Source: Prasinococcaceae sp. CCMP 1430
Taxonomy: Eukaryota; Plantae; Prasinodermophyta
Assembly (NCBI GenBank): GCA_013416795.1
Contig: RQSC01000015.1
Coordinates: forward strand, 617,218-681,217
Reading direction: 5' to 3'
Length of the DNA stretch: 64,000 nucleotides
Part shown: positions 1 to 64,000 of the stretch, one piece after another
Numbering within the stretch: the first letter of the stretch is position 1
Layout: every line of letters starts with the position of its first letter
Notes under the pieces: model-generated
What the model was told of the DNA's origin: nothing
Seen by the model: the letters and a program-made list of their open reading frames with translations, nothing else
Database searches by the model: none
Program-made: the position numbers and the translations under genes

Positions 1-2
1 GC

Positions 3-1000
3 GCGGCGGGCGCAGGCGCGGCGGCCGCCGCTCGCGGCGGCTTTCCGCTCAAGGATGCGTGCACGTGCGGGATCCTCAGCACCGTCGGCGACGCCATCGC
101 CCAGGCGTTCGAGGCGGCCCGCGCGCCCGCCGACTCGCGCGGGCGGGTGCGCGCGCTGCTTACCCACGCCGACGCTCGCGCGCACGACTGGGCCCGCGCG
201 CTTCGCATGGGTGCGTCGCGCCGGCCGCGCGCAGAGACGTCGGAGGACCCGCGAGCCATGCTGCGCACATGCGCGCACGCGTCACGCCCGGGCGCGCTGT
301 CAGCGCCGCGCGAGCGATGCGATCACATGCACTCGCACGTGCATGTCGCCGCCAGGGTGTCGTCGCGGCCAGGTTGGTGGTCGCCGCCGTCGTCGCGCTG
401 ACCAGTGCGCGCGTGCGTGACGCGCGACGCGCCTCCCCGCGCCCGTTCGCCGCGCCTTTGCGCGTCTGCATGCGCGCACAGCGAGCTACGGCTTCCTGCT
501 GTACGGTCCCGGCCAGAAGGTCTGGTACGCCTTTCTGGATCGCACGTTCTCCTCGCCAGGCTGGCGCTCCTTCGGCGCCAAGGTGGCGCTCAACCAGCTC
601 GTGCTCGGGCCCGCCGTGCTCGTGGCGGTCTTCACGTGGAACCTCGGATGGCAGGTGCGCACGGCGCGCCATGTAGCTGATGAGCACGAGCCCGACAACG
701 CTCGCGCGGCTGCGCTCGCGCGTGCGCACCGATGAGTGCACGATGGACTGACGCGTGCGCGTGCGCCCCCCCCCCCTACGTGCGCCGGTACGCGCGCCGG
801 TATGCTCGCAGGGCAAGTGGTCCGAGCTCCCCGACAAGTTCAACCGCGACGCACTCGAGACGCTGGTCACCGGCTGGCGCTTCTGGGTGCCCGCGTCGAT
901 GATCAACTTCTCGCTGGTCCCGCTGCAGTATCGCGTGGCGTACATGAGCTCGTGCGCAATCTTCTGGAACTTTTACCTGTCGCTGGCGTCGAACAAGTGA
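3..1000 (+). CDS. Mpv17/PMP22 family membrane protein, 5'-partial; introns 211-481 and 655-811
   Basis: Spliced reading gives ILSTVGDAIAQ...ASYGFLLYGPGQKVWYAFLD...KVALNQLVLGP...GKWSELPDKF...TGWRFWVPASMINFSLVPLQYRVAYMSSCAIFWNFYLS, all typical Mpv17 motifs. Donors GTGCGT/GTGCGC, CAG acceptors. Confidence 0.9.
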
Positions 1001-1256
1001 GCGGCGCGGGCGCGCGCTACGGGCCTGCATGGGCGGGTCACGTGTGTAACACACGGCTTGGGGACGGGTTGGAGGAGTGCACGCCCGCGCTCGCGCGCAG
1101 CGACGCCAGGACGCGCGCGCGCGCCACGGCGCGCGCGCGCGGGCACGTGCGCGTGCGCGTGCGCGTCGGTAGAGTACCCAGCAGCCGCGAATTACACGCG
1201 CGCCGCGCAGCGGGGTGCCGCTGCCGCGCGCGTCACTTGTGCGCGAGCCGCGCCGC

Positions 1257-2768
1257 CTAGAGCGAGGCGATGGCGGCGGCGCGCTTCGCCAGCAGCTCCT
1301 GCTTCTTGGCGTAGTAGGCAGCGCTCTTCGCCTTGCGCTTGTCCTCGAGCTCCTTCACGGTGTCGTAGTAGTTCCAGCCGACCTCGGACGACAGGCGCGC
1401 GAGCGTGCAGAACTTGTGGCCGGGCAGCAGGCGCAGCACCTTGAGCGCGTCGGGCACGACCATGCGCTTCTGCGTGTCGTAGGGGGCCGGGATGCCCTCG
1501 AACGACTTGACGCGCTCCATCGCAGCGACGCCGCGCTTGGTCTTGTGCGGCACCATGCCGCGCACCGTGCGCCAGAAGATGCGGGAGGGCGAGCGGAAGT
1601 GGAACGGACCCTTGGTCGGGTTGGTGTTCATCTTCTTCCTCAGGTAGCGCTGGTAGCGCTCTGTGGTGCGCGGGAGGGGGGGGCAGACGGAGAGCGGGCG
1701 GGCGGCGCGGCGTCAGCAGCGGCACTCGCCCCGGTGGCAGGCACGCGTGGCGGCAGCACGCGTGGCGGCAGATGCGCGCGTCGCGCGGGATCCTGCGATC
1801 CCTACGCGGGCCCGAACGAGGGTCGAGCGCGCCGTCGCCCGGCTGCGCGAACACCTCGCCGAAGCTTGGACGGGTCGCACATCCGGCGACCCGCACCGCT
1901 GACGCGACCACGCGCGTGGCAGCGCGCGCATCCGCCTCCCCACCCCGTGCGCTCACCGGGCGCCGCCGCGCCGCCGCGCCGCCGCGCACGTACCGCGCTG
2001 GCGCACGATGCCGCCCGAGAGGCAGATCTCCTCGCAGCGCACCACGACGACCTTCTTGCCGAGCAGCGCCTGCTTGGCGACGATGGAGGCCAGGCGGCCG
2101 AGCATGTGGCCGCGGCCATCGATGACGGTGTACTCACCCTGCGGGGCGGGGGCGGCAGCGGCGGCGGCTTAGGTCAGCGCGACGCGCACCGGGGCGGAAT
2201 AAAAAACGAGGGAAAAAATGGGGCAGTCGCAAGCGAACGGGAGGGGAGGAAGGGGGAAGGACAGGCAGGGCGGAGGCGCCCACGAAGCTCTCCGCCGCCG
2301 CCGATCGCGGTCGCGGAGGGCATGCCGAGCGCGCGGACGCGCCGGCGCCGGGCAGGACGCGCCAGCCGCCGCCGCGCGCGGGGCTTCGGGGCGCCCCATC
2401 AAAACGCACCCAAAAAACACTGTATCAAAACGAAGGCGCCAAACCACCCCGTCAAAACGCAGGCGACGGGTCAAAAAGCACGGCATTTTTTTAATTCCTA
2501 CTGTACAGTATTTCTTTCCCGATGCGCATTTGCGTGAAAAAAAAGATGCAAAGAAAAAACTTCCCATCGAAACGAAAGCACCGAAACGAGGGCGCGCGAC
2601 CGACCCGTCAAAACGAAAGCGACGTGTCAAAACGCACCTCCCGATTGCATATTCATCGATGCGAGTTTGAATGGAAAATAAAAACAAAAGATCAAAATCA
2701 AAAAGGTGTGGCCTCACCGGTACGCAACCTCTTTCTGGCTGGAGAGTGGTCGACGGCGACGGCAGCAT
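1257..2768 (-). CDS. RPL13A: 60S ribosomal protein L13a (uL13); exons 2768-2718 (tentative), 2138-1994, 1660-1257
   Basis: [19 protein letters not shown]...VVVRCEEI...[34 protein letters not shown]. The first exon (ATG 2768, GTGAGG donor, phase 0) is plausible but not certain. Confidence 0.95.
2397..2640. promoter_or_regulatory. Cluster of ~8 TC(A/G)AAACG-like motifs in an AT-rich part of RPL13A intron 1
   Basis: TCAAAACG at 2399, 2425, 2452, 2608, 2627; TCGAAACG at 2567; variants at 2471 and 2581. Confidence 0.6.
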
Positions 2769-2955
2769 GCCACAGCGCACGCGCACGCGCCGTCGCGCCT
2801 CGGCTCACGACGCGCAACACAGGCCGAACGAAGGGCGTGCTTAAGAGTCTACGGCGCCTCGGCGCGCGCGCGCTTGCGGCGACCGCGGCCGCGCACTTGG
2901 GCCTGCGCGCCTCCGGCGCGCTCCAGCGCTCGCCTTTCTCCCGCCACCCTCGCGC

Positions 2956-4770
2956 TCAGAGGCCGAACCCTTGCGGCTTGGTCTCACGCACGTTGTACCC
3001 CTCCGTGAGGAGGTCGATCTCGTCGAGGATGTCGCTGTCGTCGTCGTCGTCGGCCGCGGCGCCTCCGCTCTCGCCCGTCCGGCGCGACTGCTTGGGCCCG
3101 TCGCGCGGCCTCTGCTTGCCGGCGGCGGCGGCCTGCTTCTCAGCGAACTTGCTCATCACGTTCTCGACGCGCGCGCGGTTCCGCTGCTCAACGGCAGAGA
3201 TTTGGGCAGCTTCGGGAGCGTCACCTTGGTCGTCCTCGGCGTCGTCGAGCATCTCGTCCGCGAGCTCATCCCACAGTTCCTCGTTGTCGTCCTCGCTGTC
3301 GACGCTCATGTCCTCGCCACCAGCGATCGGGCCATCCTCCTCGACCTCGGACTCGGCACTAGAAACAGCGGCGATGCCCTCCTCCGCGCGCCGCGCCACT
3401 GCGTCGGCGGCCTCCTCCGCGCCGCGCACCTGCTCGCCGAGCAGCGCGTCGAGCTCGGCGCTCGCAGCGTCGGTGCCAGTGACGACATTCGAGGTCCCGC
3501 TGGAGGAGGGCGCCGGTGCCACACCTCCCTCGGCTTCGAGGGCACGCGGTGTCAGGCCCGCCGGCTCCGCATCTGCCTCCTTGCTGGCGCTCCTCTTGGG
3601 TCCGGCGCCGACCGCCTTCGCCTGCGTCTTCTTGGGGTTGAGGAGCATCTCCGGGTGGTAGTCCCACGGCGCCTCGGGCTTGGCCGCCCCCCAGCCGTTT
3701 TCGCCGCCACGCGTCGTCTCGCTGAGGTAGGTCGTGAGCACGCGCCGCACCGGCACGTGCATACCCGCCTGCGCGCGCGGCGCGGCGCAACGCGGCGCCG
3801 CGTGGCGTATGTGTGAGTGTGCGTGAGTGCGTGGTGGGGGTGGCGGCGTTCGCGCGCACGAGCGGATGCAGCCTCCGTCAGCTCGCGTAGCACGGACGCG
3901 CTCGCGAGCAGCGCGTCTGCAGAGCGAGCGCGTGGGCGGCAGAGCGAGCGCGTGGGCGGGCGCACCTCGCAGTAGTCTTTTGTGCACATCTCCGCCTCGT
4001 AGATGACCACCGAGGCCGGCGCGCGTAGCTCGAGCTCCGAGAGCGCGACGCGCAGGATGGCGAGCTCCATCACGCGAAAGCGCGCGCGCTCGAGGGGATC
4101 CACAGGCAGGCAGCAGCGCAGCACCTCGCCGTGCTCCACCGAGCAGCGCGTGGCCGCCGCGAGCAGCTTCTGCGCGTACGAGACGGCGCCTTCGCTCATG
4201 GTGGAGTACAACGGCTCCGCGAAGGTGCGCTCGTCCAGGGCGCTCTCGCGGGCCACCCGCTGCGCCTTGGCGGAGTCCTCCTCCACGGCCCCGCCGGCGC
4301 GCGCCTCCACGGCGCGCTCGAGCGCCGGCGTGGGCGCGACGGCGAGCGGCGGCGCGTCGTCGACGCCCGTGGCGGCGAAGAACGCCGGCAGCGGCACGAC
4401 CTCAATGGGCGCGCCCATGCGGTCGATGGCGCCGCGGCGCGCCTCGAAGACGTCCATGGGGTGGCGCCGCGCCTGCACATGGCGCGGGGCACGGGGGGAA
4501 AGGGAAGGCGCGGGACGGCGGGGTGCGACCGCGGGGGCGAGCACGCGCAGGTCAGCTCTCGTCGCTCGTCCTCGCGCTCCAGCGCGCTCGCGCGCGCCGG
4601 CAGCACGCCTCGGCGCGCGGCGCCGCGTCCGCGCCGCACCGTGAGCGCCTCGTAGAGCACCGACATGGCGGCCCGCCGGCCGAAGCGCTTGCCGCGCACG
4701 CGCCCCGTCTGCGCGAAGTACGGATCGTCGTAGCACGAGTCCGTCCACACCTTGCCCTTGACGGAGGGCC
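2956..4770 (-). CDS. NusB-domain (antitermination-like) protein of plant plastid type with an acidic C-terminal extension; introns 4639-4473 and 3965-3769; 5' end unresolved (in-frame ATG at 4666)
   Basis: Spliced product GRRAAMSVLYEALT-ARRHPMDVFEARR...YAQKLLAA...VMELAILRVALSEL...VVIYEA...KDYCE-AGMHVPVRRVLTTY resembles the plant NusB-like pattern (ILY..., FAKKLL, LEFSILHLAMSE, IVINEA, RFC). Confidence 0.75.
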
Positions 4771-4816
4771 CGCCGCGCGCGCGCCTCTTCGTCTCGCCTC
4801 CTTCCCCGCCCAGTCG

Positions 4817-5657
4817 ATGGAGGCCGTGATGGCGAAGCGCGTGAAAGCCTACAAGGAGGAGGTCGAGGCCATGTGGGACGACGGCAAGGGCTCGTTGCAC
4901 CCTGACTTCGACCCGTCGATCGATGACGGCGTCAAGGCGCCGCGCGAGACCGAGGAGCTCGCGATGGCGATTGTCAAGAACGATCTCAACAAGGTGTACA
5001 CGTACATCGAGGAGGGCGCCGACGTGAACTTCGTCTTCGGCGACCAGTACAGCGCGCCCGAGGGCTACACGCCGCTCATGATCGCCGCCCACCGTGCGTC
5101 GCCGCGCGCGCGCCGCGCGCCACCGCCAGAGCGCGCGCCGCGCGCCACCGCCAGAGCGCGCGGAGGGTCGCACGAGCGAAGACCACCGGGCGCTCGCTGA
5201 CCCTCCCTCCGCCTGCCCCGCGTACGCCCCCGCCGTGGGCGCGACGCGCGCGTGTCGCGCCGAATGCGCAGGCGGCCGCCTGGAGGCCGCCAAGGCTCTG
5301 CTACGCGCCGGCGCGGACCCCAACTACATGAACAACGCGGGCGACACGGTGCTCTTCTGGGGCATCGATGGCGGCATTGAGATCATCAAGCTGCTGGTCG
5401 AGTACGGCGTCGACCTCGACGCGCGCAACCCCGACGGCTGGACCGCGCTGCAGTACGCGCGCGCGCGGGGCAAGTACGGCCGCACCTACGAGAAGGGCAT
5501 CTAGCCCGAGGACGTGCTGCTGTACTACGGCGCCACCGAGTACGGCACGGGGCCCACGAGCCATGGCACCAAGTCGCCACGCAATTCGTATGACCCGGAG
5601 GCGGACGACTTCATGCGCGAGAGGAACTCGTACCAGGAGCCACCCATCGGCCCATGA
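4817..5657 (+). CDS. Ankyrin-repeat protein; intron 5094-5271; in-frame TAG at 5502-5504, coding-like sequence continues to TGA 5655-5657
   Basis: Ankyrin motifs GYTPLMIAAHRGRLEAAKALLRAGADPN, GDTVLFWG and GADVN/GVDLDARNPDGWTALQYA. Codons after the TAG keep the G/C third-position bias. Confidence 0.85.
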
Positions 5658-5919
5658 GCGGCGACGCGCGTGCTCGGCTCCGCGATGCGCGTGCTCGGCT
5701 CCGCGATGCGCATTGCGTGCGTCACACACGTGTGTGGCGTGCGCGCCTTTGGCCAAGCACGCGCCCGCTTCCTGTAAACGTTCGAGCTCTGTGAATACGC
5801 GGTGCATCGCCGACACTCTGGCGCGCGGCTGGTTTGGTTTGGCGAGGCCGCCGCCGCCGCGCGGTGGCCAGAGCGCGCGCGCGGTGCGCGCCGCCGATTG
5901 CGCGCGGCGCGCCGCGCGT

Positions 5920-7067
5920 CACGCGGCTCGCTGACGGCGAGAGCGTGACCGTCGGCGGCATCACCGCGCACTCTCAGCGGCGCGCGCCGTGCCACACGGC
6001 AGCGCCTGGGCCGAAGATCGTGGAGCTTCCCGATGATGCCGAGGCGCCCCCCGCGCAGGAGGACGGCGGCGAGGGCCACGGAGAGCATCGCTACTACGAG
6101 GACGAGGCGCACGCCGCGCGCGAGGCCGAGCTGCGCGCGGCGGCGGCGCGCGAGGAGGTGTCGGGCGAGGCCGCGGCCGCACGAGAGAAGCGGGCCGCGG
6201 ACGACGCGCGCATCGCTGAGCAGCGCCGCGAGCGCCGGCGCGCCGAGCTCACCGCCGATGGCGCCGCCTGCGAGGCGCAGGGATACCTTTGGTCGCAGGA
6301 CGCCGACACCGTCACGTTGCACGCGCTCGTGCCGGCCGGCACGCGCGCCCGGCAGGTGCGCGTGCAGCTGCTGGCGCGCGAGTACGCAGCGGGCACGCGA
6401 GTCGCGCGAGCAATCGACGTGAGCGTCGACGGCACGGCGGTCGTCGCAGGCGAGCTCGGCGGCGCCGTCGAGGTGGACGAGGATGAGGACGACGAAGGTG
6501 CGTACGCGGGCGTTTGTCAGGCGCGTGGCGTCGCGCGAGCAGAGGCGAGCGCTAACGCGCACGCGCGCGCGCCAACGCGGGCCTTCACGCGCAGACATCG
6601 ACTGGTCGCTGCAGGACCTGCCCGGGGACGCTCGCTCGCGGCGTCTGGTCAGCGTGTGCGTGCGCAAGCTGCACCCGGGTGCAGGCGTGCGCCGCTGGTG
6701 GGACTGCGCGCTCGTCGGAGGGCAGAGAATAGACACCACTGCCATCGCCGCGCGCGCGACGTACGGCGCGCGTGCGAACGCAGGCGCGAGCGCATCGGGG
6801 GGGCGCGCGAGCGGGGAGAGCGGCCGAGCATCGGGGTCGGGTGTTGGCGGCGGGGAGTACAAGACATTCAAGGAGGTGTTCGCCGAGGCCGAGGCCATGT
6901 TCAAGGAGAAGGTGCGCAATCGCAAGCCCGTGGAGATCGACCTCTCCAACGAGGGCGCGCGCGACGGAGACGCGGTCGCGGCTGGGAGCGCGCGCGCCCC
7001 CACGCGCGCGGACGACCAAGACCGCTCGCCGCTGCCCCCTGCGGCCGACACGGGGCGCGAGTGGTGA
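5920..7067 (+). CDS. CS-domain (p23/NudC/HSP20-like) protein; intron 6498-6594; start not found
   Basis: YLWSQDADTVTLHALVPAGTRARQVRVQL...VVAGELGGAVEVDE-DIDWSL...LVSVCVRK...RRWWDCALVG...IDTT is a CS-domain pattern. There is no in-frame ATG upstream. Confidence 0.7.
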
Positions 7068-7977
7068 GGCATGCAGCTCCAACACCGCGGGCGCGACGGA
7101 CGCGTGCGCTCGCGCTCGCGGCGCCCGTGGGGGTCGCTCGCACACCCGGGTCTGCCCGGTCAGGACCGATCGTAGACCGGGTTCAAAGCGCCAGACAGCC
7201 CCATGTTTGGGCCCCTCGTCCACGAGAGTCCACCCACACACAGTGTAATCCCACGCGCAGGCAGGGTGCCAGCGTTCGGCGAGAGCCCTTGTCACGCGAC
7301 GCCCGTCCGGGCCCAACCACCACCACCACTTGCATGATGGATGGCACACCACAAAAGACCCCCCCACCTCACAAAAAAAAAGAGGAAAAAAAGGGGTGGG
7401 GTGGGGTGGGATGGGCGAAAGCGCAACAGAATCTGCAGTCACCTCTAAAACCGACCATCACCCCGAAACACCGCGCGCGCGCGCGACATGGCTGGCTCCG
7501 ATTTGGTGCGCGCGCGGCGCCACGCGTGCGCGCGGTTGTTACTCGCGAGCAGGCCGCGCGCCCATCGAAACGCACCTTTTGTTTTTTTTTCCGAGGAGGG
7601 CGAAAGGGGGGAAAGGGGGAAGGCGCCGGTTATTATCGCCTGGCCGCGCGATCGCGCCTGCCCGCAGCTGCGGGTGCTGCGCGCGCGCGCTCGCGCCCCC
7701 CCTCTCCACCACCACCACCACCGTCCCCGCGGCGCCCGCGCCCGCGCGCCGGCAGGAGGAGGGGCAGGAGCAGCTGCTGACGCCCGAGGGCGCTCGCATC
7801 CCCCCAACACACACATCCCACCCAGCCCGTCCCCTGCCGCGTGCGGGCGAGCGCGACACGGAGCTCGCGCGCCGCGGTCGCTCCGAGGCCGTTTGGGGGG
7901 GCCGGCCGGCGGCGGGCCGGTGCGCGGCGCGCGGCACCGGCACGCACGGCGCGGACGCGCGCGCGCGCGAGCGAGCG

Positions 7978-9246
7978 ATGGCCTCCTCCGTGGCCCTGCC
8001 CGAGGGCTTCGCCCCGGCCGCGCTGGTGAGGTCGACCGAGGAGTACGACAAGATGTGGAAGGAGTCCGTCGAGGACCCGGCCGCGTTCTGGGGCCGCATC
8101 GCCGATGACTTCCACTGGAACACCAAGCCCGAGAGCGTGGTCAGCGACGCCAACAACTTCGACGTGCGCGAGGGAACCATCTCGTCGAAGTGGTTCGAGG
8201 GCGGCACCACCAACTTGTGCTACAACGCGGTGGATCGCCACGTCAAGGCCGGCAACGGCGACAAGGTGGCCTTCTACTGGGAGGGCAACGACGTGGGCGA
8301 GGAGAGCGTGATGACCTACTCCGACGTGCTGGCCGCCGTGTGCCGCCTCGCGAACCACCTGCGCTCGGTTGGCGTCAAGAAGGGCGACCGCGTGGTCATC
8401 TACCTGCCCATGCTCTGCGAGCTGCCCATCGCCATGCTGGCGTGCGCGCGCATCGGCGCGGTGCACAGCGTCGTCTTCGGCGGGTTCTCGGCGGACGCGC
8501 TCGCGAGCCGCATCGAAGACTCCGACGCGAGCGTGCTCCTCACCTGCTCGTGCGTCAAGCGCGGCGCCAAGGCCATCAACCTCAAGGCCATCGCCGACGC
8601 CGCCATGGCCAAGTGCGAGGCCGGCGGCAACGCGGTGAAGCACTGCCTGTGCTACGACAACGCGCGCGCGCAGCCCGACCGCGCCAAGGTGGGCTTCGCG
8701 GAGGGGCGCGACGCGTGGTGGCAGGACGCCGTCGCCGCGCAGAGCGACTCGTGCGCGGTCGAGTGGATGGGCGCCGAGGAGCCCTCCTTCATGCTGTACA
8801 CGTCGGGCTCCACGGGTAAGCCCAAGGGCGTGCTGCACACAACCGGCGGCTACATGGTGGGCGCGGCCACCACCTTCAAGTACTCCTTCGACTGGAACGA
8901 GCAGCAGCAGCGCGAGGGCGTCTTCTGGTGCACGGCCGACTGCGGCTGGATCACGGGCCACTCCTACATCGCCTACGGCCCCATGTTCAACGGCGCCTCG
9001 CAGGTGGTCTTCGAGGGCGTGCCCAACTACCCCGACGCGGGGCGCTGCTGGGACGTGTGCGACAAGTACAAAGTGAGCGTCTTCTACACGGCGCCAACAG
9101 CCATCCGCGCGCTCATGCGCGAGGGCGACGCCTTCGTCACGCGCTCCAAGCGCGACAGCCTGCGCGTGCTGGGCACTGTGGGCGAGCCCATCAACCCCGA
9201 GGCGTGGCGGTGGTACTACGAGGTCGTCGGTGGCAGCCGCTGCCCC

Positions 9247-9278
<32 letters not shown>

Positions 9279-10033
9279 AGGTGCGTGATGATGACGCTGC
9301 GGCGGCCATCGGAGTGGAGTCGCCAGTCTGCCAGTCTTGCTTCCCCCCCCCGCCGCCCCCGCCCCCCCTCGCTGTCCTGTCCCACTTTCCCCCTGGGCGT
9401 CAGCCCGGAAGCGCTCGCGCTGCGCGTGGCTCGCGCTCGAGCGCGAAGCGCTGACGCGATTCGCCCGTCTGGAGCGCGCGCGCAGGCCACATGATCACGC
9501 CGCTCCCGGGCGTCGGCCCGCAGGTGCCAGGCTCGGCCACCAGGCCCTTCTTCGGCGTGGACCCCGTCATCCTCGACGACAAGGGCAACGAGCTGCAGGG
9601 CGAGTGTCAGGGCCTGCTGTGCATCCGCCGCTCGTGGCCGTCGGTCATGCGCACCATCTACGGCGACCACGAGCGCTACGAGACGACGTACTTCGCGCCA
9701 TGCAAGGGCTACTACTTCTCGGGCGACGGCGCGCGCCGCGACGCCGAGGGGAACTATTGGATCACCGGCCGCGTGGACGATGTGATCAACGTGTCGGGCC
9801 ACCGCATTGGCACGGCGGAGGTCGAGAGCGCGCTGGTGCTCCACCCCAAGTGCGCCGAGGCCGCCGTGGTTGGCGTGGACCACCCCGTGAAGGGGCAGGC
9901 GATCTACGCCTACGTGACGCTCATGGAGGGCGTCGAGCCCAGCGAGGAGCTGCGCAAGGAGCTGCGCGGAATGCCGCGCTCGCACATCGGCCCCTTCGCC
10001 GGCCCCGACACCATCCACTGGGCCCCGGGGCTC

Positions 10034-10065
<32 letters not shown>

Positions 10066-10171
10066 CGTGCTGCGCAAGATCGCCTCCAACGAGCTCGACC
10101 AGCTGGGCGACACCTCCACCCTCGCGGACCCGTCGGTCGTCGACAAACTCGTCGAGCTGCGCGGAAAGTAA
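7978..10171 (+). CDS. ACS: Acetyl-CoA synthetase (acetate-CoA ligase); intron 9281-9485
   Basis: [106 protein letters not shown]. Confidence 0.97.
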
Positions 10172-10656
10172 ATAGGCGCCGCCCGACGGCGCGCTTTGTG
10201 CCGCGAGATCGACTGCGGTGGCCGCGGCCTCCGCCCACTCGCATTGTAGTACCATTGTCTGTCGCGAAGTCATCCCGGGAGGAGCGGGGCTCGGACCGCG
10301 CGCGGTGCCCCCCCCCTGCTCAACGTGCGAGGCGCCGCGGCGCCGCAGCGTGCGTATTGCCGTAGACGGATGACGCGCCACTACAAAGTACGCACTCCTT
10401 GACCCCTCTCCCACAGACGCCATCGACCGTGCAAAAACGGCTGCTGCTGCGGGCCACGCTGTGAACCGGCCGCGCCACACCGCGCGCGCGGGCCGCGCGC
10501 GCGCGGTGTGGCCTGGGGGGGTGGGGCGCACCGCCGCCCGCGACCTTTGTTTCGAGCCGCGGGGACTTCCCTCCGGCTCTGCCTGTTTGGCTGCCACGCG
10601 TGCCCTCCCTCCACGCGCGCGCGCCTGCTCGCGCGCGCGGCGCGGGGGGGGCTGCC

Positions 10657-11240
10657 ATGCGCACGCCGGCGCACCTGCACCAGCTCGGACTACCGCGCTT
10701 CTATGATGACGAGGGCGCGCGGCGGTCGGGGCGCAGGCGGCGGCGGCGGCACCCGCGTGGCAGCAAGGGGGATTCGGGCATCGAGTCGCGCGAGGGGTCC
10801 GGCAGGGGGGCGCTCGCGGCGCTGCTGCGATGCGCGTGCGGCTACCGCACGCTCCTGCCGCTCGTAGCGGCCGCGCTCGTGGCGGCTGCGGGCCTTTCGG
10901 TGCTCGGCGGCATGCGCGCGATTGCGCGCGATCGCCGCCGCCGCTGCGCTCGGCGGCTCGCGCGCCGCGCTGCACGACGCTCGCGGCGACGGCGCGCTGC
11001 TGGGCAGGTATGATCTGGACGGGGCGTACGCTGCGCGCCTCAGGGGCGTTTTCGCGCTCTCGCTACCGCCCCTGCCACCCTTCCCTCCCCCCCCCCCCGC
11101 GCCATCCCCGCGTGGTCCGGTCTGAGCTCTCGCAGGTGCCTGAGCTAACGGAGGCGACGGTGCAGTCGCGGATGTGGAGGAGGCGACCGGGCTCATCATG
11201 GCGGAGCTCCTCAGTGAGGTGATGCGCCGCAAGGCTCCTT
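10657..11240 (+). pseudogene. Small putative type II membrane protein, apparently frameshifted
   Basis: The ATG at 10657 gives MRTPAHLHQLG... followed by hydrophobic LLPLVAAALVAAAGLSVLGGM. A 10-bp tandem duplication (10914-10933) shifts the frame away from a coding-like continuation (..LGRYDLDGAYAARLRGVFALSLPPLPPFPPPP). No family recognised. Confidence 0.35.
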
Positions 11241-11481
11241 GAAGGCCAGCTTCTTCTTCTCCTCGCCCCCCCCCCCCCTCTCTCTCTCGAGCTACCCACC
11301 GCAGCAAGGGGTGATGGTGGGGAGCAGGCTCTCGCAGTTGTGCTGTAAATGTGGAATGTATGTTTTGTTGTGCACCTGCTTTTTGACCTGTGAGCTCTCT
11401 CTTATTTCACAGCTGAAAGTGAAAGCGGTTTGGGGCGCGCGCCTGTGGCCACGGGCCGTCGAATTAGGGGCAATGAGAGGG

Positions 11482-11490
11482 AGGGTTTAG
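11482..11490. promoter_or_regulatory. Telo-box-like AGGGTTTAG ~120 bp upstream of TRM7; similar sites at 17662, 30407-30425, 32718, 39497, 44589, 45055
   Basis: Exact TTTAGGG/AAACCCTA-phase fragments in 5'/intergenic DNA. Confidence 0.5.
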
Positions 11491-11560
11491 AGACTTGCCT
11501 CGCCGCGCGACATCGCGCGCGCCCGGCGCGCACAGCCTGGGCGGCACTGTCGGTCGCGGT

Positions 11561-11594
<34 letters not shown>

Positions 11595-11609
11595 GCGCCT
11601 GCGCGCGCC

Positions 11610-11977
11610 ATGGGCAAGGCGTCGAAGGACAAGCGCGACATATACTACCGCAAGGCCAAGGAGGAGGGCTGGCGCGCGCGCTCGGCGTTCAAGCTGCTGC
11701 AGGTGGACGAGGCGTTCGGCGTGCTCGCGGGATGCACGCGCGTCGTCGACCTGTGCGCCGCGCCTGGGAGCTGGTCGCAGGTGCTCAGCCGCAAGCTGTA
11801 CGTGCCGCACATGGAGCGGGTCGCAAGGGGGGAGTGCGAAGCGGAGGGGCCGCACGCGCCCAAGATCGTGGCGGTATGTGCGCCTCGCTCGCTCGCTCGC
11901 TCGCGCGCTCCCGGCCGCCGGCGCCAAGCGCGAGCGCCCGGCGCAGCGCCCCTCCGGCGCACGGCGCGCCACTGACG

Positions 11978-12028
<51 letters not shown>

Positions 12029-12933
12029 TAGCAGTCCTTGTCCGTATTGTGCTTGGCCACCTCGTCTGCAGCCGATGGCCCCGATCGACGGAGTCGTGGA
12101 AATTCAAGGCGACATCACGAGCGAGCGCACTGCGGCCGCCGTCATCGCGCACTTCGACGGACATCCCGCGGACCTCGTCGTGTCGGACGGTGCGCCCGAT
12201 GTGACGGGCCTGCACGATATGGACGAGTTTGTGCAAGCGCAGCTCATCCTGTCGGCGCTGTCAATTGTGACGCACGTGCTGCGCCCCGGCGGCGCATTCG
12301 TCGCCAAGGTGGGTCGGGCGGTCGACTGCGCGCCGCGCGTGGCGCTCCCGCGCGCCGCGCGCGCGTCGGGTCGGATCAAGTCGCGCGCCGCTTGCTGACG
12401 TGACCCGCTGCGACACCGCCTCTCTCACTGCAACGCGCACGCACGCGCGCCCCCTCCACCTCGCGGGTGCCATCGCGACCGCTCTCGCCCTTCTCCAGGT
12501 TTTCCGCGGGCGTGACATGGCGCTGCTGTACGCGCAGTTGCGCGCGCTTTTCCCGCGCGTGACGGTTGCCAAGCCCAAATCGAGCCGCAACTCGTCCATC
12601 GAAGCGTTCGTGGTGTGCGAGGGCTATGCCCCGCCGGCGGGCTTCGAGCCAGCGCGCCTGCGGCAATTGCTCGAGGCGGCAGCCGCGCGCGCGCGCGGCG
12701 GAGAGGAGGCTGCTGACGCCGCAGGTGCGGTCGAACTGGACGCGGGCTGGGAGCGCACACACATACCGTTCCTCGCGTGCGGTGACCTCAGCGGATACGA
12801 CGCCGACAAGTCCTACCCGCTGGAGAGCGCCGATGGGTTAGGCGACCCGTACGAGTGGCGACCTCCCGTGCAACCACCCACGGCGCCTGCGTACGCCGAG
12901 GCGCTACAGAGACAGCGCGAGCGCAACGCGTGA
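11610..12933 (+). CDS. TRM7: tRNA 2'-O-methyltransferase Trm7/FTSJ1; introns ~11874-12071 and 12309-12498
   Basis: [108 protein letters not shown]. Confidence 0.95.
11978..12028 (+). repeat. 51-nt poly-C homopolymer in TRM7 intron 1, directly after a CTGAC branch point
   Basis: Direct read: ACTGACG followed by C x51, then TAGCAG. Confidence 0.9.
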
Positions 12934-13217
12934 TCGCAACCTGTGAGCGCCGCAGACTGGTGCCCGCGCGCTTCTTCCGTGCGTGACCAAAACACTCTAG
13001 GACTCTAGGAGCATGTAGAACTCAGGTTCACGCCGGGCGCGCTTCCGTCACGCATGTTCCTTACGCGGGCCGCGCTCGCTGGGAATCTGTTTGGTTGCGT
13101 TCGCAGATGAGGCGAGAACGCCCAGCAGGCACCCACGCCTTTTGCCGGAGCGCGCGCGTGGCGCAACGGCGCGGCGTGCGGCAGGAAAGCGGTCACCCCT
13201 CTGGCGAGCTGTCGAAG

Positions 13218-15860
13218 TCAATCACTGTCGAAGTCAATGTCGAACGTCCGACGGCCCCTGGTCGTCCGCGTCGACTGCTGCTTGCTGGCGGGCTCCGCAG
13301 CCGCGCCGCCGCCGCGCGCCGCGTCAGCCTGCGCACCATGGGTCGCGAACTGCGCCGAAGTCCCAGCCGATGCGGGGGAGACTCCCTGGGGCATTCGCAG
13401 CGGCAAGGTGCGCGCCGCCGGCGCTGGTCGCCGCGTCACGTCGTCGTCGGAGGACGAAGTGTCAAACATGGAGTCGCGCGCACGCGCGGAAGCGTGCGCA
13501 CCTGCGCCTGTCCTCGCTCCTGCGGCCGATGCGCCCCTGACGATGCTAATTGCATCCTCCTCGTCGCTGCTATCTTGGGTGAGCACAGCGCGCGCGCTTC
13601 CGGGCGCACCGCCTTGCGACGGGCTGCGGACGGTGTCTGCACCCAGCGTTGGTGCGATGTGCCCCTGCCGCTGCTGCGACCCCGGCGAATGCATAGGCGG
13701 CGGCTTGCGCGTGCCCCCCAGCCGGATGAGGTTGACCATGCGATTCACCGCACGTTGGAACTTCAGCAGGCCGCTCACGTCCACAGCAGTCTTGTTGACG
13801 CTTGCGATGGTCGGCCTGCGCGCGCGCGAGGGTAGCGCGCGCGCGAGCGCGCGCAGGGTCAGATACGCTCAGAGGACTTGGCGCGATTGTGCCGCGCGAT
13901 CCCCTCTGCGAGCGGGTTCCTGAAATAAGGTCCACACGCACCTGCAGTAGACACTTTCGAAATCCTCGAGCCCGAAGATCGCCTCGCGATCATTGTCGAG
14001 GTTGAAGAGGAAGCGCAGGCACGAGCAGCGCGCGCTGCGCGGGTCGTGTGGCTCGCAGAAGGTCACATCGATCTGTCCATCGGTCCCACCGCCGTTCGTG
14101 AGCGGGCGTGGGGTGAGCTCAACGACTGCAACGCGGTGCTCGGGCACGTTTGCGCCCAGCGCGACCGTGCGGACCACGTCCATCCAGAACTGCCGCCCGA
14201 CGGACGCGTCTGCTTCGAGCAGCTCAAAGCTCACGGCTCCGAAGCTTGCCACGAAGCTCACCGTATGCGACTCGGTACCTGCGCGTGGACGAGTCGACTT
14301 CGGCGGAGGGGTAATCGCCCGCCGCTGCTCGCTGGGTTTGCCGGCCGTGGCCATTGTGGCCGCCGGGGTCTTCGCAGCGCCAAACGCCGCAGCGCGTGGA
14401 GCGGGCGCGTCCGGCTCTGATGTGCCCGCAGACAGCAGCCTCCGCAGCGCCTCGTCCGCAGCGGTTGGGTTCGAGAAGACCTGCGTGGCCCCGGGGGGTC
14501 TGCGACCCTCCTCCAAGTCTGAAAGCGCCGTAAAGCCCCCGCCGTCTGCCTTGGCGCCTCGGCGCCTAATCACGAAAATGCCCGCCCCTGCGGCGCCAGC
14601 GAATGCCAGCGCGCCGCACACGATGCCCGCGATGGCGCCGTCCCCCAGTCCGCCCTTGCTGTCGCCGCCCGGTGTCACGTCCGGAGCGTCGCCATCGCCC
14701 TCGGGTGCACCTGCGGATGAGGGCAATGGCGGGGGCGGGGATGGCGCGGACGCTGCTTCCGTGTCGGCAACTGCCTCCACCTCGAAGCCCGCCTCATCGG
14801 CGACGTCCTCAATGGCCTCTATCAGTGCCGCTTCGAGCTCGTCTGTGTCGAGCCCGCCCGCCGCGGCCGCGTCAGTGATGAGGATCTCCGTCTGCACCCG
14901 CACCGTGACTTGCGGCGCCGACCTCAACGAGAGGCCGTTCAGGTCTGCGGCCGCCGCGAGCGCGGCGACCTCGTCCGCCCCGCCGGCGACGGACGCCAGC
15001 GCGATCGCGTCGCTCTTCCTTTCGGCGGGAAAGATGCCGTCCACTTGGAGGTCGAACTCAGCGAGGAGACTGCGACGGGAAGAGGCCGCGGTCGTCGCGA
15101 CAACGTCCTCGACGTCGAGGCCGTACCGCGCTGCGTAGACCGTCCTGAAGCCGTCGATGTCGAAGCCCGCCGCTTCGCCCTCGACGCCGTACGTTGTGCT
15201 GATAACAATCGTCACAGTCTGGACAATCTCGTACGTGCCATCGGCGAGGAGAGCGCCGTCGGTACCGAGACCGATCTCTCCGCGAAGCGATGCAAGCAAC
15301 GATTCAGTGAGGGCGTCGATGTCGAGGCCCTCGAGCTCCTCGAGCGAGAGCTTGAAGGTCGCTTGCGAAGTCACCGTGGCATACACAGGCGCACGGGGCG
15401 GCTCCTTCGGGCGCGGCGGGGATGGGGGCTTCGCCGGAGTTGCCTCCCCGTATCCGCCGGCCGGCGGGTTCGGCGGCGCGCCGTAAGCCCCGTAGCCGTA
15501 TGCGTCGTCGCCCCCGTAGTGGCCCGCATCGCCGGCGGGGATGGTCGGAGAGCTGGCCGGGAAAGAGTCGTCGCCGTATGCGCCGTCTTCCCCGCGGTAG
15601 TCCGCATCGCTGGCGGGGATGACGGGGGGCGGCGGGCTGCAGTCGCCTGGCAGCCAGAGGAGGCCGAAAAGGTCTTCGAATGTGTCTCCGGAATAGTAGC
15701 CGCCGAGAGGTAGCCAGGAGTAGCCTCCGTCGCTGTAGCCGTACGTGCCGTACCCGCCGATGCTGTCGTCATCGCCATAGATGTACGAGCCGCACTCAGC
15801 GGCCGCGAGCGGCGCGCCCGCCGCCGCCAGCGCCGCCGCCACCAGCCACGCCGTCTCCAC
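13218..15860 (-). CDS. Type I membrane protein with Gly/Tyr/Asp-rich N-terminus, Pro-rich stalk, single TM and long cytoplasmic tail; intron 13941-13816; probable non-ATG start
   Basis: Signal-peptide-like (V)ETAWLVAAALAAAGAPLAAAEC; GGYGTYGY repeats; PPPP stretches; TM GAIAGIVCGALAFAGAAGAGIFVI followed by RRR. Splicing joins ESVYCR-PTIASVNK. Confidence 0.7.
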
Positions 15861-16140
15861 AGTGCGGGGCTGCCGCGCGCCGCCCGCGTCGCGCACCGCA
15901 GCAGGCCGCGGCCCCGCAACCGCCCCTCGCCTCGGGGAACCGCGTTCGCGGCGTTCAAACTTCGAATGCGTCGGCCGTGGTCACATCGCGCGTCACATCC
16001 ACATCACATCGCATCACCCTCAAATTTGCGGAAATCGAAAAAGACACGCGCGGATACCGAAAAGGGTCTTTCGTGCGAACGCGAAATGGCCGAACCGGGA
16101 AGGAGGCGCAGTCGTTACAGGGCCCGCTGCGCCGCGCGCC

Positions 16141-17421
16141 TCACACAAGGCCGGCGAGCGCGTCGATGATGAGCTGGTAGCCGTCCTGCACGGGCGTCTG
16201 CTGCCTGACGGCTTCCGCGAGCAACGCCATGTCGCCACTGTCCATGTGCTTCGCGAGGAAGAGCAGCAGATGGAAGTCTGATAGTCGCTGCACGTACGGC
16301 AGGCCTTTCGACTTGCCGTCCTGTAGGTGCTCGCGCAGGTCGTTGACGGTCTGCGGGATCATGCGATTCTCTGCGGGGAAGGTCGAGCGCAGCGGGCCCT
16401 CGTGATTGAGAATCTTGACAGGCACCAGAAAGAAGTCATTGTCAACGTCCCTCGTGTCCTTGCCAGCAAGTATCACGTCGTTGGTCATCCGCGTGTTGCC
16501 CACGTCCAACACCTCCGAGATGTCAGCCCCCTCACCGTCCTCCTCCCGGATCTCATCCACGCCCTCGTACGCCTCGGCCTCCGCGAACCAGCCCCGCTTG
16601 TAGATCTCCACCGCTTGCTTCGAGGCCTGGAAGGCCTCGAAATGAACCTCCGCGCGGCCGTCCTCTGTGAGCTCGGGCCGCACGATGGCGGTGACGAAAG
16701 TGTCGTCGGCGCACGCAGCGGCGGCCGCCGCGCACATGAGACGCATCTCCGCAGCGCTCACGGTGAACTCGGGTGCGTCCTCGTGAAGCACGCAGCTGAA
16801 GACGAGCCCGACGCGGCGCAGGCCGAGGCTCGACGCAAGGGCATCGGCGCGCTCGAGCTCACGCGCCTCCTCGGCTTCTATGCTCGCCACTACCACATGG
16901 TTCCCCTCCTGCGGCGGCTCGAAGATGGCTTCGCAGCGCACGTTGCCGGCCTCGTCCACCGTGCCGTACATGTAGCCCATGCGCTTGGCGTGGAAGGCGG
17001 TCTGGTGCAGGTAGCTCTGGAATGCGTTCGCCGCGTGGCTGTCCATCGAGAGCGTCGCGCACGCGGGCGTTTCTTGGTTCTCAATACGGGTCTGGCTGGC
17101 GTAGAGGTCGTCCATTGTCATCTTGCGAAACTGGTTTGGCTTGACTGTCTGCGCGACCGTCCGCTCCACGTCGTGCGCGCAGCAGACGATGGAGCCGTGG
17201 CGCACACCGACGGACGCGAGAGTCGCAGCGTCGCGCGCCATGTCGGTGAACGCCCCGAGGTCAGCGCCCGCGAGCAGCACCTTCTGGTCGAGCGAGAGCG
17301 TCTGCTGCGCCGCGGGGATCTCGAGCGCCTCCTCGAGCGCCGCGCGCAGGCCGCCGACGGTCGCGCCATCGTCGATGGTCACGCGCTCGAGGCCGTCGCG
17401 CGTCCTAATTCTCAGCAGCAT
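16141..17421 (-). CDS. NPL4: NPL4-like protein (Cdc48/Ufd1/Npl4 adaptor), single exon
   Basis: MLLRIRTRDGLERV (Ubl domain), RMGYMYGTV..EAIFEPPQEG, VGLVFS, FEAFQASKQAV, VDNDFFLVPVKI, FPAENR, RLSDFHLLLFL. Confidence 0.93.
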   Translation of the reverse strand: MLLRIRTRDGLERVTIDDGATVGGLRAALEEALEIPAAQQTLSLDQKVLLAGADLGAFTDMARDAATLASVGVRHGSIVCCAHDVERTVAQTVKPNQFRKMTMDDLYASQTRIENQETPACATLSMDSHAANAFQSYLHQTAFHAKRMGYMYGTVDEAGNVRCEAIFEPPQEGNHVVVASIEAEEARELERADALASSLGLRRVGLVFSCVLHEDAPEFTVSAAEMRLMCAAAAAACADDTFVTAIVRPELTEDGRAEVHFEAFQASKQAVEIYKRGWFAEAEAYEGVDEIREEDGEGADISEVLDVGNTRMTNDVILAGKDTRDVDNDFFLVPVKILNHEGPLRSTFPAENRMIPQTVNDLREHLQDGKSKGLPYVQRLSDFHLLLFLAKHMDSGDMALLAEAVRQQTPVQDGYQLIIDALAGLV

Positions 17422-17699
17422 CGCGAAGCGCCCGCCCCCTCCGTCCCGCCCGAGCGCCTCCGCCCGCCGCTGTGGCTGCGCGCCGCCCGCGCCCCTCTCG
17501 AGTGGCGCCCCGCTCGCATGCGCGCGCGAGCGCTCTCTCTCTCTGTCTCTCTCTCTCGCGCGCGCGCACCGGCCCCCGCCGCAGGAGGTTCGGATAAGCG
17601 AACGGAGTTTGGGGCGGTGCAGCATCGAAGTCGGAGTTTGGGTGGAGACGTTTTGGACAGATAGGGTTTGGAAATCGATCGCAGCGCCGCCAGCACGGC

Positions 17700-18537
17700 A
17701 GACGAGACAGCCAGCACGGGGTCGGGGTCGGGGTCGGGGCAGGCAGCGGTGGGCTTACTTGTTGAGCCAGCTGTCCATCTTAGCGCGCACGATGCTCAGC
17801 AAGTCGTCCCATGTGGCGGGGCGCTTGCTGAGGATCTTGGCGGCCAGGCCCTTGGAGGCCCGGTTCACCACCAGCTTCATCAGCCGGTAGAAGTCTGGGT
17901 GGCCCAAAAGGGTCGCCTTCGACTTCATCCGGGAGACGAAAGCCTGGAATGGCTCACCCGGGTCCACCTGGAGCTTCTCCAGCCTTTCCCAGGCGGCAGA
18001 CATGGCTGCTGGGGTAGCAAACAGGCTTGTGAGCCTGGTTTGCAATGCCTCCCAGCTTTGCCATGTCTGGCCGTCTGGGTAGGTCTCGGAGACCTCGTTG
18101 AGGACCTGGAGGTCCGTGTGGGAGGTCAGGCGCGCCGCCAGGGCATCCGGGAGCAACTGTTGGTAGGCCAATTTGGCCTCCTTCAGAAACTCCAGGATGT
18201 GCCTGGGGTCTGCACGACCTCGATAGGCGACGAGGGCCTGGTTGATGCCGGTGGCCATCATGGTGAGGGCGTTGGCGACTGCAGCCCCGCCCTGAGTGAG
18301 GGGGTCGCTAGTTGGTGCGGTGATGGGGGTTGGAGGGAAGGGTGTGGGTGTTGTGACAACAGGTTTGCAACCTGTTGCCAGTGAGAGGGGGTACATGTGT
18401 GGTAGTGCGGCGGTGACAGGTTTGCAACCTGCCACCGAGCAGGATGAGTGGGAGGGTGAGGGTACGGTGGCAGGTTTGCAACCTGCTACCAAGAAGGAGG
18501 GGTGGGAAAGTGGGGGTGTGGGCGGGGTGGGGCAACG
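17700..18537 (-). mobile_element. Retrotransposon Gag (capsid-like) island; ORF ends at TAA 17755-17757, candidate ATG at 18396; no pol or LTR seen
   Basis: TWQSWEALQTRLTSLF...AMSAAWERLEKLQVDPGEPFQAFVSRMKSKATLLG...KRPATWDDLLSIVR matches the Retrotrans_gag/capsid pattern. Composition is visibly different from the flanks (fewer CGCG runs). Boundaries are approximate. Confidence 0.7.
18354..18490. repeat. Three palindromic repeats (core CAGGTTTGCAACCTG at 18360, 18417, 18471) separated by unique ~28-30 nt spacers
   Basis: Direct read. Periods are 57 and 54 nt; each core encodes GCKP in the gag frame. Confidence 0.9.
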
Positions 18538-19992
18538 ATGGACCGCTCGAGGGTGGCGCTCTGCGTGTTCGACGAGCGGCGCGGCGGCGAGGGGCGGGAG
18601 GAGGACCGCCTGCTCGCGTTCGCCGCCGGGCCAGCGCCCGGCGGCAGCGGCGTGTCGCTCGAGGCGCGCGTGGCGATGGTGGGGCTCGCAATGGGCATGC
18701 AGGCCTTCTTCGGCGGGTTCGGGGCGGACGGGGACGCGCTGCAGCGCGGCGCGGCCTTCAGGCAGGTGTGCGTGCGCTCCGACGATGAGCCGTGCGTGTG
18801 GTGGCTGCTGAGCGTGCCACACGCCGTTGCCCCGCCCGCGAGCTCAGCAGACAGCGCGCTGTTCGCGCTCGCGAGGCGCGCCATGTCGCTCTTCAGGCTC
18901 GCCCACCGGAGCGTGCAGGCACTGGTGGACGCCGCGGACGCCGGCGCGGGCGCGGCAGCCTTCGCACCGCTCGAGCGCTTCGTCGCCGCGTGGGTGCGGG
19001 CGCAGTGCCGCAGGCGATGCGCAGCGCTCGCCGCGGCGATGCACCCGCTGGCCTGCTCGGCTGCGGGCATCCACGCGCCCGCGCCGCTGGAGCCCGCGGG
19101 CGCACTGCTTGCTTCGAGCATGCTGGGATGCCTGGAGAGCCTGTGCGGCGACGCGGCGGTGCGGCGGGGCGCGCTCCTCTTTCGCGGGCGAGTGCTCGCG
19201 TCGAGCGTCGCCGCCGAGGACCTGGCGCCGCTCGCCGAGCTGCTGCGCAACGCCGGCGTGTGTGAGGAGGAGGAGGCGGCCGGGGCGGGCGCCACTCGCG
19301 GCGGCGCTGGCTTCTTCTTCGGCTCCGGGGAACACAGCGGCGTGCGAGAGGCGGACGCCGCCGCGCCGGCGGAACTGAGCGCGACGCCGTGGCGAGTCGA
19401 CAGGGACGGCGTCGTGCGAGTGGTGGGCTCGGACGGCGTCGCCGCCGCGCCCAGGGTGTACCTGAGCGGCGATGCTGAGCCAAGCGAGGTGCTCGCCCTG
19501 CGCAGCGACGGCATTCTCGTCGTGCTCGTCCTGCGCGAGGGCGTATCGGCCGCGCCGCTGTGCCGCACGGTGCTCGATGCGGCCGTGCCCCGCTGCGGCG
19601 CTCTAGCGCGCGCTGCCTCCGCGGCGATCGCAGCCAATCATGGTGGGCACGTGCCCGGCTACCGCTTCGCCGCGTTCGACACCGCCTCGCGGCAGGCGGC
19701 GGGCACGCCCGCGACCAAGCTGCGCACGCTTTCTGCGCGCTCCGTCGCGACCATGGCCACGCTGAGGGGAGCCGCCGATGACGCCGTGTTGCGCGGCGAG
19801 TGCGCCGGCAGGCAGCTGCCGCTCGAGCTGTGGTCGAGCTCGAGCAACGACGCTTGCGCCTTCAGCCGCGTGGCCGCGGGCGGCGCGCAACAGCTGCACT
19901 GCTGCGTGGAGGGTGCGCCGCCAGACCTGGGCAAGTTGCCGGCGGCGATGGGGGCGCACTGCGTCGGCGAGCTGCTAAAATGTGACTACTAA
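18538..19992 (+). CDS. CCZ1: CCZ1-like vacuolar fusion protein (longin domains), single exon
   Basis: MDRSRVALCVFDERRGGEGREEDRLLAFA...VGLAMGMQAF resembles the plant CCZ1 N-terminus (LCIFD.RRGQ.EG.E.EKILF). Later GYRFAAFD and LELWSSSSNDA fit the third longin domain. Confidence 0.75.
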   Translation: MDRSRVALCVFDERRGGEGREEDRLLAFAAGPAPGGSGVSLEARVAMVGLAMGMQAFFGGFGADGDALQRGAAFRQVCVRSDDEPCVWWLLSVPHAVAPPASSADSALFALARRAMSLFRLAHRSVQALVDAADAGAGAAAFAPLERFVAAWVRAQCRRRCAALAAAMHPLACSAAGIHAPAPLEPAGALLASSMLGCLESLCGDAAVRRGALLFRGRVLASSVAAEDLAPLAELLRNAGVCEEEEAAGAGATRGGAGFFFGSGEHSGVREADAAAPAELSATPWRVDRDGVVRVVGSDGVAAAPRVYLSGDAEPSEVLALRSDGILVVLVLREGVSAAPLCRTVLDAAVPRCGALARAASAAIAANHGGHVPGYRFAAFDTASRQAAGTPATKLRTLSARSVATMATLRGAADDAVLRGECAGRQLPLELWSSSSNDACAFSRVAAGGAQQLHCCVEGAPPDLGKLPAAMGAHCVGELLKCDY

Positions 19993-20209
19993 TACTCGTC
20001 CCTAGTACACACGGTGCCGCGGCGTCGCGCTGTGCGGTGCGTGGCGAGGCGGGATTCAATTCAACGCGGGGAGTGCGAGTAACGAAACGAAACTTTGTGT
20101 CAAGCGCTGATGGAGGTGTTCGTGTTCGTGCGCATCCATCAGCGGGGGCGGGGAGGGGGCACAGGGGGGGCACACTGCGTGCGCGGCAGCTGCTGGCACG
20201 TGCGTCGTC

Positions 20210-22381
20210 ATGGCGCGCGCGGGCCCGATCCGTACTCTCGCGCGGCCCGCGCCGTCAGCTGTCGCCGACGGCGGCGGCCGCGCGCGCAGCGCGTGCGCGC
20301 GCGCGCGCGCGCGGCAGCGGCGCGCGGCCGCACGCGCGAGCGACGCTTGGGATGCGGCAAGCTCGACAGCGCTGTACAACGTGCGGGGCTGGGGCTCGCC
20401 CTACTTTGGCATAAGCGAGAGCGGCGACGTGACCGTGACGCCGTCGGAGGGAAGCGCGCCGATTGCGTTGCGTGCGATTGCAGCCGAGCTGCGCGCGCGC
20501 GGCGTGCGCGCGCCGCTGGTCGCGCACTTCGTCGACGTCGCCGTCTCGCGGGCTGCCGAGCTGAGCGCGTGCTTCGAAGCGGCGCAAGGCACGTATGGCT
20601 ACGGCGGACGGTACAGAGGCGTGTTCCCCGTCAAGTCGAACCACTCGCCACCGCTCCTGCGCGCGCTCGCCGAGGAAATGGGTGGCTTGGAGGTCGGAAG
20701 CAAGCCGGAGCTTCTCGTCGGCGCGGCCATCCTCGCAGAGAGGATCCGCGCGGGGCGCGAATGCGGTGGCGCCTCCGAGCGCCCGTTGCTCGTGTGCAAT
20801 GGCTACAAAGATGTGGACTACGTCGAGGCTGCGTTGTTGGCGTCCTCGCTGGGCGTGGAAGTCGTGATCGTGCTCGAGCGCCCCGAGGAGCTGCAGCTGG
20901 TGTTGGGCGCCGCCGCGCGGCTCGGCGTGGACCAGCCCACGCTGGGCGTGCGGGCGCGGCTCTCGACGCCGACGGGCGGCCACTGGGCCGCAACTGGCGG
21001 CGACGGCGGCAAGTTTGGCCTCGATGCTGCCGAGCTCGTGTCTGTGTGCGCCTCTCTTCGACGAGCGGGCAAACTCGAGTGCCTGCGCCTACTGCACTTC
21101 CACGTCGGCTCGCAGGTGAGCCGCATCAGGACCATCAAGGCGGCGATGCGCGAGGCGAGCCACCTGTACACCGAGTTGCACGCGATGGGCGCGAAAGGAC
21201 TCGAGTACCTCGATGTGGGAGGTGGGCTGGCCGTCGACTACGACGGCTCGGGCCGCGGAGGTTCGGACTCGTCCATGGACTATTCGATGCAGAACTACGC
21301 GAACGATGTCGTCGCGGCTCTCCAGGACGCGTGCAGCCGTGCCGCCGCGCCGCCGCCGACCGTCGTGTCAGAGAGTGGGCGCGCCATCGCTAGCCACCAC
21401 TCCGTGCTCATATTTGACGTTGTTGGCATCCAGGACACCGCCGACAGGCACATCCCCGGCGAGGTTGGGGCGCCCTCGGACCAGCAGCCAACGGCCGCCG
21501 CCAGCGGCGGGGACAGTGAGGATGCGCTCGCGGGCCGTGCCGGAGTGCCAGGCGGGCTCATTTTGTCCACGTTCCAAGAGGTGCTGGACGCCAGCGGCGC
21601 GGGCCTCGCGGGGTCACAGGAGACGCGCACGGACGCCGAGCAGCTGCTGGGGGAAGCTCGTGCCGCGTTTAAGCTGGGCGTGATCAGCTTGCCGGAGCTC
21701 GCTCAGGCGGAAATAATGTACTGGCGCTGCGTGCGCGCGGCAGCGGCCAGCGAGGAAACGCCACCGGCGCGCGAGCAGCAGCAGCTGCTCGCGGCCAAGT
21801 ATCTCGTCAACATGAGCGTGTTTCGCTCGTGCGTGGACTCGTGGGCGATCTCGCAGGTCTTCCCCGTCATGCCGCTGCATATGCTTTGCGACCGCCCCGA
21901 GGCGAGCGGCACGCTCAGTGACATCACATGCGACTCGGACGGGCGCATCCAGCGTTTTGTGGGCGCCGGTGGCGAGGAGACTTCAGTTCTGCCGCTGCAC
22001 TCTAAGCGACAGCTTGACCAGCACGGTCTGGCCACTCGACCTGCAGAGCAGGGCGCGGGGCAACACGAGCCGTATCTGCTAGGCCTTTTCATGGCGGGCG
22101 TGTACCAGGAGGACATGGGGTCGCTACACAACATGTTTGGTTCCACCGCTCAGGTGTACGTGCGCAGCGACCCCGCGGCGGATGGCCCCGGATATCGCAT
22201 CGATCGTCTGGAGGGCGCGCAGACCTCCAGTTGCACGCTGCAGGCCATGGGCTACGACGCCGGCGAGGCGCTCGAGGCCGTTCGTGGCGCGGCAGCTTGT
22301 GATGATGATATGGGTCGCTCGACATCCGTGCTCGATGCGTTTGCGGCCCTGCTCGACTCGAGTACCTACCTCAAGTCGTGA
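20210..22381 (+). CDS. ADC: Arginine decarboxylase (PLP, biosynthetic type) with a transit-peptide-like N-terminus, single exon
   Basis: LYNVRGWGSPYFGIS, YRGVFPVKSNH (PLP Lys), GLEVGSKPEL, CNGYKD, GVRARL, GKFGL, LHFHVGSQV, DVGGGLAVDYDG, VVSESGRAIASHHSVL, NMSVFRS..DSWAISQVFP, LSDITCDSDG, GVYQE.MGSLHNMFG. Confidence 0.93.
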   Translation: MARAGPIRTLARPAPSAVADGGGRARSACARARARQRRAAARASDAWDAASSTALYNVRGWGSPYFGISESGDVTVTPSEGSAPIALRAIAAELRARGVRAPLVAHFVDVAVSRAAELSACFEAAQGTYGYGGRYRGVFPVKSNHSPPLLRALAEEMGGLEVGSKPELLVGAAILAERIRAGRECGGASERPLLVCNGYKDVDYVEAALLASSLGVEVVIVLERPEELQLVLGAAARLGVDQPTLGVRARLSTPTGGHWAATGGDGGKFGLDAAELVSVCASLRRAGKLECLRLLHFHVGSQVSRIRTIKAAMREASHLYTELHAMGAKGLEYLDVGGGLAVDYDGSGRGGSDSSMDYSMQNYANDVVAALQDACSRAAAPPPTVVSESGRAIASHHSVLIFDVVGIQDTADRHIPGEVGAPSDQQPTAAASGGDSEDALAGRAGVPGGLILSTFQEVLDASGAGLAGSQETRTDAEQLLGEARAAFKLGVISLPELAQAEIMYWRCVRAAAASEETPPAREQQQLLAAKYLVNMSVFRSCVDSWAISQVFPVMPLHMLCDRPEASGTLSDITCDSDGRIQRFVGAGGEETSVLPLHSKRQLDQHGLATRPAEQGAGQHEPYLLGLFMAGVYQEDMGSLHNMFGSTAQVYVRSDPAADGPGYRIDRLEGAQTSSCTLQAMGYDAGEALEAVRGAAACDDDMGRSTSVLDAFAALLDSSTYLKS

Positions 22382-22610
22382 CGGTTGCCACGTACAGGAC
22401 GAGTGTACTGTACGTACTCACTGAAGAACATCGTTGTGGTGAATGCCATCCTGGGCGCGCACACAAGCCTCCGCCCGCGCCGTCGCGGAGGGAGCGTGTG
22501 GATGAACACAAATATTATGCCCATTAATGCAATACCTACACTTGATTACAGTAGTCTCTATGGTACACGAATGACACGTGCCACAAATCGTCCGAGTGGA
22601 GACAGGCAGC

Positions 22611-24461
22611 TCAGAATTTCTCGCTCTTGAAGTTGGAAACGATGACGGCGGTCATCGGCACAGAGTTGTCCGGGCTACCCCCGAGCACTGGCAGGCCGAT
22701 CGCCATGCCACCGCTTCCGCCATGGCCGCGGCGCGAGCGCAGCACCAACAAGCCCACACCCACAGTCGCGGCCACACCGACCGCGACGGCGCCCGCGACG
22801 GCCGCGGCAAGCACGGTGGTGTCGTGGCCCTTGATGGAGCTCGAGTCGCCAGCGCTGCTGGCATCGCTGTGGTGGACGGCCTCTAGGTTGTCGCCGGCGC
22901 TCACCATCGCCAACTCAGAGTCGGCGGGGTCAATGCCGGGAGTGGAAAGCGTCGTGCCCGCTCCTGCTGATGCGACGGCCGTCGCAACGGGCGGAGGCGA
23001 TGCGAATTTGGATGGCTCGGCCTCCTCTGCTTCCGAGGGCTCCAGGGCCAGTGGGGGGCTGACGATGGCGGGCGCGTCCTCCATCTCCCACGTTTCCTCG
23101 CAAGTGTGCCAGCGGCACGACTGAAGCTTTTCGATGCTCGCATCGAAGACGTGACGGATGGCCCATGCATTGTCATCGTGCGCATTGGGAGATGCACGTA
23201 CGCGCTCCACGACCTCGTGAAAGAGCGAATGCACCGCGCCCAGAGCGCCGCCACGCACGCGCATCTTGCTGCCGTTCTGGAGCACCGGCGCCAACGCCGC
23301 TACGACCATCTCGGCAGTTTCCAGGTATACATCTGCGCACCCCTCGATGTCGCCGTGATTGTACCGCGGCACGCCTTCATAAATCGCACCATAGATTGCC
23401 TCGAGGACCTCGAGGTGCATGTCAGCACTCTCGGAAAGATCGATGGGGTCAGGGTCCCACCCGTCATCGTCGACATTTCCCATCGCGCCGGCGGGCACCG
23501 CTTCCGTTGCTGGCGTCGGCGAAGCGGGGGCGCTGCCGTCGTGTGCGGGGTCCACCCAGCGCATGTCGTCGAAGGCCCATCGCAGTCTCCACGCTGCGAG
23601 CGCCGGCGTGCTCTCGCGCGCGGCTTTTGCCAGGCCGGTGCGCATGAGCGTCTTGATCCTCTCAGCGGGCCCCGACGCGTCGAGGAGCGCCCACGCAGCC
23701 TCGGCGTAGTGCGAATAGCATTCGAACTGGTAGCCTTTGTCGTACAGGGGTGCCCCAACACCAATGGCGGCACTGGTGACCGCGCGGACGTCTTCGCTCG
23801 TATGCAGGCGCTCGCTCAGCTGGGTGCGCGGGGGCGCGTCGTCCTCGCTGCGCGCGAGCTGGACGTCCTCTATGACGCAATCAAAGTCTCCTGACTGGAA
23901 CAGGAGGTAGACTTTGATTTTTCGCAGGCGGGACAGGTCGAGCGAGCACGACTCGCACGGCGAGTCGCGCCACCACACACGCCCCTCCATTTTCTCGAAG
24001 GGCAGGAAAAAGGTCACCGCCTCTCTCTCCTCTGAGTCGACACCCGCAGGGAGCGTGAAGGGGTGCGCGAATTCGTAAGGCGAGCTCCTGCCATCGTCGA
24101 CGTAAAGCGTGAGCGTGAGCGGAGCCGAGCCCGGCGACAGCGCGCGCGCGTGCACAACGACCCCTTCGTAGCCACGCGCGTCCACCTCGCCTAGGCTGGC
24201 GGACGCGTAGACAAATCCCCCGCCGTGCGTGTTCAGCACGCCGCTCATGTGCACGCCGACGCCGTTGGACGAGGTGTCCACATCGAGTGACGAGCGCCCC
24301 CCCATGACCCCGTCGACCGTCCGCCCCCATCTGCCCGCCGCGTGCGCCGCGAGCGGCGCCAGCGCAGTCGCTGCATCGCCCGCGGCCGGCGCTGCAAGCG
24401 CGCTCAGGACGACACACAGCGCGCCAAGCGCGCCGAGCGCGCCATTGCGATGCCGCGCCAT
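22611..24461 (-). CDS. Membrane-anchored surface protein with a CIA30 (NDUFAF1-like) domain and two helical AI..G.P.Y..G repeats
   Basis: Signal peptide MARHRNGALGALGALCVVLSALAAPAAG; CIA30 motifs WGRTVDGVMGGRSS, SGVLNTHGGGF and FFLPF; repeats AIGVGAPLYDKGYQFECY and AIYEGVPRYNHGDIEGCADVY; C-terminal TM VLAAAVAGAVAVGVAATVGVGLLVL followed by RSRR. Confidence 0.75.
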   Translation of the reverse strand: MARHRNGALGALGALCVVLSALAAPAAGDAATALAPLAAHAAGRWGRTVDGVMGGRSSLDVDTSSNGVGVHMSGVLNTHGGGFVYASASLGEVDARGYEGVVVHARALSPGSAPLTLTLYVDDGRSSPYEFAHPFTLPAGVDSEEREAVTFFLPFEKMEGRVWWRDSPCESCSLDLSRLRKIKVYLLFQSGDFDCVIEDVQLARSEDDAPPRTQLSERLHTSEDVRAVTSAAIGVGAPLYDKGYQFECYSHYAEAAWALLDASGPAERIKTLMRTGLAKAARESTPALAAWRLRWAFDDMRWVDPAHDGSAPASPTPATEAVPAGAMGNVDDDGWDPDPIDLSESADMHLEVLEAIYGAIYEGVPRYNHGDIEGCADVYLETAEMVVAALAPVLQNGSKMRVRGGALGAVHSLFHEVVERVRASPNAHDDNAWAIRHVFDASIEKLQSCRWHTCEETWEMEDAPAIVSPPLALEPSEAEEAEPSKFASPPPVATAVASAGAGTTLSTPGIDPADSELAMVSAGDNLEAVHHSDASSAGDSSSIKGHDTTVLAAAVAGAVAVGVAATVGVGLLVLRSRRGHGGSGGMAIGLPVLGGSPDNSVPMTAVIVSNFKSEKF

Positions 24462-25127
24462 TGCCGCAGCGGCACGTCTGCGGCGCGCGCAGTGGCACCC
24501 ACGCACCAGGCCCGTGAAGCCCCCCCATCCATCCGCGCCCCCAATACACTGTCCCTGCCGCCATCCCGCCCGCCTGCCCTTCCCCGGCCCCTCCCCCCCT
24601 CTCCCCCGTCGTCGCACTCAGCGCGCGCGCCCCGCGGAACGCCCCCGCCTGGCGCTTCGCTGGCCGCCGCGCCGCGCGCGTGGGTGCGCCACGCGCGCGG
24701 ACGCGCGCCACACGCCGGGTCGGGCTCTCGTGGCCCAGGGCGGTCGGGGAACGCAGGATCAGAATCGCGGGCGCGAGAAGCCCGCGATGAATTGGAGCGG
24801 CGGGAATCAACGGACCGCGAAATGGGAGACTCTCCCGTTGGTGTCTACAGTCACTACTTCCAGTATTTTTTGGCAAACTGGCGGGCAGCGCACCCGCGCG
24901 CGCAGCACTGAGACGGACGGCGATAAATGGGTCGTTTACAGGTCGCATGTCGTCGAAGACGAGCTGCTCGGTGTGCGCGATGCTATCGCCGGACGGGAAG
25001 GCGCCAATTGCCTTCGTCTCGCCGGCCGCAAGGCTAATGAATCTTGATAGACTATGGTACACGTTGATGAGATCCCCGGGGCGCAGGCGTGGCCCCTGGA
25101 GAGCCCATCCGAGGGCGCAGTCGCCGA

Positions 25128-28100
25128 CTACCAGTCGGAGAGGCCGGTGCCCGAGCCGAAGCCGCGCATGCCCGGGAACGGCATGCAGTTGCCGTGCACC
25201 GCGCTGCCAAAGCCCGAGCCGAAGGCGCCGCCGCTGAAGCCGCCTCCGCGGCCCTTCTTCTTGCCGCTGCGCTTCTTCTTCTTCTTGCCGCCGCCGAACT
25301 GAGCCATCATCGTCCTGGCCTCGTTCTCATTGACGGGCTCGAGCGAGGCCGGGCACTCCATGAAGGCGGCGACCGCCTCGAATAGGTCCATTCCTTCCTC
25401 GGGAATCTCGTCGCCGGGGCGCTCGATCTTATCGGCGAGCAAAGCGTCGAGGCGCTCGCGGATCTCCAGGATGTCGTCGGCGGCCAGCGATGGCACAACC
25501 AGGCGGAAGCGGCGGTCGGCGATGAGCACGCTCTCGCGGTAGCCGTCGTGCCTGCCCCTGGGCGGCGGCAGATCCTCGCGCTCGACGCTGCCGCCGAAGA
25601 GCACCAGCGCGAGCGGAGGCACGGGCGTGCACTCGCGCATGTACTCCTTGGTGGTGCGCACCAGCTCGTGGTAGCACACGTACGGCGACACCGTCGGCAG
25701 GTCGCCGTACTGGGCGTTCACGGAACTTGGATGGAGCCAGACCTGCGTGGGCTCCTGGTGGTCGGGCGCGCCCATCTCCTTGATCAAGAAGCGCAGCTGC
25801 TCGATGGTGAGCTGCTTGCCCGGCTTGGGCTTCTTCTTGGGCAGGTGGATGGCGGCAACGCGAGGATAGAGCGCCGCACACAGCAGGGCGCTCAGCATGA
25901 AAGGCGAGCGATCCTCCTCGTTGGCGGGGCCCGTTGGCGCGCTGGGCAGGCTGATGCCCACGCTGGACACGCCAAACTGCAGCACTGGCTGGCGGCCACC
26001 GCCGCGGGGAGGCGGCGGGCCGCCGAACCCGCCGAACCCGTTGTCGGGTGGAGGCATGCCCCGCAAGCCGGGCGGAACGTAGCGCCCGCCATTGCCGCCC
26101 TGTCCGCTGCCATTCTCGGCGCCACCGTCGGCGCGCTGCTCTCCCTTCTGATTCTGGCCGGCGCCGCCGCCGTTGCGCGCCTGCTCCATCGCCCGCTGCC
26201 TGCCCCTCTTCTCGGCGTCGCGCATCTGCAGCGCAATGCGCACGCCGTCCGAGCCATCCTGGCGCCGTCCGACGCCCTCGACGTATCCCGCGCGCAGCCC
26301 GCGCGACACGAAGCCGGCGTCGGAGAGCGCCTCCAGGAACTGCCGTTTGAGCTGCCCCATCGACTGTAGGGTCTGCACGCCCAGAAAGCGATCGCGCGCG
26401 AACTGGTAGCGCCCCTCGCCACGGATCGAGTCGAACTGACGATAGGCATCCATGATGGCGAGGTGATCGGAGTGGGTGCGCCAGCCAAAGTCCTGCTTGG
26501 AGTTGTCGGCCTGGTCGCGGCGATCCAGCGGCGACAGGAACGGCGAGCGCGAGGCGAGTGCGGCGGCAATGGTGCACGCCTCGTCGATACAGTTGAAGAT
26601 GGCGCCGTAGATGATCAGTTTGCCAAGGCGGGCGTCGACCGGCAGGTTCGTCAGATGCCAGCCAAGGGCGGTGAGCTCCTCGCTCTCGGGCGGCAGCTCG
26701 CCCTCGTCGTACTCGTCGGCCTCGGCCTCCTCGGCCTCAACGCGCTCGAGCGCCCCCAGGCCCACGAGTTCGGATATGGCGGCCTCGACGGCGGTGGGCT
26801 CCGGCGGCTCGGGCAGGCATGAGCACACGTGGGAGGCCGAGCCCGGCAGCCGCAGCGCCTTGGCACGCAGCACGAGCTGCTCGAGAGGCACGCGCTTCAC
26901 CTCGGGGGCCTGGTGCTCCTTGAGCTCATCGTCGTGGCGATTGCGCGTCATCAGGTGGAACGCGAGGCCGGGGCGCACGCGGCCCGCGCGGCCACGGCGC
27001 TGCTTCGCCGCCGCGCGCGAGCACGGCACGTCGTCGAGCGATGCGATGCGCGTTTCCGGGTCGTAGCGCTGCTCCTTGAGCCGGCAGCAGTCGATCACGA
27101 AGGCGCAGTCGTCGATGGTGATCGACGTCTCCGCAACGTTGGTGGCCAGCACGATCTTGCGCACGCCCGGCGGCGGCCGCTGGAACGCGCGGCGCTGCTC
27201 CTCAGGCGGCAGGCCACCGTGGAGCTGGATGACCCACGACCGCTGCGGCTCCGAGGCGAGCCCGCGCACCCGCGAAATCAGCGTCTCGTGCGTGTTTTGG
27301 ATCTCCTTCGAGCCCGGCAGGAACACCAGGATGGCGCCGGCTGCGGTGTCTCCGCCGTTCTCCATGGCGTTCTCCGCGCTCTCCTTGGCCGTCTTGGCCG
27401 CCTCGGCAGCCGCAGCGGGGAGCTCGTACGAGGTCTCGTTGCTCTGGCGATTCCAGTAGTAGAGCTCCCCGTCGCGCTCCACCTCCACCCACGGGTGGGG
27501 CAGCTCCACGCCGTCCTTCGTCATTGACGAGAAGCCGCGCGCCGCTGAGCTGACGCCCGCAGCGCGCGCGGCGTCTTGCGCGGCCTTGCCCGCCACCATC
27601 GGGTCGTTGTACTGGCCGAGCCAATCGACGAGGTCGGCGATGAGCGAGTAGTTGAGCGCGTCGTGGTCGAGCTCGGCGAGCGTGCGCGCCACCTGCGGCG
27701 GGTAGCCCAGCTGGGCGAGCTCGCGCTCGTCCATCTCGCCCTCCAGGCCGCGCTCCATGTCGCCGTACTTTCCGGCGCGCGTCTTTCGCTTGCGCGCGGC
27801 ATCCGAATGGCGGTGCCAGTCGTCGCGAGGGTCCACGTGGTGCCGCGTGATTGCGAGCGCGTCCTCGAGGAACATGGTCGTCACGGGGAACGTGCGTCCC
27901 GGGACGTCGATGCGCGGGCAGTCGAAGTCGCTGAAGTAGTTCTCGAGCGCGGCAGCGTCGAGCGTCGCCGACATACAGCACACGCGCAGGCGGCGCTCCG
28001 AGGGCACGCCCGCCTTCATCTGGTTCTGCAGCACCTCCCGCAGGGCCATGAGAAGGAAGTCCGTCTCCAGCGAGCGCTCGTGCGTCTCATCCACCAGCAC

Positions 28101-29492
28101 GTGCGTGACGCCAGCGAGCTCGGGGTCGCTCTCGAGGCGGCGCAGCAGGATACCCGTCGTGCAGAACAGCAGCCGCGTGTGAGCGCACGTTCGCTGCTCG
28201 CCGCGGATGGAGTAGCCCACGGCGCCCTGACCGACGCGCTCGCCGCGCTCGGCTGCCACCCTGTCCGCCACGCCGATGGCGGCCACGCGGCGCGGCTGCG
28301 TGCAGATGACGTTCACGGGCCTGCCCGACTCCGCGCCGTCCTCGAGGAGGAACTGGGCGACCTGCGTCGTCTTGCCACAGCCAGTCTCACCCCGGAGGAT
28401 GGAAATGTCCCTCTCGAGCGTGTGGAGGATCATCTTCTTGTGGTGGGCCACGGGCAGCGAATGGCGCTGCTTCGCGTGCGGCCCGCCGCCTCGCACGAGG
28501 GGCGGCGGCGGGGGGGGTGCCACCTGGTCACGGGGCCGCATGCGGCGCTCGTTTTTGCCTCCCGGGCCGCCCGGCTGCCCCGCGCCCTTGCCTCGCTCCT
28601 TGCCGTTGTCGCCCTTGCTGCCGCGCGCGTGCGTCTGCGCCGCGTGCGCGAGCGCCGCGCGCGCCTTGTGCTCGGCGTCCATGGAGACCTCCACCCTGCG
28701 CAGCGGCGCGAGCGCCTCCATCGACGAGCGCGACATCATCGCCAGGCCACCGCCCGAGCCGCTACGAGCGCCCATGCCGTTCCCGGCGCCTGGAGGTGGG
28801 CCACCGCCGCCGCCGCTGGCGCGGATGTCAGTCGGCATGCCGCCCCCGGGGCCCCTCGTGTCGACGCTGTTGAAGCCCATCGAGGTGGCCTGATGGAGCA
28901 GCCCCGGGTCAGTCAGCGGCGGGATGATGCCCGCGTCGTTGGGGAGCAGGCCCGCGAAGCCCGCGCGGCCAGCCTTGGCCCTGTGCGCCTTGCCCATGCA
29001 ATGCTGCACGAAAGACACCTCGCCGGACGAGTCCTTGAGGCACGCCGCACAGCGGTAGACATTCTCCTCAAAGGTCGGCTTGCGTCCGCCGCCGCCGCCC
29101 ATGCCGCCGCCCATTCCGCCGCCCATTCCGTGGCCCATCCCCATGCCCATTCCGCCCATGTGGCCCTGGTGCATGCGCTGCGCGCCCGACATGTGCGGCG
29201 GCACGTACGTCCCGCCGCCGCCGCCGCCGCCGCCGCCGAGCGAGGGCCGCTTGTCGGCGTGGGCACCGGGCAGCGGCTGCGGGGCCGGGCGCTTGGCGAC
29301 CTCCGGGACGGCCGCGTCGTCCGGCCGTTCGTCCCAGTCCATGTCTTCCCACGACGCGCCGACATCGGCCGCCTTAGGCTGGGGCCTGTCGTCGCGCCAG
29401 CCGCCGCCGCCGCCGCCGAAGCTACCGTTGCCACCTCCTCCCCCTCCTCCGCCGCCCCCCCCGCCGCGGCGGTTCTTCCCGCCCCTGCCCAT
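25128..29492 (-). CDS. DExH-box RNA helicase (DHX29/36/57-like) with a U1-type zinc finger and a WW insertion, single exon
   Basis: GETGCGKTTQV, CTQPRRVAA, FCTTGILLRRL, VDETHER, MSAT, LVFLPG, LHGGL, LATNVAETSITIDD, QRRGRAGRVRPG, HA2 and OB-fold regions. Start is MGRGGKNRR at 29492. Confidence 0.93.
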   Translation of the reverse strand: MGRGGKNRRGGGGGGGGGGGGNGSFGGGGGGWRDDRPQPKAADVGASWEDMDWDERPDDAAVPEVAKRPAPQPLPGAHADKRPSLGGGGGGGGGTYVPPHMSGAQRMHQGHMGGMGMGMGHGMGGGMGGGMGGGGGRKPTFEENVYRCAACLKDSSGEVSFVQHCMGKAHRAKAGRAGFAGLLPNDAGIIPPLTDPGLLHQATSMGFNSVDTRGPGGGMPTDIRASGGGGGPPPGAGNGMGARSGSGGGLAMMSRSSMEALAPLRRVEVSMDAEHKARAALAHAAQTHARGSKGDNGKERGKGAGQPGGPGGKNERRMRPRDQVAPPPPPPLVRGGGPHAKQRHSLPVAHHKKMILHTLERDISILRGETGCGKTTQVAQFLLEDGAESGRPVNVICTQPRRVAAIGVADRVAAERGERVGQGAVGYSIRGEQRTCAHTRLLFCTTGILLRRLESDPELAGVTHVLVDETHERSLETDFLLMALREVLQNQMKAGVPSERRLRVCCMSATLDAAALENYFSDFDCPRIDVPGRTFPVTTMFLEDALAITRHHVDPRDDWHRHSDAARKRKTRAGKYGDMERGLEGEMDERELAQLGYPPQVARTLAELDHDALNYSLIADLVDWLGQYNDPMVAGKAAQDAARAAGVSSAARGFSSMTKDGVELPHPWVEVERDGELYYWNRQSNETSYELPAAAAEAAKTAKESAENAMENGGDTAAGAILVFLPGSKEIQNTHETLISRVRGLASEPQRSWVIQLHGGLPPEEQRRAFQRPPPGVRKIVLATNVAETSITIDDCAFVIDCCRLKEQRYDPETRIASLDDVPCSRAAAKQRRGRAGRVRPGLAFHLMTRNRHDDELKEHQAPEVKRVPLEQLVLRAKALRLPGSASHVCSCLPEPPEPTAVEAAISELVGLGALERVEAEEAEADEYDEGELPPESEELTALGWHLTNLPVDARLGKLIIYGAIFNCIDEACTIAAALASRSPFLSPLDRRDQADNSKQDFGWRTHSDHLAIMDAYRQFDSIRGEGRYQFARDRFLGVQTLQSMGQLKRQFLEALSDAGFVSRGLRAGYVEGVGRRQDGSDGVRIALQMRDAEKRGRQRAMEQARNGGGAGQNQKGEQRADGGAENGSGQGGNGGRYVPPGLRGMPPPDNGFGGFGGPPPPRGGGRQPVLQFGVSSVGISLPSAPTGPANEEDRSPFMLSALLCAALYPRVAAIHLPKKKPKPGKQLTIEQLRFLIKEMGAPDHQEPTQVWLHPSSVNAQYGDLPTVSPYVCYHELVRTTKEYMRECTPVPPLALVLFGGSVEREDLPPPRGRHDGYRESVLIADRRFRLVVPSLAADDILEIRERLDALLADKIERPGDEIPEEGMDLFEAVAAFMECPASLEPVNENEARTMMAQFGGGKKKKKRSGKKKGRGGGFSGGAFGSGFGSAVHGNCMPFPGMRGFGSGTGLSDW

Positions 29493-30713
29493 CGCTCCCG
29501 CGCCGGCGCTCCCGCCGAAACCGCCGCCGCCGATACCGCAGGGAGACGCGCGCGGCGTCGCGCCGCCGCGCCCGCGCGCGCTCTTTCGCGCCCCGCCCCC
29601 GCGTTTCCCGGAACGCCCGCACCAATTGCACGCCCCCGCGTTTTCCCCCCCGGGGCCCGCCCAGCGCCGCGCGCCCGGAAAAATTCTCCCTCGACAATCG
29701 CCCAAATGCCCGAAAAAGCGGATTCCGCGCATTTCGGCGCGGTGCGGGCGCTGTCCGCGCCCCGGCGGCTGCGGGCGTGCGGCTGCGGCGGGTTTTTGGT
29801 CGTGGCCGGCACGCACGCGAGGTGCGAGTGCGAGTGGGGTGGTGGGCGGGGCGGCGTTGGGCCGGGCCGGGCGCGCACCGCACGAGCGCGCCGCGCCGCG
29901 CCGACAGCCACTCGCTGACCACTGCACACCCAGCAACGGGGAGAGGGGGGGGAGGTGGCCGACGAGCAAGCGAGCCAGCGGCTGGCTGGCTGGCTGACGA
30001 AGTGCGCGGCGGTCCGACGACGAGGATGCGTGAAAGCCCAAGCAGAGGAGGGGAGGGCGGGGTTCCCGGGGCGGGGGTGGGGTGTGCGAATGCGAGCGAG
30101 GGGAGGGAGAGGTGACGGCCGAAGCTTTGGGGAGGGGTGGTACCGGGACCGGCGTAGGGGATGGGGACGGGGCGCGCGACGAGGGAAAAGCTGCGACGCC
30201 TGGCGGAGGGGACACGCACGGCGCCTGGCTACGGCGAGCACCTCGCACGTCACGTCCCGCCGCGGGACCCCACGGACACGACGTTTGGGTTTTACGGATA
30301 TTCCAGATCGAAATGCGTTCTGTGCTTTCAGCAGATGGTACGGTATAATCATATGTTTAAAAGCGTTGGGGACGCGGTGAGACGTGAGCACATGCGGCAA
30401 CGCAAATTTTAGGTTTGATTTAGGGCCTGCTTGTGATGCTGCGGCCGCATGCGGGGACACGCATTTGCGACGGGGGAACCGATGTTTGAATGGGGTGCGC
30501 CTGCGCGTGGGTGCGTGCGGGGAGGGGGGGGGCGCACACGCACACGGCAGGACAGCAGGGAGTGGGGGAGGAGGTCGATCGCGCGCTCTTCGTGGTGCCA
30601 CACTGCGGAGGGCGCGCGGGAAGAGCTAGTGACGGGCCGGGGGGGGGAAGGAGGGGTGAGTGGGGTCGATCGCGCGGCGCCTCGCTCGACCGCGTGTGCC
30701 GCGCGCCCGCGAG

Positions 30714-31856
30714 ATGGTGGCGCCCGCTGCGGCTGCGCCCGCCGCGGAGAGCGCAAAGCCCGACGTGTGGACCGCGGCGGCGGCGGCGGCCAAGGCGGGC
30801 GCGCGTGACAGGCCAGACGCGGCGGTGTACGTCGTCGGGGCAGGGCGGGGCGGCAAGTCGACGCTCGTGCAGCGCTTCCTCTCAGCGGACAAGGCCGATG
30901 CGCCGCGACCGACTGCGCACGTCGAGTACACCTTCGGCCGGCGCGCGGCGGCGGGTTCTGTCGAGCGCAAGGACGTTGCACACATATGGGAGGTGGCCGG
31001 CTCGGACGAGCTGCAGGCCGAGTTCGCCGCTGCAGATCACTCATTCCTGCCCCTTTCCGCGCTCGCCACGGCGGTCGTCGTCATCGTCGTTGACTTGAGC
31101 GCTCCAGGCGACGTGCTGCCCACGCTCGAGCGATGGCTCGGACGCGTGCGGGCACGCCTCGACGCTGCATACGCGCGCCTGCGCCGGCGCGGCTCCAAGC
31201 TGCCCGACCAGCTGCTGTCCCGCGCTCGAAAGCTCTTCGGCGCGGCGCACGAGGACAGAGACGCGGTGCAGCACTTCGGAATACAGGTGGTGGTCGTTGC
31301 CACAAAGTATGACACCTTCATGGAAAGGGACGCCGAGTCGAAGAAGGTGATGACGCGAGCTCTGCGCTACTTCTGCCACACGAATGGATGCGGGTTGGTG
31401 ATGATCGGCGGCCTCGGGGGGGCAGCGGGCGGCAGCGGGGAGGGGGGGGTCAACGGCGGCGCCGCGAGCGCCGGTCTGACGCCGGCGCTGCGGCAACAAC
31501 TCGTGCATTATCGCGCGCTGCTCAACCACCTGGTGTTCCACACGGCCCCGCTGCGCGTGGCGGAGGGCGACCATAACAAGCCCGTCACTGTGCCTGTGGG
31601 CGCAGACAAGCTGCGCGCGATAGGCAAGCCAAAGGGTGGAGGCGAAGGGCACGCGGGGTGGCGTGCGCTCGTGGAGCAGTACTTTCCGCCGTCGGCAGAC
31701 GCCGAGCCGCGCGAGGAGGCGAGGTACACCATCGACGAGGACAAGTACGCCGAGGAGGAGATTGACATGTTGCGCTCACACAAGGACGCGGAGCTCGCGT
31801 CGGTGCTCAGGCAGAATCAGGCGGCTGCACAGGCGTCCAAGAGGCGAGCGAGATAG
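30714..31856 (+). CDS. DYNC2LI1: Cytoplasmic dynein-2 light intermediate chain (D1bLIC), retrograde IFT
   Basis: VVGAGRGGKSTLVQRFL, PRPTAHVEYTFGRR, KDVAHIWEVAG, VVIVVDLSAPG, VVVVATKYD, KKVMTRALRYFCHTNG, DHNKPVTVPVGADKL..IG, EEEIDMLRSHKD.EL. Confidence 0.88.
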   Translation: MVAPAAAAPAAESAKPDVWTAAAAAAKAGARDRPDAAVYVVGAGRGGKSTLVQRFLSADKADAPRPTAHVEYTFGRRAAAGSVERKDVAHIWEVAGSDELQAEFAAADHSFLPLSALATAVVVIVVDLSAPGDVLPTLERWLGRVRARLDAAYARLRRRGSKLPDQLLSRARKLFGAAHEDRDAVQHFGIQVVVVATKYDTFMERDAESKKVMTRALRYFCHTNGCGLVMIGGLGGAAGGSGEGGVNGGAASAGLTPALRQQLVHYRALLNHLVFHTAPLRVAEGDHNKPVTVPVGADKLRAIGKPKGGGEGHAGWRALVEQYFPPSADAEPREEARYTIDEDKYAEEEIDMLRSHKDAELASVLRQNQAAAQASKRRAR

Positions 31857-32094
31857 CGTTGAGCAGAGCACCTTTCACTCCGCGCGCGCGCGCGCTGCGG
31901 CGCGCTGCGCCTCACCCTGCCAGCGTCTGCTCGCTCTTTCCCTGCGCTGGTCTGTATTATCCCTGGATGGACGTGCCCGGGCGCGGGCGTCGAGCGCACG
32001 CGCCCCCCACCTCGCTCTCGCGCGCCTCGCGTCGCGTGGGGCCAAAAGGCTATGTTACAAGACGCGCTGCACGCGCGCGCGTGCGCGTGCGTGC

Positions 32095-33156
32095 TCACGC
32101 GCTCCCGTACATGTGCGTGCAGTTGAACGCGAGCGTCCAGAACAGCACGTACGACACGCCGCCAGCTGTCAGGCCGTCGAGGTACAGCGCCTGCATGAGG
32201 CGGTGCGCAATGGGAGCGCCCGAGGCGACGCCAAAAGAGCGTCAGACGCGAAATGAAAAGCATTGCGTCAGACGGCCCGCAAGCCCCGCGCGAGCAGGCG
32301 CGCAAGGGAGCGAGAGCCAGCATGCGCAGCGATAGCGCAGGCGCGCGCTCGCACCTTGGCGCTATGCGTCACCTGCGCGGGTCTGAAATGCGCCTTCGCG
32401 GCAAGCGCGGCTGAGGCAATCGCCATGAAGACCAAGTAGAATCCCGCACCTGACAAGCCCGTCAGGCCCAGGATGCCCGCGCAAAGCCCGCCGACGATCG
32501 ACATGAGGATGCGGCTACAATGGACGCGGCGAGCGGCGCGAGGCGATGCATGCACCGCAAAGGGTGCGATGGCGCACACCAACGTGAACGCAGCATCCGC
32601 CGGGACGCGCTCGTCAGCGCAGGCACGACGCGCCACGGCAGAGAGTGTGCGCAGGCGCGCGCAGGCGTGCGCGAGGGCACGCCCCAGGGCATGGTTCTGG
32701 ACGCTGGGGGGCAGGGGAACCCTAAGACCAGAGGTGCTGAGCCGCTGCTCGGCGTGCGCTTCGCGCGGCTCACATGTTTGTCGCCACGCGCATGTTGTGC
32801 TGCAGGTTCACCGGATTGTACAGCTTGCGATCGATCGTGCCGTCCGCATTCTGCTTGGACAGCACGACTGCGAGAGCGCGTGCGACAGACAGGGAGAGAG
32901 TGTGGGCGAGACGGGTGGTGGGAAGCGTGTCAGGCCAGAAACGTGGAGGCGACAACGCGCGTGCAGCGCCGCCCGGCGCGCCCAGCCAGCGCGACGCGCG
33001 GCCCATCCGCGCGCGAGCGCACCCTGCCGCCTCGCTGCCATCGCCGCCGTGCCTGGCCTCGGCGCCGGCGCGCCCTGTGGCGGGGGGCGCTCGGGCGGCC
33101 GCGCTGCAGCCCCCGGCGCCACCAGAAAAACAGCATGCCTCCACATCCTGTGCCAT
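32095..33156 (-). CDS. EMC6: ER membrane protein complex subunit 6, multi-exon; start tentative
   Basis: Spliced product YNPVNLQHNMRVATN-IRILMSIVGGLCAGILGLTGLSGAGFYL...AKAHF...-ALYLDGLTAGGVSYVLFWTLAFNCTHMY. Confidence 0.85.
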
Positions 33157-33290
33157 CAGGTACCCCACCTGTTCTTTTCTTCTTGTTTTGACCTTGGTTA
33201 AAAACTCTCCCGTGGTACAGTACGTTATGCAAAGACCATGTGTGTGGCACTTTGCGCGCGTGTCGGCCGCCAGACGGTGCGCGCGGCGCG

Positions 33291-35351
33291 ATGGCGAGCG
33301 GCGGCTGTGGCGGGGGCGGCCTTCCACCGCGCCCGGCCGCGGAAGCGGCCGCCGCCGCGGAGGCCGCCGCCGCGCTCGATGCCGTCGGCGTGAGTGCTGC
33401 CGACGCCGATGTGGCCGCGCGGGTACTCGAGGCGCTCGTGGCGGCCGAGGAAAGCGCGCTGCGCGCCAAGCCGTTCAAGCGGCTTCGCGGCGGCGCGCTC
33501 AAGCTGGCGGCGCGCATGCGGCTGTACGACGGCAAGAGCCCCGCCGACTTCTCTGAGGCGCGTCAGAACAGGCGCGCGGCCAAGCGCCGGGACGCGCGCG
33601 ACCGCGCTCTTGACAGGCAGCACGTGGACAAGACGTGCGCGCTGCGCGCAAGCCGCTTGCAGCGCCTCGGCGCACTGCACGGCGCCAACGCGCTTGCGAT
33701 GCTGGAGGGCCCCGTCGCTGCTGGCGACGACGCCCACGGTGGCGACGCGGCGAGGTGCGCGCTCCCGCTCATTCCCGACGGAGTCGCGCCAGGCGTCGGC
33801 GTTGCCGCCGACACGCTGCTACTGCGCGAGGGTGGCGCGGACGGCAAGCTCTGTGCGGGAGAGGGGGTCGATGGCGGTGGTGCGCATGCGGGCACCGCTG
33901 GCGCCGATGGCGCCGGCCCAGCTGGGCCCGCGGGCGACGGCGTGGACGCGGATGCGACGAGAAAGCGCCGCATGCTGAATGCCCCCCGCGGCTGCTACAC
34001 GTGCAAGCGTCGCTTCCGCGAGCTGCACCATTTCTACGACCGGCTCTGCCCTGAGTGCGCTGCTCTGAACTGGGCCAAGCGCCATGCCACCGCCGACCTG
34101 CAGGGCCGCTACGCGCTGGTCACCGGCGGGCGCGTGAAGATCGGCTTCCGCGTGGCGCTGCGGCTCCTTCGCTGCGGCGCTGGAGTGGTGGTGACCACGC
34201 GCTTCCCCGCGGACGCAGCGACGCGCTTCGCCGCGCAGGACGACTTCGAGACTTTCCGAGGAAGGCTGCAGGTGATCAGCCTTGACCTGCGCGACCTCAA
34301 GCGCGTACAGCGCTTCACACAGCTGCTCGAGACCCACGTGCCGCACCTCGACATCGTTGTGAACAACGCCTGCCAGACGGTGCGGCGACCACCCGCCTAC
34401 TACAGGCACCTCATGGGGCTCGAGGCGACCGCTAAGGAGTGGCTCGGGGAGGGCGCCACGGATGTGCTCAAGGTGGAGCACTCCAGCTGGCACGGGGGTG
34501 CCGCCATCGAGCGCGGTGCTGCTTCGGGCGGCGAGGCGCTGGAGGCAGCCAGCGATGCCGAGGGTGGGGCGGCCGCCGGGGGGTCGGGTGGGGCCGGCGA
34601 GGGCGCGGGGGCGGTGGCGCGTGAGCAGGGATTGGGCAGCAAATCTGCAGTGGACGCGCTGCACAGCGCGGCACTGAGCCAGGTGCCAGTGCTCGCGAGC
34701 GACACCGCCGCCGCTGCGGAGCACTTTCCCGAGGGCGCCTACGACGTCAACGGCCAGCAAGTGGACCTTCGACCAAAAAACAGCTGGAAGCTGCGCCTGC
34801 ACGAGGTAGATGTGGGTGAGCTGCTCGAGGTGTTGGCCGTCAACGCCGCGAGCCCGTTCGCGCTCAACTCGCAGCTGAAGCCGCTGCTGCTGCGCTCGCC
34901 ACACGAGTATCGATTCGTCGTCAATGTGAGCGCCATGGAGGGCAAGTTCTACCGCAAGAAGACCTCCAACCATCCGCACACCAACATGGCCAAGGCCGCG
35001 CTCAACATGATGACGCACACAAGCGCGGAGGATTACGCCGCGGAGGGCATCTTTATGAACAGTGTGGATACTGGCTGGATCAACGACGAGAATCCGCTGC
35101 CGGACGCCGCTCGCATCGCCAAGGACAACTTCTTTCAAACTCCGATCGACGAGTGCGTGAGCGCGCCCCCACGCGCGCCCCCTCCCACACGACGCGCGCC
35201 ATCGCTGACCCTCGACGCCCGCCGCAGGGAGGATGCCGCCGCGCGCGTGCTGGATCCCGTGCTGGCGTACGCTCACCTCCCCACCGAGGGCTCCGACGAC
35301 CGCCCCCCCTACGGCCTCTTCTGGAAGGACTACAAGGTATCGGAATGGTGA
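33291..35351 (+). CDS. Short-chain dehydrogenase/reductase with an N-terminal CxxC..CxxC zinc ribbon; 75-nt intron 35153-35227
   Basis: CYTCKRRFRELHHFYDRLCPEC, ALVTGGRVKIG, VTTRFP, DIVVNNACQT, VNVSAMEGKF, HPHTNMAKAALNMMT, MNSVDTGWI, P.DE-EDAAARVLDP. Confidence 0.88.
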   Translation: MASGGCGGGGLPPRPAAEAAAAAEAAAALDAVGVSAADADVAARVLEALVAAEESALRAKPFKRLRGGALKLAARMRLYDGKSPADFSEARQNRRAAKRRDARDRALDRQHVDKTCALRASRLQRLGALHGANALAMLEGPVAAGDDAHGGDAARCALPLIPDGVAPGVGVAADTLLLREGGADGKLCAGEGVDGGGAHAGTAGADGAGPAGPAGDGVDADATRKRRMLNAPRGCYTCKRRFRELHHFYDRLCPECAALNWAKRHATADLQGRYALVTGGRVKIGFRVALRLLRCGAGVVVTTRFPADAATRFAAQDDFETFRGRLQVISLDLRDLKRVQRFTQLLETHVPHLDIVVNNACQTVRRPPAYYRHLMGLEATAKEWLGEGATDVLKVEHSSWHGGAAIERGAASGGEALEAASDAEGGAAAGGSGGAGEGAGAVAREQGLGSKSAVDALHSAALSQVPVLASDTAAAAEHFPEGAYDVNGQQVDLRPKNSWKLRLHEVDVGELLEVLAVNAASPFALNSQLKPLLLRSPHEYRFVVNVSAMEGKFYRKKTSNHPHTNMAKAALNMMTHTSAEDYAAEGIFMNSVDTGWINDENPLPDAARIAKDNFFQTPIDECVSAPPRAPPPTRRAPSLTLDARRREDAAARVLDPVLAYAHLPTEGSDDRPPYGLFWKDYKVSEW

Positions 35352-35392
35352 GCGCTTGTACAGAAAATCATGTCTTACAACACACAGTCGGC

Positions 35393-35938
35393 TCATGGCT
35401 CACTCATAGACGCCCTCCGACGCGCGCTGCGGCGCGGCCTGCCGCCAAAGCGCGTGAGGATGTTGTCCACGCTGTATCGGTCGTCCCTTGCTTCGTCTGA
35501 ATCGCTGCTGGAGCTTGAGCTGCTGCTGCTGCTGCTGCTGCTGCTGTCACTGCTGCTGTCGCTGCTGCTGCTGCTGCCGATGTCGTCGAGCACGGCGGCA
35601 GCCTTGGCGAGCCTGCGCGCTCGCGCCAAGTCCGCGCGCCCACCGCCGGCGGCCGGAGCTTGTTGCGCACGCCAGCCTCGAAGCGCCTCATCTGCGGGCA
35701 GGCCGCCGCACTGCCTCTCGAGCAGCCTTGCCACGTGTTCGGGCGAAGACACTCCCCTCACCTTCAGTCCCAGCGGCAACACGACGGTGTTCGGTCCGGC
35801 CCCGCACTTGCCGAGGCACCCGCAGCCGCTCACGCTGACGCCCTCCGGCGCCATCTGCTGCATCCAATGGAGCGTGTCCCGCGAGCCTTGCCTCTTGCAC
35901 GCCTTGTTGGTGCACACGAGCACCTCGTCGTTCGCCAT
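35393..35938 (-). CDS. Thioredoxin-like [2Fe-2S] ferredoxin-domain protein with a poly-Ser tail; true start may lie further upstream
   Basis: EVLVCTNKACKRQGS...CGCLGKCGAGPN carries the Cx4C...Cx3C ligand set. Confidence 0.8.
   Translation of the reverse strand: MANDEVLVCTNKACKRQGSRDTLHWMQQMAPEGVSVSGCGCLGKCGAGPNTVVLPLGLKVRGVSSPEHVARLLERQCGGLPADEALRGWRAQQAPAAGGGRADLARARRLAKAAAVLDDIGSSSSSDSSSDSSSSSSSSSSSSSSDSDEARDDRYSVDNILTRFGGRPRRSARRRASMSEP
35516..35578. repeat. (CTG/AGC)n tract encoding poly-Ser
   Basis: Interrupted GCT repeat, direct read. Confidence 0.8.
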
Positions 35939-36411
35939 CGGCGCGCCGTCGGCGCCGCCCACGCGCTCGCCAGCCCCGTCCGCCCCCGCCCCCGCCGCGG
36001 GGCGGCGCCTGCGCCCCCCTCGCAGGCGCGCGCGCCGCCTGCGCGCGCGCGCGCCTCGCCCCCGCCATCAAAACGCACCCGCGGGGCGTCACCGAAAAAG
36101 ATCCGGCCCGCGGGGGCGCGCAGAACGGCGCCAGCTCAGCTCGGCCCCAATCTGCGATCCCAACCCGAACCTCGCCCTTTCGACTGGAGTGAGTCTATAG
36201 CCTACAGCACACTTTGTACAGCAACTGAAATCGCATTTAGGCGATATATCAGGTCGACGACGGTCTGAAAACGGCGTTACTTCGGACGGGCGGGCGCGGG
36301 CGCGGCCGCGTTCGGCGGCGGGGCCTCGGTTGCTGCGGGGTGGCTGGCGCCGATCGTCTGCGCGCGCCGGCTGTCTGCGCGTTGTCAGTGTCGGAGCGCT
36401 GCGGGCTCCGC

Positions 36412-39165
36412 TCAGCAGTAGAATGTCATCTCGGGGGAAGGGGGGCGAGGCGGGTCGTCGCGCCCGGACTCGGAACTGGCAGCAATGACCGGCAGCGTCG
36501 ACGTGCCCGCCACGCCGGCAAAGTGCACCCCGCAGTCCTCATGGCGCCAGTGCGAATCCTCGAACCCGTAGATGTCGCGCACGCTCTCCCAGTGACCCAG
36601 CGCGCGTGCCTCCCAGTAGCCACCCGCGTACTGCCAGCTGGTTTTGTTCTTCGCGCCGTCCACCGACGGCACAGGCCGGAACCAACGCGCGGGCGGCTTG
36701 TAGCCCTTGGCCTGCCGCTTGCGCGCGTCGCGCTGCTTGCGCTCCAGACGCTGCTTCTCTTTGTTGGCGAGACCGAAGCGCCCCTCCTCCTGCGCCCGCT
36801 GGTCGGGGCGCAGCCGGGAGTCGGTCGGGCACACGCCCGAAATGTCGGGCGTGAGCTCGTTGAGCGTCACTGCGAACGGCGTCAGCGCGTAGCGCTCCTT
36901 GGGATTCCTCTGCGCCGCACGCCACAGGGTGCGGCCGCCGAGATTTATCGCCCCGGCAGCGGCGCGGCTGAGTTCCCTGGCGGAAGGCGCTTTCCTGCCT
37001 CGTGCGTCGACCATCGCAAGCGAGGTGTCCCACTTGCCAACCAGGTGGCACAGCTTGGCTCCCGTGTTCGCATTGGAGATGTGCCCCAGCACCTGGTGTG
37101 GGTTGCGCTCCAAGATGTTGGACTCCTTGAATTTCAACTTGCACTTGAGGCCTGCGCGCGAACTCTTGATGCGCATGGTGCCATAGTGGTCGATGTACAG
37201 CTTGCCAATGATGAGGTTGTGGATGCTCGACACAACCTTGTGCCACTGGAAGGACTCACCGTCGGCGAAGGACACGCGCAGCACGCCGTGCGGGGTGATC
37301 TCGATGGAGCGACCCCAGAATTTTGACTTGAGGATGACGTCGGCTTCGTAGCGCCAGCCGTTGCCCTCGGCGACCATCGCGAGGGTCGTTGGGTGGTGGA
37401 CCACCTTTTCGGACAGGAAGCGCACGCCAGTGGCAGGGTCGTACCGTTCGTACGTCTCGCCGAGCAGGGGGTTGAAGGGCTTCTTCGTGCGCCCCAGCGT
37501 GCTCGCGTAGCCGCTCACCGCGAACGCTGCGACAAGCGCCATCCGATCAACGGGGTCAGACGTCAACGCGGCGGCGTCGAGGAGGTGGGTGTACTCGACC
37601 TCCTCGGCGCTCTTCTGCAGCGCGCTGATTGGCTCGTTGAAGAAGACTGGCAGGCAGATCTTCGTGAGGTCTTTGCCGATCGCGTCTTTGATGATCGCCC
37701 ACAGCGAGACGCTGCGCTCCTCCTCTATTGGCGAGGGCAGCCGTTGCCGGCGCTTTAGTGTGGCAGCTGCGGAGCGCTGCTCTCCAGGCTCTGTGGGGGC
37801 GTCCTTTTTCGAGTCGGAGAGAGTTGCTTCGGGGGCGGAGTCGGCCCCAGCGGTGCTCGCGGTGCCTGCCAAGGTGTCTGCTCCAATTGGCCCTCCGGCC
37901 TGCTCGAGCTGCAGGGCTGCCATCGCCGGCGGAACCTCCTCGAGCGCGTCGAAGAAGTCGCATGCGTCATCATCGTCGTCCTCGACGAGCGAGGTGCCAC
38001 CAGTTCTGTCACACACCAGCGATGAGGGGGTCGATTCACTTCTCAAGACTGTCCCCGGGGTGCTCGTGGCTGCCGCGCTCATGCGACTGACCGCACTCAT
38101 TGCCATGCTGCTACCATCAGCGCTACTAGAGCGCGGGGTCATTGGTGAATTCCCCCCCTCCGCGCCGCCGTTGCCGCTGGCCAGCGCAGCTTGTGCCTGC
38201 AGCAGGCGCAGTTCGAGCTCGCGCTTGTCCTCCTCGAGCGAGCGCAGGTAGTCGAGGAGCGCGCGACGCTTGGCGCGCTCCCCCTCTAGCGCAGCAGCGC
38301 CCGCTGACCACTCGACGGCCGCTGCGGCTGCGGCGGCATCGGCTGGTTTCGCAGAGTCGTCACACTGCTCGGCGGCAGCGGCAGCAGCGGCGGCAGCTGT
38401 CGTGTGGAGCGCGGGCGCTGCTGCGAGCCCACGCGAGAGCCCTGGCGACGGCATCTCGGTGGCAGAGTCAATAGACCACCGCGCCCGTGGCGTGCTCGTG
38501 CCCTCGCCCTTGACCACGTCCCCCTCTGCAGGTGCGTTGCCGCCGGTGACACTCAGCGCAATGCCTCGTGCTGAGACACTTGCACCCGCAGCATCGCCGG
38601 CACCAGTGGGCGCGGCGGCGGCGGGCGCGGCGGAAGCGCCGCGCAACGCCTGTATCCATGCGTCACGGTCATTAGCTGAATCCACGCGCAGCACGACGGA
38701 GTGGCCGCCGGCCGTCTGGACGCTCAGCCTGCGCTCATCGCTCGCACTGGCCTCAATGCGCGCGCCATCGATGTGCATGCGCGCGGCCAGGGAGCACGTG
38801 GGCGCCGACGGGGGCGGCGGGGGCGGCGGATGCGCCCCCGCGCGCAGCACCGCCCCATCTATGCCAACCACACGCACCGCCGCACGCGCCTCTGCCGCAG
38901 CAGCCGACACCGTCGTGCGTTCGACAGGGCCAGGCGGCCCCCCGCTCGGCGATCCCCCGCTGGTAAGCTTGTACAGCCGCAGTTCGCCGCCGCGCGCCGC
39001 CGCGCCACAGCCGGTCGCGGGCGTCACTACGGCGAGGCGGCGGCGGTAGCCGCTAAAGCGGTTGGTCCACTTGAGAACTACGCCGGCCACCGCGTGCGGC
39101 GCCTCGGCGCTCGGCGCTGCGAGGGGTGAGGGCGCGCAGGCGCCGTGAACAGGCAGCGTCAGCAT
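36412..39165 (-). CDS. Oxysterol-binding-protein-related protein (PH + ORD, plant ORP1/2 type), single exon; start tentative
   Basis: PH domain GVVLKWTNRFSGYRRR...RDAWIQAL; ORD domain SLWAIIKDAIGKDLTKICLPVFFNEP, KPFNPLLGETYE, SEKVVHHP, KSKFWGRS, PTDSRLRPDQRAQEEG. Confidence 0.92.
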   Translation of the reverse strand: MLTLPVHGACAPSPLAAPSAEAPHAVAGVVLKWTNRFSGYRRRLAVVTPATGCGAAARGGELRLYKLTSGGSPSGGPPGPVERTTVSAAAAEARAAVRVVGIDGAVLRAGAHPPPPPPPSAPTCSLAARMHIDGARIEASASDERRLSVQTAGGHSVVLRVDSANDRDAWIQALRGASAAPAAAAPTGAGDAAGASVSARGIALSVTGGNAPAEGDVVKGEGTSTPRARWSIDSATEMPSPGLSRGLAAAPALHTTAAAAAAAAAEQCDDSAKPADAAAAAAAVEWSAGAAALEGERAKRRALLDYLRSLEEDKRELELRLLQAQAALASGNGGAEGGNSPMTPRSSSADGSSMAMSAVSRMSAAATSTPGTVLRSESTPSSLVCDRTGGTSLVEDDDDDACDFFDALEEVPPAMAALQLEQAGGPIGADTLAGTASTAGADSAPEATLSDSKKDAPTEPGEQRSAAATLKRRQRLPSPIEEERSVSLWAIIKDAIGKDLTKICLPVFFNEPISALQKSAEEVEYTHLLDAAALTSDPVDRMALVAAFAVSGYASTLGRTKKPFNPLLGETYERYDPATGVRFLSEKVVHHPTTLAMVAEGNGWRYEADVILKSKFWGRSIEITPHGVLRVSFADGESFQWHKVVSSIHNLIIGKLYIDHYGTMRIKSSRAGLKCKLKFKESNILERNPHQVLGHISNANTGAKLCHLVGKWDTSLAMVDARGRKAPSARELSRAAAGAINLGGRTLWRAAQRNPKERYALTPFAVTLNELTPDISGVCPTDSRLRPDQRAQEEGRFGLANKEKQRLERKQRDARKRQAKGYKPPARWFRPVPSVDGAKNKTSWQYAGGYWEARALGHWESVRDIYGFEDSHWRHEDCGVHFAGVAGTSTLPVIAASSESGRDDPPRPPSPEMTFYC

Positions 39166-39695
39166 CTCTCGGAACACGACGCACCTGTGAGCGGGCGCGG
39201 GCGCAAGGGCAGCAAAGCGCGCCGCGCGGGCGCGGGCGCACGCACTTTCAAGTAGCATCGCAGGTGGCGCGCGGCCGGCCGCGGCGTGCGGCCTTGCTCA
39301 CGTCCGCAATGCGCCCCGCTGCGAATCGCGGGGCGCTTGTGACGCGGGGGATAGGGGTGGGGGCTCCCAACGCGCTCCCCACGCCCACGCGCGCGTGCGC
39401 CCTCGGGGAATCGCGCGGTCCGCACAGCCCCGAACGGGACAAGAATCGCAGGATCTGCCACCATTCAAAGTTCATTGAAATTTAACCCTTCATTATACCC
39501 TAAATGCGCAACCCGAATGACTCGATTGATCGGCCGAAAGGAGAGCGCGCGGGAGCGTGGCGCAGTCGCGTCCTCGCGGGACGCCACTGCTGGGCACGGC
39601 AACATTACTGCGAAGGAGCGGGCGCGAGGGGCGGCGCGCCGTTGGCCGGGGTCCGCCCGCGCGCCGGCGCCGCGGGTGGCGCGACGCTCGTGCCT

Positions 39696-41804
39696 TTAGC
39701 TCAGCCCGGGCCACATGCCGGGCGCATCCGGCGGCGAGGGCGGCGGCATCTCCCCACCCCCCCTGCCCCCGTTGTCGGCGTTGCCCTCGACAGACGTGGC
39801 CTTCGGACGCGGTTTGTGGTGCTCCCTCTCCGGCATGCGTGGATTTTTCTCGAAGAGCAGCGGTAGCGGGTTGCGCTCGGACTGCATGATGTTGTACGCG
39901 CGGCGGAGCTCGCGCTTGAGGAAGGGCAGCGTGTTCCGGTCGACCACGCGGCCCAGGTCGTGCGAGGTGTTGAACGGATCCTCGATGCAGATCAGGTGCC
40001 GCTCTGTTCCCACGCGGCGCGTCCAACCCTTGGAGCTCTTGGTCACCATCTTCCCCAAGCGTGGGCTCACGACTGTCGAGTTCCAGTCATGTCTCTCCTG
40101 CCAGTACGCAAAAAAAGCGAAGAGCAGCTCTGCAATAGACTCGGTGTTGCGGCGCCCAGAGGCGGCGTGCGCCTCGCGTAGGCGCACCACGTCGTCGCAG
40201 TAGTCGCACCGCCAGCCGTCGATAGTGCGGCGGAAGGTGGGGGACAGCTGCTGCAGTGCTGGAAGCACCGCTGGTCGGCGCGTCTGCAGCACGTATAGGC
40301 ACGATAGCACATAGGCGTACGAGCTCAGCGTCCCCTCGTAGGCGGAGCAGCAGTTGCGCTGCTTGGCCCAGTGCTTGACCACGATCACCAGCTGGCCCAC
40401 GCGCGGGTCTATCGCCGCGTAGTCGCGCAGCAGCTTTGTGTTGGCCACCGCGAGCATGTTATCGAAGCACACATCGCAGTCGATGCCAGTGTCCTTGTCG
40501 ACGAATTTAACCACCGGGATGCGAGCATGCGAGATGGCCTTGACGTCCCGCATGCCCTCAGCCTCGAGCATTTCGCCGACCTCCTCGCAGAGCTCGTCCG
40601 GCGGCCGATGCTCTTGGCTGCGCTGCTCAAGAGCCAGGTCGAGGTCGAAGCTCTTGGTCGCGAAGCCGTTCGCTGCCGAACCGAACAGGTGCAGCACGCT
40701 ATCAGGGTAGCGACGACGAAACAGCTCGGACAATCGTCCGAAGAGCTCGTTGCGTGCGCGCACCTCCTCCTCGCTCGGGCGCAATGACGACACCAGCGCG
40801 AGCAGCTCGGCGTCCGCGCGCTCAAGGTCAGCGTGCACGCGCAGCTCGGAGCGGCGCTGCCGAGCGTTCGCCTGGTCGGCAGGGCCCAGCTGTAGAGGCT
40901 GCGGGTCGGCGAGGCGCACCACGCGGCTCGGCTCGATAGCGTCCCCGAAGTTCTTCTTCCTGCGCTTCTCCTCCTCCTGCTGCACTCTGCGGCTGTGCCC
41001 AGCCTCGCCTCGACGGCGCTGGTCGTTCGGGTGCGACTGCCCCGGCCCGGGGTGTGCCTGTTGCAGCTGCCGCGGCGCGTGCTGCGGGGGTGGCGCTTGC
41101 GGCATGTGCCGCGGCTGTGGCGCGTGCTGCGGCGGCGGGGGCGGATGCTGCTGCAATGAGTGCGTCGCGCCCAGGTGCTGGGGCGGTTGCTGCGCGTGCT
41201 GCGGCATGAGATGCGGCTGCAGCTGCGGGCCCGGGCCCGGGCCCGGGCCGGGGCCGGGGCCGGGGTGCGCGCCACGCTGCCCGAGGAGGGCGTGCTGCTG
41301 CGCTTGTGCGCCAGCACCCCCGAGCTGCATCCCCGCGAAGGCTGCATCGAGGGCACCGGGCGGTGCCGAGACCGCGCTCGCGTTGACGCCGACGCCCAGG
41401 CCGGGGCCTGGTGGTGGTGCAGACGTGCGCGGTAAGGGCGGCGCTGCGTCACCGAGGCCAAGGAGGCTCTTCAGCCCCTGCGAAGCATCCGTGCCACCAC
41501 CACCCCGGCCCGGTGGAAGCATACCGGCTACGGGAGGGGGGGCGTGTCCGCCTGGGGCGACGCCGCCAAGGGGCGCGAACTGGGTGCCGCCGCCCGACCA
41601 CATGCCGCCGCCCCCAAGCCCTCCCAGGCCGCTCAGACCGCCGAGGCGAACCCCAGGCCCATTGCCGCCAGGTGCCGGCGGTGGCGCATCCCATAGCCCT
41701 GCGCCGAGGCTGGCGGGGACCTGCTGCCAAGGCTCCTGTGGGTGTGAGCCCGCACCGCCAGGATCGCCCGACCCTGATACCATCTGCCATGGTTCGAGCG
41801 GGGC

Positions 41805-41850
<46 letters not shown>

Positions 41851-42308
41851 GGTTGCCCGTGCTGCAGGTGCACTACTTGCCCTTGCCCCCGCCCTTGCTG
41901 CTGCTGCTCCTGCTGCCGCTGTGGCTGTATCGGTGGTTGCATCGGTGGTTGTACTTGCTGGTTGTGGTGCGGCTGCTGGTGCGGCGGCGGTTGCGCGTAC
42001 AGCGGGGCTCCGAATGCGTTCCCGTACGGCTGGCCCTGCGGTGGGTACTGCGGCGCCTGCAGCGGCGCGAACCCGCCTGGCGGCGCACCCGCACCCGCGC
42101 CGGGGTAGCCCCCACCAGCGCCCGCGTGCGGCTGGCCGTGCGCCTGTGCGCCGATCGCCCCCAGCGGCTGCTGCTGCCCCTGGCCCGGGCCGCGCTCGAG
42201 GGGCGCCGCGCCGCGCGCTGTGTGGGCGGCGCCCTCGGTGAGCGAGCGAGCGCCCCGGCAAAGGACGCCGCGGCCCTGGCCTCCTGCAAAGAAAGCGAAG
42301 GCCCCCAT
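39696..42308 (-). CDS. URT1: Terminal uridylyltransferase (URT1/Cid1 type) with a long Gln/Pro/Gly-rich N-terminal IDR; 5' end uncertain
   Basis: HLFGSAANGFATKSFDLDLAL, ARIPVVKF, CDVCFDNMLAVANTKLLRDYA, VKHWAK.R, GTLSSYAYVL, LICIEDPF..SHDLGRVVD. A strong acceptor (TTTCTTTGCAG) near 42285 suggests an upstream exon. Confidence 0.85.
41805..41849 (-). repeat. (CAG)n encoding poly-Gln (~15) in the URT1 IDR
   Basis: Direct read. Confidence 0.85.
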
Positions 42309-42560
42309 CAGTTCGCATCTACAAAACGCGCGCGGTTGCGGCCTCTTGCCGCGATTTCCAAACTGCAGGTGAACTGGGGCGTCAGAAAACCGCACAACAA
42401 TCCCGCAGTTTTTTTCGTAAACGCTCTCGCGTGCGTGCTCGCTGCTCGTGTGTACCGTGCAGGACCTCATCGCGTGCGGCTCACACCTCGCCTTGCACGC
42501 GCGCACCGCGCTCGCCGCCTTGCAGACGCGCGAGCGCGGCCTCTACCCCCCGGCGCAGCG

Positions 42561-43526
42561 ATGGGAGATTCGGCGTACTCCTTCTCGCTCACGACGTTCA
42601 GGTGCGCGGCGAGGCCGCGCGGCGCGGCTGCGCGGCCGCGGGAAGGGATCTATCTCCGGGGCGCGCGTGCGACGCGCGCGCGCAGAGATCTATGCCGCGA
42701 GCGCGCCGAGGGGCAAAGCGCGGGGCGGCAGGGGAGAGGGGGGCGAGGGGCAGGGGCACCTTTGTGATACGGACGCTCTGTGCACGGGATGTGACCTTGC
42801 GCTGACCTCTTGCCGCGGCCTGCGTCGTGCCGCTCGCACGCGCCTTTTCTTGCGCGCAGCCCGAACGGCAAGCTCATTCAGATCGAGTACGCGCTGCAGG
42901 CGGTCGCTGCGGGCGCGACGTCGCTGGGCATCCGTGCGTCCAATGGCGTCGTGATCGCAACGGAGAAGAAGGTGCCGACGGTACTCGTGGATGAGTCGAC
43001 GGTGAGCAAAATCGCCATGGTGACGCCCCACACAGGCGTGGTGTACAGCGGCATGGGCCCGGACGCGCGCGTGCTCGTGCGGAAGTCGCGCAAGGTGGCC
43101 CAAGCATACTACCAACTGTACAAGGAGCACATCCCCGTGTCGCAGCTCGTGCGCGAGATCGCGGGCGTCATGCAGGAATTCACGCAGCGTGGTGGTGTGC
43201 GGCCCATGGGCGTGTCGCTGCTGGTGGCAGGGTACGACGCGCAGGGGCCGCAGCTGTACCAGGTGGACCCGTCGGGGTCGTACTTCGCGTGGAAGGCGAG
43301 CGCAATTGGCAAGAACATGATCAACTGCAAAACGTTCCTGGAAAAGCGCTACTCTGAGGACATTGAGCTGGAGGACGCCATTCACACGGCCATCCTCACG
43401 CTGAAGGAGGGGTTCGAGGGGGAGCTCAAGGGGGACAACGTAGAGATCGGCATCGTGGGGGAGGATGGCGAGTTCAAGGTGCTCTCTGTGAGCGAGGTGG
43501 ACGATTACCTGCAGGAGGTCGAGTAG
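42561..43526 (+). CDS. PSMA2: 20S proteasome subunit alpha-2; intron 42602-42859
   Basis: [99 protein letters not shown]. Confidence 0.97.
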
Positions 43527-43539
43527 CGCGCACCAAACT

Positions 43540-43544
43540 TGTAA
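43540..43544 (+). terminator. TGTAA polyadenylation signal after PSMA2; also 1045, 5773, 7244, 59916 on +, and 1192, 16115, 22545, 24936, 32055, 35375 on -
   Basis: TGTAA lies on the coding strand within roughly 15-190 nt after these stop codons. UGUAA is the known chlorophyte near-upstream element. Confidence 0.7.
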
Positions 43545-44051
43545 CATTGCGGCGGTATGGTGAAATTCTCGCAGGCGCTAGCACGGCGGCGCGAGCTTGG
43601 GCAAGGCGCGCGCGTGCGGGAGCCAGAGACGCCTTAAGACGTCGTCGCCCATGCCTTGCTCAGACATGGCGATTGCCGCTGCTGGAGCGCTGCAGGGCAC
43701 GGGCGGGGAGCATCGGCGCGTGCGGCTTGGGGCGCAGCAGCGACGCGCACGGATGGGCAAAGCTGTTGGTGCTCTTGCTGCGAGCGACGCGCCCCCGTCC
43801 TTGTCAAAAATGTGTGGCCCATGCTGGCACCGGCAGCTATTATCTCTGTTGTATGAATGTGTGTGTGCGTGTGTCGCGCAGCGCAGGGTCTTCTCCGTGT
43901 GCGGCTCGGCATAGCTTCAGACGCACCCGGGCCTCTGGCGAAGAGCGCAAGAAGCTGAGCTCCACCAGGTCCGGGCGGAGGACAACTCAGGGCACTTTCT
44001 GCGCTCCAGAATGCGCCATGCGTGCTATGCTCGCGCGCTACCCGCTCACTT

Positions 44052-44600
44052 GGAGGCGTCGGCCTCATCCGCGGCCGCGATGGATGCCTCCATGGACTTG
44101 TTGAGCGATTCCGGCGTAATGCGCCTGTTGACGGCGTGCGCGAACCGGGAGCGCGTGTACGTGCCGACAAACTCCAAGTCGCGCAGCATGGAGTCGTACC
44201 AGCGCGCCGGCGCATCCTCGTCGAAACCGTCATACACATTCTTCTCGCGGAGCTTGCGCTCGCGTTTCTTGTCGGCCGTCGCGCGAACGCTCTCGAGGTG
44301 CTCCCACGTGCGCTTGTCGATGTCCTCCATCGACTCCATATTGCCCACGATGTAGCTGCGGATGAACCTTTTGGGGGGTAGTTGTGTTTGTGATGGTATG
44401 GTGGCGGTGGTGGCCGCGGCCAGAGAGAAGCAGCGGTGAAGAGGCAGGCGGGCGGGCAGGGGTCCGTGTAGGGGAGAGGAGGGGAGGGGGATTAGGTTAG
44501 CACACAATCGCGATGGAGCGGGGAAGAGAGGGCACGGCGAGCCCCGTGAGCGCTGCGAGCGCCAGCGGGTCGCACACCACATGGCCTCAACCCTAAACGC
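44052..44600 (-). CDS. Hypothetical small protein; last exon ~44370-44052, upstream exon(s) unresolved
   Basis: Coding-like codon bias in FIRSYIVGNMESMEDIDKRTWEHLE...WYDSMLRDLEFVGTYTRSRFAHAVNRR. No family recognised. Confidence 0.5.
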
Positions 44601-45118
44601 GCGCGGCAGCGTCGCGCGCCGCCACCGCCAAGAGCGCCACCACGCATCGAGGCGGCAGCGCGCCGCGGCTCCAGAGCGCGGTGCGCGCGGCGCGACGGCG
44701 TTGCAGAGGGCACGTGCGCGCGCAAACGCACTCGAGCATGGCTGCCGCGCTGCCACGCGCCGGGGAGGAGGGGGGCGCCGCGCGCGCGCCGACTGGCCAC
44801 GGCCTCGGGGGCGCACCGTATGCACAAATCGACTGGGTGCGAATCCCCAGCAGTGGCGAGCACTGATTCGGCCAGCACTGCTGTTTTTGTTTCTCGTGTT
44901 TGGTTTTCTTTGGAGACGCATTTTGTGGGGTGGTCGATGATACTGTACATGTATTGTACACACAGAGCGCTCTCACAGCCAGGCGATGTCCGCCCCATCC
45001 ACTTGCCCTCCCGCTTGCCGCTCGCGCTGTCGCTCCACCCCTCGGCGCTGTGGCGTTTAGGGCGATCTCTGTACTAGCTACAGTGGCTCTACTCAGTCCT
45101 ACCATGCTGGTAGACTAC

Positions 45119-48100
45119 CTACCAGTTGAAGATGGCGCCGGCGGTCTTCTTTGGGCGCTCGTAGCCATAAGGGGGCACGCCCACGCCGTGGCGCTTCAGT
45201 GCGATGCGATATGAGATTGAATGCTCACCATTCTGGCTGACGACGTCGAGCTCGATCACGCTGTCGAAGCTTTCCACCGCGAGGGCGACGCTCGCGTTGA
45301 AGCCCTCGCGCGGCTCGTCCACCAGCTTGCGATTGGCGCGCAGCTGGGAGTGCTCGTTGGCGGGAGTGACCTCCAACTCGACGAAGTCCACAAGCGTCGA
45401 CACATGCAGCTCGTAGTCGAGCACGTGCTGTTGGAAATAGGGACGAAGCTCAAAGCGGTCCTGCGGCAGCAGGTCGTGCTTGTCGCCGAGCACGCGGCCG
45501 CGAACAAGGGCCACTGATGCGTCGGTAGGGTCGTCCGTCAGCGCCAGCGCCCGCCCGACGTTGATGGTGTACGTGGTCGAAAAGCCCCTGTCCTCCGCGA
45601 CGCACGTCACGCGCACCATCTGTGTCACTTCACCCCACGTGTTGCGCTCGAGCGCAACAGCATGCGCGCGCCCGTTCACCACAATCTCGCCGTTGACTTC
45701 GATCGAGGCGTGCCCCAGCGTGTCGTTGGCCTCGGCGCTCACAAGGAAGCCCAGCGCGTCGGGCGGCAGGGTCGCATTGTACACCCCATTGCCGGGGTCC
45801 AGCAAGTACTCGCCCTCCTCGCCCCCAACGAGGTCCGACTCGTCTACCTCCGTGCCGTTGATCTCGAAGACGCGGTACGGCTGCGGGCTCAGCCGCACAT
45901 CGGTCAGGAGATTCACAACACGCAGGTCCTTGAGCGTCGAGTCTCGACTTGGGCCGATGCGAAACACATCGATCGTGTACAAGAGCTGCGTGTTGCCGTC
46001 CATGGCGGTCACCTCGACCTTAATAGCTGTGCTTTCGCCGGCCACAAGCTCCAGCGGCGGCGACGCACTCCCACTTGTGAGTGCGTGTTCCTTGTCCCGG
46101 TAGCGCACCAACATGCCCTTGTGCCCCGTGCTGTTGGCAGTCGCAATCAGCGCGACCGAGGAGGAGTCGAGTCCCACGGTCGCTGTGTACTCGAAGCGGT
46201 CGGCCCGGAAGTCCTGGTCGATGACCTCACTCCGCAGTGCCAACGCGGACAGCTCCGCGTCGGTCTCGCCTGCGCGGATGATGGTCACAGTATATGTGAC
46301 ATCTGACTCGCCTGGGAACACATCGTCGGACACGGTGATAGAGAAGACGTTGCCGAAGTAGTCCAGCGGTAACGCCGGCGAGAGCTTGCCGTCGGCAAGG
46401 CTGAATGTGAGGGACGCATTCGCGCCGTCGTCGTCCGCGCTCGGAAGCTTCTGCACCTCGGCGGTCTGGAAGCCAGGATCGGTGAAAGAGAGCGCTATGC
46501 GGGCCTCGACCGTGTGCTCGTCGAAGTATACGCGATACTGGGGGTAAACCTCGCTCCACGCGTCTGGATCCATGTTCAGCACGTACGAGTCACCGCCGTC
46601 GAGATCAGTCTGGTTGACGACGTCGTGCATGGCGGTGGTATACCCAAAGATGTCCGCGTCGACGACGCCGGGCATGATGTATACCACCTCCGCCACGACA
46701 GCCTCAACCGGCAAGGGAGCGATGCCGGCATCCGCGAAAAACTCGTTGTCAGCGAACGCCTCGACGCCGGCATCGCCCGACAGTTTCGGCAGCAAGGCCA
46801 CTGCAGCCTCCTCGCTCTGCGCGCGGATGGCGTATACAACTTCAACGCTGCCCGGTACAATGTCGGTGATAACAACCGTGTCCACGGGCACGCCGAGTCC
46901 CTCGGCAACGACGGTGCGGGCATTGTCGACGAAGCCCGTATAAAACTCCGACTCGTCGTCCTCGAACAAGGTCACATCGAGGTCTGGGAAAGTTGAGGTG
47001 AGGGTTACGACCTGCACATTCTCTGGGGGATCGAACGTCGGCTTCGCCCGTACGATGGTGCGCAGCGTTGCGGTGACGGTCGAGATGAGGAGCTCCGACG
47101 CTCGCATGGGCTCCTCTGCGCTGCGCTCTGCGCTGCGTGCCTCGACCGTACCCGGCTCGAGTATCACAAAGTTGATTCGGAAGTCTCGAGCGTCGTCGGA
47201 AGGTGAAATCACGCGGAAGGCAAATGGCGACCGGTCCACGAAAAATCGCACGCCGTCGATCATCACGTCGGCGCGCTCGGCAGGCAGGTCTTGCAGGTCG
47301 AGCACATAGGTCCATTCGTCAACGAATGCGCCGACGTTGCTGATCACGTGGACCTGAGATGCGTTGTTGGAGGGCGCCATCGTCACTTCCACCGGCATGA
47401 AAGGATTGGCGGTTGTGGGGTCGCCCCCAGTGAGCCACCATGGCGTGGGGCGGCCCTCGCCGAGGATGGCGAGCGTGTAATCAGTGACCTCGTCGTCGCC
47501 AGGCACGAAAGCGGGCGAGAGCGAGCTGACAGGGCGGCAGAGGGACGCATCCACGAGCTGCGCCGCGCCGGCGTTGGCAGGCAATTCGGTGCCGGCCGCG
47601 CCGTCGTCGGGCATGCCGCTGGGGGGGGAGGTCCTGTCCGCCGGAGCAAGTTCATGGGTGGGCGAGCGCGTCGCCCACCTGCTTCGCGCGGCCTCGGCAG
47701 CGGCTCGCGAGCGTCTCTCCCAGGCGATGCGGCGCACCTGCTCCGAGGCGGTGCTGCAATGCGTGCCGTCATCGAGCTCCCACTCGACCGACAGCGCGAA
47801 CAGCGTGTTGTCATCCTCCGCTACTGGCTCGCTCGCACGGACGACCGTGATAGTGTAGGTCATGGAGCTGACCCGGTCCTCGGCAATGACGTGGAGCTCA
47901 ATGGTGCTCGTACCGACGGGGGCGTCGATTGTGCCGCTCAGCGAGTTGCTCTGCTGGGGCGCGCCGTTGATGCTGAGATGTGAGTAATACGACTGGTTGG
48001 CCATCGGTGTGACCTGTAGGCTGACTTGCCACCACTCCAGCGCGAGAGAATACGAAACGGCTGACGGCGAGAACGCAGGCTCGAGTTCGCCCGCCGTGAC

Positions 48101-49939
48101 GGTGACATTTCGCAGCGTCGCGTCAGTGTCCAGCGCTAGCCGTGTCACTGTGACAACGTACACTAGGGTCGTCTCGCCATCCTCGGCCGTGACCTCCACG
48201 GCGAACTGATTCTCGCCCACGTCGAGAGAGATTCGATCGCTCTGTTCGCCTTCGACTACTTGGTCCAGATGGTCAAGACTTCGTATCGTCTGCCTGCCAG
48301 CGGCGTCTCCAGCCAGCGAACCAGTGGCGCGGAAGTGCACGCCGAGCACGCGCGCGCGCGCGGTCGCGGTATACTCGCGTATCGTCGGCGAGAAGTCCGG
48401 CTCGAGCTTGAGTACCCTGCCGTCATCCTCGGTGGCCACCTCCAGCGATGAAAGGGTGGCATCCTCGGAGGGCCCCAAGCGCACGACGACGAGCGCGTAT
48501 GTGCGCGGGTATCGAGTGTCTTGCGGCGTGACGATCACGTCGATGTCCGTTTCGCCGACTTCGACAGGCAGGACGATCTGTTCGCCGGAGCTGGCTCGCC
48601 GGCCCATTATGGTGATGCCCTCGAGCAGCTCTGAGTTTGCGGTCGCGGAAAGCATCACGTACGCATTATCAAACACCGTGGTGACGTTGTACTCGAACGT
48701 ATCTGCGTCGAAGGCAGGCGACAGTGAGTGGCCGAACACATTCAGTGCGGATAAGCTCGCGTCATCCGACGCAGCCGCGCGGATGATGTCAATCACGTAG
48801 CTCATCTCTGTGCGCGCGTCCTGCGCGATGACGCGCACTGTGACTGTCGTCGTGGCGCCTGGGGCGAGCTGGACGGTATGTGAGCGCTCGCCTGACCGCG
48901 ATAAGACTGCCTGGACGTACATCGCCTGATGGTTGGGATCCTCCACCCATGGTCGCACCTGGATGCTCTCCATCTCGTAGGGCACACTCGCATCGTAGTG
49001 ATGCACACTGGGGTCGAAGGCGGCGGGGGTGAGGGCAACGCTCGGAATGCGCATGTCGGAGAGTCGGGCGTTGCTGGAGAGTGGCCGCATCAGACGCAGC
49101 GTGTACGTTCTCTCGGTGATGCTGTCCTCGGCCATCACGCGCACTCCGAGCAGATTCTCTCCGAAGCCGATGTGCAGTGAAACGGCGCCCCCCACGTCCA
49201 CGCTGTTGTCGGCGAGGCCGATGAGCGCCTCCGAAGCACCCTCGACGGACAGCCGCAGGACGTTGCGGCTGCGAGCGATGGCCGAGACTAGCACGCTCGC
49301 CGCAGTGCTGTTGACCGCCACCTGGTATTCTAGCGTGCTAGGTGCGAGCGGTGGGTTCAAGGCCGCTGCGGCGCCAGCTTCTCCTGACTCGTCGATTGGC
49401 TGCACGGTCAGCATCCCGAGAGCGGCGTCGGCGGACGGTGCGCTCGCCATGACGACCTCGACCGAAGCGACCGCGCTCTGTGCGTCCGCATCGTCGTCAT
49501 CGATCACGCACGCGTGAATGGCATACGTCTCACCCGCAAAAACGCCCGGGGCTGCCGGCCATGGTGGTGGGCGCACCATGGTGGTGGTGTCCGTCCCGTT
49601 CACTGCAGCGACAGAACCGGATGCGCGCACGACGATGCGCGCGCCGCCAGCACCCGTGCCGGCGACGACCTCGGCGCAGGACGGTGCCGCAGCCGAAGCA
49701 ACGAGGAGGACGTAGCGCAACGTGGCCGAATCGGCGTCGGCCAGCCCTATCTCCGCGGCCAGCGCGAACGACATCGCGCCCACGTCGCTCGTCTCCGGCG
49801 CCCTCACAAAATATGGCACAACCGACTGCGCTGCCGCCGGCGTCGTGAGCACCAGCGTGAGACCGAGCGTGAGCGCAGCAGCGATTGCGGCCCCGACCGC
49901 AGCACGCACGCGCTCGCGCGCACCGCTTCGTGCAGCCAT
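45119..49939 (-). CDS. Large secreted protein (~1600 aa) with ~10 cadherin-like beta-sandwich repeats, single exon
   Basis: Hydrophobic N-terminus AVGAAIAAALTLGLTLVLTTPAAAQS. Repeats follow S.DA.LS.L.V....L.P.F.P....Y...V....G.N.+.V.VTAEDG....Y.+.V.R, the PF12733-type consensus. Confidence 0.85.
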   Translation of the reverse strand: MAARSGARERVRAAVGAAIAAALTLGLTLVLTTPAAAQSVVPYFVRAPETSDVGAMSFALAAEIGLADADSATLRYVLLVASAAAPSCAEVVAGTGAGGARIVVRASGSVAAVNGTDTTTMVRPPPWPAAPGVFAGETYAIHACVIDDDDADAQSAVASVEVVMASAPSADAALGMLTVQPIDESGEAGAAAALNPPLAPSTLEYQVAVNSTAASVLVSAIARSRNVLRLSVEGASEALIGLADNSVDVGGAVSLHIGFGENLLGVRVMAEDSITERTYTLRLMRPLSSNARLSDMRIPSVALTPAAFDPSVHHYDASVPYEMESIQVRPWVEDPNHQAMYVQAVLSRSGERSHTVQLAPGATTTVTVRVIAQDARTEMSYVIDIIRAAASDDASLSALNVFGHSLSPAFDADTFEYNVTTVFDNAYVMLSATANSELLEGITIMGRRASSGEQIVLPVEVGETDIDVIVTPQDTRYPRTYALVVVRLGPSEDATLSSLEVATEDDGRVLKLEPDFSPTIREYTATARARVLGVHFRATGSLAGDAAGRQTIRSLDHLDQVVEGEQSDRISLDVGENQFAVEVTAEDGETTLVYVVTVTRLALDTDATLRNVTVTAGELEPAFSPSAVSYSLALEWWQVSLQVTPMANQSYYSHLSINGAPQQSNSLSGTIDAPVGTSTIELHVIAEDRVSSMTYTITVVRASEPVAEDDNTLFALSVEWELDDGTHCSTASEQVRRIAWERRSRAAAEAARSRWATRSPTHELAPADRTSPPSGMPDDGAAGTELPANAGAAQLVDASLCRPVSSLSPAFVPGDDEVTDYTLAILGEGRPTPWWLTGGDPTTANPFMPVEVTMAPSNNASQVHVISNVGAFVDEWTYVLDLQDLPAERADVMIDGVRFFVDRSPFAFRVISPSDDARDFRINFVILEPGTVEARSAERSAEEPMRASELLISTVTATLRTIVRAKPTFDPPENVQVVTLTSTFPDLDVTLFEDDESEFYTGFVDNARTVVAEGLGVPVDTVVITDIVPGSVEVVYAIRAQSEEAAVALLPKLSGDAGVEAFADNEFFADAGIAPLPVEAVVAEVVYIMPGVVDADIFGYTTAMHDVVNQTDLDGGDSYVLNMDPDAWSEVYPQYRVYFDEHTVEARIALSFTDPGFQTAEVQKLPSADDDGANASLTFSLADGKLSPALPLDYFGNVFSITVSDDVFPGESDVTYTVTIIRAGETDAELSALALRSEVIDQDFRADRFEYTATVGLDSSSVALIATANSTGHKGMLVRYRDKEHALTSGSASPPLELVAGESTAIKVEVTAMDGNTQLLYTIDVFRIGPSRDSTLKDLRVVNLLTDVRLSPQPYRVFEINGTEVDESDLVGGEEGEYLLDPGNGVYNATLPPDALGFLVSAEANDTLGHASIEVNGEIVVNGRAHAVALERNTWGEVTQMVRVTCVAEDRGFSTTYTINVGRALALTDDPTDASVALVRGRVLGDKHDLLPQDRFELRPYFQQHVLDYELHVSTLVDFVELEVTPANEHSQLRANRKLVDEPREGFNASVALAVESFDSVIELDVVSQNGEHSISYRIALKRHGVGVPPYGYERPKKTAGAIFNW

Positions 49940-50354
49940 CCTTGCGGGCGGTGCGCGCGCACAGCCGTCACCTCCGCTCCATCCTCGCCCGCCGCTCCGC
50001 CCCCTCCTCGCGCCTGCGCGCCGTCCACAACGGCCGCCGAGAGGGACGTCGCCCTCGCCGCTGGCCCTTCGCGTGGCCGCTCGCCTCCTCCCCCCCTCTT
50101 CCCCTCGAACCGCCTCGACGCTCACCGTTAGTTGCCCACCCTCCGGGGGGCGGGCCGACAGTGCCCACCCTCACCGCCAGTGGTGGGCCCCCCGCGGGGG
50201 TGCGCAAGCAGGGCGGGCGCGCCGACAGCGCGCGCGCGCGCTGTGGGGCGCTCCCCTTCACACTGATGGTGAACGTACAACCGTTCGCGCAGGGATGTGC
50301 GAGCGCAAAGTTTGCCTCAAGTGATTGGCCCGGCCGTGGCGAGTTCGAACCGTT

Positions 50355-52514
50355 TCATTTCTTTCTCATCACTTTGGCTAGGAGGCGAGCGCGCGCGCCG
50401 CCGCCGACGAGCGGCGGCGGCGGCCCGCGGGGCGGGGCGGATGGCCGCGCGCGCTTGCGTGGCGCCGCGGACTGCCCCTCAAGCGCTTGGTACCTCGCCA
50501 GCACGTCGAAGACATCGCCCGATCCCCCCGGGGCGCCGCCGGGAGGGCCGCCGGTGGGCCCCGTGCCGTCGTCCAGAGCACTCTCGGCAACCCATTCCTC
50601 GGCGAGCTCGTCGATGTCCGTCGACAGGTGGTTCTCGTACACGTCATCGTCGCTGTGCACGATGAGATCCCCCATGCCGGCACGCTTTCGGCCTGCGGCC
50701 CGCGCGTGCAAGAACTGAGAGTGGGGGGTCGCATACGCGCGACGCCTGCCCTCGGCGGCGGCGGCGCACTGTGCGTCGATTGCGAGCTGTGCCTTGACCT
50801 TGCCTCCAGGGCCACACACGTCGCAGCATAGTGCGCCGGTCGGCCCGCCTTCGGACGCGCCTGCCAGCTTGCAATCACCAAAGTGCGCGAGGATGGCGGC
50901 CCGGCGGCACACGGCTTTCTGCGCGATTGCAAGCGCCTCTCTGACACGCAGAGTCTCCGGTCCGTCCTCTCCGTCGGCTGCTCCGTCCTTACCATTGGCT
51001 CGTCTCTTGCGCTTCCTGTCTTCCTTTGCAGCAAGGAAGAGCAGCCTGCTTGCATCCGATGCTCCGAAATAGCCCACCCAACGCGATCGCTTGCCATCGC
51101 GGCCCGCGCGCCCAGCCTCCTGGTACAGCCTCTCCACACTCGACGGCCAATCCAAATGGCAGACCAATCGCACCGTCTTGTCGATGCCCATCCCGAAGGC
51201 GACCGTCGATGCCATTGCTCCCCCGTTCTGAGACCAGCTCGTCTGCGCGCGCTCTCTGTCCGCAGGTCGCATGCCTGCATGGTAGTACGCACACGGCACT
51301 CCAGCGGCGGTGAGGGCACGCGCAGCCGCCTCGCACCCAGCACGCGTCGCGCAGTAGAGCAACGCCGCCCCGCCAGGCTCACCGTCGAGGGCTTCGCGCA
51401 CCAGTGGTGCCGCGTCGTGCGCTGCGGAAGCAGCCGCGAGCGAGGAGTCGGCTGCTGTGCTGCGACTGCCTGCCTTGTAGCGCACGGACAGGGTGAGCTC
51501 TGGACGATCGAAGGGCGACCTGTGCACAGCCACATCCGACTCCATGCACAGCGCATCCTTGATGCCCTCGACTACTCGCGGTGTCGCGGTTGCAGTCAGC
51601 GCGAGGAAGGGCACGGCGTTGCCGCCACCTGCACCGCGCAGAGCTGTCCTAAGCGAAGAGCGCAGCACCCCACCGCAGCGCGCATACGCCGGTCTAAAGT
51701 CATGGCCCCACTCGACGCAGCAGTGAGCTTCGTCGAATGCGACGAGCCCGAGAGCGCCCCTCCCTGCAACGTCGCGCGCGCACCGCAGCGCCGGAGAGCC
51801 CGGAACCAACAGGCCCTCGGGCGTCACCAGCAAGACGTCGAGCTCGCCCGCGCATGCGGCCTCGAGCGCCAGACTAGATTCGGCGCGCGTCGCCGCCGAG
51901 TGCACTGCCGCTGCACGGAGGCCTCGCTGGCGCCATCCCTCGGCCTGGTCGTCCATCAGCGCCACCAGAGGTGATACGACGAGGGCCAGCTTTCGCGCGG
52001 CGAGCGCTGGTACGGCGTACACATTTGATTTGCCAGCGCCGGTTGCCATGAGTGCAACCGCATCGTTGCCGCATAGGACGTCCACGATTGCGGCTTGCTG
52101 ACAGCCGCGGAAGTCGCAGTGGCCGAGCCGCTCGCGCAGTGTCGCTAACGCCGCTGCGGCAGCCCCCGCGCGCCGCGCGGCGAGGAGGCCGCCCGCTGGC
52201 GTGGAGCCAGTGTTGCCGTTCTCTTGCAAGAACTCGGTCTGCCAGCGCTTGCGGAGCGAGACAGCCGCATCGGTCAGAGCGAGCGAGCGAGCGCGCGCCG
52301 CTTCGTCCTGCTGCTGCTGGTCTGCGCGTTGCCTCTTGATGAGCCCCTTGAGCGCCTTGCCCGCGCCACTCGCGGCGAGCGTCGCGTTGCCAAGCGGCTC
52401 GTGCGCGAGCAGCAGCGGGAGCAGCGGCATCGCCGATCCGTCCGCGTCAGCGGCGGCGACGGCCGCGGCCACCGCCGCCGCGCCGTCATCGACGGCGGCC
52501 ATCGTGGCTCCCAT
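50355..52514 (-). CDS. RecQ-family DNA helicase (core plus RQC zinc domain), single exon
   Basis: QQAAI..V..G.D..ALMATGAGKS, VVSPLVALMDDQ, DEAHC..EWGHDFRPAY, ALTATAT, YYHAG, STVAFGMGIDK, YQEAGRAGRDG, CRR..ILAHFG...CCDVC. Confidence 0.93.
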   Translation of the reverse strand: MGATMAAVDDGAAAVAAAVAAADADGSAMPLLPLLLAHEPLGNATLAASGAGKALKGLIKRQRADQQQQDEAARARSLALTDAAVSLRKRWQTEFLQENGNTGSTPAGGLLAARRAGAAAAALATLRERLGHCDFRGCQQAAIVDVLCGNDAVALMATGAGKSNVYAVPALAARKLALVVSPLVALMDDQAEGWRQRGLRAAAVHSAATRAESSLALEAACAGELDVLLVTPEGLLVPGSPALRCARDVAGRGALGLVAFDEAHCCVEWGHDFRPAYARCGGVLRSSLRTALRGAGGGNAVPFLALTATATPRVVEGIKDALCMESDVAVHRSPFDRPELTLSVRYKAGSRSTAADSSLAAASAAHDAAPLVREALDGEPGGAALLYCATRAGCEAAARALTAAGVPCAYYHAGMRPADRERAQTSWSQNGGAMASTVAFGMGIDKTVRLVCHLDWPSSVERLYQEAGRAGRDGKRSRWVGYFGASDASRLLFLAAKEDRKRKRRANGKDGAADGEDGPETLRVREALAIAQKAVCRRAAILAHFGDCKLAGASEGGPTGALCCDVCGPGGKVKAQLAIDAQCAAAAEGRRRAYATPHSQFLHARAAGRKRAGMGDLIVHSDDDVYENHLSTDIDELAEEWVAESALDDGTGPTGGPPGGAPGGSGDVFDVLARYQALEGQSAAPRKRARPSAPPRGPPPPLVGGGARARLLAKVMRKK

Positions 52515-52895
52515 GCCAATGAGGCGCGCCGCGCCGACGGCGCGCGCCGTGTGACGCGAGCTCCGCGCGGCGCCACGTCACGCAGCCCACTCCGGCGACA
52601 CCTCTTTTTGCGAACGGTTGGTCAGAACGTGCAATGGAGCTGCAGAAGTCTGAACGGACGCGCGCGCGCGTGCGTGACCGCGCACTTACGGGCTGCGTGT
52701 CTTGTCGCGCCGGTAGACGCCCCCTTCGTGGGCGCGCACGTCGCCGTTGGAGGACCGGTCGGGGGGGCGGCAGAGAGGTGGGACGGGCAGGGGGGGATGG
52801 GGGGGCGCAGACGTGCTGCAGTGCGCAGAAACGCTCAGTGAGAGCACTAGGGAAAAGAAGAACTACGAACTTACTGCTACTAGTTAGTCTACAGT

Positions 52896-54208
52896 CTACT
52901 CCACCCCAAAGAGCCACGTCAAGAGCATGAAGAGCCTCGCACCAGTGAAGTTGTTCGCAAGCCGCAGTGCCGCGGAAAAGCTGCGCGCGGCAGTCTGCGG
53001 CACACGAGCGTAGACGACGCGTTCGAGGCCATTGACGCACTGGTAGCGCGAGTTGGACGAGATGCCCATGCTGCGGCGCAAACGTGATGTGACGAGCGCA
53101 GCGCTGTCAGCCAAACGTAAAGGGATTGCTGTTGCAGCACCGATGGCAGAGCTCGCAATTGAAGCACCAATCCTCACCTGACCGCTCCCATTGCCGTCAC
53201 TCTGGTGAAATACCAGGCGGTAGCCACGGGCGTCATTCCTCTGAGCGGGGTGCCTGACTGCATCACGAAGATCACAAAGAGTTTGGCCAGGAGCGCCGTC
53301 AGGGCGCCGATGGTGCCATAGAGGCGCATCTTGGATACGAAACACTCCAGCCTCGCCGACAACGGAGCGCCTGGAGCTCGCTCGAACATGTGAGAGAGGG
53401 GCTCCCCCTGCCAGGCGCGGCCTCTCAAGTGGTCCTCCGCAGGAATACCATTCGCAGTGCGCGGGCTGCTCTCCGTTGTCCCCAACAAAGGCAATGTACC
53501 CTTCTCGGGGTCGACAGAGCGACCGCGTCCAGCTAGAGGCAGTGTCCTGCTCCCTTCGCCCTCGCCACGATGCCGCGCCGGGTCTCGTGCCGTCGTGGGC
53601 GCGAGGAACCACACGAGCACTATGTCGTTCTGCAGCGAGGTGACGTGTGCCAGCCAGGCGGTCGCCGTGCCAAAGGTGTAAGCGCTCAAAGACGCAGCCA
53701 GGATGGTCGCCTGGTCCTGTGCGACCTCCACGGCCAGCTTGAAGACAAAGGACGGATCAGCGGCTATGCGCGCCCGAAGGCCGACCACCAGCACATCAGC
53801 GAGCCCTGCGGCTGCGCCCGCTGCTGGCGCGCACACGGACGCCCCCGCATCTCTTGCAAATGTCAGGGCCGAGCCTATCAGGTAGCCTACCCAATAGCCA
53901 ATCCGATAGGCTATCAATAGCAGCCCGCGCGCGCGGCTGCCCTGAGCGATACCTCCCTGGCTCGCGCCCCCATTGCCGCCCGAAGCGAGCAAGCGCACCG
54001 CGCTCCCTTCATCACCAATGCCGGCGCTCTTCTCGTTCTCGAAGGTGGAGCTCGTGCGGTCGGCAGCGACGGAGCTGTTACCGGCGCCACTCATTTCAGA
54101 TGCAGCGCGTGCGGCCTGCTGGTGCTTGGCTGCAGCGCCAGTGCCAGCGCCCAGTGCGACGTGCGGCGGCAGCGCAGCGACGCCCAGATGGCCCGCCCGA
54201 GGTCCCAT
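52896..54208 (-). CDS. RETICULATA-related (DUF3411) plastid envelope protein; intron 53177-53071; start tentative
   Basis: RARIAADPSFVFKLAVEV, NDIVLVWFLAPT, HMFE...LSARLECF.SK, then spliced AVS-MGISSNSRYQCVNGLE...LRLANNFTG. Confidence 0.8.
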
Positions 54209-54665
54209 ACGCCGGCGCGAGCCCCCCCGCGCGCGCGGGGCCGTCGTGGAGTGGCACCCCCACCCCTCAGAACCGCGCGCGGCGGTGCGCGCGTGCGCGT
54301 GTGTGTGTGGCCGACGTGTGCCGCCATCACTTTTCATTTTTGTCGCGGATGGAACGATCACGAATCGATGCGAGGTGAAACAATGGATGATCCGATCCGG
54401 TTCAAGCGCATGACGATCAGGGGGGACGTTGGCCTCCAGACCCGGGGATGGCAGACGTATTGACGCAAGACCCGGGTTCTGTGCGAGGGTAGCCACACCA
54501 GACCGGAAGAGGATCCTTGCCTACGAACGTGTCCTCTGCCTCGGTGTGATTTCGGTGGTTGCTGCTGCCACTCTGCGCGGCGCGCACGTGCGCGGACGCG
54601 TCCGCGCCCCTCGAAAAGATCTAAAAGAAAAAAGGGGGCGCATCACCCCCCGTAATTATCCTCCC

Positions 54666-55400
54666 GTGTGCCTGCAGCCGCCCGTGCCCGCGCGCCGCGT
54701 GCGCACCGATTGCGGGCACGTGCACTGCGAGGTGCGCCGCCCGCGCCTCGCCGCTCGGGTGGGGCGCGCCAGGCGGACACGCGGTGCTCCGCCTGGCGTC
54801 AGCCGCGCAGTGCGAGGAGGGCAAATCGGCTGACGCCGCGCGCGCGCTCTGCTCTATGTGCGCCCGACAGGCGTGCGCCGCGATGGCACTCCGACGGGGG
54901 ATGCATGGCACCGGTGGCCGCTGCCCAGTTTGCCGCGAGGTCGTGCGTGTGGTCGAACCCGACACGGAAGGTGACGGTTCTGGCGTCGGCGGCAGCACTG
55001 AAGCGATTCGTGTGCGTCGTGAGGGAATCGAGTACCGCTTGCGCTTTGAGCGTGGCGAAGACGTGCTACGCCGTGTGCGGACAACCTTCGGAGTCCCTTG
55101 CGGCGTGCCGGTGAAGCTCGTGCGCGGCGGTGCTGTGCTAGACGCCGATGCCGTAGCGACCGCGGTGACAAAAGGCAAGCCAATGCATCTCGTGTCTGCG
55201 TCGGAATCGCCCGCGGACGAGCGCGCGCAGCGCTCGCGCGCGTACTGGGGCGCCTGGCGCACATACCTGGCGTACATCTTTGCTCGTGGACTCGAGCTCG
55301 CGACAGACGCGTGCCGTGGTCTGCCCGCCGCACTGTCGCTCTTCTTCCGGTCAGCCGTGTCACAAGGTGTGTCTCGGAGCATGCGCTTTCCCAAGGCTCA
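54666..55400 (+). CDS. RING-finger (C3HC4-like) protein with a ubiquitin-like segment and a hydrophobic C-terminus; intron 54732-54870; ends uncertain
   Basis: Spliced product VRTDCGHVHCE-ACAAM...RCPVCR, then IRVRREGIEYRL...VKLVRGGAVL (Ubl-like), then YLAYIF...LSLFFRS. The first Cys pair is not clearly recovered. Confidence 0.5.
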
Positions 55401-55749
55401 AGACGATTACCCCAGCCGAAAGAGGCGCGTGCTGCCTGCTAGCACCTACATGACTTTGTGCCCTGACGATCGCTCGCTCGCTCGCTCGCAGAGTACTCAC
55501 CAGCGCCGCACCGACACCGAGGGCACGTACGCGATGGCGAAGCGCAGGCCCTTGAGAGGGCGGCCGCTGACGCGAGGGTGCGGGGCGAGCGACGCTCGGC
55601 TGAGCTCGCGCGGAGGATGCACGGCGAGCAGCTGCAGGGCTTCCACGAGGACTGATCAGCGGCCAAGCGCGCTCTGGTCACGGCGCCCTGAGATGTACTT
55701 CAGTAATCTAGCTAGAGAATTAGCACTAGAGAGCGAGAAAGGCGCAGGA

Positions 55750-56700
55750 CTAGAGCGCAACTTGGTCGTCGCCGTCGCTGAGGTCGTCGGGATGTGGAGA
55801 GTCATCCCAGGGCGTCTTGGCTCGGCAGGCGTAGACGAGGCAGCGGCGCGAACTGTGGCTAGGAGCCTGCAGCTCGAATGGGACGCGCGCGACGTGGAAC
55901 GCGCCGCATAGAGCCTGAACGAACTCCTCCAGCACATCTACTGCGCGCACCTCCATCGCGAACCACACGACGCACCCACGACTGCCACCTTCGCCGCAAT
56001 CGGCGGCGGCGTCTGCAGCGTCGCACAGCTGCCGTGCGCACGCCACGAGCGGCGCTATTAGGCTCGGGTTGTACACGCAATCCGAGCACAGGATGGCACC
56101 CGGCGCGACCGCCCCAACGAAGTCGTCGGCGTCGAAATGTTCCCAATCGAGCTCGCTCACAATCACCGTGAACGGCTCTGCCCCCCCACCACCGGGCCCA
56201 CTTGCTCGCGCACTTTCTCTGCCAGCCCGACCGTGCGCGTCCGCTGCCCGCAGAGAATCCAAAGCACCATCGTTGAGTGCCTTCGAGCGCTGCATGAGGC
56301 GCATCTGGGGCCGCTGGTCGGTGAGCTCAGCGCGCGCGCCGAGCGCGGCTGCACAGAGACCGAGTAGGCCGGTGCCTGCGCCGAGCTCCAGCACGGCCTC
56401 GCCACGCACGTGGCACAAGCGTGCGGCCGAGAGCGCCTCGAGCATCTTGGCGAGCACCACCGCCGCATCCCACACGATCCCGCCGGTAATGCCCTTCTCG
56501 AGGTTGCTCGAGTCCGACTGGCAGCAGCGCACGCCTACGCCGCCGCACTGCAGCTCGTACTCGGGCAGCAGCTTGGACACGAACAGGTCGTGCTCATGGT
56601 CCGACGGGCAGCCGCTCTCCGCGTACACATACGCGAGGTCCTCCGCGGCGTCGTCCACTCGCAGCAGCCTGCGCTCGAGCGCGTACGCGGGCTCCGCCAT
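55750..56700 (-). CDS. Lysine methyltransferase, METTL21/Methyltransf_16 family
   Basis: TGGIVWDAAVVL, VLELGAGTGLLGL, LTDQ, SELDW, ILCSDCVYN. Confidence 0.88.
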   Translation of the reverse strand: MAEPAYALERRLLRVDDAAEDLAYVYAESGCPSDHEHDLFVSKLLPEYELQCGGVGVRCCQSDSSNLEKGITGGIVWDAAVVLAKMLEALSAARLCHVRGEAVLELGAGTGLLGLCAAALGARAELTDQRPQMRLMQRSKALNDGALDSLRAADAHGRAGRESARASGPGGGGAEPFTVIVSELDWEHFDADDFVGAVAPGAILCSDCVYNPSLIAPLVACARQLCDAADAAADCGEGGSRGCVVWFAMEVRAVDVLEEFVQALCGAFHVARVPFELQAPSHSSRRCLVYACRAKTPWDDSPHPDDLSDGDDQVAL

Positions 56701-56864
56701 CGCTGGCGTGGCGCCAGCGCGCGCGGCTTGTGACAGCGACACGGTGGTGCGAGCGCGGGCGGCCCGCTGGCGGCGCGCGCAGCACAACCCATTTGGTGTC
56801 CGTTTTGTAGTATAAAATGACATTAATTAAATAGCGTCGTTTGTCGTCGTCCAGTGCACCTCCG

Positions 56865-58325
56865 CTACCCGCGCCCGCTTTCCCCCTGTCGCGGCTCGCC
56901 GGTGCCCCCGAGCGCGATGTCGGCGACTTCCCGGCCGAGGGCGTCCGCGGGTCCAGCGGCCTTACCCATGCAGGCGCCTACGACGGTCACGCGCCCGGTA
57001 GCGCCCGCTCTCTCTGCCGCGGCCGCGCCGATGCCGCCCTGCGCGTCCACCGTCGTGACGCACGCCATCGAGCGAGCCGCGCCCACGAACGGGACGCTCG
57101 GCATGAGCGCGCGCAGCACCGACTCGAGCCACGCGGCGCTGTTCGGGTCGCCTTCAGAGGCAAGCCACTCGTCAATCTCAGCTCGGCCGACGTCTTCTGC
57201 CATGAAGTCGTTCGGGCCCCCACCGAGCTTGATGTAGTACGCATTCTCTCGCTCGGGGTAACGCACAGGTGGGAGTATGTAGACGCTACCCGACTCTACG
57301 CGGCCCTGCTCTCCACCGCTGTCGCCGCCACCGCCACCGAGCGCAAAAGCATATTTGATGGTCGGCATGTCTTTTAGCATTCCTTCGGCGACCGCGTCGT
57401 CCACCTGCAATAGCGCGACTGTGCGCCGCGACACACGGACGCCCGCAAGTGGATCGCTGCCCGTCGTGCCTTCCAGCGCACCGAAGAGGCCCCCGTCGTC
57501 CGCAGATGCTGCTAAGAGTGCGCGCGAGAGCGCCCCTCCTGCGATCACGCACCTTTCGGCATGCAGCACCTCACCCGACGCGAGGGACACTTCGACGCCG
57601 CCGCTCTCGGCACGCACCCTTGTCGCTTCGCCCGGCACGACGCGCAAGCGACCTGGGTGCTGTGCCTCAGCTGCCGCGTGGAAGGCCTCGATCATCGCCA
57701 GTGGATCGACATACCCGGCGCTCGAGTCGTAAACCGCAAAGTCAGAGCCAGGAGCCGGACTCAGATACGGCCAGCGGTCGTCGTCGCCGCCGCCCTCGCG
57801 GCCGTCGTTGCGCATTGCCGAAGACACATCCTCGAGCGACTCCCCTGCACCCTCCCGCGAGGCCTCGGCGCTCTCCCTCGCGCGCGTGACGAAATCCTTC
57901 GGACCGACCATCAGAGCGCCGCAGCACGTGAAGAAGCGCAACCCCGCGTCTGCCTCGATGCCGGCGAACGCGTCGAGCGACTGCGCGTTGCGCCGCGCCC
58001 AGTCGGTCCGCCCCTCTGCATCGGCCCCGCGCAGCAGGCGCGCGCGGTCAGCGTGGCTGCTCCCGAGGCCCACCGCTCTCCCATCGACAACGGTCACTGA
58101 CTTCACCCCGCGCTTGAGCAAGTGGCGCGCGGTTGCCGCGCCCAGTGGGCCGTCGCCAACCACGACCGCGGTCTCGTCACTCGGCCGACTGCCGCCTGCG
58201 CCCTCATCCGTGGCCGAATCCGCCCGTGCTGCCGCCATCCGCCGCGCGCGGCGCGGCGCGCGCCGCCCCGACTCGCCGATGGAGCTGACGCCACGGACGC
58301 CGCGGGCCACCGCGCACGCCGCCAT
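56865..58325 (-). CDS. FAD-dependent oxidoreductase (sarcosine oxidase/DAO family) with a transit-peptide-like N-terminus
   Basis: VVVGDGPLGAATARHL (variant GxGxxG), GSSHADRARLLR, AGYVDP, VIAGGA, VYILPPVRYP...YIKLGG, ACMGKAAGPADALG. Confidence 0.8.
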   Translation of the reverse strand: MAACAVARGVRGVSSIGESGRRAPRRARRMAAARADSATDEGAGGSRPSDETAVVVGDGPLGAATARHLLKRGVKSVTVVDGRAVGLGSSHADRARLLRGADAEGRTDWARRNAQSLDAFAGIEADAGLRFFTCCGALMVGPKDFVTRARESAEASREGAGESLEDVSSAMRNDGREGGGDDDRWPYLSPAPGSDFAVYDSSAGYVDPLAMIEAFHAAAEAQHPGRLRVVPGEATRVRAESGGVEVSLASGEVLHAERCVIAGGALSRALLAASADDGGLFGALEGTTGSDPLAGVRVSRRTVALLQVDDAVAEGMLKDMPTIKYAFALGGGGGDSGGEQGRVESGSVYILPPVRYPERENAYYIKLGGGPNDFMAEDVGRAEIDEWLASEGDPNSAAWLESVLRALMPSVPFVGAARSMACVTTVDAQGGIGAAAAERAGATGRVTVVGACMGKAAGPADALGREVADIALGGTGEPRQGESGRG

Positions 58326-58632
58326 CGACGGGCAGGTCGCCGCCACCGCACCCAGCCACTCGCTCACGCGCACGCGCGCGCGCGCGAGAGAGAGAGAGAG
58401 AGTGCCACCCCCCGCCACACCTGTCACATGCGAGCGCGCTCGCACACGCCATCGCAATCCCCTTATCCAAAATTCGCGGTGTGCGCGCCTGGCATTGGTA
58501 TCGGGGGATGCGGGCGGCGGCTGCGTGTGCGCACGCGTGGCGAGCGCCGGGGCGACGAGCGCGCCGGCGGCCTGCCTAAACTTGCGCCGCGCGCCGCGCC
58601 GCGCGTCGTCGCGCGCGAGGCGCGCCCTGTCT

Positions 58633-59892
58633 ATGGGGCGGATGGCGGGCGGCGGTGGCACGAAGCGTGCGCACAGCGGCGATGTGGCTGCTGCGGCGGC
58701 GACGGCGGCGGCGGCCGGGGGCGCCGCGGCCCAGGGCCTGAGCAAGGAGGAGCGCAAGGCGGCCAAGAAGGCGCGCAAAGAGGCGCGTCGCGCTGCACGG
58801 CGCGAGCTCATTGCGGCAGGCGACGCGTCTTTGCCCCCCGCCGCCCGTGGCGCGTCTTCGCCCCCCCCCGCCACCCAACTTGCGGATGAGCCGCAGAGCA
58901 CCGTGGGACCTTGCAACGTCTGCGGGCGCATGGGTCACCTTGGCCGCACCTGTCCAACGCGTGTGTGTCGGGCCTGCGGCAAACCCGGCCACCTGGCGAA
59001 GCACTGCCCCGCGAACGCCACGTGCTCGCATTGCGGTGTCAAGGGCCACCTACCGAAGCAGTGCACGTTCGGCGCGCAGCCGCACGAGCGCTTCCTGTAC
59101 TGCGGTGCGTTCGGCCAGCCGTGCGGATGCTTCGCGCGGCGATTCCTGGTGCCCCTGCGCCGAGCCGCTGCATCAGAAATCGACCCGGCCGACCTCCGCG
59201 CCAACGGCCGCACCGATGTTGGCACGGGCTGCGTGTCGTCTGGACTTTTCCTATCACAGTCGATGCGCGGCAATGCGAGCGTCACACTCGCGTTCGGCGG
59301 CGACAAGAAAGTAATAGAGGTGGGCGGCGCGACTACCCGCGGCCTACGGCCGGACGACGCGTCGGTGGCCGCGCGCCTACGCCTCGCCGCGAGGTCGCCG
59401 ATGAACGCCGAGGACGACGGCTTTGACGCGTCCTCGGGCACCGTGGTGGACGCCGAGCGCTACAGCGCGAGCCTCAAGCGCGGTTTTCGTGTGAGCGACG
59501 GCACGACCGAGGATGCCCTGCGCGAGATGATGGCGTCGAACGAGCGCGCAGGCGGTGCCCCGCCGTTGCTCATAATGCTCGACGCCAACGGCACGCCCAT
59601 CGAGGAGGCCTGCCGCCAGATGACAGCAGCTGCAAAGCGCGGCAAGGCGCCCGCGTCGCGAGGATGTGGCGTAGTCGTCCTGCTTGGCGACGACCGCGGC
59701 CTGCACGAGGACGATGAGCGCATGGCAGAACGGGTGGCGCAGGAGGCGGGCTCAAGCGTGCTCCGCGTGTCGCTAGGAAAGAATTCACTCTTCAGCATAC
59801 ACTCCATCATGATTGTGAACTGGGTCATGGACACACACATGCACTCGTGCAAACTCAAGGCCGCGCGAGACATGGGTGGGCGCTCGGGTTGA
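58633..59892 (+). CDS. trmY: TrmY-like SPOUT (m1-pseudouridine) methyltransferase fused to three CCHC zinc knuckles, single exon
   Basis: Knuckles CNVCGRMGHLGRTC, CRACGKPGHLAKHC, CSHCGVKGHLPKQC (58912-59064). TrmY-type motifs RRFLV, DL..NGRTDV..GCVSSGLFLSQSMR, GLRPDD, GFRV, IMLDANG, VVLLGDDRGLHEDDE, RVSLG...L...HSIMIVNWVMD. Confidence 0.85.
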   Translation: MGRMAGGGGTKRAHSGDVAAAAATAAAAGGAAAQGLSKEERKAAKKARKEARRAARRELIAAGDASLPPAARGASSPPPATQLADEPQSTVGPCNVCGRMGHLGRTCPTRVCRACGKPGHLAKHCPANATCSHCGVKGHLPKQCTFGAQPHERFLYCGAFGQPCGCFARRFLVPLRRAAASEIDPADLRANGRTDVGTGCVSSGLFLSQSMRGNASVTLAFGGDKKVIEVGGATTRGLRPDDASVAARLRLAARSPMNAEDDGFDASSGTVVDAERYSASLKRGFRVSDGTTEDALREMMASNERAGGAPPLLIMLDANGTPIEEACRQMTAAAKRGKAPASRGCGVVVLLGDDRGLHEDDERMAERVAQEAGSSVLRVSLGKNSLFSIHSIMIVNWVMDTHMHSCKLKAARDMGGRSG

Positions 59893-60040
59893 AGGAATCG
59901 GCGCCGCCTCGCACATGTAATACGTGGGTCAAATCTTGTTGTACTGTACAAACGTTGCTGAAGGCAACAACAGTCGGAGGGGAAGGGGGGGGAAGGGGCA
60001 CGCAGCCCTCAGGGGGGCGCGGCCCTGCCGCCAAAGTGCG

Positions 60041-62918
60041 TCACGCCTCGAGCGCGGCCGGCGAGGATATTTCGCCGAGCGCCATGAAGTGCTCCACGAG
60101 CCCCTTGAGAAAGGACGAGGCGGACGCCGTCTCCGAGTCGGCCACCAGCGCGCAGTGCCGCCGCGCGCGCGTGACGGCAACGTTCATGCGCCGATCGTCC
60201 GCGAGAAAGCCCACCTGGTGCGCGTCGTTGCTGCGGACGAAGCTGATGATGATGGCCTCCTTCTCACGCCCCTGAAAGCCGTCAACGGTGCTCACCTCCA
60301 CCTCAGCGAGCGCACCACCAGCCTCGGCACGCAGCTCGCGTAGGCGCGTCACCTGGGCGGCATACGGCGCGATGACACCCACATCCTGTGCAGCGACGCC
60401 CTGCGCGAGCAACGAGCGCACGTGCGCCATAGCTAGTTGCGCCTCACCCTCGTTCCACTTGCTCTCGCCCTCGTCGCAGGCAGCCTCCTCGTACCCGTCG
60501 CAGCCAGCGGTATCGAAGAGCAGTAGCACGGGCAGACCGCCCTCATCGCCCCCCAGCGCCTGCTGAGGCTTTCCTCGCCCGTCGGTCTCTGCCCCGAGCA
60601 GCTGCGCGAGCGTCCGCCGTGCGACGCTGGGGTGCGGGCGCAAGGCGCCTTCGTACAGCGCACCGCTCGCCCACCCGCATATGTCGGCGTGCATGCGGTA
60701 CTGCACGGTGAGCATCCGCGTGACCTTCTCCCCAAGCACACGGTGCAGCCGCTGGAAGAGCGTTACCCCGAGCCCGCCCTTGTCCGCTTCCGTGCTTTGT
60801 ATTGTCGGCGGCAACTGCAGATGGTCACCTGCAAGCACCGCCTTGCGGGCATGCAGAAGCGCCAACCAGCATGCTGCCTCCAGCGCCTGCGCGGCCTCAT
60901 CCACTACGCACACATCGAACTCCATCCCGTGCAGATCACGCCCGGCGGCACCCATGAGCGTTGTGGCCACCACCTGAGCACCAGCAAGCACCTCCTGCAC
61001 CGCTGCGCGCTGCCGCACGCGCTGCTCCTTGCCCAGCCGCCGGAGCTCACGCCGCGCCTCACGCCGCTCAGCACCCTTTGCGGTCACGAGCGTGCACGTG
61101 AGGTCCTTCATCTCACGGGCGATGTCAGACGCCAGTTCTGAGTTGTCCGCGCGCGCCACGTGCGCATCCAGGCAATTTGATAGCACAGCAGGCAGCATGC
61201 GCGCAGGGTGCCCAACGCGCACCACTCCACAACGCGCAGGAGCCGCGGCCAGGCGTTCCACGAGGTTGTCCACCGCCGCGTTGGATGCTGCGCAGCAAAG
61301 CACGCGGTTGCCGCGTTGGATTTCCTGCAACACGTACTCAACGACAGCGGTGGTCTTGCCAGTGCCGGGTGGGCCGTGCACGAGCGCCACATGCTGCGCA
61401 GAGAGCGCGTGGCGCACGGCCTCGCGCTGCGAGGCGTCTAGGCCGCGGTTGATCCATGCTCCTTCCTTCACCTGCACGACATTGGCGTCCGCGAAGCGCG
61501 GTTCGGCACCACCAAAGGCTACGCGCACGAGATCACCAGCGACGCCCGCGCCGTCCTCCGCGCGCGCCAGGCGCTCGCAATGCTGCCGTACAAGGCCGGG
61601 CGCAGGTAAGCAGGCGGGCACGCCCCGCGGTGATTGCGGCACTCCGTCAGCTTCGCAGCGCAAGCACAGCATCGCTCTCGCTTGCATCCACGCACCTGTC
61701 TCAGTCGCGTGTGTGTGACTTCGTTGGCAAGCTTCACTACGCGCAGTGGCACGTTCATCTCGCCGTCGGGCGGATCCTCGGCAGCTACCACGATGGCCGC
61801 GTCGTACAGGCGGTACACCACGCCCTCGCACAGCACCGCACCGTCGCCCTTCATGCGGCGCACCTGCACAATGTCATTCTGACTGACGCGGTGCTCACCA
61901 AGCGTCGCACCAGCGGACGAGGGCACCAGTCTGAGCAGGGTACGGCCCAGTAGACCAGCCTCGGCGCTCTCTAGGCGCAGGCGCGGGATGCAGCGCCCGC
62001 GTGCTGCGAGGGCGCTGCGAGGGCTCGCGGTGTCGGCGTCAGCTGATGCCCGTCTCGTACGCACGTGGGCAAGCCAAGCCACCCCACCCCCTCCATTGCC
62101 CTGCGCGCTCGAGAAAGCATGCAAACAAGAATCTGCGCGCACCTCTTAGTGCCCGCATTGCTAGCCGCGTCGGCCTCTTCGACGGCTTCTGCTGCGGCGG
62201 CGAGCTCTGCCTTGTGTTCCTCCTCAAGCAACGGCAGCGTAGCCGCCGCGAAAGCCTGAGGCGTCAGCCGCCGGCCCTCACCCTCGCCGGCGCACTCCCC
62301 CGCGGCCAGTGCGTGCCAGCCCCCGCTCTCCCTCCCCACAGCACCGGACACCGCATCGCTGATGAGCTCGTGCAAGCGGTGCTCAGCGCTCGCACGGAGG
62401 TGATCCCATAGCACCGCGCACAGCGCAGCGTCGGTCGCCAATGCGTCGCTGTTCGGCTCGGCCGTACGACCGGGAGGGAGCGCGCCCGCGGTGGCTGCTG
62501 CAGTCGGCGCATCCATGTGCACCGACAGCCACACACGCCGCGTGCCGGCGTCGACATCGCCGACACTCGCATGGGCGAGGCCAAGGTCCTCAGCGACAGC
62601 GTGCAGCCAGCGGCGGCGCCGCGCGTCCAGAGACGCTGGGAACACCACCGAGTCGTAAGGGGCTGCAAGGCTCGCTGCGGGAGCATCGGCGGCGAGGGCG
62701 CGTGCACGTCAGCGGCACGCACGCGCACGCGCTTACGACGCAGTCGTACCTTCGAGTGCAGCAGACTCATCCTGAGCCCCTGTGCCGCCTTCTGTCGCCC
62801 CCGGCTTGCCAGGCCCTCTGCCGCCGGCCCTGGCCTCCTGCCTCGCGCGTCGCCGCGCAGCAAACGCCTCGCGCCGCCGCGTCGCTGCTCCTGCCTTGTC
62901 TTCCTTGCCGGATGGCAT
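60041..62918 (-). CDS. IGHMBP2: IGHMBP2/SMUBP-2-like SF1B (Upf1-family) helicase with an N-terminal R3H domain; 4 exons
   Basis: R3H VVFPASLDARRRRWLHAVAEDLGLAHASVG; domain 1B GRCIPRL..ESAEAGLLGRT...KLANEVT..R; LDASQ..AV, HGPPGTGKTT, CAASNAAVDNL, VRVGHPAR, DEAAQALE, GDHLQLPPTI, LTVQYRMH, TVDGFQGREKE, RRMNVAVTRARR. Introns 62749-62663, 62142-~62021, ~61694-~61582. Confidence 0.9.
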
Positions 62919-63417
62919 TGCGCGCACGCGCGCGCGAGTGGCGCGGAGAGCGCGCGGCGGGGCGCAGCAGGCGCGTGGCGGGAAGCGGCCGGCGTGAGGC
63001 CCCCCGAAGGCGCCGGTGCGCCCGGCTTGGCGCACGCGGTGTGGCACGCCCCGCATCGACTCGACTGTACCATCGGAGTTGGCCTGCTGCAGCTGTGATT
63101 GGACATTCATTTTGAACTACGGATCGAGCAAGCGTCGTCAGCGCGCGTCCCGCCGCGCCACTGCGCGCGCCCGGGGCACCGCAGGCGACGACCGCGCGGC
63201 GCGGGGCCGCACCCTGCCGGCCCGAGCGTGCGCCCGCGGGATCGATTGCGCTGCTCGTCGCGGAGTGGTCGAGAAGGGAGCCACGCCCAGCGCGAGCGCG
63301 GTGCGAGGCAACGCTTGTGCGGTGCAGCAGTGCGCGCGGATTCATAGATCCCGCCTAATAAGGGGGGGGGCAGGTGCAGCAGCAGGGAGGGGTGCGCGGC
63401 GAGCGGTATGAACGCCC

Positions 63418-64000
63418 CCACGGGATCGGATGAGGCAGCAACGGTCGCGCAGCTGGATAATGTGCTCACGCGGCTCGCCATGACTGACGACTCGAAGCTC
63501 GAGAGGGTGCTCGACAAGCTGCTGCCGCAGCTGGTTGCGCAGCTTGGCACAGCGGGGCCACAGGCGCGTGCGAAGCTGCTTGCGGTCCTCAGCCATGTCA
63601 ACAAGCGCGTGCGTTCGGTAGAAAGCATGCGCCTACCACTCACGGAGCTCGTCGCGCTGTATGGCCGGTCGGCGTCAGCGCCGCTCGTGCTAAACTTCGC
63701 GATCGTGTACATTGAGATGGCCTTTGCCCGCGCGACAAGAGAGGATTGCGCGGCCGTGGCCGCGCCGCTCCTCGAAGGCGTCGGCTGCCGCTCCGAACAG
63801 CACAAGCCGATTCTCCTTCGCACGGCGGTGGACGGCCTCGCCGCTCTGGAGAAAGAAGGCGGTGCTGCCGCGAGCGTCGACAGTGTCCGCGCCGATTTCA
63901 CCTTCCTGCGTTCGGAGCTGGACAAGGCTACCTTCATGGCCTTTGCCAGGGACTGCATGCTCTACGCGCCGCCGAGCGCGCGTGCTGCGAGTGCGCTCGA
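63418..64000 (+). CDS. ECM29: Proteasome adaptor ECM29, 3'-truncated by the window end
   Basis: LDNVLTRLAMTDDSKLERVLDKLLP...RAKLLAVLSHVNKRV...LP..L...PLV.NFAIVYIEMAF.R, the ECM29 N-terminal HEAT signature. Confidence 0.9.

What the first reader, a model, noticed from the sequence alone, without database searches (positions are those of the whole stretch)
58633..59892. Eukaryotic TrmY-like m1-pseudouridine methyltransferase fused to a triple CCHC zinc-knuckle RNA-binding module
Seen: an intronless ORF with a Lys/Arg-rich helix (LSKEERKAAKKARKEARRAARRE), three perfect CX2CX4HX4C knuckles, then a complete SPOUT domain. Its motifs (GR.D...CVS..LFLS..R, PDD, LGD..G+.E.DE, RVSLG..L...H.I.I+..V+D) match TrmY. 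Established: TrmY makes m1-pseudouridine at tRNA position 54 in Euryarchaeota, has uncharacterised bacterial homologues, and is normally a stand-alone ~200-aa domain. The characterised eukaryotic m1-pseudouridine methyltransferase is the different SPOUT enzyme Nep1/Emg1 (18S rRNA), and eukaryotic tRNA position 54 is usually m5U. Inference: this could be a horizontally acquired enzyme given an Air1/CNBP-like RNA-targeting module and a nuclear/nucleolar tag, i.e. an undescribed eukaryotic m1-pseudouridine writer, possibly with a new substrate.
Basis: partly seen in the sequence, partly recalled or inferred. Interest (0 to 1): 0.88.

Follow-up and report, generated by a model that had tools for sequence, protein, structure and literature searches.

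The report
Algal TrmY-like RNA methyltransferase with zinc knuckles
This green alga has a real, conserved gene that joins three RNA-gripping zinc knuckles to an enzyme domain so far described only in archaea (TrmY, which methylates pseudouridine in transfer RNA); the same design occurs in many marine protists, so this enzyme family has an unstudied eukaryotic branch.

Summary
ORF 58633-59892 (+) encodes 419 aa: a Lys/Arg-rich helix, three perfect CX2CX4HX4C knuckles, then a complete PF04013 (TrmY/DUF358) SPOUT domain. Pfam gives 44.7 bits against a cut-off of 25.5. No other SPOUT family matched.

A high-confidence model (pLDDT 92) matches the TrmY-family crystal structures at Z 19-23, against Z 13 or less for Nep1/Emg1.

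The gene is not a one-off. A profile search found 707 protein clusters (at 50% identity). The best 150 look eukaryotic. Named members come from dinoflagellates, diatoms and a choanoflagellate.

In 40 of 42 knuckle-bearing relatives the last knuckle sits 41-49 residues before the GRxD motif, joined by a conserved Cys-containing linker. This linker co-occurs with a C-terminal HxC tail, which suggests a second zinc site (inferred).

This looks like an old, diversified eukaryotic family.

Reviews state that TrmY is archaeal only, and I found no paper on a eukaryotic member.

Likely function (inferred): SAM-dependent N1-methylation of pseudouridine, aimed at its RNA by the knuckles. The substrate is unknown. 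It scores far below NCBI's TrmY equivalog cut-off (60 against 183 bits).

Class: new variant of a known kind.

The parts
58633..59892 (+). Complete intronless coding sequence (419 aa plus stop) of the knuckle-TrmY-like protein. A second in-frame ATG lies at codon 4.
   Evidence: A near-identical 419-aa protein (one residue differs, aa 15) is called on four Tara Oceans scaffolds with the same downstream neighbours, and with the same upstream neighbours on the two scaffolds that reach that far. The 68%-identical relative P0013 aligns from start to stop.
58738..58818 (+). Lys/Arg-rich helix (about aa 36-62). It may be a nuclear or nucleolar signal, or a non-specific RNA-binding segment.
   Evidence: Modelled as a helix at aa 38-62. 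A similar basic stretch is present in P0013, and Lys-rich N-termini in P0003 and P0004. There is only a weak sub-threshold RRP14-like hit. The function is inferred.
58912..58953 (+). CCHC zinc knuckle 1 (aa 94-107).
   Evidence: Exact CX2CX4HX4C. Conserved in P0013, P0003 and P0004.
58966..59007 (+). CCHC zinc knuckle 2 (aa 112-125).
   Evidence: Exact CX2CX4HX4C. This is the best Pfam zf-CCHC stretch, aa 110-126.
59023..59064 (+). CCHC zinc knuckle 3 (aa 131-144). This is the knuckle kept throughout the knuckle-bearing group.
   Evidence: The last knuckle lies 41-49 aa before GRxD in 40 of 42 relatives. It is modelled at pLDDT of about 90 together with the SPOUT domain.
59065..59136 (+). Conserved linker (TFG..E.FL.C....CF.RRF) with Cys157, Cys163 and Cys165. 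It is the proposed N-terminal half of a second zinc site.
   Evidence: Linker conservation is shown. The Cys pair co-occurs with the C-terminal HxC tail: 44 have both, 31 have neither, 6 are discordant. The zinc site itself is inferred.
59137..59841 (+). TrmY-family SPOUT (trefoil-knot) methyltransferase domain, aa 169-403. It has two eukaryote-type insertions (about aa 255-283 and 335-347) relative to archaeal TrmY.
   Evidence: Pfam PF04013. NCBIfam TrmY model at 60 bits. PDB sequence hits 2qmm and 3aia. Fold matches: 2qmm Z 22.9, 3ai9 Z 22.1, 2qwv Z 19.2. Residues G192, R193, D195, S208, R212, G232, P240, G284, D353, G382 and D400 are shared with archaeal TrmY.
59842..59889 (+). C-terminal tail with His404-x-Cys406. 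It is the proposed second half of the discontinuous zinc site and is absent from archaeal TrmY.
   Evidence: H404 and C406 are invariant among the close relatives. Co-occurrence with the linker Cys pair is shown.

Best explanation
This is a genuine nuclear gene of a GC-rich marine green alga, probably Prasinoderma coloniale. It encodes a member of a large, previously undescribed eukaryotic branch of the TrmY/DUF358 SPOUT methyltransferase family.

The catalytic core keeps the family's knot motifs. It most likely uses S-adenosylmethionine to methylate N1 of a pseudouridine already present in RNA. This step is inferred from homology.

The isolated archaeal TrmY domain methylates almost any accessible pseudouridine, preferring pseudouridine followed by U. 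In the eukaryotic proteins, substrate choice is therefore probably supplied by the attached modules. Here those are a basic helix and three single-strand-RNA-binding CCHC knuckles. The last knuckle is held at a fixed distance from the catalytic domain by a conserved linker. That linker is probably clamped to the C-terminal tail by a second zinc ion.

The target RNA is unknown. The single most likely site is pseudouridine 54 in the T-loop of the tRNA subset that Pus10 modifies (about one chance in three). A nuclear or nucleolar non-tRNA target is about equally likely.
For: Shown:
- Family assignment by sequence.
- Family assignment by fold: model pLDDT 92.2 and pTM 0.91. TrmY-family structures match at Z 19-23, rmsd 2.0-3.1 A over about 190 residues, against Nep1 at Z 13 or less. 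The first, lower-confidence model gave the same ranking.
- The residues most conserved between archaeal TrmY and 88 eukaryote-type sequences are kept here: GRxD, S208, R212, PD, LGDxxG, SLG and D400.
- All 82 scanned full-length relatives match PF04013.
- The knuckle-linker-SPOUT spacing is fixed.
- All knuckle-bearing rows fall on one side of a branch in the best tree, though support is weak at 29.
- Eukaryotic context and conserved microsynteny with a 68%-identical relative.
- Knuckle plus SPOUT on single transcripts in other eukaryotes.
- The knuckle array resembles Air2.

From the literature:
- Mj1640 (TrmY) is specific for pseudouridine but promiscuous for context, in vitro and in human cells (PMC13171889).
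- Eukaryotic PUS10 makes pseudouridine 54 in select tRNAs (PMC6380271).
Against: No biochemical data exist for any eukaryotic member.

The protein scores 60 bits against NCBI's TrmY equivalog cut-off of 183, so equivalence of function cannot be assumed.

Several positions that are near-invariant in the sampled archaea differ in the eukaryotic branch (for example His to Gln at 209 and Asp to Ser at 389). The archaeal sample was narrow.

The presence of Pus10 in this genome was not tested.

Localisation is inferred only from basic composition. The Ala/Gly-rich first 35 residues do not exclude an organellar presequence.

Confidence: 0.6

Rival explanations
1. It has the same fold but different chemistry or target. 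The eukaryotic branch may have shifted to another methylation (for example N3 of U or pseudouridine, or another base) on rRNA, snRNA or mRNA. In that case 'm1-pseudouridine writer' would be wrong even though it is an active SPOUT methyltransferase.
For: It scores far below the TrmY equivalog cut-off. There are systematic substitutions at positions near-invariant in the sampled archaea, and two insertions in the domain. The family has diversified strongly, with different appended modules and dinoflagellate gene models joined to FtsJ-like or RsmH rRNA methyltransferase domains. The next-closest folds include the m3U enzyme RsmE.
Against: The closest structures by a wide margin are TrmY-family proteins. 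The next closest, Nep1, is also an N1-pseudouridine methyltransferase. The most conserved motifs of TrmY are retained.
Confidence: 0.15
2. It is mainly a structural or chaperone RNA-binding factor whose methyltransferase activity is dispensable or lost. From my own knowledge, the essential role of Nep1 in ribosome assembly is likewise separable from its catalysis.
For: The protein has a basic N-terminus and multiple RNA-binding knuckles. There is a weak RRP14-like sub-threshold hit. The Nep1 precedent is from memory and was not checked here.
Against: The cofactor-knot motifs (LGDxxG, SLG) and GRxD are nearly invariant across 88 divergent sequences. That pattern is what an active enzyme under selection would show.
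Confidence: 0.1
3. This is the first reader's scenario: a recent horizontal acquisition of a prokaryotic TrmY by this algal lineage, followed by local fusion to a knuckle module.
For: TrmY is typical of Euryarchaeota, with a few bacterial members (PMC1829167). The P. coloniale genome paper mentions gene transfer from bacteria (PMC7455551).
Against: The same knuckle-linker-SPOUT design, with the same spacing, occurs in dozens of divergent eukaryotic clusters, including dinoflagellates. Knuckle-less relatives occur in diatoms and a choanoflagellate. The window protein nests within a three-knuckle clade inside the knuckle group, and the sampled archaea sit across a 99* branch.
Confidence: 0.05
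4. It is an artefact: a chance ORF in GC-rich DNA, prokaryotic contamination, or a knuckle remnant of a retroelement Gag next to an unrelated gene.
For: Chance ORFs abound in this window. Retroviral nucleocapsids are among the sequence hits of the knuckle region. A gag-like ORF was noted elsewhere in the window.
Against: Conservation runs end to end in relatives, and the knuckle-to-domain spacing is fixed. The flanking genes are typical of eukaryotes: a Methyltransf_16 gene and an SMUBP-2-type helicase. The gene sits in the same context on independent Tara scaffolds. Population differences are mostly at third codon positions.
Confidence: 0.02

Closest known systems
Archaeal TrmY (Mj1640, HVO_1989; COG1901 / DUF358 / PF04013), the tRNA pseudouridine-54 N1-methyltransferase
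   Same: It has the same Pfam family and SPOUT knot fold, with best structural matches at Z 22. It shares the GRxD, PD(E/D), LGDxxG and SLG...H...D motifs.
   Different: The archaeal enzymes are stand-alone proteins of about 200 aa. This protein adds a basic helix, three CCHC knuckles, a Cys linker, two internal insertions and an HxC tail. It reaches only 60 of the 183 bits needed for NCBI's equivalog model. Its host is a eukaryote, whereas a review states the family is found only in archaea (PMC5372735).
Bacterial DUF358 protein VCA1059 of Vibrio cholerae (PDB 2qwv), uncharacterised
   Same: It has the same family and fold (Z 19.2).
   Different: It is stand-alone with no knuckles. Its relationship to the eukaryotic branch was not resolved, because no bacterial sequence could be put in the tree.
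Nep1/Emg1 (PF03587), the N1-pseudouridine methyltransferase of 18S rRNA in eukaryotes and archaea
   Same: It is a SPOUT enzyme with the same proposed chemistry and is the next-best structural match (Z 11.5-13).
   Different: It is a different family: there was no Pfam EMG1 hit even at E <= 1, identity is 10-15%, and Z is about 10 units lower than for TrmY structures.
Air1/Air2 of the TRAMP complex and other tandem CCHC-knuckle RNA binders (CNBP, TUT4/7, retroviral nucleocapsid)
   Same: Closely spaced CX2CX4HX4C knuckles. Air2 (PDB 2lli) is the best PDB sequence match over all three knuckles (E 1.5e-8).
   Different: The similarity is generic to knuckle arrays. Here the last knuckle is built into a methyltransferase through a conserved linker. 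Among the scans and searches run here, this combination appeared only in this family's own members.

Membership tests
TrmY / DUF358 / PF04013 (Methyltrn_RNA_2) | Matches the Pfam family model above its gathering score over the whole domain | tested here: met
   44.7 bits against 25.5, profile positions 2-195 of 198. All 82 scanned relatives also match.
TrmY / DUF358 / PF04013 (Methyltrn_RNA_2) | Reaches NCBIfam's equivalog cut-off for tRNA (pseudouridine54-N1)-methyltransferase TrmY (NF002560) | tested here: not met
   60.2 bits against a cut-off of 183. Relatives P0023 and P0003 score 80 and 74 bits. It is a homologue, not a demonstrable functional equivalent.
TrmY / DUF358 / PF04013 (Methyltrn_RNA_2) | SPOUT alpha/beta fold most similar to solved TrmY-family structures (a knot was not checked directly) | tested here: met
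   Model pLDDT 92.2. Matches: 2qmm Z 22.9, 3ai9 Z 22.1, 3aia Z 21.7, 2qwv Z 19.2. The next family, Nep1, is at Z 13.
TrmY / DUF358 / PF04013 (Methyltrn_RNA_2) | Conserved family motifs, including the cofactor-knot loops | tested here: met
   G192, R193, D195, S208, R212, G232, P240, D241, G284, D353, G382 and D400 are shared with 14 archaeal sequences and are near-invariant in 88 eukaryote-type sequences. Which of them are catalytic was not looked up in a primary source.
TrmY / DUF358 / PF04013 (Methyltrn_RNA_2) | Forms m1-pseudouridine at tRNA position 54, after Pus10 has made pseudouridine 54 | not testable with these tools
   This needs biochemistry. The presence of Pus10 in this genome could not be searched.
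TrmY / DUF358 / PF04013 (Methyltrn_RNA_2) | Homodimer, as in other SPOUT enzymes | not testable with these tools
   Only monomer prediction was available.
Nep1/Emg1 (PF03587) | Matches the EMG1 family model | tested here: not met
   No hit at E <= 1. There is only a fold-level resemblance at lower Z.
CCHC zinc knuckle (PF00098) | CX2CX4HX4C spacing and a match to the Pfam model | tested here: met
   Three exact knuckles. zf-CCHC scores E 3e-9 with three stretches. Air2 is the best PDB match.

The most novel reading that the evidence does not exclude
Many marine protists (green algae, dinoflagellates, diatoms, choanoflagellates) may carry an old, diversified family of TrmY-like pseudouridine-N1 methyltransferases. 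Different RNA-binding or targeting modules (zinc knuckles, RRM-like domains, plastid presequences) would direct these enzymes to different RNAs. Natural m1-pseudouridine would then exist in eukaryotic RNAs well beyond the single 18S rRNA site, possibly including tRNA position 54, plastid RNAs or nuclear RNAs.
Probability: 0.35. Interest if true: 0.85.

Novelty: new variant of a known kind. Interest (0 to 1): 0.62.

Why it matters
Reviews present TrmY as an archaeal speciality (PMC5372735, PMC9508554). In eukaryotes, m1-pseudouridine is known only as an intermediate at one 18S rRNA site.

A large eukaryotic TrmY-like family with built-in RNA-binding modules would change that picture. It would predict new natural m1-pseudouridine sites in ecologically important algae. 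It would also offer a natural example of how a promiscuous pseudouridine methyltransferase is given specificity. That is relevant to the use of Mj1640 as a pseudouridine-labelling tool (PMC13171889) and to interest in m1-pseudouridine generally.

The hypothesis is directly testable with a culturable strain and a small recombinant protein.

Tried and rejected
1. The search for homologous proteins with the full protein, with the SPOUT region alone and with the 89-sequence alignment returned only 5-7 relatives each. The exhaustive representative search was the productive one.

2. The search for related loci with a mixed archaeal and eukaryotic alignment failed, because no stretch was conserved enough. 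No bacterial or Asgard sequences could be added, so the origin question stays open.

3. The primary TrmY paper (PMC3285931) is not held. Catalytic residues are therefore argued from conservation, not from published mutagenesis.

4. Literature searches for TrmY, COG1901, DUF358 or PF04013, and for methylpseudouridine with dinoflagellate or microalga, found no report of a eukaryotic member or of m1-pseudouridine in these organisms.

5. Rfam and tRNA scans of the window found nothing.

6. Earlier scan notes hold nothing on Pus10, Trm2 or TrmY in this genome.

7. Rejected readings: Nep1/Emg1 membership, a retroelement origin of the knuckles, prokaryotic contamination, and a chance ORF. Reasons are given under the rival explanations.

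Full report
**1. What is in the sequence**

The window is about 70% G+C throughout. Long open frames therefore occur in every frame by chance. The frame from 58633 to 59892 (+) translates without interruption into 419 residues.

- a Lys/Arg-rich stretch at aa 36-58;
- three exact CX2CX4HX4C knuckles beginning at aa 94, 112 and 131;
- a C-terminal domain with the motifs GRTD...CVS, RPDD, LLGDDRGL and RVSLG...H...D.

Pfam assigns aa 169-401 to Methyltrn_RNA_2 (PF04013, the TrmY/DUF358 family). The E-value is 1.7e-11 and the score 44.7 bits against a cut-off of 25.5, covering almost the whole profile. Pfam also finds three zf-CCHC stretches. No other SPOUT family appears, even at E <= 1.

**2. 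Is it a real gene of a eukaryote?**

A near-identical 419-aa protein (one residue differs, aa 15) is called on four Tara Oceans metagenome scaffolds. Upstream lie a DAO-type oxidoreductase and a Methyltransf_16 gene (on the two scaffolds that reach that far). Downstream on all four lies a convergent AAA_11/AAA_12 helicase.

Across these scaffolds and the window, the variable sites within the gene are six third-codon positions and one first position, at codon 15, where amino-acid variants are seen. This is a small sample, but it points to purifying selection.

The next relative, P0013, is 68% identical and also comes from Tara scaffolds. It aligns from the first to the last residue. It keeps the SMUBP-2/IGHMBP2-type helicase as its downstream neighbour and sits beside a CYP38-like gene.

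An earlier agent's note names the genome as Prasinoderma coloniale. The published G+C of that genome, 69.8% (PMC7455551), fits the window. I did not verify the identity further.

**3. Family assignment**

By sequence:
- The best solved relatives are AF_1056 (2qmm) and MJ1640 (3aia, 3ai9), the characterised TrmY.
- NCBIfam's TrmY equivalog model is the only hit. It scores 60 bits against a cut-off of 183. The protein is a homologue, not a demonstrable equivalent.

By structure:
- A first model from seven sequences was mediocre (pLDDT 65) but already ranked TrmY-family structures first.
- A second model covered aa 125-419 and used an 89-sequence alignment. It reached pLDDT 92.2 and pTM 0.91, with the third knuckle modelled at about 90.
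- That model aligns to 2qmm, 3ai9, 3aia and the Vibrio protein 2qwv at Z 22.9-19.2, with rmsd 2.0-3.1 A over about 190 residues.
- Nep1/Emg1 follows at Z 11.5-13, and RsmE, TrmD and Trm56 at about 10-12.

**4. The family is large and eukaryotic**

A profile of the SPOUT domain was run against 1.84 billion representative proteins. It found 707 clusters at E <= 1e-3 and 316 at E <= 1e-10. The best 150 are almost all longer than a prokaryotic TrmY. The first archaeal-type 200-aa protein (P0157, Methanoperedens) appears only at E 7e-20.

Named members:
- Symbiodinium species, Effrenium voratum and Polarella glacialis. These are dinoflagellates of the knuckle type. They are annotated only as 'CCHC-type domain-containing protein', 'rsmH' or unnamed.
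- Skeletonema marinoi and S. dohrnii (diatoms).
- The choanoflagellate Didymoeca costata.
- MMETSP and EukProt transcripts. These include Trinity transcripts that carry knuckles and the SPOUT domain in one ORF (P0096; P0222).

All 82 full-length members scanned match PF04013.

**5. Architecture**

Among knuckle-bearing relatives, 31 have one knuckle, 6 have two and 5 have three. In 40 of 42 the last knuckle ends 41-49 residues before the GRxD motif. The connection is a conserved linker of the form C(T/S)FG..E.FL.C....CF.R.F.VPL.

A Cys pair in this linker (window C157 and C163/C165) co-occurs with a C-terminal D...HxC tail (window H404, C406). Both are present in 44 sequences and both absent in 31. 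Six are discordant, and most of those are N-terminally truncated gene models. Neither element exists in the archaeal sequences.

I infer a second, discontinuous Cys-Cys-His-Cys zinc site that ties the linker to the tail and fixes the last knuckle relative to the catalytic domain. I could not inspect model coordinates, so this remains an inference.

Other subfamilies lack knuckles:
- Some have RRM-like N-termini.
- The diatom proteins begin with a signal peptide followed by an ASAFAP-like motif. I read this as plastid targeting, from my own knowledge of diatom presequences.
- Some dinoflagellate gene models join the unit to FtsJ-like or RsmH methyltransferase domains. These may be merged gene models.

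**6. Phylogeny**

I built a quick maximum-likelihood tree of 102 domain sequences.
- The 14 archaeal rows fall on one side of a 99* branch.
- The window protein falls in a three-knuckle clade with P0013, P0003 and P0004 (99*).
- That clade lies inside a 40-row knuckle group (SH-aLRT 92).
- All knuckle-bearing rows together with their truncated relatives form one side of a branch in the best tree, but support is only 29. A single origin of the fusion is therefore compatible with the data, not shown.

The archaeal sample is narrow and no bacterial sequence could be included. The tree does not say where the eukaryotic branch came from.

**7. How it probably works**

Shown: the residues most conserved between archaeal TrmY and the eukaryotic branch are present here. 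They are G192, R193, D195, S208, R212, G232, P240, D241, G284, D353, G382 and D400, and they include the loops of the cofactor knot. They are near-invariant in 88 divergent sequences. This is the pattern of an active enzyme.

From the literature:
- Archaeal TrmY methylates N1 of pseudouridine 54 after Pus10 has made it (PMC7912444, PMC9508554).
- The isolated enzyme Mj1640 is strictly specific for pseudouridine. It is promiscuous for RNA context, prefers pseudouridine followed by U, and is active in human cells (PMC13171889).
- Human PUS10 makes pseudouridine 54 in a subset of tRNAs (PMC6380271).

Inferred: in the eukaryotic proteins, specificity is supplied by the added modules. Here these are the basic helix and an Air2-like knuckle array that binds single-stranded RNA, with the last knuckle rigidly positioned.

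The target is unknown. Pseudouridine 54 of Pus10-dependent tRNAs is the most likely single site. A nuclear or nucleolar RNA is about equally likely, given the basic N-termini of this clade.

**8. Comparison with what is known, and novelty**

[quoted passage not shown] A 2022 SPOUT review lists TrmY as archaeal with unclear domain architecture. The 2007 SPOUT survey mentions only a few bacterial members.

Full-text searches for TrmY, COG1901, DUF358 and PF04013 found no report of a eukaryotic member. Searches for methylpseudouridine with dinoflagellate or microalga found no report of m1-pseudouridine in these organisms.

Automatic pipelines already label some of these proteins 'tRNA pseudouridine-54 N-methylase'. 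The domain call itself is therefore not new. The new parts are:
- recognition of a large eukaryotic branch;
- its conserved knuckle-linker-SPOUT-tail design;
- the implication that eukaryotes have pseudouridine N1-methylation beyond Nep1.

I class it as a new variant of a known kind.

**9. Caveats**

- There is no biochemistry for any eukaryotic member.
- The presence of Pus10 and Trm2 in this genome was not tested.
- Localisation is inferred from composition only.
- The origin of the eukaryotic branch is unresolved.
- The zinc-clamp idea has not been verified structurally.
- Some long dinoflagellate architectures may be gene-model artefacts.

Noticed in passing
window 59065-59136 and 59842-59889; relatives P0003-P0159: A Cys pair in the pre-domain linker co-occurs with a C-terminal HxC tail across the eukaryotic TrmY-like family (44 both, 31 neither, 6 discordant). 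Both are absent from archaeal TrmY. This suggests a discontinuous second zinc site.
   Followed up: partly
proteins P0154, P0169, P0133, P0181, P0144, P0150 (Skeletonema and unnamed relatives): Knuckle-less TrmY-like paralogues start with a hydrophobic signal peptide followed by an ASAFAP-like motif (for example ISF|AP, AIAF|TP). This is typical of diatom plastid targeting, so a plastid RNA may be their substrate.
   Followed up: no
proteins P0052 (Symbiodinium), P0053, P0054: Dinoflagellate gene models join the knuckle-TrmY unit to an RRM plus an RsmH/MraW domain, or to an FtsJ-like methyltransferase domain. These are either real multi-enzyme RNA modifiers or merged tandem genes.
   Followed up: partly
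proteins P0037, P0038, P0040, P0045, P0049, P0062, P0094, P0097 and others: Many one-knuckle members share an N-terminal motif of the form AL.KKLR.I..L, which is absent from the window protein. Its role is unknown.
   Followed up: no
proteins P0116, P0155, P0177, P0182 (in the tree); P0176 and P0180 carry the same N-terminal motif: A separate subfamily carries an RRM-like N-terminus (motif VHVHGIPWE). Pfam RRM_1 did not score P0177. The four rows in the tree lie, unresolved, inside one 8-row group.
   Followed up: partly
window 60041-61831 (-); L064 6358-8859 (-): An SMUBP-2/IGHMBP2-type SF1 helicase lies convergent to the TrmY-like gene, both in the window and in the 68%-identical relative. 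This is conserved microsynteny. Whether it is functionally linked is unknown.
   Followed up: partly
window 56865-58931 (-) and 57808-59892 (+): The mechanical ORFs of the divergent DAO-type oxidoreductase gene and of the TrmY-like gene overlap by about 1.1 kb. This is only because GC-rich DNA lacks stop codons. The gene callers place the real starts about 360 bp apart (the DAO gene ends near 58272; the TrmY-like gene starts at 58633).
   Followed up: partly
protein P0091 (Didymoeca costata, EukProt): A choanoflagellate transcript encodes a knuckle-less member that still has the linker Cys pair and HxC tail. The family therefore reaches the opisthokont side of the eukaryotic tree.
   Followed up: no
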